A stretch of 64,000 nt of DNA, from NCBI GenBank assembly GCA_021613535.1, contig CP075493.1:1550001-1614000 (forward strand). Direction: 5' to 3'. This document shows positions 1 through 64,000 of this stretch, piece by piece; the stretch's first letter is position 1; each line of letters begins with the position of its first letter. Origin of the DNA: Adineta vaga (taxonomy: Eukaryota; Animalia; Rotifera). A model generated the notes under the pieces. That model was not told the origin of the DNA, ran no database searches, and saw only the letters and a list, made by a program, of their open reading frames with translations. Position numbers and translations under genes: made by a program.

Positions 1-712
1 CGTCATCTTGCACGTTGTCCACTCTCTAGTATCAATATGAGTGACACACTTCAACAATGGGAAAATTATGTTAAAGACAAACCATGTGTAGATATTCGAA
101 ATATTGCTGCACGTTTTCATGATCTTTATCGAGAAAGGGCTGAAAGTAAAAAATTAAAACATTTAAATGATATTTTTCCTCGTGAAAATGAGAATGATCA
201 AAAGAAAACATTCGATGAAAATATGCCTAAATTTGAAGAAAAAACGAAGAGTGATGATGAAATTAATCTATCAACACGTTATCCAAAGATTCGAAATGAT
301 CCAGGAGATTTCTATGCACAATTTACGCATTCAAATTTGAGCATTATGAAAAAACGACCGTATGAATCAAATGAAAGTTCAAATGAAGGTAAGAGAAAAT
401 AGAAAATTCTCTTCAACAAATCAATATTTATTTTTCATCAAAGGTCCGTCACCAAAACGAACATTGATTAGTCGACAAAATTTAATTAAAACAAAATCAC
501 CCGTAAGTAATAAATGTTAAAAGACGCATATTTAACACTATTAGTTCTCTTTCAAGGGCACAGTCAAGTTATCACGTTCACGTGCTTATACTGTTCCATT
601 TGTTGATCGTAAGTTTAATCTTTTGATTGCACACATCTATTTACATTCAATGATTATATATTCTTTAGCACCCGATGGTATTTATCTCCGTGTTACAAAA
701 GATATCAAGTAA
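1..712 (+). CDS. 3' end of an unidentified multi-exon gene (truncated by window start)
   Basis: Open frame from base 1 to a GT donor near 389, then three short exons (PSPKRTLISRQ..., GTVKLSRSRAYTVPFVD, PDGIYLRVTKDIK*) ending at TAA 710-712. No recognisable domain. Confidence 0.6.
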
Positions 713-1573
713 GATTCATTTTCTTCTATCATAAACACGATAATTTGAGATCTGAGTATACATATATTGACATTGACCGTCATAGTTATTACAGTCACTA
801 ATCATTTTTTACTTGAATGGTCTCCATTGATAAAGACTTAGAAATGTACGAAGCCTTATTTAATTAATTTTACACGATAAACTTCATATAAAACTTTCTC
901 TATTGTGAATATTTAGACGGTTACGAAAAGAAATTCCTCAAAAGGAAATTCGTCGTATTGCACGTGCACCATGGAAGAAACTCAATACCAATTTTGTCTC
1001 GTATGTTGATGATGATATAGTTGTACTTGATTAAATCAATGTGCATATGTGCGGCTTTCTTCTTCTTCTTCTTCTTTTGTATATAATACATAATCAATTT
1101 GTCTCTCTCTCTCTTTTTGGATCGGAAAGAGAGGAAAAAAAAGGATCGAAAGAATTTTTTGTTGTTGTTATTATCATTGACTTTTCTTCTTCTTTCGTTA
1201 TTCAAATTGTATGTGTAATGATGAGATGGTAAACTTCAAGTTCATTCATTCTCTTTTTCATATTCTATCAATCATTCTCGTTCTCTTTGTCTAGATCTTT
1301 CTTTTTTTTTCTTGTCCAAATAAACAAACCAACAACAAAACGATTCATGATTGAATGTCTTTTGATTACATATGCTTTATGTGCGTGTGTATTGATGTTT
1401 TCGAACATTGAAATGATATGCTCGAGTGAACAATAGAGTTGTAAATGACAATGATGAGGTGAAGGGCTTCCTTTTTCTTTTCTTTTATTTTCAATTTTGA
1501 TTGTATGAACACACATGACAAATAGTTGAAATTATATACATATATGAAGAGTGTCAAATGAACAAGTAGAACG

Positions 1574-4347
1574 ATGGACCAACTCAATGTTCAAAAATGG
1601 GCGAATTCATTACGGCAATCTCCAAGAAATGTCTCTCAGGTGAGATTTTTTACATGAAAACTAACATAGAATATATGAATTTTAATATTGTTTGTGCTGT
1701 AGTGATGTTTTACATCGGTATTGCTAAAATTCTCAAACAAAAATTTTCATCATATTCAATATTCTTTCTAGATATGATTGCCTTACTAATCTCTTTCCTT
1801 TTAAATATCTCATTATAAATATTATTCTTACCTTTTTTTGGATGTCACAGAATCTCGATTATTGTCAATTGGCGGCTGCAGTTGCCTCACCACCTACTCC
1901 TCATAAAAATCCCAATCGAATTCCGATACGTCAATATTCTGTTCCAACATCACCTGAATTTAATCTTTCGTCGAATGAATCATTCCCATCATTATCAATT
2001 CGTTCGGTAAGATTGATTAATCAAAGAACGAAAAAGAGAAAAATCTTTTGTACATTTGAGTCCCCCCTTTTTTGCTTCTCCTATCCATGCTGACTAAATC
2101 ACCAACGTTTATGTGAGAAAAGAATGAATGAAAAGTGGCGTCATTAAATATTCTATTGAAGTTTCTTTTCTTCTTTTGTTATTTCGTTTTAGCCACCTAT
2201 TGCAACTGATGGTAGTGTGAGTAGACAAAATGTATCGTCATCGTTGAAAATACGAGAAAACAAAACAACGACTGATGTAGGTATCATTTAGTATATATAC
2301 CTAAAAATAGTTCGTTGATTGTCTTTTTAGAATCCCAAATATTCGTTTACATTAAGTAAGAGAAGAAGAAGGTTGTGTAATACAACAATATATTACTGAG
2401 ATGATTTTTAGATTTTGCAGCTGTAAAAAAAGATTCAGAACAAAGTTTAAAACCAGTAAGTAAAGAATAATGTAAGAGAAAGAGAATTAACAATAATGTT
2501 GATTTCTTCTAGCGATTCTATAAATTTGATATGACATCAAAAAACGAACAAAAGATTCATTCACAATTTTATGATAATAAAACGTCAAATCTTCATACAC
2601 CATCATCAGATCAACATGATACAGATGCATTAAGTGATGCGGGTACTTACAACATTGATGATGATGATGTTGATCCGATACAAGATACAAAATTAAATCC
2701 ATCATCGTCAATAGCAAAACGATATGTTAATCAAAGTAAAACTCGTCATGGAACATTTGATCTTCGCGGAATAATTCCACAAACATCACATACGGTTAAT
2801 CGTCCTGTTGTTGATGTTAACATTCCAACACGTGATTTATCTTTATCATCAAATACTTCATCTGCATCATCGTTACATTCATTTGTTGACGATGATTCGA
2901 TTCATAGTCCATCAGAAATTGTATTTCAAAACAAATCTTCTTCTGATCAATTTTCATATACGACATCATCAAAGAATCAAATTAAACCAGCAGAATCTTT
3001 CGGTATGAAATATCTTCCGAAAAAAGTAATATTTTCAATCATTAATTATATTCTTTAGTCATATCACCAACATTTGAAGCAAAGACACTGCCAAATACAA
3101 GTAAATCTGAACGAAAAGTAGAAGTTCCATGGAGGTAAATCTATTCATTTCCTATGATTTCGAAGAAAAATGAACTCTACTTCTTTAGGGCAAAATCAAT
3201 GTTTACAAATGATGCAAGTTTACAATCAAAGTCCTCCACAGAAGCAACTCAACCTATTCAAAATACTACAGAAAAAGAATCTTCGCCTCCAAAAGCATCT
3301 ACTCGACCACATACATCGATACCATCATCAATTCAACTAAATTCTCCCGTATCCTATTCCGTCTCAACGAATTCTCGACAGAATGCGGCCAATGAATCAA
3401 TATCAAAAATTCCCACTAATAAATCATTCTTTTTACGTCAACAACATTCAAATACTGCTGCATCAACATCGAAATCATTTCAACCACAAACAGTATCGAA
3501 AATAACACCGCGTCAACCATTGAAACAAAGTACATCTATCGCATCTGCACCATCTTCAACACTCAATTCCAATTCACAAACAAATCGAGCGGTAGAATTA
3601 CGTCGTGCACGTGCACAAGCAAAAATCGAAGAATTAGCTCAACGTACGAAAAAACAATCACATAAACAAGAGAATACTATTAAGACGGATATAATGAGTA
3701 CTTCATGGCATAGTAGTACAGTTAATACACGATCGAATCTTCAAACAACGAAACGGCCGACTACCGTATCTGAACGAGAAAATCTTTCATCAACACGAAC
3801 CATATCATTAGCAGCATATCATCGATCCGCTTCACCAAGTCCTAATTCACATGAACAAAAATTGACATTATCAGAATATCGACAACCCGTGCGAGTGAAG
3901 TCAATCGATATGCAGCAATCCCAACGAATGACAGCAAGTGCTTTTAGTCTTGGAACGGTAGAGATCGATTTGCTTCTAAATATTCATTCATATACTTTTC
4001 TCATTTAGAAACATTGTGATACATTACGTGAAGATGGTCAAAGATTAGCAATAAGATTAATTCAACTTTCATCCGGCATTTTACAAAAATTAAAGTACAA
4101 ATTTCAATTTCATTCAATCTAATTCCTATTTTCTTTCGAAATAATCTAGATTAAATGATGCTATTATTGACAATGATACAAGTATATTTGAATTACAAAA
4201 ACTTGTTGAAAATTTACAAACAATTAATCAAACACTAACTAGTAGATATATATATAATGAACAGAATTCAACTATTTATATTTCTAATCTATTTTAGCAA
4301 TCGATGCTGCATTAACCGGTCCGATCAATGACGATGCTTTTGTTTAA
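1574..4347 (+). CDS. Ser/Thr-rich low-complexity protein with C-terminal coiled coil, weakly CEP170-like
   Basis: Spliced model: MDQLNVQKWANSLRQSPRNVSQ|NLDYCQ... through ORFs 2531-3058 and 3154-4008 to TAA 4345-4347. The motif LSDAGTYNID resembles the SDAGTYTIE motif I recall from CEP170. No FHA domain seen. Confidence 0.45.
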
Positions 4348-4581
4348 TCAAATGATACAATATTCTCTGATTTTTCTTCATTTTTCCGCTTGAATTTTTT
4401 CATTTATGTAATATATAAATATTTTTATAATATGTCAATATAAGTTGCTTTTCTTTTTTGTTGTCTACTTAGTATTTGTATCTGTGAAATTGATATATTT
4501 CTAACAATATCTCATCTTTATTATAGATACTTTCCGAATTAGAAGAAATAAAAAGTAAAATTCTTTTATATGAGATAAATT

Positions 4582-6515
4582 ATGCGACAGAATTGTCATT
4601 CAGTTTTAAAGTGGTCTCTCATAACAGGAACATCGACAATCTTATTGAAATTATGTTATGAATCATTTTTAAAAGCCACATTAACAACAACAACAAGTAG
4701 ATCAATGTCAACCTATGAAAATACTCTTATTTCTTGGGCATCAACTGGTCAACGTTCCGGATTGAATTCTAATCGAGAAATTGATGCTAAAATCCGTGAT
4801 GATTTACAATTAATCGGTACACAAATCTTTTTTCGACATGGAGCTCGTACACCCTTACACTTATTACCTGGACTTGAAGAAGTATCCTATAGTAAAGAAC
4901 ATATTCAAGGTTATCCATCATCGAAATGGGACATTAAATTAGTAACAAAATTAGGTAATGATATTGTATCAAAAGATAAGATTTCGTCTGCGAATGATGT
5001 GATTGGTGATCGAATTCGACATTTAAAAGTAGGAATTTAAAGAAAAAGGTCTTTTTTTTTATTATTGTTCTTTTTTCAAGTCAACATCTGGCGATAAAGT
5101 TGTTACGGGACAATTAACTGCTATTGGTGAAAAACAATTACATAATCTTGGAAAATCAATACGAAAAGAAATTATTAAAGAAGATAATAGTGGTTTAATA
5201 CCAATGGTTTATGATCCAAAGATTGTTTAGTATGTAGAAATGATTTAAGTTTATGATATCTAATAGATATCTATTATTCTAGTTGTCGTTCAACATATAT
5301 GGATCGAACTATTGCAAGTGCTCGATCATTTCTTGCGGGACTTTTCTCATCAACGAAACATAATGATGAGATACAAGCGAAAGGTAATTTAGATATTTGA
5401 AAATGGACAAATGAAAGATTTTTTCTTTTGAAAATCATATAGGTCCGTTTGAAATTGAAGTACATCATTTTCCTGATGAAGATATGGTAGAAAATTTCGA
5501 ATTCGATTTGATCATAAAATCTAATCTATTCTTTGATTTTAGTTTCCAAATACTCATGCATTTCCCATTCTAAAAAAATGTGTATCAGCTGTACAACTTT
5601 ATTCTTCGTTACATGATGAACATGATTTGAAAAAAGCTCGACAAGCTTTAATCAATCATATTGGTAAGATTGATCAATGTTACGTATACTTTCTTATCTA
5701 ATTGAAAGATATTCAGGAGTGAAAGATTACAATCATGGTATTGTGGAATTATATGATGATATTGTTTCACGACAAGTTTGTTGATCTTCTTTGAATCTTT
5801 ATAATATATTTCATTTCATTAGGCACATAATTTTTCAATACCAGAAGATTATATTAATTTAACCAAAGATTTTGAAATTCTGTCTGCACGAGAATTTATT
5901 TCTATGGCGTAAATAGTTTTTTTGTTTTCAATAGAAATTCTCGTTGAATATTATTTTTTTAGAACATCGATTGGTTTTGATGTCTTCATACGAGCAACAT
6001 GTGGACCACTTTTATATTTAATGAAAGAAAATTTTGATTCAATTAAAAAGAATTATCTTGAAGAAAAACAAACAAATATGAACAAGTCAGTTAAATCATA
6101 TTATAAACTTTGTATAGAATTTATGTATATAGATCATATAAAAAATTTTTTGTTTATTCTGGTCATGATACAACAGTAATTCCATTGGCAATGGCACTTG
6201 AAGTATACGAATTTTTTTTTTATTTAATTGAAAAATTCTTTTCATTTGCTCATAGATTTTTGATATGCGATGGCCGAAATATGCTTCTTATATTCTGATG
6301 AAATATTTCGTTTCGAAAACAAATCCCGAAGAAACATATGTATCAGTGAATTATGCCGATGAAGTAAATTGTTGTTTAATAGTGATTAATTTTAATTTAT
6401 TTCTATTTAGCCACAAATCTTATCCAATTGTGATAGTTATTATTGTCCTTATTCTGTATTCGTAAAGAATTTAGAAAATCGGTTTGAAAAACCCAAGGCA
6501 TTAATGAACAATTAG
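4582..6515 (+). CDS. ACP6: Histidine acid phosphatase, lysophosphatidic acid phosphatase type 6-like
   Basis: Catalytic RHGARTP motif, GQLT, RTIASARSFLAGLF, and C-terminal YSGHDTT (HD motif). Many short introns; stop TAG 6513-6515. Confidence 0.8.
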
Positions 6516-7537
6516 TTTTTTTTTTCAGTCAAAGATATTATTTTATTCTTAACATCTAGTTAAATTCTTGTGTTTATGTCATCATTGATTTTAATGAATT
6601 GTATCCGTATAATATTTTATTTTTTTTATATATTATATTTTATCTATTTGATTAAACGAGATAATATATTATTCAACACCACGCTTAAATTAGAATAAAT
6701 CCATTTTAATTGTAGAAATTAACTTCTAATTAATAAGGAAAATACAATAGACTGATTGAATGTTTAGTTATCAGTACAAGAAATTCTTTTATTCCCATCA
6801 TATGAAATAGAATAAAAAACTCGTCAATATTTGTTCACAAATTTTTGTTACAATAAACTTAATAACAATTATTCTTGATGACGTCAAAGCATTGTCGTCA
6901 TTTGCAGCTGTTTCACTGTTTTCCGGTACTTTATTATTAATATTTTTTGATTCATTGATGTCATTACTTTTAGTTCTACTCTTCATTCAATATCTTCTTT
7001 CATAATTCAAATTTTTTCCTTAAATAAATTTCGTTTTGTTATTCCTTCAGCTTTATTATAAACTTCATCATCGGTGAATCTAATATACAATAAGACTTGC
7101 GATTAAATTTGATTATTTATATAAGAAGAGCGATTGATACAATGAATATTACTTGTTTAATGACTCACGAAGGCGAAAGAAGTCGAGATAATATTTCTCT
7201 ATTCGATTTTATTTCGATTTACTGTTAGTAGATAGATAGTTTTCACATGAGTTGGAATCATATTGAGTTTTTGTTTTTCGATAGAGGGTTTGTCAGATTG
7301 AATTTCATTGGTTAGGGAAAAAAAGAAACAAAATAAATAAATTGTTTGCTTGCTGTCATACATACATACATAACGTCATCTCACGACACGATATAGATAG
7401 GAGAAGTAGAGAAGAAAATTTTTTTTCGTAGGAATGTTTTTAAAACAAGAATCAGATTATTACGAAATATTCTTTTATTTTTTTAGACTTTATATGTAAC
7501 TCAATCGTATGCAAAAGATACATAATATTTAGTAAAA

Positions 7538-10500
7538 ATGTCACCAGCACCGACTGTGACACATGAGACAATGATATTGAGTGAAGTATCAACTACAACT
7601 TTACTCAATGGTATCTCATCATCTGATGAACTCGATGCAAATATGTTACATATGCAAGAAATGGATCTTGGGTCAGTTTCTTTCTTTCTTTTCCTTATGA
7701 AATTCTTTACTTTGTTTCTTTGTTTCATTCTTAGTTCCTTAGCGATTAATCCAATGGAAGATAACGATTCATCCGAAGATGATGGTGAACCTCCTCTACT
7801 AACTTCAGATTCCATGCCTCCACTCACAACTTGTTCAATTCCTACCACTTCACTTGATGTACATGATCCACCAGTTGTTCTTCGTTCAACTCCTCTTGCA
7901 CAAATTGAAGTTCGATGTCAAACAACTCAACTTCCTAATAGTACAAATAGTGTTAATAGTAGTGGTTTAATTGGAACATTTTTTGGATGTTTTAAACCAA
8001 TCCTTTCTGCAATGAATAAATTCGGTGAAAATATGAAATATACCAAAGATATGACCATCAGTACCTTGACAAGACCATCAGTCGATTGGGAAATTCCAAT
8101 TGATCACATAATGAATGATTTACAATTGATTGGTAGAGGTATTGAAGGATCAGTTTTTCATGGTAAACTTAATGGTCAAGATGTTGCATGTAAACGAGTG
8201 AAAAATAAAGAAGAAACAAATATAAAACATTTGAAAAAATTAAATCATGTCAATGTAATTAAATTTCGAGGTTAGGTTTTTTATTTGTGATTAAAATTTT
8301 AATCTTTAATTTTATTTAGGTATTTCAATCGCATCACCTTTCTTTTATATCGTAATGGAATATTGTGCCTATGGTTCTCTATATGATTTATTAAAACGAC
8401 GTCGTGACAATCGTTCATGTACAAAACCAACGCAAGTTCTTGATTGGTCACGACAAATTGCGAGCGGTGTCGATTATCTACATTCAAATAAAATTGTACA
8501 TCGAGATTTAAAGTCACCGAATATTCTTTTTTCTGATGAACGAACTTTAAAAATATCAGATTTTGGTACAAGCAAAGAATTGGGCAATCGAAGAAGTCAG
8601 ATTATGTCATTTGGTGGAACAAGTGCTTGGATGGCACCTGAAGTTATTCGACAAGAACTTTGCTCGGAAAAGATTGATGTCTGGTAAGAAGAGTTTTTCA
8701 TTGTCGAATTTAGTTATTATTTCAGTTGTTAATGATAAAATAATGAAATTCGATCTGTAGTTGATGCCAGACATCAATAAATCAATGTTGAAATCTGATC
8801 TTTTTCATTGAATTAATATTCATTTCAGGTCATTTGGTATTGTTGTATGGGAAATTTTAACATGCGCCGTGCCTTATAATAATATCGATCCAAGTGCAGT
8901 CATGTGGGGTAAGTTTGATCTCTCTCTCTTTCGTGAATAATCATTGATGTTTCTTGCAAATTCTATTAGGTGTTGGTAAAGGTAGTTTAACATTACCAAT
9001 TCCAGATTCTGTACCTGAAGGCTTTAAATTATTAATGAAAATGTGTTGGAATCAACGGCCAGCAGATCGTCCATCATTTCCTGAAATGATTAAACATTTA
9101 GATTGTAGTGAACCAAATATAGTTCTATTCGAACGTGAACAAGAATACGCTGAATTAACACGTGTATGGTCAATTGAAATCAATGAACATCTATCGAAAT
9201 TTCCAACGATTGATATTTCCTCAACACTTCAAATGAGTCATGATGAATTATTAAAAAAACGTCAAGAAGAATTACAACATATTGTTGATATTCGTACACA
9301 TTATCAAAAACGTATACAACAAGTTGATACATTGTATATAGAAATGAAATCAATGATGATGCAATTAGAACAACGTGAACGTGTAATTAAGGAAAAAGAA
9401 CGTCTTCTAAAAATACATGGAAAGAAACAAACAATAAACCCTATATCCGAAGCAAGAAAGAAATCTTTAGAACTTATTAAAATAGCAACATCGAATTTAA
9501 ATGATCCAATGCATTTTTTATTAAATAAGAAACGATATGAAAAGAAATCAATTCATGGATGTTAGTAAACAATGATTTTCTTTAGGAAAAAGAAGAATTT
9601 TCATTTGTTGTCTTTTTTTTGTCTAGCTTTAAATAATCAATCAACAGAAAGTCCAACATCACTTCCATCATCTATAAGAAAAATCAATCAAAATTCTTCA
9701 CAACGTCGTAAAAGTTCGAATAGTCGTCGAAATGAGACAAAAAATAATTCAGTCATTGAAGATCAAGATAAAAGACGATCATCGATTAATATTACAAATA
9801 ATATGACTACAGTTGTGTATACTTCAGATCAAGCATTAAATTCCTCGTCTGAAATGATCCCTGTGACAGCAATTAATTCGCCACTACCAACAATTTCAGG
9901 TGAAATTGATTTGAAATCAAATATAAGAAATCGTCAATTAAATCCGAAAAATCTTAAACTTGATCTACAAAATTCGAAAACATCATCCTTACCTCCATCG
10001 AATCGTCAACGAAATCTACCTGAATCTGCCGTAACTCAACGTAAATCATCTAGTAGTGGTCCCGAAGATTTTGATACGAATCATCGTCATACATATCCTC
10101 GACAACGTCTACGTCGTACTATAAATTCGTCCAATAAAACGCGTTCTCCTTCAATTAAATCTAATGATCAACTTCCATTACAAACTATTGAAACGAATGA
10201 AACATATAAACATGGGAAAAATGTTATATTTCAATTATCACCAACGACGCAACGTAAATTAACACGACATCTTACTTATACATCATCAGAAGAAGGTGAA
10301 GTTGAAGAAATCCATAGTGATAGTTATATTCTTGATGATGAAAAGCGTCGTGCTAAACATGATCAATCATACGGAAATTTCTCATCTGAAGGAGAAATTT
10401 ATGGAGAAAAATCGACTCAATCATCTTCGAAAAGTGATGGTAAATATATTGAACTTTGATTTGTAATAATTGTTATGATATTTTAGGTACGTTTTCGGAT

Positions 10501-10578
10501 GAAGGTGGACATGTTTCCGATGGTCGTCCTGAATCAGGAGAATCCATATTGAACAGTGAATATATCGATGAAGAATGA
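7538..10578 (+). CDS. MAP3K13: Dual leucine-zipper kinase (DLK/LZK, MAP3K12/13 family)
   Basis: GCFKPI, WEIP, ETNIKHLKKLNH, HRDLKSPNIL, ISDFGT, AWMAPEVIR, DVWSFG, MWGVG..SLTLPIP, leucine zipper RQEELQHIVDIRTHY, and SSEEGEVE. Last exon ends at TGA 10576-10578. Confidence 0.9.
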
Positions 10579-11014
10579 TCGAGAAATTATATCTCGTCGT
10601 TTTCTTTTCCAATCAAAATGTCATGTGCCCATCGATGCTTACGTTGTTCAAGTATGTCGGTTTTCTAATCAAAAAATGGATCATTGGCATACGCATCTAT
10701 ATATTCAATAATCTATTTTTCTTTTCCTTGTCAATATTCTATCTTGTCATTTTCAATTGTAGCTTTGTTTTTTAAAGAAAGAAAGACGATTTTCTTGCAA
10801 TTTGTTTACATAGTTTTGTCCATGATCAGTGCTAAATTGTATTAATTTGCTTAAGTGTTTTGTGTAACAAAAACGTCTTTTTTCTTGTTTTTTTTTCAAC
10901 GTTCTAAATAAGATTTATTGTTCTTCTTTTCATTTTCTGATAACAGTAAATGTATTACAATCTTTCGATTATCTATATTCTTTCTTCGTTTATGTTCTAG
11001 ATTCAAAATTTATT

Positions 11015-12869
11015 ATGACAGAAAAACTTTCCTCAGTTGAAGAAACCGTTGTCAATGGTGATATCGTAACGACAGTTACAAAAACAAAAACTGTATGAAG
11101 ATTACTTTTCGAATTTTCCTTTTAATATAAAACCATTATGTACTATAGATAAATCCAGATCATACAATCACAACGACAACAACTGTCGATAAAACTGATC
11201 AGTAAGAATTGTTCATCTGTAATAATCTCCATGAGCTGTCTAATTCGAATATAAATGCACACTCAACTATTTGATATCATTTCGAAAATAAATCACGAAA
11301 CTTGAGGCAGAGCTTTTCCATAGAATAGGAATATAGTTTTATTTTGATTACCATTCATTATTATTCTGCTTACAAATTATATTTATGAATAACGAAGTTT
11401 AAATCATTATTTCTATTCGAAGTCCAATAAGACAGCTACTTTAATATATGATTGTTTATGTTTATGTTTAGTGCGGATGAAGATAATCATATGACAACGC
11501 TCAGTCAAACAACAACAACACCTGAATTAGAAAAACAAATCATTCGACAAATCGAATATTATTTCAGTGATGTCAATATGATTCGTGATAAATTTCTTAA
11601 GGATGAAGTGGTTAAAGATCAAGGTTGGATTCCATTATCTGTGTTAACAACATTTAAACGTCTTCAATCTTTAACTACCGATTGCAAAACAATTATGAAT
11701 GCATTGAAAAATTCTGTCTCAGGTCTTCTTCAATTAGATGAAAGCGAAAATAAAATTCGTCGTCATCCAGATCGTCCAATACCTAATAGTCAAGCTGAAC
11801 TTGAATTAGCATTACGAGATCGTACTGTTTGTGTTGAAGGTTTTCCTCCAACAGATGATGTAACATTAGATAAATTACTTCAATTTTTCGAAAAATATGG
11901 TTCAACTGATAATATTCAAATGAAAAAGAAGTATAAATCAAAAGATTTTAGTGGATCTGTATTTGCCGTATTTCCCAATGAGAAAAAAGCACGTGAATTT
12001 GTAGAAAATTCTAAACAAACACCTATTAAATATGATGATGGATCATTCTTGGAATGTTCTCTGCAAGATCACACGACAATGCGAGGAAAAGAAAAACAAG
12101 CAAAGAAAGAAAAGAAACAAGAAGAATTTGATAAAAAAACAAATGAACATTTGGAAAAATTAAATAGTGAAAATTTTCTCGGTGCTGTCATTCATCTTGC
12201 TGGTAAGATATTCTGATATGTATACTGAATGTTCGTGTTGTTAAATGAAAATCGATTGTATTCACATCGAATTTGATCGGTTCTCATCATATATATATAT
12301 TTTTTTTTTTTCTACAGGTATGGCTGCTGATGCAACACGAGAACTAATTAAAGAGAAATTTCTTCCATTTACAAAACTGCCATGGGTTGATTTCAATCGC
12401 GGTGATCCAGAGGTAAATATTTTTTTTTGAAAGTGTTATTCGATAGTTTAATTACAAATCTATGTAATTGTATTTAAGGCATGGATACGATTAAATGAAG
12501 CAAATACAGCAAAAGACGTTTTAGATAAAGTGTTAGCAGCTGGAAACGGTAAACTGGTTATTAGTGATAAAGAAGTAAATAGTCGAGTTATAGAAGGTGA
12601 AGAAGAAACTCAATTTTGGAAACAAGCGAATGAAAAACGAGCTGCTCAACGAACTCATAAAAACGAACGTCCTGGTAGAAAACGAGGTGGTTTTAACAAG
12701 AAAAACCGTCGTGGTGGACAGAAACGAAAAAATAATCAAAGTATGTTCTGATAGAAATCATCAGTAAGCATGTAACTTTGTTTTCTTAGATCAAAGTGAT
12801 GAATCGGATGATGATAATGACAATGATACGTCTAGTAAATCAGATTCATCGAAAAAAGTGAAGGTTTAA
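11015..12869 (+). CDS. SSB: La autoantigen (La motif + RRM1 + RRM2)
   Basis: La motif IIRQIEYYFSDVNMIRDKFL...GWIPLSVLTTFKRL, RNP FSGSVFAVF, second RRM WVDFNRGD, and a basic/acidic tail. Two small 5' exons (from 11015) splice in frame onto the acceptor at 11471. Confidence 0.88.
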
Positions 12870-13508
12870 CTACTCATCAGATCAATATTCTGTTTTTGTT
12901 TTCATTGTTCTTTTTTTCTCATTGTTATTAGATCATTTTCCCAATGGGAATTATTGTTTTTCATGATCTCCTATCATGTTTAGGATAAATGACTTATTTC
13001 TTCGAAATAAATCATGTTAATATTACCATTAAAATTAGTTTTGAAAAGAGAGGCATAATCATCAACAGATTTATGTTTCAATGTTGTTCGAGTGTGTAAC
13101 ACTTTGTTAAAATACTATGTCAATTTTCAATTTAACTTCATTCGTAAAACGCAATAGCTACAGGAAAAAATGAAGAATTTCTAATCGTGTAAAAAAAGCT
13201 AAGAATAGATACTTTTCATAAATACTTTCAGTACACTAATGATGAATAAAAATGATGATTTCTTGTATGACAAGTAACATCATCGCTCTACTGTGATGTT
13301 AAATCACTTTCATGGAATAGCATCGATGACAAATGATTCTCACATGCGCCACGTTCTTTTATTGATTGAGCGAAAAGAAAAAAACAAATAAAAAGCCAAA
13401 GAATAAGGTTTAGGATTAACTAAGAAAAGCCGTAAAAAATCAAAGAACGTTTAGAACAATTGATTTTGTGCAAAAAGTTCTTTTATTATTAATCGATTAT
13501 GCAATTAT

Positions 13509-13983
13509 TTATTCGTCATCACCACCAGCAGCTCGATTTGCTGCTGCAACGCCTGGTGGTGTCGCATAGTTTGGTTTATTTCTAGATAAAAGAAGCAAAT
13601 GAGTAATTTAATGATCTCAGACAGAAACATGTCTACATACGGAAGTGATTCAGTATTTCCGAATCGATCACCGGTATCCATAGCAAGTGCACCAGCTCCA
13701 ACACCGAATCCAACACCACGAATACCAAATTTACGAGCATAACATTGTTTGCAAAATACATTACCTTCATGTTCAGCCATAGTCATTGCTTCTAACATTT
13801 TCTTGCAAAGACCTTTAGTAAAATTGAATATGACTATTTTTACTATCAATAAGAAAATGTAGACATACCACATCGATAACAAGTTTTATGCCACATTTTT
13901 CCAGCAGCTGGTATTGATTCAGCATGGAAAACAGCTTGATTGCATCGTGGACAACGATTAATTTCTTGATTTCCGAATGGCAT
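13509..13983 (-). CDS. Single-LIM cysteine/glycine-rich protein (CRP/MLP family)
   Basis: CPRCNQAVFHAE..AAGKMWHKTCYRCGLCKKML...FCKQCYARKFGIRGVGFGVGAGAL: a LIM domain followed by the Gly-rich CRP repeat. Three coding exons. Confidence 0.9.
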
Positions 13984-15253
13984 TCTAGAAATAAAGATAT
14001 AATCAATATAAAATGACTCTTTCCATCATCCTATTATTCTACTTACATTAGTTTGACGTTTGTTACAATAGTTATAAATAAATCTACAAGTAAAACGTAT
14101 ATTCACAATGTACAAAGAAATTAAAAGTGCGGTTCTCTTTACACCACAAAGGTATCGTTAGTCTAATCTAATACATACAAATATGGTTTGGTAAGGAAAA
14201 GAACAAGATATATATATATAAGTTATCTTAAATTAGACAGAAAATAACCAAGTGGACACGTCAAGATCAACGAGGAAGAAAATTATTTGTACTGTATTAC
14301 TCATTATCCTTCGTTTTAGTTTGTGCGGTATATTAGATATTTATTTTCTATCTGAATAATAATGTCGAACGTCTAAAAATGACATCCAAAGATAAGCTAA
14401 AAGAAAAAAAAACTCTATCAACTTCTCTTCAGAAGGCGTTGAGTTTCTATTTAGGTAATAGATGAAAAGCTTGTCAATCAACAAAATATCGTTGATAATA
14501 TGTTGTTTGTCCTTTCTACCACTCAGTTTTATATATGTATTGACTAAATACAACCGAACATAGATCCCAAATAGAATATATGCGTTGGTGTTATTCTAAT
14601 CAAATTACTTTGAGACATATAATTTATTTGATGATACTATCTAATATCTGTAAGCAAAATAATGAATCATAAAAGAACAATAGAGACAATACATCGAACA
14701 GTTATTCCATGGTTCAAATAAGGAATGAGAGAGATTCATATATTAGCAAGGAGTACCAATCGATACGGAAAACATTACTATCTCATTTATAGATTACTAA
14801 ACTCCATCGATCTTAATAAATGAATCGGCAATAAGATGTCAGAATCATATGGATATATTATCTGATTAGACTATTTAATCTTACGAATTTCTTGTTTTTG
14901 TATGAATTTTACATTGTAACATGTATGTCAAGAAAATATATACAGCTTCACTTCATAATTGTCTACATTTGTTGCTTTTAGTCAAATAAGATAAAATCAA
15001 TTCAATCCTTTTCTTCTTTCTCAATCGAAATTATATTTCAGTTATTCATTTATTTGAATATATAGATATCTAATTATTGATAATTTTATGAAATTAGAAA
15101 AGAAAACAAATGAATCAAAATTTACACATAAATAGTTATGAAATAATGAAAACGAACACTGAAAATTAATGTGGAATATTTCAATGAAATGATAATGATT
15201 ACTATGTCTTTATCCAATTATTGTAAATAAATATGTTGTATCTTCTTAGAATC

Positions 15254-15801
15254 TTATTCGCAAATTCTTGCTAAACATAAGACTTCGAAATTATTTGTAA
15301 CACAATGTTCTTCACCACCCCAAGGTAAATAGGCGCAACTGTGCGTCGGTTCGAATTTACCACAGCATAAACCTCCTTGAAACTGAGCTCGACTGATATA
15401 GAGAGGACTTTGATGATCTCCTCCGGCTTGCAAGGCACCAGTTGGTAAATTATTTCCATGAGTAGGAACCCATTTTAATTCGTTTTGATTGGGATGTGTT
15501 AAAACTTGATAGATGGAAGATGATTGTTCTATGCCACCACAACCTGAATAAGCTTGTTTATATTGTGTTACAAGTTTTCCGGGAGCTAATTGTCCTTCTT
15601 TAGTAATAAATCGTGCAATATAATTTGTCTGACCATTAGCTTCTCGGCCACCAGGAACTGCATTTTGTGGAACTTCTCCATCTCTTGCTAAGACCCATAC
15701 TGCTTCCGTATCTTTATAATATGATCCTTGAATTCAATAAAAATATTAATAATAAAAACGAATAATAACTGAAGAGAAAACTTACTTGCAGACAAAGCCA
15801 T
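15254..15801 (-). CDS. DM9-repeat protein (two DM9/DUF3421 repeats, lectin-like)
   Basis: Not in the ORF track in this frame. WVLARDGEVPQNAVPGG...YIAR...PGK...YQVL and WVPTHGNNLPTGALQAG...LYISRA...GK...AYLPWGGEEH...FEVL. Short first exon from ATG 15801, one intron. Confidence 0.85.
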
Positions 15802-15914
15802 GGATGTTTACAACAAAATAATCTTTTTTCACTATTGAATGTTCTTTTTCGTAGCTTTTTATCTAACAATTTATAGACAAACAAATATCATCCGTCCGTC
15901 AGGACGTACATCTG

Positions 15915-15922
15915 TGACGTCA
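15915..15922. promoter_or_regulatory. Perfect CRE palindrome TGACGTCA upstream of the DM9 gene
   Basis: TGACGTCA lies ~115 nt upstream of the DM9 ATG. Function unverified. Confidence 0.35.
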
Positions 15923-15982
15923 TATTGTCTTCTTTTTTCTTTCTATTATTGGTCATTCTTCCTAGTTGTTCTTTGTGCATAT

Positions 15983-16373
15983 CAGGACTCCGCATGGAAT
16001 GGAATAATCCCATCCCATGGAATGTTTTTTGAAAAAATTTGGTTCCATCCCATTCCATGAGACAAAAAATTCTGAAGACCATTTTGCTGCATTGGACAAC
16101 AACAACAATATTTGCAAACATCCCATCTCATCCCATGAGACGAACTTTTCTTTGAAAACTCTCTTCAAAACATAAGTTTAATATTATAGATGTTTCTTGT
16201 AACCATTCAACTGAGAGAACTAGAGAAAAAAAAGTTTTCAAAATATTCCTTGAATGGTTGCGAGACACCACTAGTAGTTGATGATAAAAGGAACGAATGA
16301 ACAAAAGTTATATTTAAACTCATGGGATAGGGTGGTGTAAAAAACGTTTTTTTTTGTCCCATGCGGAGCCCTG
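15983..16373. mobile_element. Non-autonomous hAT-type MITE (391 bp)
   Basis: TIRs CAGGACTCCGCATGG ... CCATGCGGAGCCCTG (14/15 match). Flanking 8-bp TSD GTGCATAT (15975-15982) / GTACATAT (16374-16381). Subterminal CCCAT/ATGGG repeats. Confidence 0.85.
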
Positions 16374-16594
16374 GTACATATCATTTGCATTCAGATTATT
16401 CGTCAACAGACAGTAAATATCTCCAGTGTACAAAAAATGAATAAATATAAGGAATCTAGTTAGTGTAAACTTTTATTGATGTTTTTTTCTCTTCAAATCA
16501 AATGACTAACAAAAAAAGTAAATTAGTAAATCACATATAAAAAGAATCAAGATGTATAGTATAAGAAGTCATTAATATTATCAAGAATTTTGGT

Positions 16595-17190
16595 TTAATC
16601 TTCTTCTAAAAGTATTTTAACTGTTTCCGAATCGAGTAATTCACGTTCAACAAGACGTTTTGACTAAACAGATAGAATTTTTCGTTTAATTTGTGTATAG
16701 AAACAATAATTTCATTACCGTTCCCCATTCGATTAAAGTTGGAATGTCAGTAAGACGAACTTGAGGATCCTTTCGGAATGGACAATTTGGATCTTTCCAA
16801 CTAAAAAAAAAGTAAAAATGTCAAGTTAAATATATCATTCAAATTTTCATATCCTTGAATATAAAAACAGTAGATTGTTCACATGGGAACTGAACACCAG
16901 TATTCCTTCATACCTTGATCGATCACCAACAGAACATTCAATAAAAACTCCATTCGATGGCAATGATGATTTTACTGCTTCTTCAATTGGTTTTTCTGCT
17001 GCGACACAATCCGGACACCTGCAATAGAAAGATATATCATAACCTATGTCTCAAATGTCTTCCCTTACCAACTATGTCCTTCATCGTTTTTTGTTCCACA
17101 AAATAGTACAAAAATCCTTTTATCTTTATCATATTTTTCCACTGTACTTTTTAATTCATCAAAACCTGTTATCGATACTTTTGAAGTCAT
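16595..17190 (-). CDS. TXNDC17: Thioredoxin domain-containing protein 17 (TRP14)
   Basis: Spliced model: FVLFCGTKNDEGHSWCPDCVAAE (WCPDC active site), WKDPNCPFRKDP, IPTLIEWGT. Four exons. Confidence 0.92.
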
Positions 17191-17281
17191 CTACAAAACA
17201 AAACAAAAAAAGAAGAACATCTGAAATATTTTCATATAGAACAAATAATGAGATTATTCAAAAATATAAAAACAAATTTGA

Positions 17282-18585
17282 TTAACATGAGATTAATTTT
17301 TTCGTATGTAAATTTAAAATTGAATCAGCAATAATTCGTGCATTCGTTCGTTGATATCCACCGGAAGTACACATAACAATAGGAATTTGTTTATCACGAA
17401 TACATTTAGAAAAAACAATTTCATCACGAATTATTACACCCTAAAGAAAACAAGATGATTCTTTCGAAAAAACAAAAGTGAAAATTTTCTATATACTTCA
17501 GATGTTATATCAAGATTTCCAAGCGGATCATCTTCAAGAATATCCGTTCCTGCATTATAAACAACAAAATCTGGTTGAAATTCATTAAGAGATTTTTCCA
17601 AATTGATATGTAACAAACGAAGATATGTTTTATCATTCGTATGACTTTCCAATTCAATTTTACATTTAATCGCAGTTTTTGCATAACGATCACGTGGATA
17701 AATCTGACTATTATACATATCCATAATAAATACTCTGTCATCATCCATAAAATCACGTTCATGTCCGTTACCCTACGAGAAAAATCATCTAGTTTCAGTT
17801 ATTATTTCTTTTATTTCAAAAATATTCTTCTTACTTGATGAGCATCTAAATCAACAATGAGAACTTTCTTCACTCGATCAAAATAATAAATAAAGAGATT
17901 CTTGATGAGTAATGTCAAATCAGCATAAGCACAAAAACCACCACCTTGATCGGATGAACAATGATGAAAACCTCCACCTACATTGATGGCCCATCCACGT
18001 TCTAATGCTAGTTTTCCTGCCTGAAATGTATGACATAGAATTATAATTCATTTCATAAAGTAATATTTACAAGAATAGTTCCACCTGTTTGATACCGTAA
18101 TGGTTTAAGAACTCGCCATTGAACAAGAAAATTTGGTAACATAGCAATTGGTGCAACTTCAAGAACACGTGCTACGTTTATACTCCATTTTAACCTTGAT
18201 AGATAACGTCTTGTATGAACAACCAGTAAATCTTCTTCACTCGCTTCATTCGGTCGTACGATTGTATCATTCGTAATCATTTTCGCATCTAATAAACGAA
18301 AATATATCGTGAAACGATCTGTGATAGTAAATAAAACTATACATACTTCGAAGAAAATGAATAATTGATCCCCATTTTGATGAATCAAATGGATGAAGTT
18401 TTTCCATACCAAGAAAACCAATATTATAATTTTTACAATAAATAATAGGCCATTGATTAGATTGAATATCTTTGTACAAGAAAGTTCTATCACAGCAAAG
18501 AGAAAACTTTGAGATAATACATTTTCGAAGATTATAATCCATACTTTGAAGTTGAAGTTGGGTTTTCAATTAAAGAAGAAGTCAT
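17282..18585 (-). CDS. HDAC11: Histone deacetylase 11
   Basis: WPIIYCKNYNIGFLGMEKLHPFDSSKWG, GWAINVGGGFHHCSSDQGGGFCAYAD, DLDAHQGNG, YNAGTDIL, SGGYQ. Confidence 0.95.
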
Positions 18586-19753
18586 TATATACACTAAATT
18601 TTAGAAAATGACTCGTAGTTTCGTTTTACATTCTATAAATAAATTATACTGTATTAACAATCTCAAAATATTGTAAATATTCACTTTCACTTAATCTTTT
18701 GAGAGGTACTTGATAAGTTTTCTTCTTTTTTTTAAAATTTTTTATTATAGGCTGCAAATAGAACTAATGACCATTTATTTTATAGCGGCATCTTTAACTA
18801 TATTCAAACTCGAAAACGATAAGCAAAACTGTGTGATGTCGCTGATGCCATCGGCTTAAGTATACGTTTTTTCAATACGAGGAGGGATGATCTTAAGTTA
18901 GATCTGACAGTTTTTAAAGGTTTAAAAAAATATTCAGCAGTCAAGCGTTCATTGATACGGTCGGTTAAATGACGGTTTGAATCAGATCGTGTACTACAGT
19001 TCTTTTTTATCGTGTTGTCTGTGATGATTTGCTGAAGTCGTTTGAAGTACTACGATTATGTTTTATTTTCGGTATTTGTATATTGCTTTTCTGATCTTTC
19101 GCTATTAATTTCAATTTTATCTTACTTCCTTTTCGAAATGAGACAATTCATCGTTCATAGAATGTATACAACACAATTGGAGAAGTGAAAATCAAAATAA
19201 TGTAATACACTTACTACTTATTATATAAAAGAGGAATATATGTATAGAAACATATACACGACAAAGTAGGAATAAACATCTATTGATCTCTATTGGTCTC
19301 TTTAAACGATAGTCTAATGAGTAAAATATATAAAAATGCAGATAAAGACTTTAAAATATGAGCTTTTTCACATAAGTAAGAAGATTTCAAAGAAAGATAG
19401 TATTCACACTGAAATCAATATAACATTGATCGTTCCGTATAAATCTCTCCTTTGAATGAAATCAATCTAACTAAATTTATTATAAAATCCAGTTTGTTTT
19501 ATCATTGAATTTTTTCGATATATTTCAACTTGAATAAATCCACATGTTTAAAACACACTCAATACTTATAATAACATTCTTGCTTAATAATTGATATGCA
19601 TGATTGATTACGCATATTCACTATCTATTGTGCGCGAGATATATAAATCATATCGATGAATGAAATATGACATATCCATAGAGCAAATACATAATAAGAT
19701 TCAACGTCATTATTTGTGCAATTTCAGATAAGAAATTTCTTCAACTAGATCAA

Positions 19754-20074
19754 ATGGCTCGAGGACATCAAAAAGAATTATCTCGTCAACGTAATGAAAA
19801 AGGCAACAATTCAAATAAACCAACGACACAAAAAGGCACTGCTGGTATACATATTCTATCTTTTTTAAGAATATTTCAATCACTCATCTCTTTCTAGCTG
19901 CTAGTTTAACTTATCAATGCTCTATTTGTAAAGTAAGAATTTAGGTAATTTGTTTATTTCTTTGAAAAACAAACTTTCCTTTAGACTCAAATGGGAGATC
20001 CTAAAACGTATAAATCACATTTTGAAAGTAAACATCCAAAAAATGAATTACCAGCTGAATTAAAAGATGTCTAA
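19754..20074 (+). CDS. ZNF706: Small zinc finger protein 706 (4F5 + C2H2)
   Basis: Three exons give MARGHQKELSRQRN...CSICK|TQMGDPKTYKSHFESKHPKNELPAELKDV*. Confidence 0.92.
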
Positions 20075-20527
20075 ATGCTATTTGAAGAAAAGATTGTTCT
20101 TATCAAACATTTTCTTTTCGCTCATATTTTTAAAATACTATATTCAAATAAATTAAATCAATAAATAATTCCGATGAAAAATGACAGTTTTTTTTCTCCT
20201 CATCAAATGAATATGACAAAAACGTTTTTATTTCAATGATAAATATATATAAATTCTATGTTTTTCTTTCTTTTCTCTCTATTTGACATTGAAATCTCTT
20301 CTTTATTTAACGATCTACCTCTCAGAATAAAGAACGATAGCATAAAGTAAGATAATCACCAAGATACGAGCAAGTTATAAACACAAACACATCCGGTGAA
20401 AGAATATAACATCAAGCATTTTCAAGAAAAAAAGAAGAAGGTATGTTTTCGTTTTGTCTTTCATATTCATTGATTTATTTATTTCTAATTTCAGGACAAT
20501 CAAAAACAGACATTGTCAGTACAAAGA

Positions 20528-21408
20528 ATGAGTCGTGTATGTACACTATGATTATACGGGAGGAAAAAAAAACGAAGAGAATTCTGCTTTTTGTTTTTAG
20601 TCTCGAGATTTAGTGACTGCATATTATAATCGTGATACGTCAATACATAAGCCAGGTGTTATACCAAGATCATCTCGTATAGTTTCTCCAATAACATCGA
20701 ATCGTCATAAATATGAAATAAAACAACGAATATGGCCAAAGAAAACTGTTGAATCTTGGTTTGCAAATCATTCTCAAGATGGTATAGGTTTATTGATGAA
20801 AAATAAATCATCTAAATTTCTTGTTATAGAACGTCGAGCAGTGTATAGTTTTCTTGATACACTTAATCAAGCGGATAATACAAATGGAAAAGATCAACAA
20901 CGTCAAAGATCACCCTCATTTCGTCGATTGAATACAAATACAGATCGAAGGTTACAACAACGTCGTCTATCACATGATAGTCGAACATCAAAACGTGATC
21001 TTGATGAAGTTTTAGAATCATTAGAAAAGTTTGATTTTCTTCAATAGAAAAGAATAAAACATAATTGATTCAATTAAATCTACTTTTAGTTTTCATGTAT
21101 CATCATCCACAAAAGAAAAAGCTAATCAAGCAACAACCACTTCTTCTACTGTTCAATTTCCTGATGTAAATGGTGCAAAAACTGATTCAGTTCGTCCAGC
21201 AACAACAACAACAACAACAGGTGCAAATAATACATCAGATGTGAATGATAAAGCATCTCGACGTTATCTTTCTCAAACATGGCGTGTAATTAATCCACGC
21301 GATGATGTTGAACAAAATGTTCGTCCTGATATGAATACATCATCATTTTTTAATTATACAAAGAAATCCTATCCCGAATATTTTTTTATTCATCCAGATT
21401 GGTATTAG
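20528..21408 (+). CDS. Uncharacterised protein ending in YPEYFFIHPDWY
   Basis: MSR| splices in frame to the exon at 20601. Further GT-AG exons lead to TAG 21406-21408. Upstream non-coding exons probable. Confidence 0.65.
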
Positions 21409-21573
21409 ATTTTTCTGTTATTTATTATTTAAAAAGAATTCTGTTGATTGCATGACAATATAAATTCTTTTTTTGGACGTCTTTTTTTTTGTTTTCTGTA
21501 ACAACAAAAGAAAATGAAGAATATTCCAGAAAATAAACAAAAATAAAGTTCATTTTTACAACAAAAAACAACG

Positions 21574-24500
21574 CTATGGACAACATTGAACATGACAACC
21601 ATAATTAATAACCGTTCGTTTTACTGAATCATTTTGAATATGATTTTTATGTTTGAAATTTTCAAATCGATTATTCATTACTAATGGTTGTGAATGTTTA
21701 ATTCGTTCTTTTTGATAATCATATTGATTTGGAAATCGTTTTCGATATTGTACATGTCGTAAATCATTTCGTTTCTGTTGACGATGATGTGAAAGAATTG
21801 TCCATGGACAAATACATCCAAATGAATGTGAAAATTCTTGACGAGCCTGCTTATTAAGCGTAAAATAGAATATAAAGCTAAAACACATTGATGTCATTGA
21901 TAATAAATATAAAGAATAATTCATCAATACAAATCGACGTAAATTACTTGCAACATTCATTAGTGAAGATGTTTCATTGAATGAGGATAAAGATGTCTTT
22001 TGATTATATTGATAGATTCGATACCATGTATAAAGATTATGTGGTCCCCAACATAAAACATAAAATGATAATAATAAAACCAGTAATATGACTGTACGAT
22101 TAGCATTAGCAGTTGCTTGACAATTGATTTTATAGAGAACTGTTGGTGGACTAATTGATGTTGGACTTGTTGGTTCGGCAGATGATCGACTTGATTGAGA
22201 TGAATTACATGTACTATTTGGATTATAATTGGCTATCACTGATTGAGCTGCAGCCATTGTTGATGCTGTCATTGCTGTTGATGAAGCAATTGGTGCACGA
22301 TTCATTAAAATCAAACGTTGATAAGAGGAATTTTGTGGAGATAAAAGTACTTGATCTTGTAATTCATCAACATGTTTATTTGAACGTCGTTTCAATTGAG
22401 ATTCCACTAGATTTTGACGTTTCATTGGTAAAATATATGCTGTTCGAGTTAGATAACGTTGATTATGTCTTGAACGTATAAAATAAACTAATTTTGCATG
22501 AAGAAAAAATGAAAGTAAAATTGGTAAGATATAAAATGATATTAATAAAGTTATTAAAATTTCATGCGTATAATGTACAATGCATGCTTCTCTTGTTAAT
22601 GTTCGGAAATAAATCTTCGCATGCAAACAATTACATATTGCCAATGGTAAACTACATAAAAGTGGTAAAAATAAAAGAATTAAAGAACCAGATTTTGTTG
22701 AAACATATCGACACCATTTCGACCAGGATGAACGATTTGATGATGTATGTCCATGAATATAAACAAATCGATCAAATGCACCTATAATAAAATAGATTTT
22801 GTTTGAATTCATGACATTCTAAGAATTGAATCTATTCAAAAGCATGCATGTCAATTTAATGGCACTTTAGATGAATTATAACAGATTCTTCTGTCTAATT
22901 TATAGAGAACTACTTTCTATTGTATATGTTTAAGTATTAGTATTATGATCTTGAGACATATTAACCTAGTTTTGAAGATATCCACGTTCAAACCGTTTTA
23001 GATTTGTCATGATGATATTTCAATATCTGACATATGAAATATGTTGATTCCTACTTTAATAGGAGAAGAACAAAAATTTCATTCTACAATCTACATCTAA
23101 CATTTCATAATTGATAATTATGAAATAATTTATCGCTTTATAATTTTGTGCAACATCATATTCTAACTATATAATTTTCAAATGAGCTGCGCGTATAGTT
23201 TTATCAATGACAATATATAAGTAGAAAAGTAATAATATATACGCAATAGTATAAGTACGTTTTTCCGAAGAACATTTCTTTTTCAATATCATGAGTACTT
23301 ATATTTAATGAGGAAGTAAGTTAGATCTAATCGAGCATAGGATCCTTTCTTATAAATCTCAATGAGTCTTCTAAATGAAAGATACATTTACATTCTCACT
23401 CTTGAAAAGGGTGGGACGAAGTCCTTAGGGTTCAAATAACGATGAAGATTTCTATATGTTAGAAGTTCTCTACTGCTAGTTTATCCTTCATTATAATCTC
23501 TACAGAGTAGAATTATTCATGTAAAAAAAAGCGATCGTCTCACGGAAAAATTTTACTAATCAAGACAGACTATTATGGCCTTTGATGTCTTTCTATCGTG
23601 TAGAAAAATAATTCAAAGTTTTCAATTGAATATAGTGATTATGTCATGACACTCTTTCCAAGTGAACTGTTGTAAGTTTACATGTCAAATTGCATCAGAA
23701 AAAAACTTCTGGAATTCGGATAAAGGTTAAAAAAAACAGAAGATTAAATGGTTTAGTTCTTTTTTTGACATCTGTACTCATCTTATAAAAGAACAGATAT
23801 TTGTAGATTAATTAAAAGGAAAGAAAAACAAATTTCTATAACAGATAATTATCGAACGCAATTCGTCTATATTCTTTTTTGTATATGCAATAGTATTTTA
23901 ATAAATCATCAAGAATTCATTGAATAAATAATAAACTATCTGAATAATTCTTTTATCATTCGAAATAGAATTGATAATGTTTACAACTTACCTAATAGAT
24001 GGTAGAAAATAATACATGATGAAAAAAACGATTCAGAAAATGTATGAAAATAACATAACCATTTTTCTGTAAATGAATCGGCTAGAAATCGATAAATTTC
24101 TGTCGGAGAACCGATTAAAACCAAACAAAGTTCACCTTAGGAAAAAAAACCGAAATAGAAGTTTCAAAGACAAAAAAAAAGTCTAATCGATATCTTACTT
24201 AATGCCAGACATAAAACGATTCGATCGGTTTGAAGAAGACGTAAACGTTTTGAATAAAGAACTTTTGCTAAACATAAATTTCCCGTAATCGATATAAATG
24301 AAACAATACCAATAAGAATAACAAATATAATTAATGATTTCGAATATTTTTTCATATCCGTCAGTGGCATTTGATTTTCGCTTGTTAAATTACCCATATT
24401 TTCATGAGAGAGAGATTTAAAATATTCTAAACAATCATTGTAATTTTTTGGTATAGGCATTGAAACACCAGCGAAAAGATCCTGCATTGAATTTAGTATA

Positions 24501-24655
24501 AAATCGGATCTATTCGAGGGTGAATGATTTGTATTTGATGGAAAAAGTTTTTCACAATGTATCATGATTAATGATGTGTATGTTGTAAAAACTGAAGAAT
24601 CGTCGGTAAATGTTGTTGGTAAACGTTTTTTTTCTACCATTCTAAAGTACTTCAT
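21574..24655 (-). CDS. Rhodopsin-class orphan GPCR with long third intracellular loop
   Basis: TM1 with GN, DRF (DRY-like), FYVLCWGP in TM6, seven hydrophobic segments. Exons ~24655-24200, ~24137-23993 and ~22782-21574, with a ~1.2-kb intron. Start codon uncertain. Confidence 0.8.
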
Positions 24656-26178
24656 TAATTCTCTGAGACAAACAAAAAAAAGTAAAAGTAAGAATGATAA
24701 TTGTTAATCTACAAAAGAGAAAAAAAAGAAGAATATTTTAATGATACGTCTTCTCTCTGATATTATTTCTAAGTATATGAGATTTGATTTATCCTTGCTT
24801 AGTTTTGACATAACGAGTGTGAGTATGTACTTTAGTGCGTCTATTGAAGAAATCTTTTGACGTCAATCTTTATCTCTTTGTCATGCTCATTTGTGAACAA
24901 AAAAAAGACAGAAAATGAATATTTTATGACAGTTTTATTGTGAAAAAAAAAAGAAATCTGATTCTGTTTTTGATTATTAGATATCTTACTATTCATCGAA
25001 AAGGACAAATGTTAAATATTCAAATAACTTACACCATATGTAAATATATTGTTATACTAGAGTGAGGACGAAGAAACGACGCATCATATTTTTTCTCGTT
25101 TGAGAAATCGTATAATATTAAAATTAAGTATGACGATCGAAACGTTCATTTTAAGTACATTTCTAATACATGAATAGATAGATTAGAAGAAGAAAAAAAT
25201 GCATGCGCTCTACTTCAATAAAAAAGAGAAAATAATCCAAATTACATTTTCAAAGAGAATTTAATCTACTGGAAATTTTCTATTTGTCATATTACAAATA
25301 TTCTGCTTGTCTTTCCTAACTCTATCTTCTTATTTAAATAAAATCTCCGATATACTTGTCAAAAAGAAAAAAAAAAGTAGAAGAATTAGAAATAATTTGA
25401 TCAAGCAATCTAAGTTTTTCTAATAAAACTACTAAGATAAAAGATATGTCATCGTGGTCTATACCAATGATCTTTGTGATTAATACAAAGAAAAAAAAAG
25501 ATCAAACAATACTTTTTCCGTTACGTGTGTGTTCCTGAATGACAAAGTTGAAGTTATACGTTTGTGTTTTCTTATTTAATTAGATTTCTATCTACTTTTA
25601 ATTTAATCGTTCAAAAACAAACCTGAATATCTTATCCTTGTCATAAATTATAGAACAGAAAAAAGCTACTTAAACGTGCCTTTTAATTTCTTACACAAAA
25701 TAATACTCTTAGATAAATGATTGTTTCTACGTCAAAAATTAATGAAGATCTATTTAATAATCCGTGTTTTTAATTCAAATTATCTTTAATATACGTGGAT
25801 TGTAAATGCAAAATCTAACTTTATTCATCGATAAAATGATACGAACAAGTTATCTTAACGACAGATCAAAGATAAGTGAAAAAGTCAATTCGTGTTAGAT
25901 AAAGAATATCAATAATCAAATGTCTGTTAATTTTCTCATTCTTAAGAGTACTTTTCATGTCTGATCGCGTCGTCAATCGTGATTCGTATGAGAAAAATTG
26001 TGTGGCGAACCAAAATCTAATTTAATATGAACATTATTCTTCTCGTGACAAGAGTCAATTCAATTCTGACGAGTGAAATAACTGTCAATCTAGTGAATAA
26101 AAGAGGAAAAGGAACTGAATAGAATCAGTATAGATAGATGTGGAAAGGTAAAAAGAATGTTCTATATCAAGAAGAAAA

Positions 26179-26197
26179 ACACACACACACACACACA
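26179..26197 (+). repeat. (AC)n microsatellite
   Basis: Short acacac run in the intergenic region. Confidence 0.8.
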
Positions 26198-26576
26198 AGA
26201 ATTGAAGAATAGAAAGATTAACTCCTTTTATTAGTTTCTATTTGATAGTTTGAAACACATTCTTCGATGAACTTCTTCACCTGATGAGAGAAAATAAGAC
26301 CCTTGTATGGCAGTTTAATCAAACAATAGAAAGGAAAAACATACTTTCTTCATATCTTTTTGCGTAGGAAAACATCTAAGAAATTTATTTCAATCTTTGT
26401 TTCCTCAATTATTGAAACACCTACACTTCCGAGAAAGAAAATAATTATTCTTTCTTTTCTATTATCATATTAATTAAATCAAAATAAATAATTAAGAAAA
26501 CTAAAAATAAAAGGAAAAACAAAACGTAAAACATTCCATATTTCATGAAAGAATCAACCAAATAAATTCTTTCTAT

Positions 26577-28095
26577 TTATCGTATAAGACCTGCTGGTAG
26601 TCCTTGAAGAATAGATGATCCTATTGCAGAAGAATTTTGCATACATTGCTGTTGCATACCTACTGTTGATGATTGCGCTGGACCAACAACTTGTCGAATA
26701 ACACGAATACCTCTTGGTTGTATAATATGCTAAAAAAGAAAGAAAAATGAACTTTTTTGTTTACGTAAAAAGATTAATGAATGTTAAATCGTCATTTTTT
26801 ATTTGTACTTTATAAAAAAATGTAATGCTATTTGATGATCCTCTTTAGCATAATTAACGAAAGAGGATAACATTATTTTAATGAAATTCTCTTCAGGGCA
26901 AATTAAATTCTAGTTAAATCTTCTATAACTTAATTACGATCTTGTCAAATCCAATGACAGATAAGTGCAATAACTATGTCATTATTCTACGCATGTTTAA
27001 CAAAAAAACATTATCTTTGACTTGACTGATCATCAAAGTTTAGATTTGAATGAATTCTCATATTTAGTTCGCAATAATAAAAGAAACCTATTCACGGAGT
27101 TTTATATGAAGTGATGAAATTCTATTTTCTGAAAATAAATTTCTACGAACTCGTCTCGTAGCATAAACGGGTACTAATTGTGGAGTAACTTGAGGTGGCC
27201 TTTGAATTATTTGTTGGTGTTGTTCTTTAGTACAAACAACAGCTGGTTGAGGACATTGTTGTGGAACTTGTCGAATAATTTCACGAACTAAACGTCGACA
27301 TGGAGCTGGTTGACATGTTTCACGTTTGATAATCACTTGACGAGGTTGTTCAGGAGGTGGTAAATATTTTTCATAGATTATTCTTTGTGGTTTAGGAGGA
27401 GGTGGTGGACATTGTTGAATAAGAACTAAATAGATTCGTAGGAAAAAGGAGTGTTCTATTTTATAAAATCGATGGCCTACCTTGTGGAGGTAAACACGAA
27501 GGTGGTAGATGTTTTTCAATTATAACAGGATTGCCTGGTGGGGGACATGGTGGTGGTTGTTCTCTAAATATATCTTTTGATCAGGAAAGATTTCAACAAC
27601 AACAAAAGAAGAACTTTACCGAACAACGATGGGTGGTGGTGTTGGTGGACGTAGTGGAATTTGTCGATAGATAATTGGCGGGGAAATTTCAGGTGGAGGT
27701 TGAATTTCTATAAAAGAAAAAGATATATGTTATTTTTATATGTGTGATAGATTTACATAGAAATTAAATTCACCTCGAACAATTATAGGCGCTGGTGGTG
27801 GAGGTGTGGGTGGTTTTAACCATCGAATATAGACATTCTGTTTGTACGTCAATTCTTGATTATTTGGTTTATAGATAACTTGAGGAGGAAGATTATGATC
27901 GAATGGATAGTTCTGAAGATATTCAGTATTAGGAATCGTAAGAGCTGATGACGAAGGAGGAAGATTATGGTTGAATTGATAATTCTGATGGTATTCAGTG
28001 TTAGGAATCGTGAGAACTGGTGGCGAAGGAGGACGTAGTAGGAATGGAGCTGAATTGCCTATATGATGAGTAGCAGTCATTGGACACGACATCAT
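26577..28095 (-). CDS. Pro/Gln/Cys-rich repetitive protein (YIRWLKPPTPPPPAPIIVRE type)
   Basis: Multiple exons alternating polyproline and I/V-I/V-R-E segments, ending in PAGLIR* at 26577. Internal duplication LTIPNTEYxQNYxFxHNLPP. Confidence 0.7.
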
Positions 28096-28285
28096 TGAAG
28101 TGAAGAGTGAGTCGAATTTATTATATCTAAAAAAACGGTGAAAAAATCACGAATAAAAACAATTTATTTTTGTTGTATTCGTATGAAAAAGATGAAAAAC
28201 GTTGTTTTTTTCTTATTGATAAGAAAGCTTTTAGAAATCTAATATATGTTGTGTTAGTTTTATTAAGAGTATGTAGCTTTTTCTT

Positions 28286-29408
28286 TCAAAGAGCATAACT
28301 ATAAGATGATACCAATGGATCGTCTACTACACAAACGGATTGTGATGCAAATGGTAAGGAACATTGTGTACAACATGATGTATTACATACCACACTTTCC
28401 TGTGGTAAAAACGAATTGTAAGAAGAACAAGGACAACAACTAGTATCAGCTGTATGTACAACAACAGTTGCCGGTGGATTAGAATAGTATACCTGTAATA
28501 TTTTAATGAGTTTGATCTTGCTATGAAAATTAATCAGCATAACTTACAGTAGGTTGTGGTGTTGGCGGTATTGATATAAGTGGTAAATTATTAATATGAT
28601 GCGAAATCATTGGCGATGATGTATATGGTTGATTAACAACTTGTAAATTTGGATTCGATAGAAGTCTTTGAACTAATTCATCTTCACATGAATTTTGTAC
28701 GCATACAGTCGTTCCTGTATTCGGCATTTGAATACAAGTAGGAGACGAGAGGACCTGATTGTCATTAACGAACATTTTCTGTTTGTGTTGTGGTAAAACA
28801 GTCTCTTGTTTAATGATCGTAGATGAAGGTGATCCTCCATTACAGATAGGCGATTGTGAATGACCTTCATTTATTTGTCCTTGCCTTTCCATCTGTTGTT
28901 GTTCGTAGTGATTAAACGCACGCATAAGTTTCAAAACTAGTAGACAAGCATCATCAGAACTTTGTGTAATAAATGTATAACACAATGCATTATCAAAGCC
29001 ATGAAAAACAGAAACAAATATTGGCGGACCAATGATATGTTGAGCATAACGATTTGCTAGATCAACATTTTCAAAATCACGTTGAAGAATTTGATCTGGA
29101 TTACGTTTATCCGATGGATCTCGTCGCAAACGTCTCAAAGCTCCACAATAAGCTAAATGTTCGACAGGTAAATGTAAAGTTCGATTTTTTGTATCCGTTG
29201 GTTCAAATGTAAGAAATTCTCCATTATCACTAATTGATAATGAACCTTCTTGGCCAAGAATATCCGCATCCGATCGTGCTAATTTTGCTCGTAAAATATC
29301 TTGAACTAAATCCGTTCCATCTGATGTTGCATAAAATGTTAATGGTTCAACGGCAATGAATTGAACAAGTAATGTTCGCCGTTCAAGATCCATATAACGT
29401 GAAGTCAT
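28286..29408 (-). CDS. PTB/PH-like domain protein with Cys-rich tail
   Basis: Long ORF with a PTB-like pattern (LSISDNG...LHLPVEHLAYCGAL...CYTFITQSSDDACLLVLKLMRAF). Phase-0 intron to a last exon with CCPC/CNTSCCTQC, then TGA and AATAAA ~20 nt downstream. Confidence 0.65.
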
Positions 29409-30612
29409 GAACGAATGAAATTTGATAAGATGAAAACAAACGAAATTCGAATTAATATTTAATCATTAACTACAAATATCGTTTATCGTACTATTTCGTT
29501 ATGGTTCGATTCACAAAGCAATATTGACAAAAAAAGAATAGTAAAAATGTAGAGAAAAGAAAAGAATATCATTCATTATCATCGTATGAAAGAAAACGAC
29601 TACTACGATACTAAATCGCTTTGACAAGGTTAACAAATATTTTGTTCCTTGACCATATTCTATTGAAGGCAATTTCACGGTATCATTTTTTTTTTCATTG
29701 AAGATTTATCAAAGAAATTTATTTTGTTATTCATGGTATTTAAAGAAAAACGATTTTTCTAATTAATGAAAAATATCATTAAATCATACAAATCAATCTT
29801 ATCAATGATGTAAATCATAACATACAAACATTATTGATTAAAGTGAAATAGAAGGATTTTCGACTGTCTCTTTGTGTTCTTAAGGAGTTTTTTAACTATG
29901 AAATTTTGTTTCCTATTCTCATCATTTTAATTTCTTCATTGTTGATTAGAATCTGTTACTATAAATAAATAAATAGGTTATAAAAGCCTCATAAAACACA
30001 GATAAATGTAGTAATAAATTGACATTTATTTTTATCTGCTATATTAATGAAAAGAAAAACAACTACGAACATAGATTGTGCTCATCTGGCAATGAGATTT
30101 CTCGAATTATTGATACGATCATTCGATCTATAATATTTTTTTTTTAAAAATATCAAATCTGACGGAAAACTCGAAAAAAAACAAGTGCCTTCTTCACTGT
30201 TCTATAAAAGAAAACATCATTTTCCCCTTTTTTTTCTATACAAACCTTATTAAAACATTGTCAATCTCATTAGTAACAATTCCGAATATAAAATAGATTC
30301 ACAAAAGAAAAATATTATTTTTATTCCATGTTCACATTATTCATTGATTTTTAACAAACACAGCTGGAAGTTATTTCAATTAATAGATGCTAAATAGTCA
30401 AATAATCAATCTTTTCTACAATCGATGTCGAGCATATTTTATATTCAATCAACAATATTTCTTGTCATTTGTATCACTAAAAGCAATTCTTATACTAAAT
30501 GAACTTCTCGAGATTTTACCCGCCGTGTATTATTCCTTTCTTTCTCTGTTTCTCTATTCCCCATTGAAAGAGAATAAGTTAGAAGAAAAATCAAACATTA
30601 TTGACGATCAAT

Positions 30613-31605
30613 ATGAATAATCGAACAGATACTTTTAATCAGAATTCTTCAAGTTTAGTAATAAATAAAATTCTATTTATTATTGTAATCTTTGTTAGTA
30701 TTCCAAGTATATTAATTAATCTATTTGCATCATATCGTCTTCATGGAAATACAAAATTGAGTGTCTTTGCATTTCGTTGTATTTTACATGTAAGTTTAGT
30801 AACAACATGTATTTGTATACCAATTTTTTCTATGGAATTATATTTTAATGCATATTTTCCATTTTCATTATTTCTTTGTAAAATCTGGTTAATTGTCGAT
30901 TATTCATCAGTTGTTTGTCTTGCTTTATTAGTCTGTTGGGCATCAATTCAACGACATATTCTAATATTTGGTCCAATACGTATAAAAAAACTTCAATCAA
31001 CATTAAGATTTAAATTACTACCGATTATATTCGCCTTAGGTTTTCCTTTAATATGGTATTCAATCTTAATCTCAACATGTACATATGAAAAACTCATAAA
31101 TAAAGATCAATATAAATGTCGACCATGTTTTGAAAATGAAAAAACAATCTTTTTATTTGATACATTGTTCAGTTTATTAGTTCCATTATTAATAACTATT
31201 ATAGCAACATTTCTTCTATTAATACGTATAATTCGTCTTCGTTTTCATTTATTTCGTTCGAATATAAAAAAATGGCGTCGTTGTAAACGTTTAACACGTC
31301 AAATGATTCTTTTTTCTTTGATTTATTTAATTGGTTTATTACCATATGTTCTAACGAATTTAAATTCTTTATATAATTTTTGGCCACTCATCAATCATTT
31401 CTCATATATACAAATAGCAAATACATTTACATATGTTCCTTGTTGTTTTTCATCATTTTTAAGTATCTATGCATTTCCAGAAATTTGGAAACAACGACGA
31501 AATCGACCACATCAAACTAGTTTACGAAAGAATCAAAAATATGAAGAAACATCATTAACATTACCATCGATATTTCTAACAACGAAAACATCGAGTGAAA
31601 CTTAA
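30613..31605 (+). CDS. Intronless divergent rhodopsin-class GPCR
   Basis: Seven hydrophobic segments, LCKIWLIVDY in TM3, ASIQRH in place of DRY, and N-terminal N-glycosylation sites. Confidence 0.82.
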   Translation: MNNRTDTFNQNSSSLVINKILFIIVIFVSIPSILINLFASYRLHGNTKLSVFAFRCILHVSLVTTCICIPIFSMELYFNAYFPFSLFLCKIWLIVDYSSVVCLALLVCWASIQRHILIFGPIRIKKLQSTLRFKLLPIIFALGFPLIWYSILISTCTYEKLINKDQYKCRPCFENEKTIFLFDTLFSLLVPLLITIIATFLLLIRIIRLRFHLFRSNIKKWRRCKRLTRQMILFSLIYLIGLLPYVLTNLNSLYNFWPLINHFSYIQIANTFTYVPCCFSSFLSIYAFPEIWKQRRNRPHQTSLRKNQKYEETSLTLPSIFLTTKTSSET

Positions 31606-32205
31606 GACATTTGAAATTGTAATTCTTTTTTTAATAATCAAATTTGATCTCTGAAGATAAAAAGAAGATTTTCTCATTATTGATAAAAAGAAAAACGACG
31701 GAAATGAGATGAAAAATTCTTAATCAATTTAGTTGATTATGTATTAGAGTTTCTTTCGTTGACAAATAAAAGAAAATATTCTGCAATTCGTACTTTTCTT
31801 TTATATTCATCAATCTAACATTCTCCTCGTACATCAGAATATCCACAACAACAAAAGCTAGTATTCATACATAGGTTAAGAAGAAGAAGAAGAAGTTGTT
31901 CAGCAACAAAACAACAGTAACAAATAAGCTCGTTTGATTCTGTTTTTTCTTTTCTTTTCTTCTCTGGATTAGAAAGTATGTTTTGCACACATACAAATAC
32001 ATATATATATATATAATTACAACAGAATACAAAACAAAATGTAATTCATTGACAGGAGGGTACAATTATTCTCTAGATAACATGAAATATAAAAAGAGAA
32101 CGATGAAGACACAAATCTGTCTACTAACAAATGAAGAAAGGAAAAAGAAATTGTATTTTGAGACATGTAATCATGAAAAAGAATATTTAATCAAACGAAG
32201 ATTTG

Positions 32206-32875
<670 letters not shown>

Positions 32876-33329
32876 CTAAAACAAGAAGAAAAAAAAAGAT
32901 TCGAACTTGTTGTTTTTTCTTTCCAAGGAAATATGACAGAATTTTTCAATTGGACTTTATCGAATTCTCAAATATGTATGATGGTTAAAAAATACTTTAA
33001 ATGTCAACATATTTTCTTTTCTTTCTATTGTTGAGATTTCCTTAAGAAAATACTCATCTCTCTCTCACATCACACACACTCGCTTTTTGCCACCATGAAT
33101 TGTACGTTACTATTGACAATACGTCAGAAAGAAACTCTCATAACTGCGCGCTTTGAATAAAGCGACATCAGATTAGAATTCTTTTCTACTTATTATTGGT
33201 TCCATGTCGAACCATTAATATCATGCAACATTTTTGTTTATTCTGTTCTGTTTCTCTCTCTCTTCTCTTCTCTTCAGTTGACTTGTTGAACAAGTCATTT
33301 CATTTACTACTCACTATATCAGTTAGAAA

Positions 33330-34322
33330 ATGAAAGTTTTACGGTTAGTTTTTTCTTTATTATGGATTATACAGGAATGTTATGGCGCTGGAATTATGGA
33401 TAATATTGTTTTTGCTGTTAATTGTGGAGGAGAAGCTCATACTGATACAAATGGTAAAAAGAGAGACAAAAAAAAACATTGATTTGAGATTATTTTGCTT
33501 TGTAGGTGTACGATATCGTAAAGATTATTTAAAAGCTGGAATAGCATCTGATTATGGTCGAAATTCTGATATATATCGAGTACCGAGAGAAGATATGATT
33601 CTTTATCAAACAGAACGTTATGATCTACAAAAATTTTCATATGATATTGATCTGACTGATGATGGAGATTATGTTCTTTGGATGAAATTTGCTGAAGTTT
33701 GGTTCAATGGACCGAATATGAAGGTTTGAATTGTGATATTATGTGAATTAAGATGAAAGAATTTGTGTCTTTGTTTTTCATAGGTATTTCAAGTTCTTCT
33801 CGATGATGAACATTCCGTTATTGATGAATTAGATATTTTTTCTAAAGCTGGCCGTTTAACAGCACATGATGAATATATACCATTTCAAATAAAAAATGGT
33901 CGTCTAGTTGTCAAAGGTCGTAGTTCATCATATTCAGGAAAATTACGAGTTACTTTTCAACGACTTGATCATCGTGATAATCCAAAAATTAATGCACTTA
34001 TTATTTGGCGTGGTTCAATCGATCGTAAGTTCGTTTTCTATACAAAAAAAAACATATTTCCTTCTTCTATTTCCTTTCAGAAATTCCTCAATTACCACCC
34101 ATTCCACAAATGGACTATACCGATGAACCATTAGATGAAGAAGAAGAAGGAGAAGCTTATGAAGAATCACCTGCTAGAGCTAGTAATATCAAACGTAATC
34201 TTAAAACAAGTGGACCAAAAATTCTTGATCCATATGCTGAAGATCAATCTAGTTCATTCATACCTTTATTAATAGCAGTAGCTATTATTTTACCAACTCT
34301 TTTTTGTCTTTGTAAACTTTAA
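33330..34322 (+). CDS. MLEC: Malectin (ER lectin, type I membrane protein)
   Basis: Signal peptide, AVNCGGEAHTD, ASDYG, LYQTERY, KFAEVWF, DNPKINAL, acidic stretch, SGPKILDPY, and C-terminal TM PTLFCLCKL. Confidence 0.95.
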
Positions 34323-35329
34323 ATTAATACTTTTGCTTTCTTCAAACATTCCGATTTATATATCAAGGCCGTCCATTCATACGAGAATGAATACATTGAC
34401 AATTTCTTTCTGCTTTCAACATTGCCTTTTTTTCATGTTCTCTGATATTAATCTCAAGTTTTTGTTCTCTTCTTTTGTGTGATATGATTGTTGTTTTAGT
34501 TAAGGTGCTTACTTGAACAGCAAATTTTTAGCTTTCTTTCGTTGAATGCAGTATTTATTTGTTAACTAACAAAATTCAATAAAATTTCATCAAAACTTAT
34601 CAAAATCTCATATTCATAGTAAAACATAGAGATATCGTGTTGTCTAGTTTCTTGTTTTAATTTTACATCTGAGAACATATACTGATGATAATTCTATTCA
34701 TCTCATTATTTTTAATCCTATTCGATGTTTCTTGATCTTTTGAATTGAACTTCGTTTTCTTCTATCTTATCATAAAAAGATTTTTCAACATTGATCTTTA
34801 TCAGTCGATGCGGATCTATTCTAAAAAAAAAGACGAAGTGAGATGTTGTCAATCGATCACTACAAAAAGAAATATTCGCATATATTTTATGACTCTTTCA
34901 ATTGTCAATTGTATAGAATCTTTCGATAAGTTTTCCCAAATACACAAACTTATGTGTTAGATATCGAATTGCCTTCGATCACACATTTTCAATTGGAAAA
35001 AATCGACCATAACAATTCTCATCGATTATTATTATTATTATTGTTATTGAATTTCATCGATTTCTATTAGCAAAGGAGCTCATAAAATAGAATAAGCTTA
35101 TATTCTCGTCATTAATTAATTGAGAAAAAGAGAAAGAAAACGAATTTTTTATTTTCTTTCATTCTGATTGGTACGAACGAATTTTCTCAAATGACGAATG
35201 CTCATTTCTCTCCTTCTCTCTTATGAGCAATATTAATTAATTTCTATCTCTTCAAATATAGAGCAAACAAACAGTCATTGCTCATTTTGATCTTTTGCTT
35301 AGGTGTGTATCGTTGTCAACAAGCAAACT

Positions 35330-36360
35330 ATGAATCCACATAATAGTGAGTCAATTTATTTAACGTAATTTGTTAGACAACAACTCACAGCTTTCATTCT
35401 CGAAAATATATCTTTTATGTTGTATTTAAATACGGACATTCTTTCGATCTATTTAGTCTATTATCAACAGCAACTCACTATGAATAAACAACAATTTCAT
35501 GATTCTGGTATTGTCGATGAAGGTCTTTCCGATGAAACAGGTTCGGTCGAAGATGGTTCAAATGATCGTTCTAGTAAGTATGGGTCAAATTGTGATACGA
35601 ATAATAAGATATATGTATTGTAGACGATAATGATATTCCGAAAAAACCCAGTCAATCGTATCTTGAAATAATTGCTGAAGCAATTTTGAAAGCACCAAAT
35701 CGTACAATGCAATTATATGAAATTTATGAATACTTCCAACGAAAGTAAGTTCATATCGGTGTGTTTTAGCCTTGTAAATGAAGATTCACATTTTTTTCCT
35801 TTCAAATAGATATCGATATTTTGCTGAAGATGTGAATAAATCGTGGAAAAATAGCGTAAGACATAATTTATCTTTGAATGATTGTTTTGTTAAAGCAGGT
35901 CGAGGGCATAATGGCAAAGGACATTGTAAGTATAATAATATATTCACGAGACGAATGGATTCAATGATTTTTTTAATTTACAGTTTGGCGAATTCATGAA
36001 TTGGCTGAAAGAGATTTTGAACAAGGTCGTTTTCGTCGACGTCGATATCGTCAACAGATGCAACAATTACAAATGCAATCATCAAGCTATGAAACTCCAA
36101 CGATGTCATCCTTCTATCCTACAAATTCCTACTACATGTCTTCACCACCTCCATCCTATCAGGCAATTTATCCATCATCCAATAATTCATCCGAACATCA
36201 ATCAATTAGTCCAATAGAATCTCCATCAGGCATGTCAAATTTCTATATGTCATCATCAACACCATCATCTTATCCCTATTATGATCCGTATTCAACATCT
36301 TACTATCCAATGCCAATGTCATATCCACCTTCGACTGAAACAATTCATTTTGATGCTTAG
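35330..36360 (+). CDS. Forkhead transcription factor, FoxQ2-like
   Basis: [15 protein letters not shown]...[32 protein letters not shown]...[10 protein letters not shown]. The GR..NGKG and DF..G.FRRR patterns are FoxQ2-like. Confidence 0.8.
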
Positions 36361-37118
36361 TAACTGTTGAAAAGTTTAATTTTTATTTTTGTGTATATGT
36401 TTCGTTCTCTCGAATAAATTCTCTACGTTTGATACTCATTAACTCGATGAGCATGAATGATTAGTAGAAAATCATGAAAAAGGACCATTAGTTAAGGAGA
36501 AATTTAACGATCAAATAATGTGTGAAATTGTGTCGATGTCGTCGACATGGAATTAACTGACTTATCGAACAGAAAAACATTTTGTTTAGACATTGTTATG
36601 ATACTTCACACATAATTCCAAACTATTGCTCAATGAAACAAACAACAGCAGGAGACATATCTGAAACGATTCATGTTTATAACAAAGATTAATCCGATTT
36701 TGTATGGAAGAACATATGAAAATAAGTTTAAATCATTTCACTGATTCGTACGATCGCGTGAACAAGTCTGATAGAATTATACACTCAAATATTTCCACAT
36801 TAGTCAATGTTATTCTGCTAAATCTCATTAAAATCAAATTGGTTTGTAATTATCAAATCTTCATTATGTACATCTATGACCATTGCTAATTATTTAACTC
36901 GTTTCAATAAAATAAAACCGATGAAAACTAGTTGAGAAGGAGAAGGAGTATTCGATATTGTTGTTTATTTCCTTGTGATCGAATCGAATAAACAGATAAG
37001 AGAAGATGTTTTTCTCAAATAATATTTTTTAATGTTGTTGTTGTTGTTTTTTTATTCTTTATTTCGTTTCATAAAAATCATCTCTGATGACAAAGAGAAA
37101 TCTAATAAAATCATTCAA

Positions 37119-38453
37119 TTAGATTTTGTTGAATGCAACAATATCAACGGATTGAACAAAGTCTTCGAAAGCAGTGATTTTTTCTTCAAGAAAATCGGTT
37201 CCAATCTAGATCGAGAAAATGAAAACATCATGATGAACAATATGTAAATATTTGAATATGAAATTACTTTATCATCTTCAACAACACAGCCAATTTGTAA
37301 TTTTTTCACACCGAAAGCGACTGGTAGCAATTTGGCTAAAATAAATCATATCAATCGTATGAAGAATCGCTTCGCGTTCTTTTCCTATTTACCTTGTCCC
37401 CAAATAAGACCATCAGCTTCGATTGATCTTACAGATTGTTCCATAGCTTGAAGGTCAGTTTCATCATCCCAAGGTTTGATATCAAGTACGATTGTACTTT
37501 TAGCAATGATCTTTTCTTCTACAAGAATAAAACAATTATTTATCACTGTGAATGAAGTAGAAATAAATGAATTACTCGTCGATTTCTTGGTTGCATATTC
37601 AGCTAATCGTCGTTTTGTTTCTTCAGTTTGTTCTTCATCATCGGAACCAAAAAGATCAATATCATCATCATCAGCCGCAGCAGGTGCTGGTTGTTTCTAC
37701 AAAAGAAAAAGACAGAATTTTATTCGTCTGTTAAACATATATGAAGAAAAAACTCGACTTTTCTTAATCTAAAGAGGGGACGGGGATTTGTCTTTTTAAC
37801 TAAATTCACACAAATATCTGACCGAACTAATCGTTTGTTTGTTTATTTCAAGTTGTTCCACACGTTGTTTAAGGTCATCAAGCATCTGTAAGATATTCTG
37901 ATGAGTTTTTTCAATTTGTGTCAGACGTTGTTCCGCATTCGTATCCATCGTTGTCGATGGTATTGCCGTTGGAGTAGTATTATGGAGAATTTTTCGAACG
38001 TCACGAATTTGTTCGCTTAAACTTGCCTGCAAGGTTTACGAGAAAGAGAGACCATATTTTTATATAAATAAATGCATTCCATATATGCAATATACAATGA
38101 CGATCAAAGATGACAAAAGGCAAGCAATAGGATACATACAACTTTGGGATGTGTGGGAGAAAACTTCATTCATAAACGAGAAAAAAGCAGGCGTAATACA
38201 AGCTCATGCTTATCTCCAATGTAAACTAACCTGTTCGACTGGTTTAGGTGCTTGAACTGTTTCGTGTTTTACTTCTCGTGTACATGAAGCTGTAGTAGCA
38301 CCTTGTTGTTTTTGATTCTATGCAAAGCAAAAGATTAGAAAAGAAATGAATCAAAAATGAGAAATTTACAAAAACTGTATAATGCGTTTGTTCAGCAAGA
38401 TCAACTTCATATTTTGGAAACCAAGTATTAACGTAGATTAAATGTTCGAGCAT
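37119..38453 (-). CDS. EEF1D: Elongation factor 1-delta
   Basis: N-terminal [11 protein letters not shown] motif, leucine zipper, [56 protein letters not shown]. Confidence 0.9.
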
Positions 38454-38593
38454 TTTTTGTAATCTTTTTTCGAAGACAAAGAATAGATCTAGAATATCAT
38501 TCAATCAATTATATACATTTTGTTTAAAACCTATGTGAAAAAAAATAGATCTGATGAAAGGAAAGAAAAAAGATCGTATTGATTTGGTTTTAT

Positions 38594-38989
38594 TTAAAGT
38601 TGAGCTAATTGTCCTTCAAGTTCTCTGACACGTTCACGACTTCGTTGTAATTCTGGATTATTTTTTAATTCATTCAATTTATTTCGTATACTTTCTGTTC
38701 TCATTGATGCTAAATTATAATCTAACCAAGATGCATAACATGAATCTTCATGGGGTAAACCGGATGAAATGCGTTCTAAACTGGCCACACTTTCATATAA
38801 TAAACTTTGTACACTTTGTGCATTTTCGGAAAAACTTCGAACTAATGAATCTGTTTGTTCTTTGATTGTTTGTTCCGAACTTAATTGTTGAACAATATTA
38901 CCAGCATTCCATAACATTTTTGTTAATTTATCTTCAGCTGTACGTAATTTATCAAGAGTATGAGATGTGGCATTGGTAAAGTCCGTCAT
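38594..38989 (-). CDS. MED11: Mediator subunit 11 (intronless)
   Basis: LWNAG...LS and SGLPHEDSCY match the MED11 pattern (LQNAG...TGQPHEGSSY). Length ~131 aa. Confidence 0.8.
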   Translation of the reverse strand: MTDFTNATSHTLDKLRTAEDKLTKMLWNAGNIVQQLSSEQTIKEQTDSLVRSFSENAQSVQSLLYESVASLERISSGLPHEDSCYASWLDYNLASMRTESIRNKLNELKNNPELQRSRERVRELEGQLAQL

Positions 38990-39286
38990 GGTTAAGAAAA
39001 AATAAATAATAATAATGTCGACGGGCAAATCTAGCGATGCTATATATAGCAAATCAGAAACAATGATTGGATGAAAAAACTTCTTATTCCATAAAATTTT
39101 TATAAATAATAATAAAAATAAAAAAACAATATTTCTTATTTTATTTTCTTACGAAATTAAATAACATACGCAATCATATATCATTGGTTCTTTCTTACAC
39201 CAATCCAAACGTTCGAAATATTTCAGTCATTTCATTATTCTACAAATCAAACAGCTATACATAATCATTCAGAATTGTGAAAGACA

Positions 39287-39619
39287 ATGGCTAAACATCA
39301 TCCTGATTTAATCTTCTGTCGCAAACAATCTGGTGTTGCAATTGGTCGTCTTTGTGAAAAATGTGATGGACGTTGTGTTATATGTGATTCTTATGTTCGT
39401 CCAACTACACTCGTACGAATATGCGATGAATGCAATTATGGTTCATATCAGGGTCGATGTGTGATTTGTGGTGGTCCTGGTGTATCGGATGCGTATTATT
39501 GTCGAGAATGTACCATTACTGAGAAAGATCGTGATGGTTGCCCAAAGATTGTTAATTTAGGAAGTGCTAAAACAGATTTGTTTTATGAAAGAAAGAAATT
39601 TGGATTTAAAAAACGTTAA
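39287..39619 (+). CDS. PHF5A: PHD finger-like domain protein 5A (SF3b subunit), intronless
   Basis: Near-invariant 110-aa sequence [14 protein letters not shown]...[27 protein letters not shown]. Confidence 0.99.
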
Positions 39620-39689
39620 TGATATTGTGAAATCAATAAATAGATATGTAATATTCAACTCTTTTTTTTTCTTGTTGTCTTTATTCTAG

Positions 39690-40935
39690 ATGAATATAGA
39701 AGAGAAGAAGAAACGTAAAGTTACTTTTAAAGAAGTTGATGAAGGAAATAAAAAACAAAAACAAAATCAAACAACGCAAGATACACGTTTACATAGTGGA
39801 AAATATACATTAGATAGTGATGAAGATGATGATGATGACGATCAAGGAAACGAAAAAGAAATGAATCAAGATAATCTTGAAGGTAAGTTTTGTTGAATTA
39901 TTTATGAATCAAACTTTTCTTTTTCTCAAATAGAAATTGGACAAGAACGTGCAACTATTGGATTTGATGATGATGTGAAAATTACACCATTTAATATTGA
40001 TGAAGAATTAGAAGATGGTCATTATGATGAAACAGGATGTTTTCAATGGAAAAAGAAAGATGATGTTCACGATGCATGGCTTGATGAAATCGATTGGACC
40101 AATGTGAAAAATTATAAATTAAAAAATCCTCAAGCAACGGATGAAGATCCGAATAATTCAACGACCGATATTCGCCCTGAAGAAGATGAAGAAGAGACTG
40201 ATGAAATAGAATTTAATGAAGCGAATACAATCAGATCGATGTTAGTTCTGATGCAACCCGGTGAATCTGTTGTTCGTACAATCAAACGACTAGGTGCTGC
40301 GATAGCAAAGTAAGATAAGAAATCTTTGGAAAAAAAACAAGTCTTTATATAATTTATTTTCACAGTAATAAACCGAAACAACAAGGAAAACAACGTAAAT
40401 TACTTCCAGGTGAAGTTCCTAAACCAGCAGCTATTGAACAAACACCTGAAGAATTGAAAAAAAATAAACTTCTTCTTGAAGAAATGTCTGGTTTAGCTAA
40501 TCAATTCGTATCCAATGGTGAAGCTGATATCTATCAAGAAACTTATGAACGTCTTAAATCAAAATTGGATCGTCTTCAATCATCAACAACATCAAAAGTA
40601 ACAACGTCCACATTTGATATGTTTGGAGATAGTGATATATCTACATCGATAAATAAACCAACGACAGAAACAAAACGTAAGACAATAAAATCTAAGAAAT
40701 ATTTCATTTCGATTATTGATTCTTTTCTCTTTCAGCATCATCAGAAGTACTTTGGGAATATACAACTAATGAAAATATACCAGGAGATCTTCAAGGTCCA
40801 TTTACAACGGAACAAATGGTTCGTTTAACAGAAATGGAAGGCAAATTAGATAAAGAAAAAGTTCGATGTCGTCGGATTGGTACCGAACAATTCTATTCCA
40901 TAAAACGTATTGATTTTGATCTGTATCTCGATTAA
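39690..40935 (+). CDS. CD2BP2: U5 snRNP 52K protein / CD2BP2
   Basis: GKYTLDSDED, ITPFNIDEELEDGHYD, DAWLDEIDW, MQPGESV, IYQETYE, FDMFG, and a C-terminal GYF-type domain WEY...GPFTTEQM...FYSIKRIDFDLY. Confidence 0.92.
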
Positions 40936-41267
40936 AAGTATTATGTGTAAATAACTTCTACTTCTTTCTCTTTCTTGTTGATTCAATAAAAAAAAACGTC
41001 TAAACAGTGGTTTACTAAATTTGTCTTTTCTGCTATGAAATATACACGAACGTTTATTCATCAAGATGGTTGCATTATTTCCTTTGATGATTTGGAGAAA
41101 ATAGGATAATAGATAGTTTTTTGAAATGTTTATTTATAAATATGTAGATATATTGCAAAAAAAGGACTGGAAATAACTACAGAATCATATGTACGATTAA
41201 AAAATCATGATGACAAGAGAAAAAAAAAGGAACATATGATTTTAAATATTAAAAAATCTCATTCTCT

Positions 41268-44200
41268 TCAAGCTTGTTTTGGTTTGTTTAAAAGTGTTAA
41301 TGAGTCGAGTTTTGGTCGTGATTCATGGACTTTTTCAACAAATGAATAACCGAGAAGACTTGGTTGAAATTGAATTGAAACAAGTCGAAATAATGTTGTT
41401 GTTGGTTGAAGATAATCATAGACACGAATGGAAATTGGTGACCAGTTGACAACTGTTGATAATCGTTCAAGACACCATTCCATACAGATATCTTTACCAT
41501 AAATTGTTGATGGAACATTGATGAAAAGACTGAGTTTGTTTAAGCATCGATCATATCGGAAATATTGAACATTTTCAACACGGCTTAAGAAGAATCCAAT
41601 TTGACGTTCATTGACACGCATTCCTGAAATCAAATGATACAAGATTGAATCGTTTTGAAAAACTAAAATAAAGGATCGTTGTATTTACCTGATGGAAGTT
41701 CGATATCAATAACAATTGTACGATTGAATGTATCTTTAGCTAAACGTTGAGCTTCAGTTGTTGGTGTATAGGTCAAACAAGTTTTAGCAAGGATTTCATT
41801 GAGCCAATTCTTTGGTTGAAATTCTTGTGTTAATTTAAATGGCATTGGTTCAATTGGTTTTTGTTGTTCTTTATCAGCAAAGATTTTGACAATAGAAACA
41901 CCAGCAATACCGAAACCATGAACTGAATAGGTAATTTCACGGACTGGTAATGTAATGTGAAAGATTTGAATAGCATCGAAGTTCTTTGAATCAATTTTGA
42001 ATTGTTGTTTTTCTCCGTTGTCAGCAGCCATATCGATTGTTACGGCAACTTTATCCATTTCGAATTGTTTACGGAAAAGACAACTGAGTCTGGTTGAAAC
42101 TTCACTGAAGAAAATAGCATCTAAGATTGTGTCATATTGTGGGTGAATTGTTAATTGTTTAACAGCCCAACGTGCCATATCAAATGCTGTACGATAATCA
42201 TTATAATAAGCATAGAGTGAGATGGTCATTGAGTTAATCAATAATTCATCGCTAATTGTCATTTTGTCATCAACATTCTTCCAATATTTTGAATTGTCTT
42301 CTGGTACAACAGTTAATTTACGTGTGATGAGTGTATCATGGATCTTTTGACGTAAATCTGTTGAAATATGACGATCTTGAATGAATGCTAATTCAATTAA
42401 AGTAATTGGAATAATATGTGATTTAACATCTGGAACACGTGATACTAAATAACGATGAGCACGCATAACTGGACTATTTTCTCCTTCGAATAATCGACGA
42501 CGGATAAATTCAGGCATACAATCGGATGAATTGTCACGTGTGAGTGAATAGAGAACAATAGCAGTTAAGGATTCTCGACGAAATTCACCAGCACAGAATT
42601 GATAATGAAAACATGCACCATTATCTTCGAATGAACCATCTTCATGTTGATGAGATAAAATCCAGTTTAATGTACGGTTAAGTGTAACATTATCACGGAA
42701 TGGCATCATTGGTGAAATCATGGCACCAAAAGCTAATGATGTTAAGTAAAGTGATGGATGACGTGATCGATCATCGGCAATGAATGAAAATGAACCATTG
42801 TAATCATTATAAAATTGAAGTTCTTGATAAGCTGCTGTGATATTTTCAGCAGTCATATTGAAATAGACTGATTCAGTTTGGAGAGTTTCGTTGTAATAAC
42901 GACGAAGAGCAAGTGAACGATAGAGACGAACAAGTGCGCGATCAATACCAACTAATGCAGCAGTGCTCATGGTGTATTTTTTGAAGAATCGTTCAAGAAA
43001 AGATCCTAAATTAAAAATTAATTATTCGAAAAAGTTCAAGCAAAGAAAATAAATCTACCTGATGCTGAGACTCGAACTGCACGAAGGTTTGTTGGTTCGA
43101 CGATTTTTTCAACAATTGGACCATAGGTTTTCTTTTCACCTGTTAAATCGAATAAACGAGCTGTGATTTCTTTACGTTCAATAAGTGGTTCACGAACGAA
43201 AAGAGTTAAGATTTCATAATCACCACCGAATTCGGATTCAACTTCAAGAACAATTTGAAGAAGACCACAACGTTTTGGAATAAGAACAAGGCTTCGTGTT
43301 TCAACACCGAATGTTTTGAGTGATGGAATTGTAAGTGTATAATCTTTATCTTTGCTTGATACAACAACATCTGGTTTCGATTGTTCAATAAGTTCGAAAT
43401 CAGGTGATGCACGAATACGGAAGATAACATTAGTTAAATCTTTTTCCAAATAATTGTTAATACCATAGGTAAAGAGCATATGTTCACCGACTCGACCATA
43501 TTTTTCACAGTCAGCAAGAACGAAAAGACCTTGATTTGTTGGTAAACGAATTGGTTGAGCAATTGATAAACCTGATTTGCTGTTAAGAGCAAATCCAGTT
43601 GCGAGCCATGTTGAGTATGGTTTTGTTCGTGGAAGAACAACTTTGCCAGTTCCTTGTGATTCAATACGGCTTGTGTTGAAGAAGATTGAACGGTAATATC
43701 CAATACGAGATTGTTCTTCAAGCATAACTGGTGGAATCATCATTGATAAACCATATTGACTAATATATTGTTCAAGTAAATCACGAGCTTCATCACGAAT
43801 ATTAAATGATGAACGTTCCAAGACTGTTAATGATTCTTGACGAAATTTGGAGAATAATTTTGTTAAATTTTCACGTTTCATTTCAACTGGAACACGTAAT
43901 GAATCGAAATCAGAGACAATGGATAAACCGGATTGCATGAATTTGAATGCTTCTTGTGAGAATGAATTTAATCGTGAACTCATACGTTCATACCATTTTC
44001 GTGTACCGTATTCTGTTGATTGACTAGACAAGGTTTCTTTTTCAACATTCATATCTTGTTCAGGTTTTCGTGGAATTGGTTTTGTTTTTGGTTCAGTAGC
44101 GAAGACAAGTGGCATACTTGTAGCTATTACGAAATCATCGTTATGAACTGAAACATCAAATTGATTGATAGTTCTATCAAGTTGACGATCGAATTCTGAT

Positions 44201-47191
44201 GAGGTTGATTCTTCATTTGGCATATCACCGTAGATACGACCCATTTTTGATGAAACATAGATATCATCACCTTCTACTGGAAGTAATGTATGATCTGTAT
44301 GAACACCAAAGATCATCTTTTCAACTGGATAACGAGCTTCATAGCCCTAAAAAATGAAAATGAAATTTAATTAGAATGGAAAGATGAAACCATTTAATTC
44401 TATACCACACGTTCGAGACGAGCTTGTTCATCTTCATCAGCTTCGCTTATTGTTCGACGAGCGAAAGCTGAGTTTTGTGGAGCACCACCCATTGGTCCTT
44501 GACCACCGTTCATTGGTCCTTGAGCACCACCCATTGGTCCTTGAGCACCACCCATTGGTCCTTGAGCACCACCCATTGGTCCTTGAGCACCACCCATTGG
44601 TCCTTGACCACCGTTCATTGGTCCTTGACCACCGTTCATTGGTCCTTGAGCACCACCCATTGGTCCTTGAAAAGCTGAGTTTTGTCCAGACATATCTCCA
44701 TTTGGTGGCATTTGACGTTGAGCACGAACAACTGATTCACCTGATGGCATTGTTGGCATACTGACGAGAGGTACATGTTCGTATGAAGTTAAATATCGAA
44801 GTAATCGTTCCTTGGTAACTTCGTTTGATAAACCTTGTAAGATACCATCGAATTCAAATACATTAAGACCAACAGTTGATTCTGGAACACCAGTGAATGA
44901 AAGTTCAACACGTGTTTTATCTTGTACTTTATCGGAAATAACAATTGGTTTTGTGTTCATTTCTGGTACAAATTTGAAGTTGTCAACAACTGTTTCAGTT
45001 GATGTAAATGGAACAATTGTAGCATTTAATGTTAATGAACTTTGAAAAAGACCAGCAACTGAAAAACGATATGTTTCAGCAACATTGAAACCGAATGATG
45101 GTTGGAAGGCATAGACGAGTAAAGTCGAATATGGAACCATATCACGTGTAATATAAATTGGTAAAGTACCGTTGAAAACACATGTGAGTGGCATTTGTTC
45201 TTCTGGTCGGAGAGCACGTTTTGTTTTGATTTGACATTCTTTGGTTGGTTTAATGTGAAATTCACCGGTAAGAGTAATACGACCATTTGTCATAAGAACG
45301 TATGACATGAGTAATGGTTCGAATTTTTCAACTGGTTTTGATGGAATCAATTGAATGTAAAAGTTTGAAACACGGTCAACAGTTGAGATTTGTGAACTGA
45401 CGACTGGTACATTGACATCGGTATTGACTGGAGCGACTGTTGATGGTAAAAGTTCGATGGATAATTTAGCACCATTACGACGAGGTGTTGGCATTAATGG
45501 AATTGTAACGGTACGGTAACCATGGATTTTACCATCTTCACCTACTGGCGTAACCTAAATCATTCAAAATATAGAAACATGTTAAAAAAGAAGACGACAA
45601 GAATACATACTGTCATAAGAACACCAATACAGTTTTCAGGGAATTCCATGTTGAAGAAACCCATATCATTACGACCACTAGAACGAAAGAATAGAGAAAA
45701 ATAATCATCTGTTTGTTAAATTGAATTTGTTCATACCGTGTATAGAAATCTTTAATTTCAACAATTTTTTCTTCTTGTTCTTGATCTTTTTCACCACGGA
45801 GAATCATACGAACATTAACGATCATATTTTCCATTTGAATTGGTTTACCATCTGGGCGTTTAGCAGTAACAGTATATTCATTTTTCATACCAGCTTCAAA
45901 TTCAAGTGGACGGATTTCATAAATGATATCACGTGTAAAAACTGGAATTAAATGACGAATGACACGTTCTTGACCAGTTTGAAGATCAGTAACTTGAATG
46001 TAAATTTGAATAGCAAGAGCTTTGCTGATATCAATTTCGAATAATGATAAAAGATCATAGTTTAATTCGATACGGCCAGCAATTTCAAATTTCTGTGATT
46101 TCCATTTACGCCATTCTTCACTTTTTGTTGGTTCTTCCTTTCGTGCTTGACTTTTCATTGTCATTTCGAATTCTTGTTCAGTAACTTGACCAATGGAAAC
46201 GATAGCACGACCAAAGATAGGTGTGTTGTCGTCATCAGCAATTTCAATAACACCACGAAGAAATTTATCTGTACGAAGAAGAAATCGTTGAAAGATAGCT
46301 TTAAGATCGAATGATGGTGTAACTGGACGAGAGACAATAACTTGAATAGATGATGTTGTATTGTCAATTGTAGCTGACACAAGCCATCCACCAAGGTTAA
46401 CATCTTCACCAATTGGAAATCGGAGAGTTTCGGTAAGACCTAAATAGATTCAATAAAATTAAAATCATTCATTGTTGAAAACAAAAAGAAAACTTTACCT
46501 GAACGAATTGGAACGCGTGGAAATTCACCGACAAGCTTAAGAGCAGCATCCTATCATGAAAAAAAGATTTTTTGTATAACAAAAACAAAACAAAAATTAT
46601 AATATAACTTACATAAATTTCAATGTTGATTTCATCGCTTTCAATTGGCATAAGTTCTTCAGTTGTAGCAATGACACGGATTTCCATGGTATCATGTGGA
46701 CGATAGGTTGATGCTGATGTTTGAACGAGGAGAACATGACGACTATCGTAGACAATAACATCACGTTTTTCTTCGAATTGAAGACCACCAGTACCAGTGA
46801 TGATTAATTCACCAGCACCAATTGGAAATTCTTTTGGAAGAGTTAATGTAGCATTACGTGTTTCACCAGGTTTGCAAACAACTTTTTGTTCGAGACGTTT
46901 GGATCCGAGAATAAAATCGAATTTAACTTCTACAGGTTGTGCTGCAGAAGCAATAAAAATTGAAAGTTGGTTATCATAATCAACTTTAAAAAGTTTCGGT
47001 ACGATAACGAGATAAGAACTAGAAAAAAAACGAATGATTTTCTTCAATTAGATTTAAAGACGACAACTTACTCTTTGGCAAAAGTTACGCTTGTTAAGGC
47101 AACCAAGCCGAAAATGATCAATGACCACTAGAAAATATAAATATATATGAAATCAAAATTGAAAGAAAAATCATTTCACGCTTACATTCAT
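41268..47191 (-). CDS. Alpha-2-macroglobulin/TEP (CD109-like) family secreted protein lacking the thioester motif
   Basis: Signal peptide, YLVIVPK, VQTSASTYRP (QTDKPIYKP-like), STWLATGFAL, DGSFED, LTAIVL, IDIELPSG, VYDY. Roughly 1,800 aa over about ten exons. Confidence 0.88.
44480..44668 (-). repeat. Coding minisatellite: 9 x 21 nt (QGPMGGA/QGPMNGG)
   Basis: Units gagcaccacccattggtcctt / gaccaccgttcattggtcctt, flanked on both sides by aaagctgagttttg (QNSAF). Confidence 0.97.
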
Positions 47192-47221
47192 TGTGGTTGA
47201 TGAGAAGAGATTTGTAATTTG

Positions 47222-47248
47222 AACTGATTATCGACATCGGTTTATATA
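47222..47248 (-). promoter_or_regulatory. Putative TATA box + initiator of the TEP gene
   Basis: TATATAAA (47248-47241) followed by TCAGTT (47227-47222), ~30 nt upstream of the ATG. Spacing is slightly shorter than canonical. Confidence 0.45.
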
Positions 47249-50022
47249 GAGGTGAACGCAGCTGACTAAAAGCAATAGTTCAAGTCAGATAATTCTATAG
47301 TCAGTACTGTTTGATTCTGTTCGACAAAGAACATGTATAGTGTGAAAGTTCTAGAACAGAAGAAATAATCGTGTCATATCCCTGGATATAATGAAAACAG
47401 ACAAATACGACGGTTCACTTGTATCTTATTTTGTCGAATCCATTGTTACTACCGTCTATAGAAACAAAAAGAGAAACTTCGTACTCAATAGTCGGTTTGG
47501 TTACATCACATTTTGACGTCGAATAAGTGCAAAAAATCGAAAGTTTTTTTTACCGAATAAATTAATTTTACTAGTAAATTTCTTGTAGATTATATTAAAT
47601 AAAAATCTTCCATCCTAATTTGATGGATGATTGATGGGAATATTAATGAATTTAAGCAAGCTTATCTTTCCGTATGCATATTGAACAATGCTTCAAAAAT
47701 TAGATTTAATAGAATATTCCAGATAAAACTTCATTAATCAGCTTGAACATGAAATTTTTTGAAACAAAAAAATGAGCAAAATTAATTTCAAACTGTACGT
47801 TTGGAGTACACAATCAAAAAAATTTCTTCCTGGTTTTTGATTTTATCATCAAGTAGATTTCTTTTGAAGTATATTTTCAAAAAGATAAGTTAAGTAAATC
47901 AAGGGTATAGAAAGAACTTATATTAGATCATAAGAAAAGTAGGATCCTACTCGATCTTCTTTCTTGTCTCTTCTCTCAATCCTCTTCAATTAACAATTCT
48001 ATATGATAAAATTTCAAGATTAATTATTCTTCGTTAGATAATTGTTTATCTCATATTTCAAGTATCAGATATAGGATTATATTCATGAATAAGTTCTTTC
48101 AAAATCAATGGTTACAATTGCTTTTGACATTTATGAAAATCATGATCTAACATATATACTCATTCATTCATTCATTTTGTTCATAAATAATCAATCAGTT
48201 CGATTGTTTGAAGTATATTTTTAATTTTTCAATTAAATAAAAATTAATTAAATTGACGTGAAGAAATGTAATCTTTTAACAAGCTTATGTACTTGAAATC
48301 TAGGATTGACGCACGCATGAGACAGAAAGATTCAACTTGATCATGCACAAATGACATTTTATTAATCTGATTATCGTTAAGTAAAAATATTCAAACGTGT
48401 CTTGAACTTTTACAAATTTGTTTTTGTCTTTTTTTTCTACAAAAATTTAATGATGTAAATTCAACAATTATTGGTTCCTTGTTTTTTTCTTCTTCTTCTT
48501 CTTCTTCATAATTAAACATTATCATAGAAAGATAACATGCAGTATGAAAGAAAGAAAGGCTAATGGCAAGATTCAGGCAAATGAATGAGAAGACATTAGA
48601 TACTCTCGTTAAATAAGCGGAAGTTGATAATGTGTAGAAACATAGATTTTTCAATTACAAGTCGTTGTATTTCTTCTTCTTCTTCTTCTCTATTATCATG
48701 ATAATTAACGGATAGTTATACGCCTTTTTGAAGAACGCCTCATCATTTCTACGTCTGTTATTCTCTAGAGAATTACATATATTACTTCACTACTCGACCT
48801 AACCATTGTCTTATATTTGGTTTTGTAAAACCAAGAAGAAACTAACGTTAATTATTTATTATTCGAATAGAATTTCTGACGATGAAGATGAGAAACTAGA
48901 AAACAACATTTCAATGACGATCGTCTATTTTTCTTTAAATCCTAATATTATAATTGAGAAAAGATCAAAGCATTATTGTTTTTCTCATTTGCAAATTAGA
49001 TTTTTTTCAGGTAATTTTCATTTTCGAATGAAATTATCTGGAAAAAAAGCCCTGTTTCTTTTCTATCATCATACGCAACATATTCTATAGTAAACAAAGA
49101 AGGAACAAGTATTTCTGGATAGAATTCTTTGATTCTTAGACTATGAATAACCTATTATCTAAACCTACTAGATTGAATAATCAATATTCAAACATTGAAT
49201 CCGTATGTAGGCGTCTATGTGTAGGAGAAATAGTCTTTTTTAAGAATTTCTTGTCATTATATAGAAAATATAGATTTGTTTGATCTATTTTCCATATATA
49301 TATACATTTGATAATCAGACAACGAGCTTGTGGAAGATCTAATCTTATCAATAGATTTGTGAAGAGAATAGAAAGGAAGTACATGTAGAAAAATTTTGTA
49401 CGTGACAGAGTTGTTTTTGTTTCCTCATTCTTGTTTTCTTCTTTGTAATGTAACAGTATGTGTGAAAATACTCAAATGTTAAGATCACTTTTCTGCTAAT
49501 GAATTTCCTGAATTTATATATCTGCTCTTGTATTTCTTTATCTAGATAAATATTTCTAGTCATTCCTAGATTTGACATATCGATGTAACATTCCACTCGT
49601 TTTTTCTTTCATTTTTTCCGTAGGTGAGGAAAGTAGGTAATGTGATGAACTAAAGAAAGATAGTTTTGTTTGTTTTTTTCTATGTTTATATATAAAATGG
49701 TAATCATAATCATGATTCTTTTCTCCAAAGTCATTAACAAGCTAATCAATTCTGACTTTGTAATTGTCTATGAGGGAGGACAAGAGAAAAATGAGAAGAA
49801 AAATATTTCGATGACAATAATGATCATATGCTTGAGTAGATGAACATGCTAAACAAGTTAATAAGGACAAAAGAAGAGAAAGAAGATCTTTGTTATTGAT
49901 GTTTCTCTTCTTTCTTTTTTTTTGTTTTTATCAAAAGCAAATGACATTAATATTGTAGGTTGTCCTCATCCTTTTTATCATTTTTGTTTCCTCTTCATCA
50001 TCATCGTTATTTACTTGTCGAA

Positions 50023-51134
50023 ATGAAATCTCAAATGCTCACTTTACTATTATTGACTATCGGCGCCCATTTACTACAATCTACGCATCAAGTAATTTGC
50101 ATAAGTTTACTTTTATTTCTCATAATTTCTGTTTCTCTTCGATTTAGTATCGTCCTCGAAAACGTGAAATAACTGAATATGATGTATGTCATTCGAAGAA
50201 TTCCATAGGAAATCAATTTGTTTTGTATTTATTTAGTTAACTAATTTTATTGTCGGTAGTTGCTCTGCTGATCAGGTTGACACGATCATCCAAAATCTTT
50301 GTGATCAAACATTACAATCGGCACTTATGGGTGTAAGTTTTTATTTTTATCGTTGATTGATATTAAGAAGCTCATCAATGGATTATTTCATTTAGCAATT
50401 TCCATTCTTATTATTTTATTGTAAGGAAATCGGTTCCGGAAATCGATATTGTGACAATCTCAATCGTTATATACTTGCAATGAAAAATGTTGGAACTAAA
50501 GTATGTTAAATCTTTTCATTTATTGAATAGTTCTATGATTTATTATTGATTCATAGAGATTTGTATCTCGTCGATTTGTACGAACAATTGATGAAAATAA
50601 TAAATCATCTCGAGAAACCCAGGAGAATCATGCCAATACAGATGTATGTATATAGAAATACCGACATAAACATTTGAAAAAGAAATGTTCAATATATTTA
50701 GCTCGAAGAGAAATTAATTCTACGACTATGTATGACAAAAATGGACAAAAGTTCAATGAGAGTGCAACGTATGTGCAATCAAACATTAGACGCAATTGAA
50801 CAAGGAGTATGATAAATTAGATGCTTTAGTTTGCATTTTCTGAATGATTAATATGCATCTTTCTCTATTTATTATTCAGCGATATCCTGAAATTAAACAA
50901 TTTTGCAAATCTCAACCCGGTTCCGACTATTGCCATGATGTTCTATCATTATCCTCAATAAACTCTCGACCATCATCCAAAGAATCGTCATCTTATTTCT
51001 CATCGTTACGTTCACATGCACCTGATAGTCATCTTAAGTCCGTACCATTTGAATCTTTGAAAATGTCTGACGTCGACTCGGTCATTGATCAACAAAGGAT
51101 GAATAAAAACACAAATAAATTATCATTATTATAA
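50023..51134 (+). CDS. Secreted precursor with two homologous 4-Cys modules and basic cleavage sites (unknown family)
   Basis: Seven exons joined by six phase-0 GT-AG introns give one open frame: signal peptide, RPRKR, Cys module 1, KRFVSRRFVR, Cys module 2, Ser-rich tail. Confidence 0.85.
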
Positions 51135-52484
51135 TCAACACGAAAAAAAAAGAAATCGATGTGTAAAAGAATCTTTTGTGTCTTCTCATTCTCTCTTCAG
51201 TTTTCAAAGGCGTCATCATCATATGAAATAAGAAAAATATAATAAAGAAGTGTCCACGTACAGCAAAAAAAAGAAATATATTGTTTAATTTTCGTCAAAT
51301 CTTTGTTCGAGTCATCCTCCGGTATTCAAGCTTTATGAGATTAAAATAAACAATCATAGAGATTAAATACCAAAGAGGCAACTCGTCCAAAAGAAAAATG
51401 AATTATCTATTGTAATGTCTCGTTGATATATATATTTATATATCATTGGAATAAGAAGAAAATGAAAGAGTATTAAAGAAATAAGAGAGTACTGCACACA
51501 CACACAAGTTGAAAATGATGCATATTCCAAGACATTTTTTTTCTACTTTTCTTGCTTGTTCGTCGTTATTACCATTGGTAAATAGAGTTTCAATAGAACT
51601 AATTCTATGTCCATCACACTGGGTGTCTTTAAACTATTCTATACTTGAATGTTTGCGTATGTATATATATATATATGCCGAATTCGTTCATAGTATATTT
51701 CTTCTCTCTTTCTCTCTTGTTGAAAACGATTATTTTTATTCGAGTATATTTCGACCTGTTGAGAGAAGAAAAAAAGAAGAAAGAATTTGATTTTATTCTT
51801 TGATTATAATAGGTCTCTATTGTTGTTATCAACAGAACATTAGACAGAAGAGAAGTAATATATGATTGTTCTTAAATATTTAATTCAATGTGACAAATGT
51901 ATAATACATACTCGAGAAGAAAAAAAGAACGAATAAGACAGAATAATAGTCATACTTATTGTTTCTTGATTCAAAAATGCATTTATTGAATAGAGAAACA
52001 TCGAACAGAGAACGTTTACAAAAGAAAATGAAATAGCAAATTCACTTTTGATGTACATACATATAATACTAGTTCACATATAAAGAGAAACGAAAAAAAA
52101 AAGTATGGCACGATGTATCGAGTTGATTAACAAGAATACAAAAGAGAACTTTTCACGATTCATGAAATATAAATGTTTAACATCGTTTTAAGAACAGACA
52201 AAGACAATTAGTGGGTGTGGGTGGTGTTTTTCTTCTTCTTCTGTATTGTAAATACTGTCGTTTGAGCAAAATTGATGATAAATATAAGAAATATATAAAG
52301 AAAAGAATTCGTTGATTGATTTTTCTCAACTAAAAATGGAAAAAAATGTCTTGTTGGTGAAATTGTTTTAAAATTATCGATTAGAATTATTGAGAGAAAT
52401 AATATTGCAAAAATTCAACAAAAGATGCATTGACAATTTCAAGAAATAAACATCTGAAGAGTCGACTGATAATTGGAAGGAGAT

Positions 52485-55085
52485 TTATGATGGTGTATTC
52501 ACTGATTTTCTATAAAAAAAATATAAATTTCAAAAGAATTATGTTCAATTCAAGAATATTATTCAATTTACTGTAAGGATCGTTGTTTTTCTTTTTCTAA
52601 AATAGTACCCGGTGGTTCACATTCAAAGGATGCAAGCATCAAAGCTAGAAGAACAATTGAGAATTTATCAAATCAATTCATTCTTATCGAACTTACAATC
52701 TTCATTGAACGTTGGAGACGTAATTATATAATTAATTATCTCATCATTACGTTCAAAGGAACACTGAAAACAAAAAATCCAAGAATGTTTATTTCTCGAG
52801 AGAATGAATTCGATATATTCGAAATAAACTTACTTTACTCTGTTTACATTGCACAAATTCTTCGGAAATAAATTTTGCCATTGAATAATATTTCTAAAAA
52901 AAAACGAATGAAAATCGATGTTTTTTTGACGAAAAAGAAAGAATTTTAACCTTTAAATTTATTCCACTATCTGGTGTATAATCTTTACTATGAGTTTTAA
53001 TAAAATAAACATCTTGTAAAATAATACTTGTAAATGGTATAACAATCTTATCGGTTATCCAACCATGTTTATCGGCTTCTTCCATTGCGACTTTAAGAAT
53101 TAAACGATAAGTTGCGAAGTTTTTCGAAACATTCATATACTGTTCTAATTGTTGAAATTTATCTAATTGAATTTTTTCCCACTAAAATTCATCAATGAGA
53201 GAAATAGAAATGAATGAGAATAATTTTTTTTTTAAAACTTACAGTTTTTCTTAATCGTCGAACAGGTTGCATATTTAAACCACCTGAAATACGAAAAGAA
53301 AGGAAAATTCAAAAACTATTTTTCTTATTACAAAATAAATTAACATTTGTTTGATCAAATCTATTGACGAAAGTTCATATCTGATACAATTCTTTATCTT
53401 TCTTATCATACATATAATTAACTGAATGAACAAATGTCAGATCCTATCATTCAAATTATGAAGACGAAAAGAAGAAAGAAGCGAAGTCGAACTTACCAAG
53501 TATTCCAATCATTGAATTGAAATTATGTAATCGAAAACATTCATAAGCAGCATCAATAAAATAATTTATTAATCGTACACGTGAACGTCGTTGAGTATGT
53601 TTAACAATTTCTGTTGTAATGAAAAATGTTAAACGATTAAACCATTGAATATAAGCTTCAAGACAAAAGGTTAATTTTTTATCATGAACTAATTTATGAG
53701 ATTTAATATTCGAATTTTCTCCATCAGATGTTATTTGTTCTGATTCAAAATTTCTTGATGGATGTGCACGTGCTTCTTCAGATGCTAATTTCATAATGAA
53801 ATATTGAATTAATTCTTCAGCACCAACTGGTTTTAATCTATCCTACAAAATCAAATCAATAATTCAATTTCGAAGAAACAACAAAAAAAAACAAGTCTCA
53901 CAAACCAGTTCAATATGAGTTAATTGTTGAGCAAATATAATAGCAGTTGGACATTCATTCATAATATCCGTCTAAAGAAAGAATATTAGTTAATAAAAAA
54001 AAAGGATCTATTACTTACAACTAAGGCTAATTGTGTTAGATTATACATAGCTTTTTTATTCAATTGTCGAATATATTCTTCATAGAAATCTAAAGCTTTT
54101 AACTGAAAATGTCAAATGTAAAATTTTGAATTATTATTTTTTAGAAAATTTTACTTTTGAACGAAGTTTTTTATAGATATGTTGTACATCAGATTGTAGT
54201 GTTGGCTCGAATGATGTAATCTTTTTAAATAAATCTTCTAATTGTGATATCATTTCATTATTACGAAAATCATATGGAAATGTTCGTGTCCATTGTGATA
54301 AAACATAAAGAAAATTATTCATTGTACGAATACTTCGTTCCTATTCAAAGAAAATCATTAATTAAATTGACATATTCATTGTTCTACATACATGAGTCAT
54401 ATTTGTTATTGATTTGATTGTTAAACGTGCTAATTGATTGAATAATAAACTTGGTCGAATATTCATTCGTGAACATAGAAGGATTGGATAAATAAATGAT
54501 TGCTAAAAATAAGAAGTTTAACAACCAAAAAAATGAAAAGATTTTTGTAAACCTTTGGAATATAAGTGTCGGTTGGAACTAATCGTTGAATAAGAGAATC
54601 CATTGTATGATGAGAATAATCAAGTGAAAGATCACCGTCCATTGTGTCCGGAGAAGGACTTGTTAATACCACTGTATTGTCTGTCGAAGGCTAAAAAATA
54701 AAATGTAAATATCATACATTTTGAATAGGTAAAAACCATGTATAAGAAGTGAGAATGAATCACACTTCGGAAGTTATGCTAATTACTTGATATGGAGATG
54801 AAGATCGATTTGTTTGAGTTCCTGGTACGACTAAAAATGTTGGATCAATTTGACCATTTGGTTTAGTTGACATTGGCCGTTCAGATAGATTTGATCCTGG
54901 TGATTGTGTATATGGATATTGTAAACTAGAATTTGTCGATACAGAATTGGGATGTTGATTTGTGACTGGATTCGATCGAACTCGTGCATGTATATTATCA
55001 TAATAAGCTAGTGTAGCTGCGCTAGAAGTTTCAAAATTATATACATTTGCATTTGTCGATTGTTGTGAATAGTTATTTGTATACA

Positions 55086-55116
<31 letters not shown>

Positions 55117-55284
55117 AAGTTCATTAATCTGTTGGGAATTGTTATAATTCTGTCTTGTATATGGATTTAGATGTGAATTAGGTGTAAATGTTGATGGATA
55201 ATGATTTTGATAAGATTGATGTATGGGACCATTGCCAGTATAGAATCCTGCAGATGGATCATATCCATACATTAAGCCATTCAT
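52485..55284 (-). CDS. RASGEF1B: Ras-GEF domain-containing family 1 (REM + CDC25) with Q/N-rich N-terminus
   Basis: WTRTFPYDFR, LTHIEL, LEAYIQWFNRLTFFITTEI, CFRLHNFNSMIGILGGLNMQPVRRLRKTW, IVIPFTS, SFECEPP. Confidence 0.85.
55087..55115 (-). repeat. (CAA)n trinucleotide repeat encoding a polyQ tract in the RasGEF N-terminus
   Basis: ttgttgttg... run on the + strand; QQQQQQQQQQ in ORF 54760-55284. Confidence 0.9.
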
Positions 55285-55615
55285 AATTACCTATGAAAAC
55301 AGAAAAAGAAAATGATTAAAAAGATTTTCTTGTTTATTCTTTCTCGTTTCATTCTGTAAAACAAAAACACAACAATTTTTGTTTTGTGTTTTTCTCTATT
55401 TAATATAAAGAAAAATCATTACATTCGTTTCATTGATTCACTTTAAAACGAAGAACATGAACAAATATGACAGAATGTCTTTTGTTGCAATCATTCAAAA
55501 TACACATACATTTAGATTATATACAAGAAGAAAAGAACACAAGAAGCATGACAATATGTGAAACGAAAATGGACGGATAAGAAAAATTTTAAAAAAAAAG
55601 AAGAAAAGAATTTGA

Positions 55616-58249
55616 TTATTGAAATTTTGAGCGTTTATCATTGCCATTGGACGATTTCATATCTCGATTTCCTCCACCACCAGTACTCGTACCGGCACTT
55701 GTCTCTTCTGATTTATCAGATGATATATCATCAATAACATTTTGTAATTGATCTGTCGTTGAACGATATGAATATTTTTTATTCATTCCATCAATTCCAT
55801 TGTTTAATGGTATAAGTTTCTTTTTATAAAGATGAGATTTTACTGGTGATTGTTTATTATTTGTCACATCTTCGAGAGTTTTGGTTGATGAAAATGCTGT
55901 AGAATAATCATCTGCATAAGATGAAGTTGATTTTGCACTATGTATGGGTTTTAAACGACCACTTGGTGGTCGTATTGTATTTGATGTTGATAGAGAAGTA
56001 GAAAAATAAATTTCAGGTGTATTTTGTTGTTGTCTTCGAAAGACTTTTTGACCAGCAACAGTTAAATCCAGTGTTGGAATAGATTCTGTTGAACTCGATT
56101 TTGAACCTGATTTAAGTCGACTTGTTGCCGATTGATTTCCATTACTTGATCCAATACGATTCGATGATGGTTGAAGAAATTCTTTATTATTCGTAGAACG
56201 ATTGGTTTGTTTTGAAACATGTGAAAAAGCGGATTGAATTTGAGCATCAAATGCACGGTAATCATCATGTGCTAAGTTTTTATTTGATTGTTTCGCATGT
56301 TTGTAAACTGGACGATGAAACTTACCATTTGATTGATCATCATTATGACGTGTTGACAGTCGAGAATTAGGTCGTTCATATTGTCGAAATGAATGATCGT
56401 CTTCACTATTATGACCTTCGAGACTATTACCTTCATCATCCTTCTCCTCCTCATCTTCCTCTTCGGAATGAGGTGAATTTGTTCGGATATGATTGATCTG
56501 TGGTTTAGTTACATTGACTACGGAACTATTGGGTGTTGTTGTGCTTCTTCGAGGTTTAATAGGTGGTGCAAGTAATGAACTATTGATTGTTGACGATGAT
56601 GAAGGTGGTCGAAAACGTTGTTGATTTATCTCATCTTGATTATTATCTTCATCATCATTCAATCGAATGAATGATGATGATGAATTAATTGAACGAGAAA
56701 TTTGTTCATTGGAAAGAATTGGCGATCCGGAATTGGGTATTAGCACTGATTCATTTAATGAACGACGACCATTACGACGAACATATGTTGCATGACCATT
56801 CATGGGTGGCGCAGGAGTTACATCATGACTATTGAATTTCATTGTATTATTAATTGTAAAACTATGCATAGTTGATGATCGACTTTGAGAATGTGAAGAA
56901 TTTTTCTCGCGTAAATAAACTTCAAAAACACTGCGACAAAAATAAAGACCACGATTTTGAGCGTAATCAAATGATGAAATCCCTTGTATATCTACATATA
57001 CAATAGAAAAAAGAACGAATAGGAAAGATTTTCTATCATACCTGTCAAATGTGGATCAGCTCCATGATCTAATAATTCTTTTAATACTCTTGCATGTCCA
57101 TGTTTAGTTGCTAAATGAAGAGGACTTTGTCGAGATTTATCTCCATCATGAATATATGTTGAATTTTGATTGGTTTGTTCACTTGTTTCGAAGATAAGAC
57201 GACAAGCAGGAACAGAACCTTGTTCAGCAGCAACATGTAAACATGTTCTTCCATCATTATCTCGATAGAATATCGATTCTGATGATAATAAATATTTTAA
57301 ACATTCTAATGGTTCAGTTTTTCTCACACTATGATGAATCCATGTTCGTCCGTCATTATCTGTTTCGATTACATCATTCATATAACGAGATAATTCCTTT
57401 GAATAATTAGAAAAGAACAAGATTTATGTAATTAAAATCATTAAAACGAAATCTTACCTGGAAATGTTCATAACGATCCAGATGACATGCCCACATAGCT
57501 GGTGTCATACCATCGATATCTTTTATATGAATATCAATATTAGATTCAATTAAGAGTTTCAAACAATCAGTATTTTCTGCTAAAATAGCCCAATGTAATG
57601 GTGAACGTAAATGAACATCTTGTTTGGTTACATCAGCATTATTTTCTAATAGAATTCTTACTATTTCAACATTACAATGTTGTCCTTCATCAGGATAACA
57701 TGCACGATGTAAACATGTTGACCCGTCATTTGCTTGAAAATCAATTTTAACAAATGATTTACATTCATTTAATAAATAACGTAAAATATGAATTTGTTGA
57801 TATTGAACAGCATAAGTTAATAAATCTCTTCCGAATGAATCAACACAATCGATTAATTCCGAATCAGAATTTAATAATTCTTTAACATATCGTAGATCAC
57901 CTTCACGAACAGCAACAATAATCGGTGATAAATTAAGAAAACTATTGAGAGAATGTTTTGGAAGAGTTTGTTTAACTTTATTTGATTCAACATCAATCCA
58001 TGGCCATTCAAATTTATCTGGTGCTTCACGAAATGGTGTTAATGGACTTAAACCACGTTCAATCGTCCACTGTAATGGCTTTTGTTCTTTATCACGTTTC
58101 TGTAATATTAAATAATATTGTTGTAAAAAATGAAGACCATGTAATAAAGTATCACGTAAACGTGAACTTGTCTCTTCATCAGGTAATTTAAGTAAAAATT
58201 CAAGTATTGTCGATGATGTCTTCTGAAAATCTTTCCGTTTAATAGCCAT
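55616..58249 (-). CDS. Ankyrin-repeat protein (ANKRD55/inversin-like N-terminus) with long disordered Ser-rich tail
   Basis: Repeated motifs DGSTCLHRA, RSPLHWA, GMTPAMWA, GRTCLHVAA and QSPLHLA. Two short introns join ORFs 57407-58249, 56992-57420 and 55616-56869. Confidence 0.85.
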
Positions 58250-59028
58250 GATATATCTGCATGTACAGAATGAAATTTTTCTTCATCTATAACACCCACA
58301 TCTGTAATATAAACAGAGATACCTTTCTATCAAGGAACAAATAGCAACGTAAGTAAATAATCATATTGATGATTACCATACAGAAAAAAAAATGTCACAA
58401 AGAAAGAAAAACGCAAGTGAAAGTATATGAACTATAAAATTTTATTATCATCATTTTCATTGCACAAGAGATGTTCAACTGAAAAATCAATATATGAGAG
58501 AGTGAGAGAGAGAAAACCAAGAATGTTCAATAAAGTAACACTTACTCTAATCAAATATATGTAGAAGAATATAAGTATTAAAAAGATACATATATACATC
58601 GAAGTAGAAGAGAGACATAGACATGTATATGAACAATCGCGATGAACTTTCAAAGTTAATCGTTAGACCGATGAGATGAGGTAGAGCGTGCACACATGTT
58701 GTCGTGGTTGGCATGCGAGTAGAACGAGAGAAAACAACAAAGTTGAAATACGAAACTTTTTTTTTTCTTTTCTCGCTTTCTTTGACTCAATTTTTTTTCA
58801 CACACACACACACACAATTGTTTGAGTGTCGTTATGATGCAGGAGACTACCTTACTTCTTCGCTTTCTATATTAAAAGAAGAAGAAGAAGAAGAGAGAGA
58901 AGAAAAAAACACACACACACATACGAGTAATACAAAGCATGAAATAAAAAACTGTTCACTGACCAATTTCCAGTTCATGAAAAGAAAAAGGTGAAAAAGT
59001 TTAATCTAAAATGAAATCAAACTGATAA

Positions 59029-61357
59029 CTAAAGGTACGTTTCTTTTGCACATGTAATCATTGTGGAAAATAATTTCATAAATGCTGTATCTTTTGGTCG
59101 TTGAAGGCCACGTTCAAGACGATTTTTCATAATATGAATGAATTCAACATAAGATAATAATTGATCTTGATTATCATCGAAAAGTGTAAAAACAACATCG
59201 ACTAAATGTGAATCAAGTTCCGTTTGATTAACAGTTTTAGCTACATGATGAAAGATTTGTTTATCAATAGCACCACCAGCTATATGATAAAATGTTAATG
59301 CAACATCAATATCATGAATATTTCGAAGAAAATTATAAAAATTTTGATAATCTTTAAAACAAATTCCAATTGATGGAGTTTTGTCATCATTTGGATAGGC
59401 TTTTTTGATACGTTTTAACATTTTTTTAGCACGTTTTTCTGATAAACCCGGATAGGCTAATAAAGATGTCGCAAAATCTAATTCCGTTATACGAGTTTTA
59501 TCATGCGAACATTTTGCTGAACGATGAAATTCTAATTGTAAGATTTCATTTTGTAATTGTTCGTAAAAGTGAAGAAATTTTTCAACCGTTAATAATTGAT
59601 CGAGATTTTCACCAAAAAAATAATGATTTACAATTGATGTTTCTCGTAGAATATTTCCCGTTGTCGCATGATCACGATGTCGTTGTCCAATACTTGTTTG
59701 TTCACGTATTAAACATTTTAATCTTGTAAATTCATCGAAATCAAATGTACCATTACCATCAGAATCAAACATTTGAAAAGCGATTTGAAAATATCGTCGT
59801 GGAGTTGATAATAACGTTAGGAGAAAAATAAAATCACTAAATGTAATCAAACATTGTTTACCACCGATATGTTCAAAGATTGAAATTTCATCAGAATTTA
59901 AATCTGAATAATACAAATGTGTATTTAATTGTTCAAGTTTATCCCAAGAATCAACACGTGGATCATAACGACAGAATTTATCAAGTTCTAAACCATCTGG
60001 TTGTTTTAAACCTTAACAAAACAATTCAATGAAGTTTTTTTTCGGATTTCATTTCTCAAGAAAGTTTACCTGGTGTTATTGATCGAAGAAAATCATCGGG
60101 TGTCATACAGATAATACCTTGACAAAGAGAATAGTTTAAGAGAAAAACAATATTGAAAACATTTTCTTTTACCATCAGGATTATCATCATTGAAGACTTT
60201 CAATGTCGCAAAATATCGAAAGATTTTATCCGGTGTTGAATATGCTCGAAGACGATTTTCATATGCGATTTTTTTCTTATCTCGAAATGACACTTTAGTT
60301 TTGCCTTCTTTTTTTTCTATTTTAGATTTTTCAGCTTTACGTTCTACCTACAAAATAGAGAAAAACAAAACAAAGATAATAACATTACCATGGACATTAA
60401 ATATTAAAAATGTTTTGTTTTAAACCGCACGGAAGTTTTTTTCAACATATTAATTAGAAAATCGACTATAAATATCATTTCACTATTGAACTAAGTAAAA
60501 ACTGTGACCTTGATATTAATGCATGAAAAAGAGAACGTTTCTGTCATACTAACCAACAGGAAATATTCTCTCTCAGAATCATGCAATCATTAAATGCATG
60601 TTTTCCGTTCGAATCTTACGTAAGAACTAATAGAACGTGAATAATGATTCAATCGGATAGAATAACTTTCAAAGAAAAAGATGAAGATGTTGGTTTTTTT
60701 CTATGTTTGGATTTATTGGTTAGGAGATTTATCTGTAAGATAATAAGAAAAAGTAGAAACCTCAGATAAATTTTCATCATTTTTTGTTTCAACTGAATCA
60801 TTGATATTGGTTTCAACAGCTGGTATGATCGTTGCTGCTTTGACTTGAGAAAAAACATCTAAACGTCGTTGTGCATCTTTTGGATTGATATAAGTATTGT
60901 TTTCAGTTCTGGCTTGACTTGCTATCGGTTGAGACCAACGTTCTTCAAATTCAGTAACATTTCTATTGAAAAAACGAAAGAAAGAGTTTCTTTACGAACT
61001 GATGTATTTACAAATTTCTACGAACGTTAGATAAAATAATGCATAAGCTCCAATAATTATCAAGAAAAATTGCATATATTGAACAATATGATGTCCCGGT
61101 GGTCTCACATGTCTTCGATGTCCATAATTTGTATATCCAAAACTAAATTTTAACTTTCGCGTACGATATGGTTGATTGATAATCACCGGTAAACGAACTG
61201 AAAGTAACGTTCGATCATTTGGTAATTGTTGTTGATTACTTATTGATCGAATTAAATTTATCGGTGATAAATTATTCGTAGATCTTAATAAGAATGGCGA
61301 TGAACATAATCGCCAGACATGATTTTGTTGTTGTCGAAAAAGACCTAATAAAATCAT
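59029..61357 (-). CDS. MICU1: Mitochondrial calcium uptake protein 1
   Basis: Mitochondrial presequence and [34 protein letters not shown] hands [12 protein letters not shown] and [12 protein letters not shown], and C-terminal Cys (TCAKE). Confidence 0.95.
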
Positions 61358-61481
61358 CTAAAAAAAAAAGAAGTCGAAGATAATTCTACAAAAATCGATA
61401 CACACAGTGTAAGAAAAAAAAGAAAGAGAGAAAATGAACGGACGGAAAGCGAGAGAAATAAAAAGATATCAGACAAGAAAA

Positions 61482-64000
61482 TTACATTGGATCTTGAAAA
61501 TCACTCATAAAAGTACTTAAATGTTTGATACGTTCTTCCCATTTCTTCTTTCGTTGATTTGTATCATGTAATAAGATACGCATTTCATCTTCGACTTCAT
61601 TTATACGAATTTGAGCTTGTTGAAGTTTGTCTTCGTAAGTTTTTTGCATTTGATTAAATGCTTGACGATGTCCATGTTCAATTGTATCGAATTGACGACG
61701 AAAATCATCATCACGTTGACGAAGTTTATCTTCTAATTGTCTAAACAAATAAACAAACAAACAGAGCATGAAGAATTCAACGAAATAATCTCGATTACTT
61801 GTGTGTTTCAAGAAGACGAGTATTTTCATCGATCAATTTCTTTTCATTTGATTGATAAGTTTCCGATGCTCGACGAATTTTATTGTCAAGTTCAGTGATT
61901 AAATCAGATTTTTCCTTCCATTTACGACTTAATGCACTGCAATGAAGAAGACAATAGAAGAAAATGTTTAATACTTTCAAAACTAATTCAATACTTGTAA
62001 TCATTTTTGCTCTTTTCAAGTTGTTGTTGCATTTGATGCATATCACCTTTGATTGAATCACGTTTTTCACAAACTTTTTCATATTTTTCTTGTAATTCTT
62101 GATAAAGCAATTGTTCATCTTGAAGTTGTTGTTCTAATTCTTTCTGACGAATTAATAAATCTTCACGTGCTTTTTTTATCGTATCATCACGTTCTACAAC
62201 ACCCTAGAAAACAACAATTCAAATACAAGAAATTCAATTATGATTCAGAAAATACGAATTACATCTTTCAGTTTTTGAATTGTATCCAATTGACTTTCGA
62301 TAATTGTTTGTTTAATTCGACATGTATCTACTTCTTTATCCCATTGTTTCTTCAGCGTGTTTACTTCACTTGTTAAAGTTTGTATAGTTGATTCTAAACG
62401 ACCACGATCTTGAGCTAATGAAGCACCTATTGACGAAAAAAATAACTTTCATTGATTGATTTGTTTGGAAAAAAAGATGATTTACCTTGATGTGCTAATT
62501 CATGACTCCATAGTTTCTTTTCTTCTCGTAGACCAGATAGAATTGATTCTTGTGCTACAAGACGTGCATCAATTTCTCGACGTTCTTTTTGTAAAATTAA
62601 AATTTGTTCACGAATCTTTTTCAATTCATCAATAGCACGTTCAAATTTCGTTGTTAAATGTTTATTTTGATGAGTTAAATGTTCATTTGCTTTCGTTTTC
62701 TCTTGTAAACGTTGTTTTTGTTCACGAACTAACTATGAAGATCGAATAGAAAACGAACAGAAATAGAAATATTAGTTTTGTCTTTGTGAAAATATTTACC
62801 ATCATAAGATCATTGACCATCTTTCGATCAGATTCTTCACGTTGTTTAATGTTCGATGAAGACGAATGAAGAAGTTCATTTTCTTTTTGAAGAATTTCAT
62901 TCGTTTTATATAACTAAAATTCAAAAATCAGTAAATATTTTCATTCGATTTGAATTCATAAGACAATCGTTATTAGAGAGTTTTGTATTTACCTCTTGAT
63001 ATCGACGTTCTTCAATTTTCAATGCATCACGAAATTCATCCTCGAGTTTTTTGTATTCAACAGCTAATGATTGTAATCTAAAATATAAATTGATTGTATT
63101 GAAGTCAACAGAATAGATTTCAAGAATGAAATGTGTTTTATCTTACTTTTCTTGTTGATGTGCTAATTCAGTTCGATGAATATCTTCTTTTCGTTGAATT
63201 TCTTGTTTAAGATATTGTTGTACTTCAGTTGCTTGTAAATCAATTCGACATTTTTCTAATTCTTGTTTATGTTGAACTTCTCGTGTTGTATACAATTCTT
63301 GACATTCTCGTAATTGTTGTTTGATTTTCTTTGATTCATTTTGTAATGATTCATTCTCTTGTTGTAAATTATTTGCTCGACGTTCCCAATTTCGACTTTT
63401 TTCATTCTGAAAACAAACAAAAATGTACCGTATATTTCCAAAGTCGAACAAATCATTTGATTCTTTTCATACCTCAGTTAAGCGTAGTTCACTTTTTTCA
63501 CTTTCTAATTTACTTAAATTACTTTCAAGAGTTTTAATCAATTGTAGATTTGTATCATGCGCTTTTTTATATGATGATAATTGATCTTCTGTACTTCGAA
63601 GACGAGTCTAAATCAAATCATGACAAATTCAATCGATTAATAAATTATTTCGACTTACTTTATAATCATCAACAATGGCTGCTAAATCTTGAAATTTTGA
63701 TTTTTCATCTGCTAACCTTTGTTTATGTTTTTCACTTATCTCTTGTATAATAGTTTCATTTGTTCGACCATCATTTGCTGAAAACAGAAAAAACAATCAC
63801 ATTATTGATTTCTTATGTCGAAAAAAAAACATTAACAAACTTCGTTTTTCTAATCCACTGATAATATCATTTAAATGTTTGATTTCTTGTTCTGAACGCC
63901 AACGTTTATCACGTTCATAATCGAGATCTCTTAATGTTGCTGTATAGATTTCATTTAAATCGTCATTTTCATTATCTCGACTCATTCGATAATGATATTC
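61482..64000 (-). CDS. LRRCC1: Coiled-coil C-terminal half of an LRRCC1-like centrosomal protein (5' part outside window)
   Basis: ERDKRWRSEQ, LEDEFRDAL, KKLWSHELAHQGASLAQDRGRLE and VEDEMRILL resemble LRRCC1 motifs. Many short introns. Confidence 0.75.

Follow-up and report, generated by a model that had tools for sequence, protein, structure and literature searches.

A probable pair of dicistronic operons resolved by spliced-leader trans-splicing on one bidirectional promoter of the bdelloid rotifer Adineta vaga

The window analyzed here is a stretch of 64,000 nucleotides from Adineta vaga (contig CP075493.1 of assembly GCA_021613535.1, forward-strand positions 1,550,001 to 1,614,000), and all coordinates refer to it. 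Four genes lie next to one another in two head-to-head pairs, with EF1-delta downstream of MED11 on the left and CD2BP2 downstream of PHF5A on the right (Table 1), an order confirmed by Pfam profile search. The first-pass annotation, made from the letters alone, had given coordinates for this cluster, every one of which is correct on re-reading the sequence. Pfam likewise agrees with the identities it had proposed (PHF5A, MED11, CD2BP2 and EEF1D), though the GYF domain in the last exon of CD2BP2 scores 22.9 bits, just below the cut-off of 25.7.

Table 1. Features of the four-gene cluster, in window coordinates
Feature	Coordinates	Strand	Description
EF1-delta (EEF1D-like) coding region	37119-38453	-	seven exons; Pfam EF1_GNE and EF-1_beta_acid
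Gap B	38454-38593	-	140 nt; AATAAA 38594-38589 overlaps MED11 stop; acceptor TTCTAG 38494-38489
MED11	38594-38989	-	intronless, 131 aa; ATG 38989, stop 38596-38594; Pfam Med11 3.6e-06, above cut-off
Promoter spacer	38990-39286	.	297 bp between MED11 and PHF5A, head to head
PHF5A (SF3b subunit)	39287-39619	+	intronless, 110 aa, stop TAA; Pfam PHF5 7.6e-50
Gap A	39620-39689	+	70 nt; AATAAA 39635-39640; T9 39662-39670; TTCTAG 39684-39689
CD2BP2-like (U5-52K, GYF domain)	39690-40935	+	359 aa, 4 exons

The RNA evidence consists of assembled contigs from four runs (X1, X2, X5 and X7), the RNA status of which is presumed; those for PHF5A and CD2BP2 represent three studies. Both first genes, PHF5A and MED11, are single-copy, with one match each in the genome itself. 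They had been called intronless, and the contigs are indeed collinear with the genome over both: X1 record 3 covers PHF5A (39231-39651), and X1 record 2, X2 record 7 and X5 record 10 cover MED11. The second genes are spliced. The three introns of CD2BP2 (39883-39933, 40310-40365 and 40677-40735) appear in three to four of the runs as GT..AG joints, and EF1-delta has CT..AC joints at 37205/37268, 37335/37393, 37518/37576, 37696/38231 and 38317/38370, each in one to four runs; the joint 37696/38231 also appears as loose ends in the remaining three runs. The third exon of EF1-delta (about 37823-38026), which encodes a leucine zipper, is mostly skipped, giving a short form of 190 aa.

Both same-strand gaps of the window sequence contain TTCTAG, which in gap A directly adjoins the CD2BP2 start codon. 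The motif TTCTAGAT is present at five sites of the window, where 4.6 would be expected, a count not beyond chance; the argument draws its weight from RNA contigs and conservation rather than from counting motifs.

Rotifers have been known since 2005 to trans-splice a spliced leader (SL). Two CD2BP2 contigs from different studies, X1 record 4 and X5 record 11, both begin at 39688, and in the X5 contig nine non-genomic letters, CTTACCAAG, stand ahead of the genomic AG at 39688-39689 (one run only). With this AG added, they match the 11 nt at the 3' end of the SL published for rotifers, GGCTTATTACAACTTACCAAGAG (PMC3795323, Table 1). The non-genomic leader that had been predicted at the start of CD2BP2 is thus found, at 39688-39690 in run X5. 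The SL 23-mer followed by a GT donor is present in 42 copies in the A. vaga genome, all one identical 23-mer; the tail found on CD2BP2 belongs to the general SL of rotifers, and no specialized second leader was seen among the 42 genomic copies. A search of an SL gene pair against Rfam gave only a sub-threshold match to MIR821, due to the inverted repeat of the two SL genes.

The 3' end of the PHF5A mRNA likely lies near 39651, where the PHF5A contig of run X1 ends. A second kind of contig crosses the gap: X2 record 8 (1,526 nt, in one run only) is unbroken from 39248 to 39880 and then extends to 40939 by way of all three splice joints of CD2BP2, although a two-gene contig is not proof of a single molecule. 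Contig depth, a poor measure of expression, is similar for PHF5A and CD2BP2 in X1 (46.6 vs 49), and it is nil for PHF5A in X5 and X7, where such holes prove nothing.

On the other strand, the MED11 contig X5 record 10 runs from 39016 to 38488 and then continues with 20 non-templated A (one run only). MED11 RNA therein extends to the EF1-delta acceptor, and the poly(A) site coincides with that acceptor exactly. The EF1-delta contig X7 record 14 aligns from 38490, including the AG common to the SL, after four non-genomic letters, and EF1-delta presumably carries the SL ahead of its 35-nt, pyrimidine-rich 5' untranslated region (38488-38454). Metagenome contigs were scanned for a chimera of the SL tail with this 5' untranslated region: the exact 22-mer gave 0 matches, whereas 44 were returned for a 19-mer in which one base was degenerate, all of them chance matches, none of which encodes EF1-delta or extends the SL.

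The depth of EF1-delta contigs is about 140-2,700, compared with about 3-65 for MED11. This 20-100-fold difference holds in all four runs and suggests that EF1-delta may also own a promoter. Gap B contains the motif TGTATATAA at 38517-38509, and within it TATATAA (38515-38509), a possible TATA box, sits 27 nt upstream of where the EF1-delta exon starts. The spacing of TATATAA differs by 10 nt in Adineta ricciae, and the motif is absent in the bdelloid contigs L026, L071 and L072. As divergent lineages do not conserve TGTATATAA, less weight was given to its reading as a TATA box.

The spacer between MED11 and PHF5A has the features of a bidirectional promoter, namely two head-to-head genes less than 1 kb apart, conserved common elements, and contig 5' ends, as candidate starts, in both directions (39003, 39016 and 39090 for MED11; 39231 and 39248 for PHF5A). 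Its elements include an ATTGG at 39066-39070, an ATTGG-N12-CCAAT pair at 39183-39187 and 39200-39204, a conserved TATA-like block on the MED11 side (39044-39055), and an Inr-like TCAGTC on the PHF5A side (39223-39228). The single ATTGG and the pair are conserved in seven aligned lineages, even GC-rich ones, and the pair also occurs in Rotaria and in a duplicate on chromosome 4, described below. Conserved promoter motifs are confined to 38990-39286, and gaps A and B of the window have no CCAAT box.

A check of synteny in related species had been proposed, and the linkage is found well beyond A. vaga: the layout, the acceptors and the paired CCAAT-box promoter are retained in up to nine bdelloid lineages. 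For relatives of CD2BP2 and EF1-delta, exons were translated and searched singly. The complete four-gene cluster is present in A. ricciae and two environmental bdelloid lineages. Three more lineages have divergent PHF5A and MED11 with EF1-delta beside MED11, at MED11 identities down to 62-64%, and one of these three also retains the CD2BP2 start. Rotaria socialis and one additional environmental lineage have only MED11 followed by EF1-delta; the linkage is not kept in Didymodactylos carnosus or at the second MED11 copy of Rotaria sordida. Gap A measures 48-84 nt with AATAAA and YAG/ATG in every case (five lineages), and gap B 87-149 nt with a pyrimidine tract and YAG/AT in every case (nine lineages). 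One annotation of A. ricciae merges PHF5A and CD2BP2 in a single gene model, a hint of continuous RNA support there.

Some of these searches had side results. The PHF5A protein is too conserved to serve as a query for Rotaria, its matches being swamped by other eukaryotes; one match (P0044) led to the environmental bdelloid scaffold L022. The Logan MED11 contigs L025, L026, L071 and L072 were considered as spliced dicistronic transcripts and set aside, as introns are present and they look genomic; they are used as synteny evidence only.

The A. vaga genome also holds a duplicated (ohnologous) block on chromosome 4 that is collinear with window positions 35369-47047. Only MED11 and PHF5A are missing from this block, in which an EF1-delta-like and a CD2BP2-like gene directly flank a 320-bp spacer; these copies lie at positions 13280268-13281941 of chromosome 4. 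This gene order implies that one promoter adjoins the "second" cistrons there and lies one gene away from them in the window copy. The chromosome-4 spacer retains the ATTGG-N12-CCAAT pair and the 12-mer ATATAGCAAATC of the TATA-like block. In local alignment, the score of the window spacer against the chromosome-4 spacer is not above that of shuffled sequences (64 of 200 reach it); the spacers of A. ricciae, L071 and L072 score better (0-1 of 200 shuffles). The claim of spacer homology is based on three things: the shared CCAAT pair, the 12-mer in collinear position, and these latter scores.

In sum, the locus is best read as two SL-resolved dicistronic operons that run in opposite directions from one bidirectional promoter at 38990-39286, with a probability of roughly 0.65. 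Two polycistronic units from one divergent promoter had been proposed from the letters of the DNA, and the RNA contigs, the conservation and the promoter motifs now support them. The exact transcription start sites would lie within the spacer, and its promoter would be the sole source of both the CD2BP2 and the EF1-delta mRNAs. In the rightward unit, transcription would start near the Inr-like TCAGTC at about 39225 and pass through intronless PHF5A into CD2BP2. The PHF5A mRNA would be cut and polyadenylated about 11 nt past AATAAA, near 39651, and the 23-nt SL would be joined at 39689/39690, which places the leader directly against the CD2BP2 start codon and would supply a capped 5' end to an otherwise uncapped RNA. 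The 38-nt U-rich stretch from the PHF5A 3' end to the acceptor would then be a short intercistronic region. In the leftward unit, transcription would start near 39016 and pass through intronless MED11, whose mRNA could end at the EF1-delta acceptor (38489/38488), the very point at which the SL would join. This arrangement would be the layout of Ciona and C. elegans SL1-type operons without intercistronic DNA. We note that PHF5A and CD2BP2 both encode spliceosomal proteins; their pairing is conserved, and it could be a coincidence.

Among the other explanations, the one with the most in its favor, although an improbable one, keeps PHF5A and CD2BP2 as a true dicistronic unit and derives most EF1-delta mRNA from a promoter internal to the unit, located either in gap B or within the 3' portion of MED11, with a short outron removed by the SL or a start in the pyrimidine-rich, TOP-like leader, and with MED11 read-through as a minor contribution. 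Internal promoters within operons have been described in C. elegans, and one here would be the simpler account of the mismatch in depth between EF1-delta and MED11 in all four runs, set beside the equal depths of PHF5A and CD2BP2 in X1. The TATATAA ahead of the EF1-delta exon and the pyrimidine-rich leader after the acceptor point the same way. Every lineage has the acceptor and the pyrimidine tract, however, whereas the TATA-like motif is missing from L026, L071 and L072 and shifted in A. ricciae; the EF1-delta contig opens with non-genomic letters at the AG rather than with genomic upstream sequence; the EF1-delta-like gene on chromosome 4 stands directly at the common promoter; and the choice of processing in operons without intercistronic DNA can also yield unequal mRNA levels (PMC1488885).

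It is less likely still that the four genes are independent, with promoters of their own in or after the upstream gene, the SL only trimming 5' ends and the gap-crossing contig being read-through or an assembly join. Monocistronic genes of other phyla are also SL trans-spliced (PMC1488885), contigs are not single molecules, and the gap-crossing contig comes from one run only. Against these points, gap A, at 48-84 nt and with the upstream poly(A) signal inside it, is too short to accommodate a promoter as well and has stayed so across deep bdelloid divergence, the end of the MED11 mRNA falls precisely on the EF1-delta acceptor, conserved promoter motifs occur in the central spacer only, and in the duplicate that has no upstream genes, the downstream genes sit at the promoter rather than being orphaned. 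Finally, PHF5A and MED11 could be nested in first introns of CD2BP2 and EF1-delta, whose first exons would lie centrally and be cis-spliced to the TTCTAG sites, both of them good 3' splice sites without a nearby donor. This is very improbable: none of the four runs has a joint that ends at 39690 or 38488, and the letters joined at 39688 are those of the SL, whose genes lie at other places in the genome, which contradicts nesting for CD2BP2. The first-pass annotation had said that capped genomic 5' ends inside the gaps or the upstream coding sequences, or a cis-spliced upstream exon, would refute the operons; among the contigs of the four runs, none was seen to start with genomic sequence within gap A or gap B, and none joins an upstream exon to either acceptor.

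Under the preferred reading of two operons, the chromosome-4 block without first cistrons serves as a natural control, and it allows a further, tentative proposal, which we hold to be possible rather than probable. The two duplicate blocks may record how a first cistron is gained or lost in the interval that separates a fixed promoter from an SL acceptor: on chromosome 1, the window copy, the CCAAT-pair promoter would drive MED11 and PHF5A with EF1-delta and CD2BP2 as second cistrons, and on chromosome 4 it abuts the copies of the latter two. Taken with the polyadenylation of MED11 mRNA at the EF1-delta acceptor, the yield of each mRNA from one precursor in rotifers may depend on which of the two, trans-splicing or polyadenylation, is chosen at a single site. 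If true, this choice would here favor the translation factor by about 50:1, and small intronless genes could freely enter or leave outrons.

Operons and polycistronic mRNAs were unreported in rotifers as of a methods paper of 2021 (PMC7986045), and no later report was found in the literature searched. If the operon reading is true, the locus would place Rotifera among the operon-bearing phyla, on the evidence of the SL on CD2BP2, the two-gene contig, the poly(A) at the acceptor and the deep conservation. It would also bring two types of junction together at one promoter, of which one has an intercistronic spacer and the other has none. In practical terms, gene predictors merge such pairs, as in the PHF5A-CD2BP2 model of A. 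ricciae.

The two putative units differ in their resemblance to known operons. Like C. elegans SL2-type operons, they would have a trans-spliced downstream cistron and a polycistronic precursor, and the gaps between their same-strand genes are short, about 100 nt, but no operon-specific second leader was seen, the 42 genomic copies found being one 23-mer. The PHF5A-CD2BP2 junction, where a poly(A) signal is followed by about 38 nt of U-rich spacer and then the acceptor, resembles those of Oikopleura dioica, in which the intercistronic regions are 23-30 nt (PMC1488885) and one SL type is likewise used; however, the lineage and the SL sequence are different, and the bdelloid spacer varies in length, the whole gap A of L022 being 48 nt with almost no spacer. 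In Ciona operons without intercistronic DNA, the upstream mRNA bears a signature of "...AG + poly(A)", and in these as in C. elegans SL1-type operons one precursor may give the upstream or the downstream mRNA, not both (PMC1488885). The rotifer locus is like these in that one SL serves monocistronic and operon genes, in that the MED11 mRNA ends at the downstream acceptor AG followed by poly(A), and in that unrelated housekeeping genes are paired, whose mRNAs may be mutually exclusive products of one precursor. It differs from them in that AATAAA overlaps the MED11 stop codon, so that proximal 3' ends are possible, and in belonging to the phylum Rotifera, with two units placed on one bidirectional promoter.

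The four genes lie in two divergent pairs on either side of a 297-bp central spacer, PHF5A and CD2BP2 running rightward and MED11 and EF1-delta (EEF1D) leftward. Taken as a pure model, the best reading, to which we give an overall probability of about 0.65, is two dicistronic operons that are resolved by the rotifer spliced leader (SL) and share one bidirectional promoter. The coordinates in the first-pass annotation are all correct when checked on the window sequence, and its four gene identities agree with Pfam, the GYF domain in the last exon of CD2BP2 falling slightly below the curated cut-off; exons were translated and searched singly. The Adineta vaga genome comprises 100.8 Mb in six contigs, and the window is AT-rich (~30% GC). 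The acceptor motif has five matches in the window versus 4.6 expected, i.e., it is no rarer than chance, so the argument depends on RNA data and cross-genome comparison.

Features of the four-gene locus, in window positions (gap A, PHF5A stop to CD2BP2 ATG; gap B, MED11 stop to EF1-delta ATG)
Feature	Position	Strand	Remarks
EF1-delta zipper exon	~37823-38026	-	leucine-zipper stretch
EF1-delta start	38453	-	EF1_GNE plus acidic region found in exons (Pfam)
EF1-delta leader	38454-38488	-	pyrimidine-rich, ATCTATTCTTTGTCTTCGAA
Gap B acceptor TTCTAG	38494-38489	-	
MED11	38989 to 38594	-	intronless; Pfam Med11
Block with ATATAGCAAATC	39044-55		TATA-like on MED11 strand, ~30 nt before the contig end at 39016; most lineages
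ATTGG	39066-39070		near MED11 side; conserved among lineages
ATTGG-N12-CCAAT pair	39183-39187 and 39200-39204		near PHF5A side; conserved among lineages
TCA-containing Inr-like element, TCAGTC	39223-39228		just 5' of PHF5A contig starts; most lineages
PHF5A	39287-39619	+	intronless ORF; Pfam PHF5, 7.6e-50
Gap A	70 nt, between PHF5A and CD2BP2	+	AATAAA at 39635-39640 plus T9 run
CD2BP2 start	39690	+	immediately after TTCTAG, 39684-39689
A2M/TEP-like gene	41246-47047	-	large thioester protein gene, convergent with CD2BP2

The RNA data are Logan contigs from four runs (X1, X2, X5 and X7) of three studies. The RNA status of the runs was guessed; the contigs have no introns, and a poly(A) tail or leader is present on some of them, so they are RNA-derived. 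All of this evidence consists of assembled contigs, each key observation coming from one or two runs. A PHF5A contig (X1 record 3) extends from 39231 to 39651, its 3' end 11 nt past AATAAA, and two fully spliced CD2BP2 contigs (X1 record 4 and X5 record 11) both start at 39688. Just ahead of this position the X5 contig carries nine non-genomic letters, CTTACCAAG, which together with the genomic AG (39688-39689) give CTTACCAAGAG, matching the 3'-terminal 11 nt of the rotifer leader GGCTTATTACAACTTACCAAGAG as published (PMC3795323, Table 1); the SL sequence anticipated at 39690 is thus present on CD2BP2. RNA spanning both cistrons had also been anticipated. For the rightward pair, a 1,526-nt assembled contig (X2 record 8) runs from 39248 through PHF5A, gap A and all three CD2BP2 splice joints to 40939, so that RNA over the unprocessed junction probably exists; for the leftward pair, MED11 RNA was found only as far as the acceptor. 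PHF5A and CD2BP2 have equal contig depth. Another X5 contig (depth 19.6; short side 23 letters) links 37286, in an EF1-delta exon, to 39660, the start of the gap A T-run; the ends of this joint are non-canonical (CA..AC), and assembly or template switching probably produced a chimera here.

In the leftward pair, X5 record 10 starts at 39016, covers MED11 as far as 38488 and then continues with 20 A absent from the genome. Because 38488 is itself an A on the minus strand, the 3' end of the MED11 mRNA falls on the EF1-delta acceptor AG or one base beyond. The alignment of an EF1-delta contig (X7 record 14) begins at 38490, preceded by four unaligned letters, a start that fits a putative SL tail whose final AG is common to the genome. 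The 5' ends of the MED11 contigs (39003, 39016 and 39090) and of the PHF5A contigs (39231 and 39248) all lie inside the central spacer. The EF1-delta leader is conserved, with close variants in A. ricciae and in the GC-rich lineage L072, and is similar to the TOP motif found in mRNAs of translation factors, but the SL would part it from the cap. In all four runs the dominant transcript lacks the zipper exon (junction 37696/38231), and by contig depth the form that includes it makes up roughly 4-10%; a single gene thus has two forms, a 190-aa EF1-beta-like and a ~258-aa EF1-delta-like protein.

The leader followed by a GT donor occurs in 42 genomic copies, which begin with T rather than the G of the published leader. 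The SL RNA genes (e.g., C1:2551158-2551338 and C5:9884354-9925971; L001-L006) are mostly inverted pairs ~156 bp apart, plus clusters on contigs C5 and C2; a below-threshold Rfam MIR821 match on an inverted pair is spurious.

Comparison with other bdelloids, which the first-pass annotation had advised, shows the layout partly or wholly kept in several lineages and absent in Didymodactylos carnosus (percentages below are MED11 identity to the window). All four genes are clustered in A. ricciae (L016, L017), which has the closest named MED11 orthologue at 89% identity, in an environmental bdelloid with the entire cluster (L022, L023; 82%), and in a 1.5-kb environmental Adineta-like contig (L024; 90%), whose ends cut the outer two. 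Divergent PHF5A/MED11 plus MED11-EF1-delta is found in L072 (86%), L026 (62%) and L071 (64%), the last also with a CD2BP2 start after PHF5A, and MED11-EF1-delta only in Rotaria socialis (L018, L019; 83%) and L025 (81%). Linkage is absent at both MED11 copies of D. carnosus and at the second copy of Rotaria sordida (L073). In every case gap A, of 48-84 nt, has AATAAA and a YAG acceptor adjoining the ATG, and gap B, of 87-149 nt, has a pyrimidine tract, YAG|AT and a 35-45-nt pyrimidine-rich leader. The MED11-PHF5A spacer measures 282-340 bp, its architecture fixed even in GC-rich genomes. One A. ricciae assembly (GCA_905250025.1; L016 3012-4703) annotates PHF5A and CD2BP2 as a single 397-aa gene model, likely a by-product of operon-type RNA coverage in gene prediction, and its sister assembly (L017) annotates them separately. 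In D. carnosus, a 949-aa product annotated 3' of MED11 (L020 4655-9012, L075 4466-5049) joins a Ribosomal_S10 domain to Sec10 and may be another fused pair of closely packed genes.

MED11 and PHF5A have one copy each in the genome, and EF1-delta and CD2BP2 have diverged second copies on chromosome 4. These lie in an inverted block collinear with window positions 35369-47047, including the left neighbour and the right-hand A2M/TEP-like gene (~55-65% identity between its copies), with counterparts missing only for MED11, PHF5A and their gaps. The EF1-delta-like and CD2BP2-like ATGs are divergent and 320 bp apart (C4:13280268-13281941; L015 6268-7941), and their spacer holds ATTGG-N12-CCAAT at 198 and 215, versus 194 and 211 in the window, and the same 12-mer ATATAGCAAATC; the chance of the CCAAT pair alone in an AT-rich 320-mer is estimated at ~2e-4. 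Both copies are truncated, the CD2BP2-like gene ending early with no detectable GYF exon and the EF1-delta-like gene lacking the acidic and zipper regions. Whichever block is ancestral, a common promoter would adjoin the 'second' genes in one and stand one gene away in the other, as expected if it serves them in both.

The main doubt on the two-operon model is that EF1-delta may also be driven by an internal promoter. Its contig depth is 20-100x that of MED11 in all four runs, although contig depth reflects expression poorly. AT-rich lineages retain a TGTATATAA-like motif 5' of the gap B acceptor. As an internal TATA box this motif is only a weak candidate, being absent in L026, L071 and L072 and differently spaced, by 10 nt, in A. 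ricciae; it might just as well belong to the MED11 3'-end signal or to the branch region. We consider such a hybrid operon unlikely. Independent promoters for the genes are less plausible still; bidirectional promoters typically have CCAAT boxes, and neither gap A nor gap B of the window contains one. That the first genes are nested in an intron of the downstream genes is scarcely credible: a cis-spliced upstream exon, which the first-pass annotation had named as a finding that would overturn its proposal, was not found, no joint in the four runs leading from any upstream exon to either acceptor.

Under the two-operon model, PHF5A-CD2BP2, which we regard as an operon with good confidence, would be resolved through a poly(A) signal, a ~38-nt U-rich spacer and then the acceptor. 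For MED11-EF1-delta, an operon on somewhat better than even odds, the upstream mRNA would stop at the acceptor AG of the downstream gene, leaving no intercistronic DNA between them, and a processing choice at this common site, strongly favouring trans-splicing, would explain the depth gap.

Operons and polycistronic mRNAs were unreported in rotifers as of Wenzel et al. 2021 (PMC7986045), a 2025 paper names them only when it enumerates, in general terms, lineages that have trans-splicing and operonic transcription (PMC12460157), and the literature searched contained no report of rotifer operons after 2021. The locus would be an SL-resolved operon of known type in a phylum from which no case has been published; what it adds is the divergent arrangement of the two units around a conserved CCAAT promoter, the adjacency of both junction types, and the duplicate block as a natural control. 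The PHF5A-CD2BP2 arrangement is like the Oikopleura operons with short spacers, and the MED11-EF1-delta junction is like those of Ciona and of C. elegans SL1-type operons, at which, according to the Ciona authors, one precursor can yield either mRNA but not both (PMC1488885).
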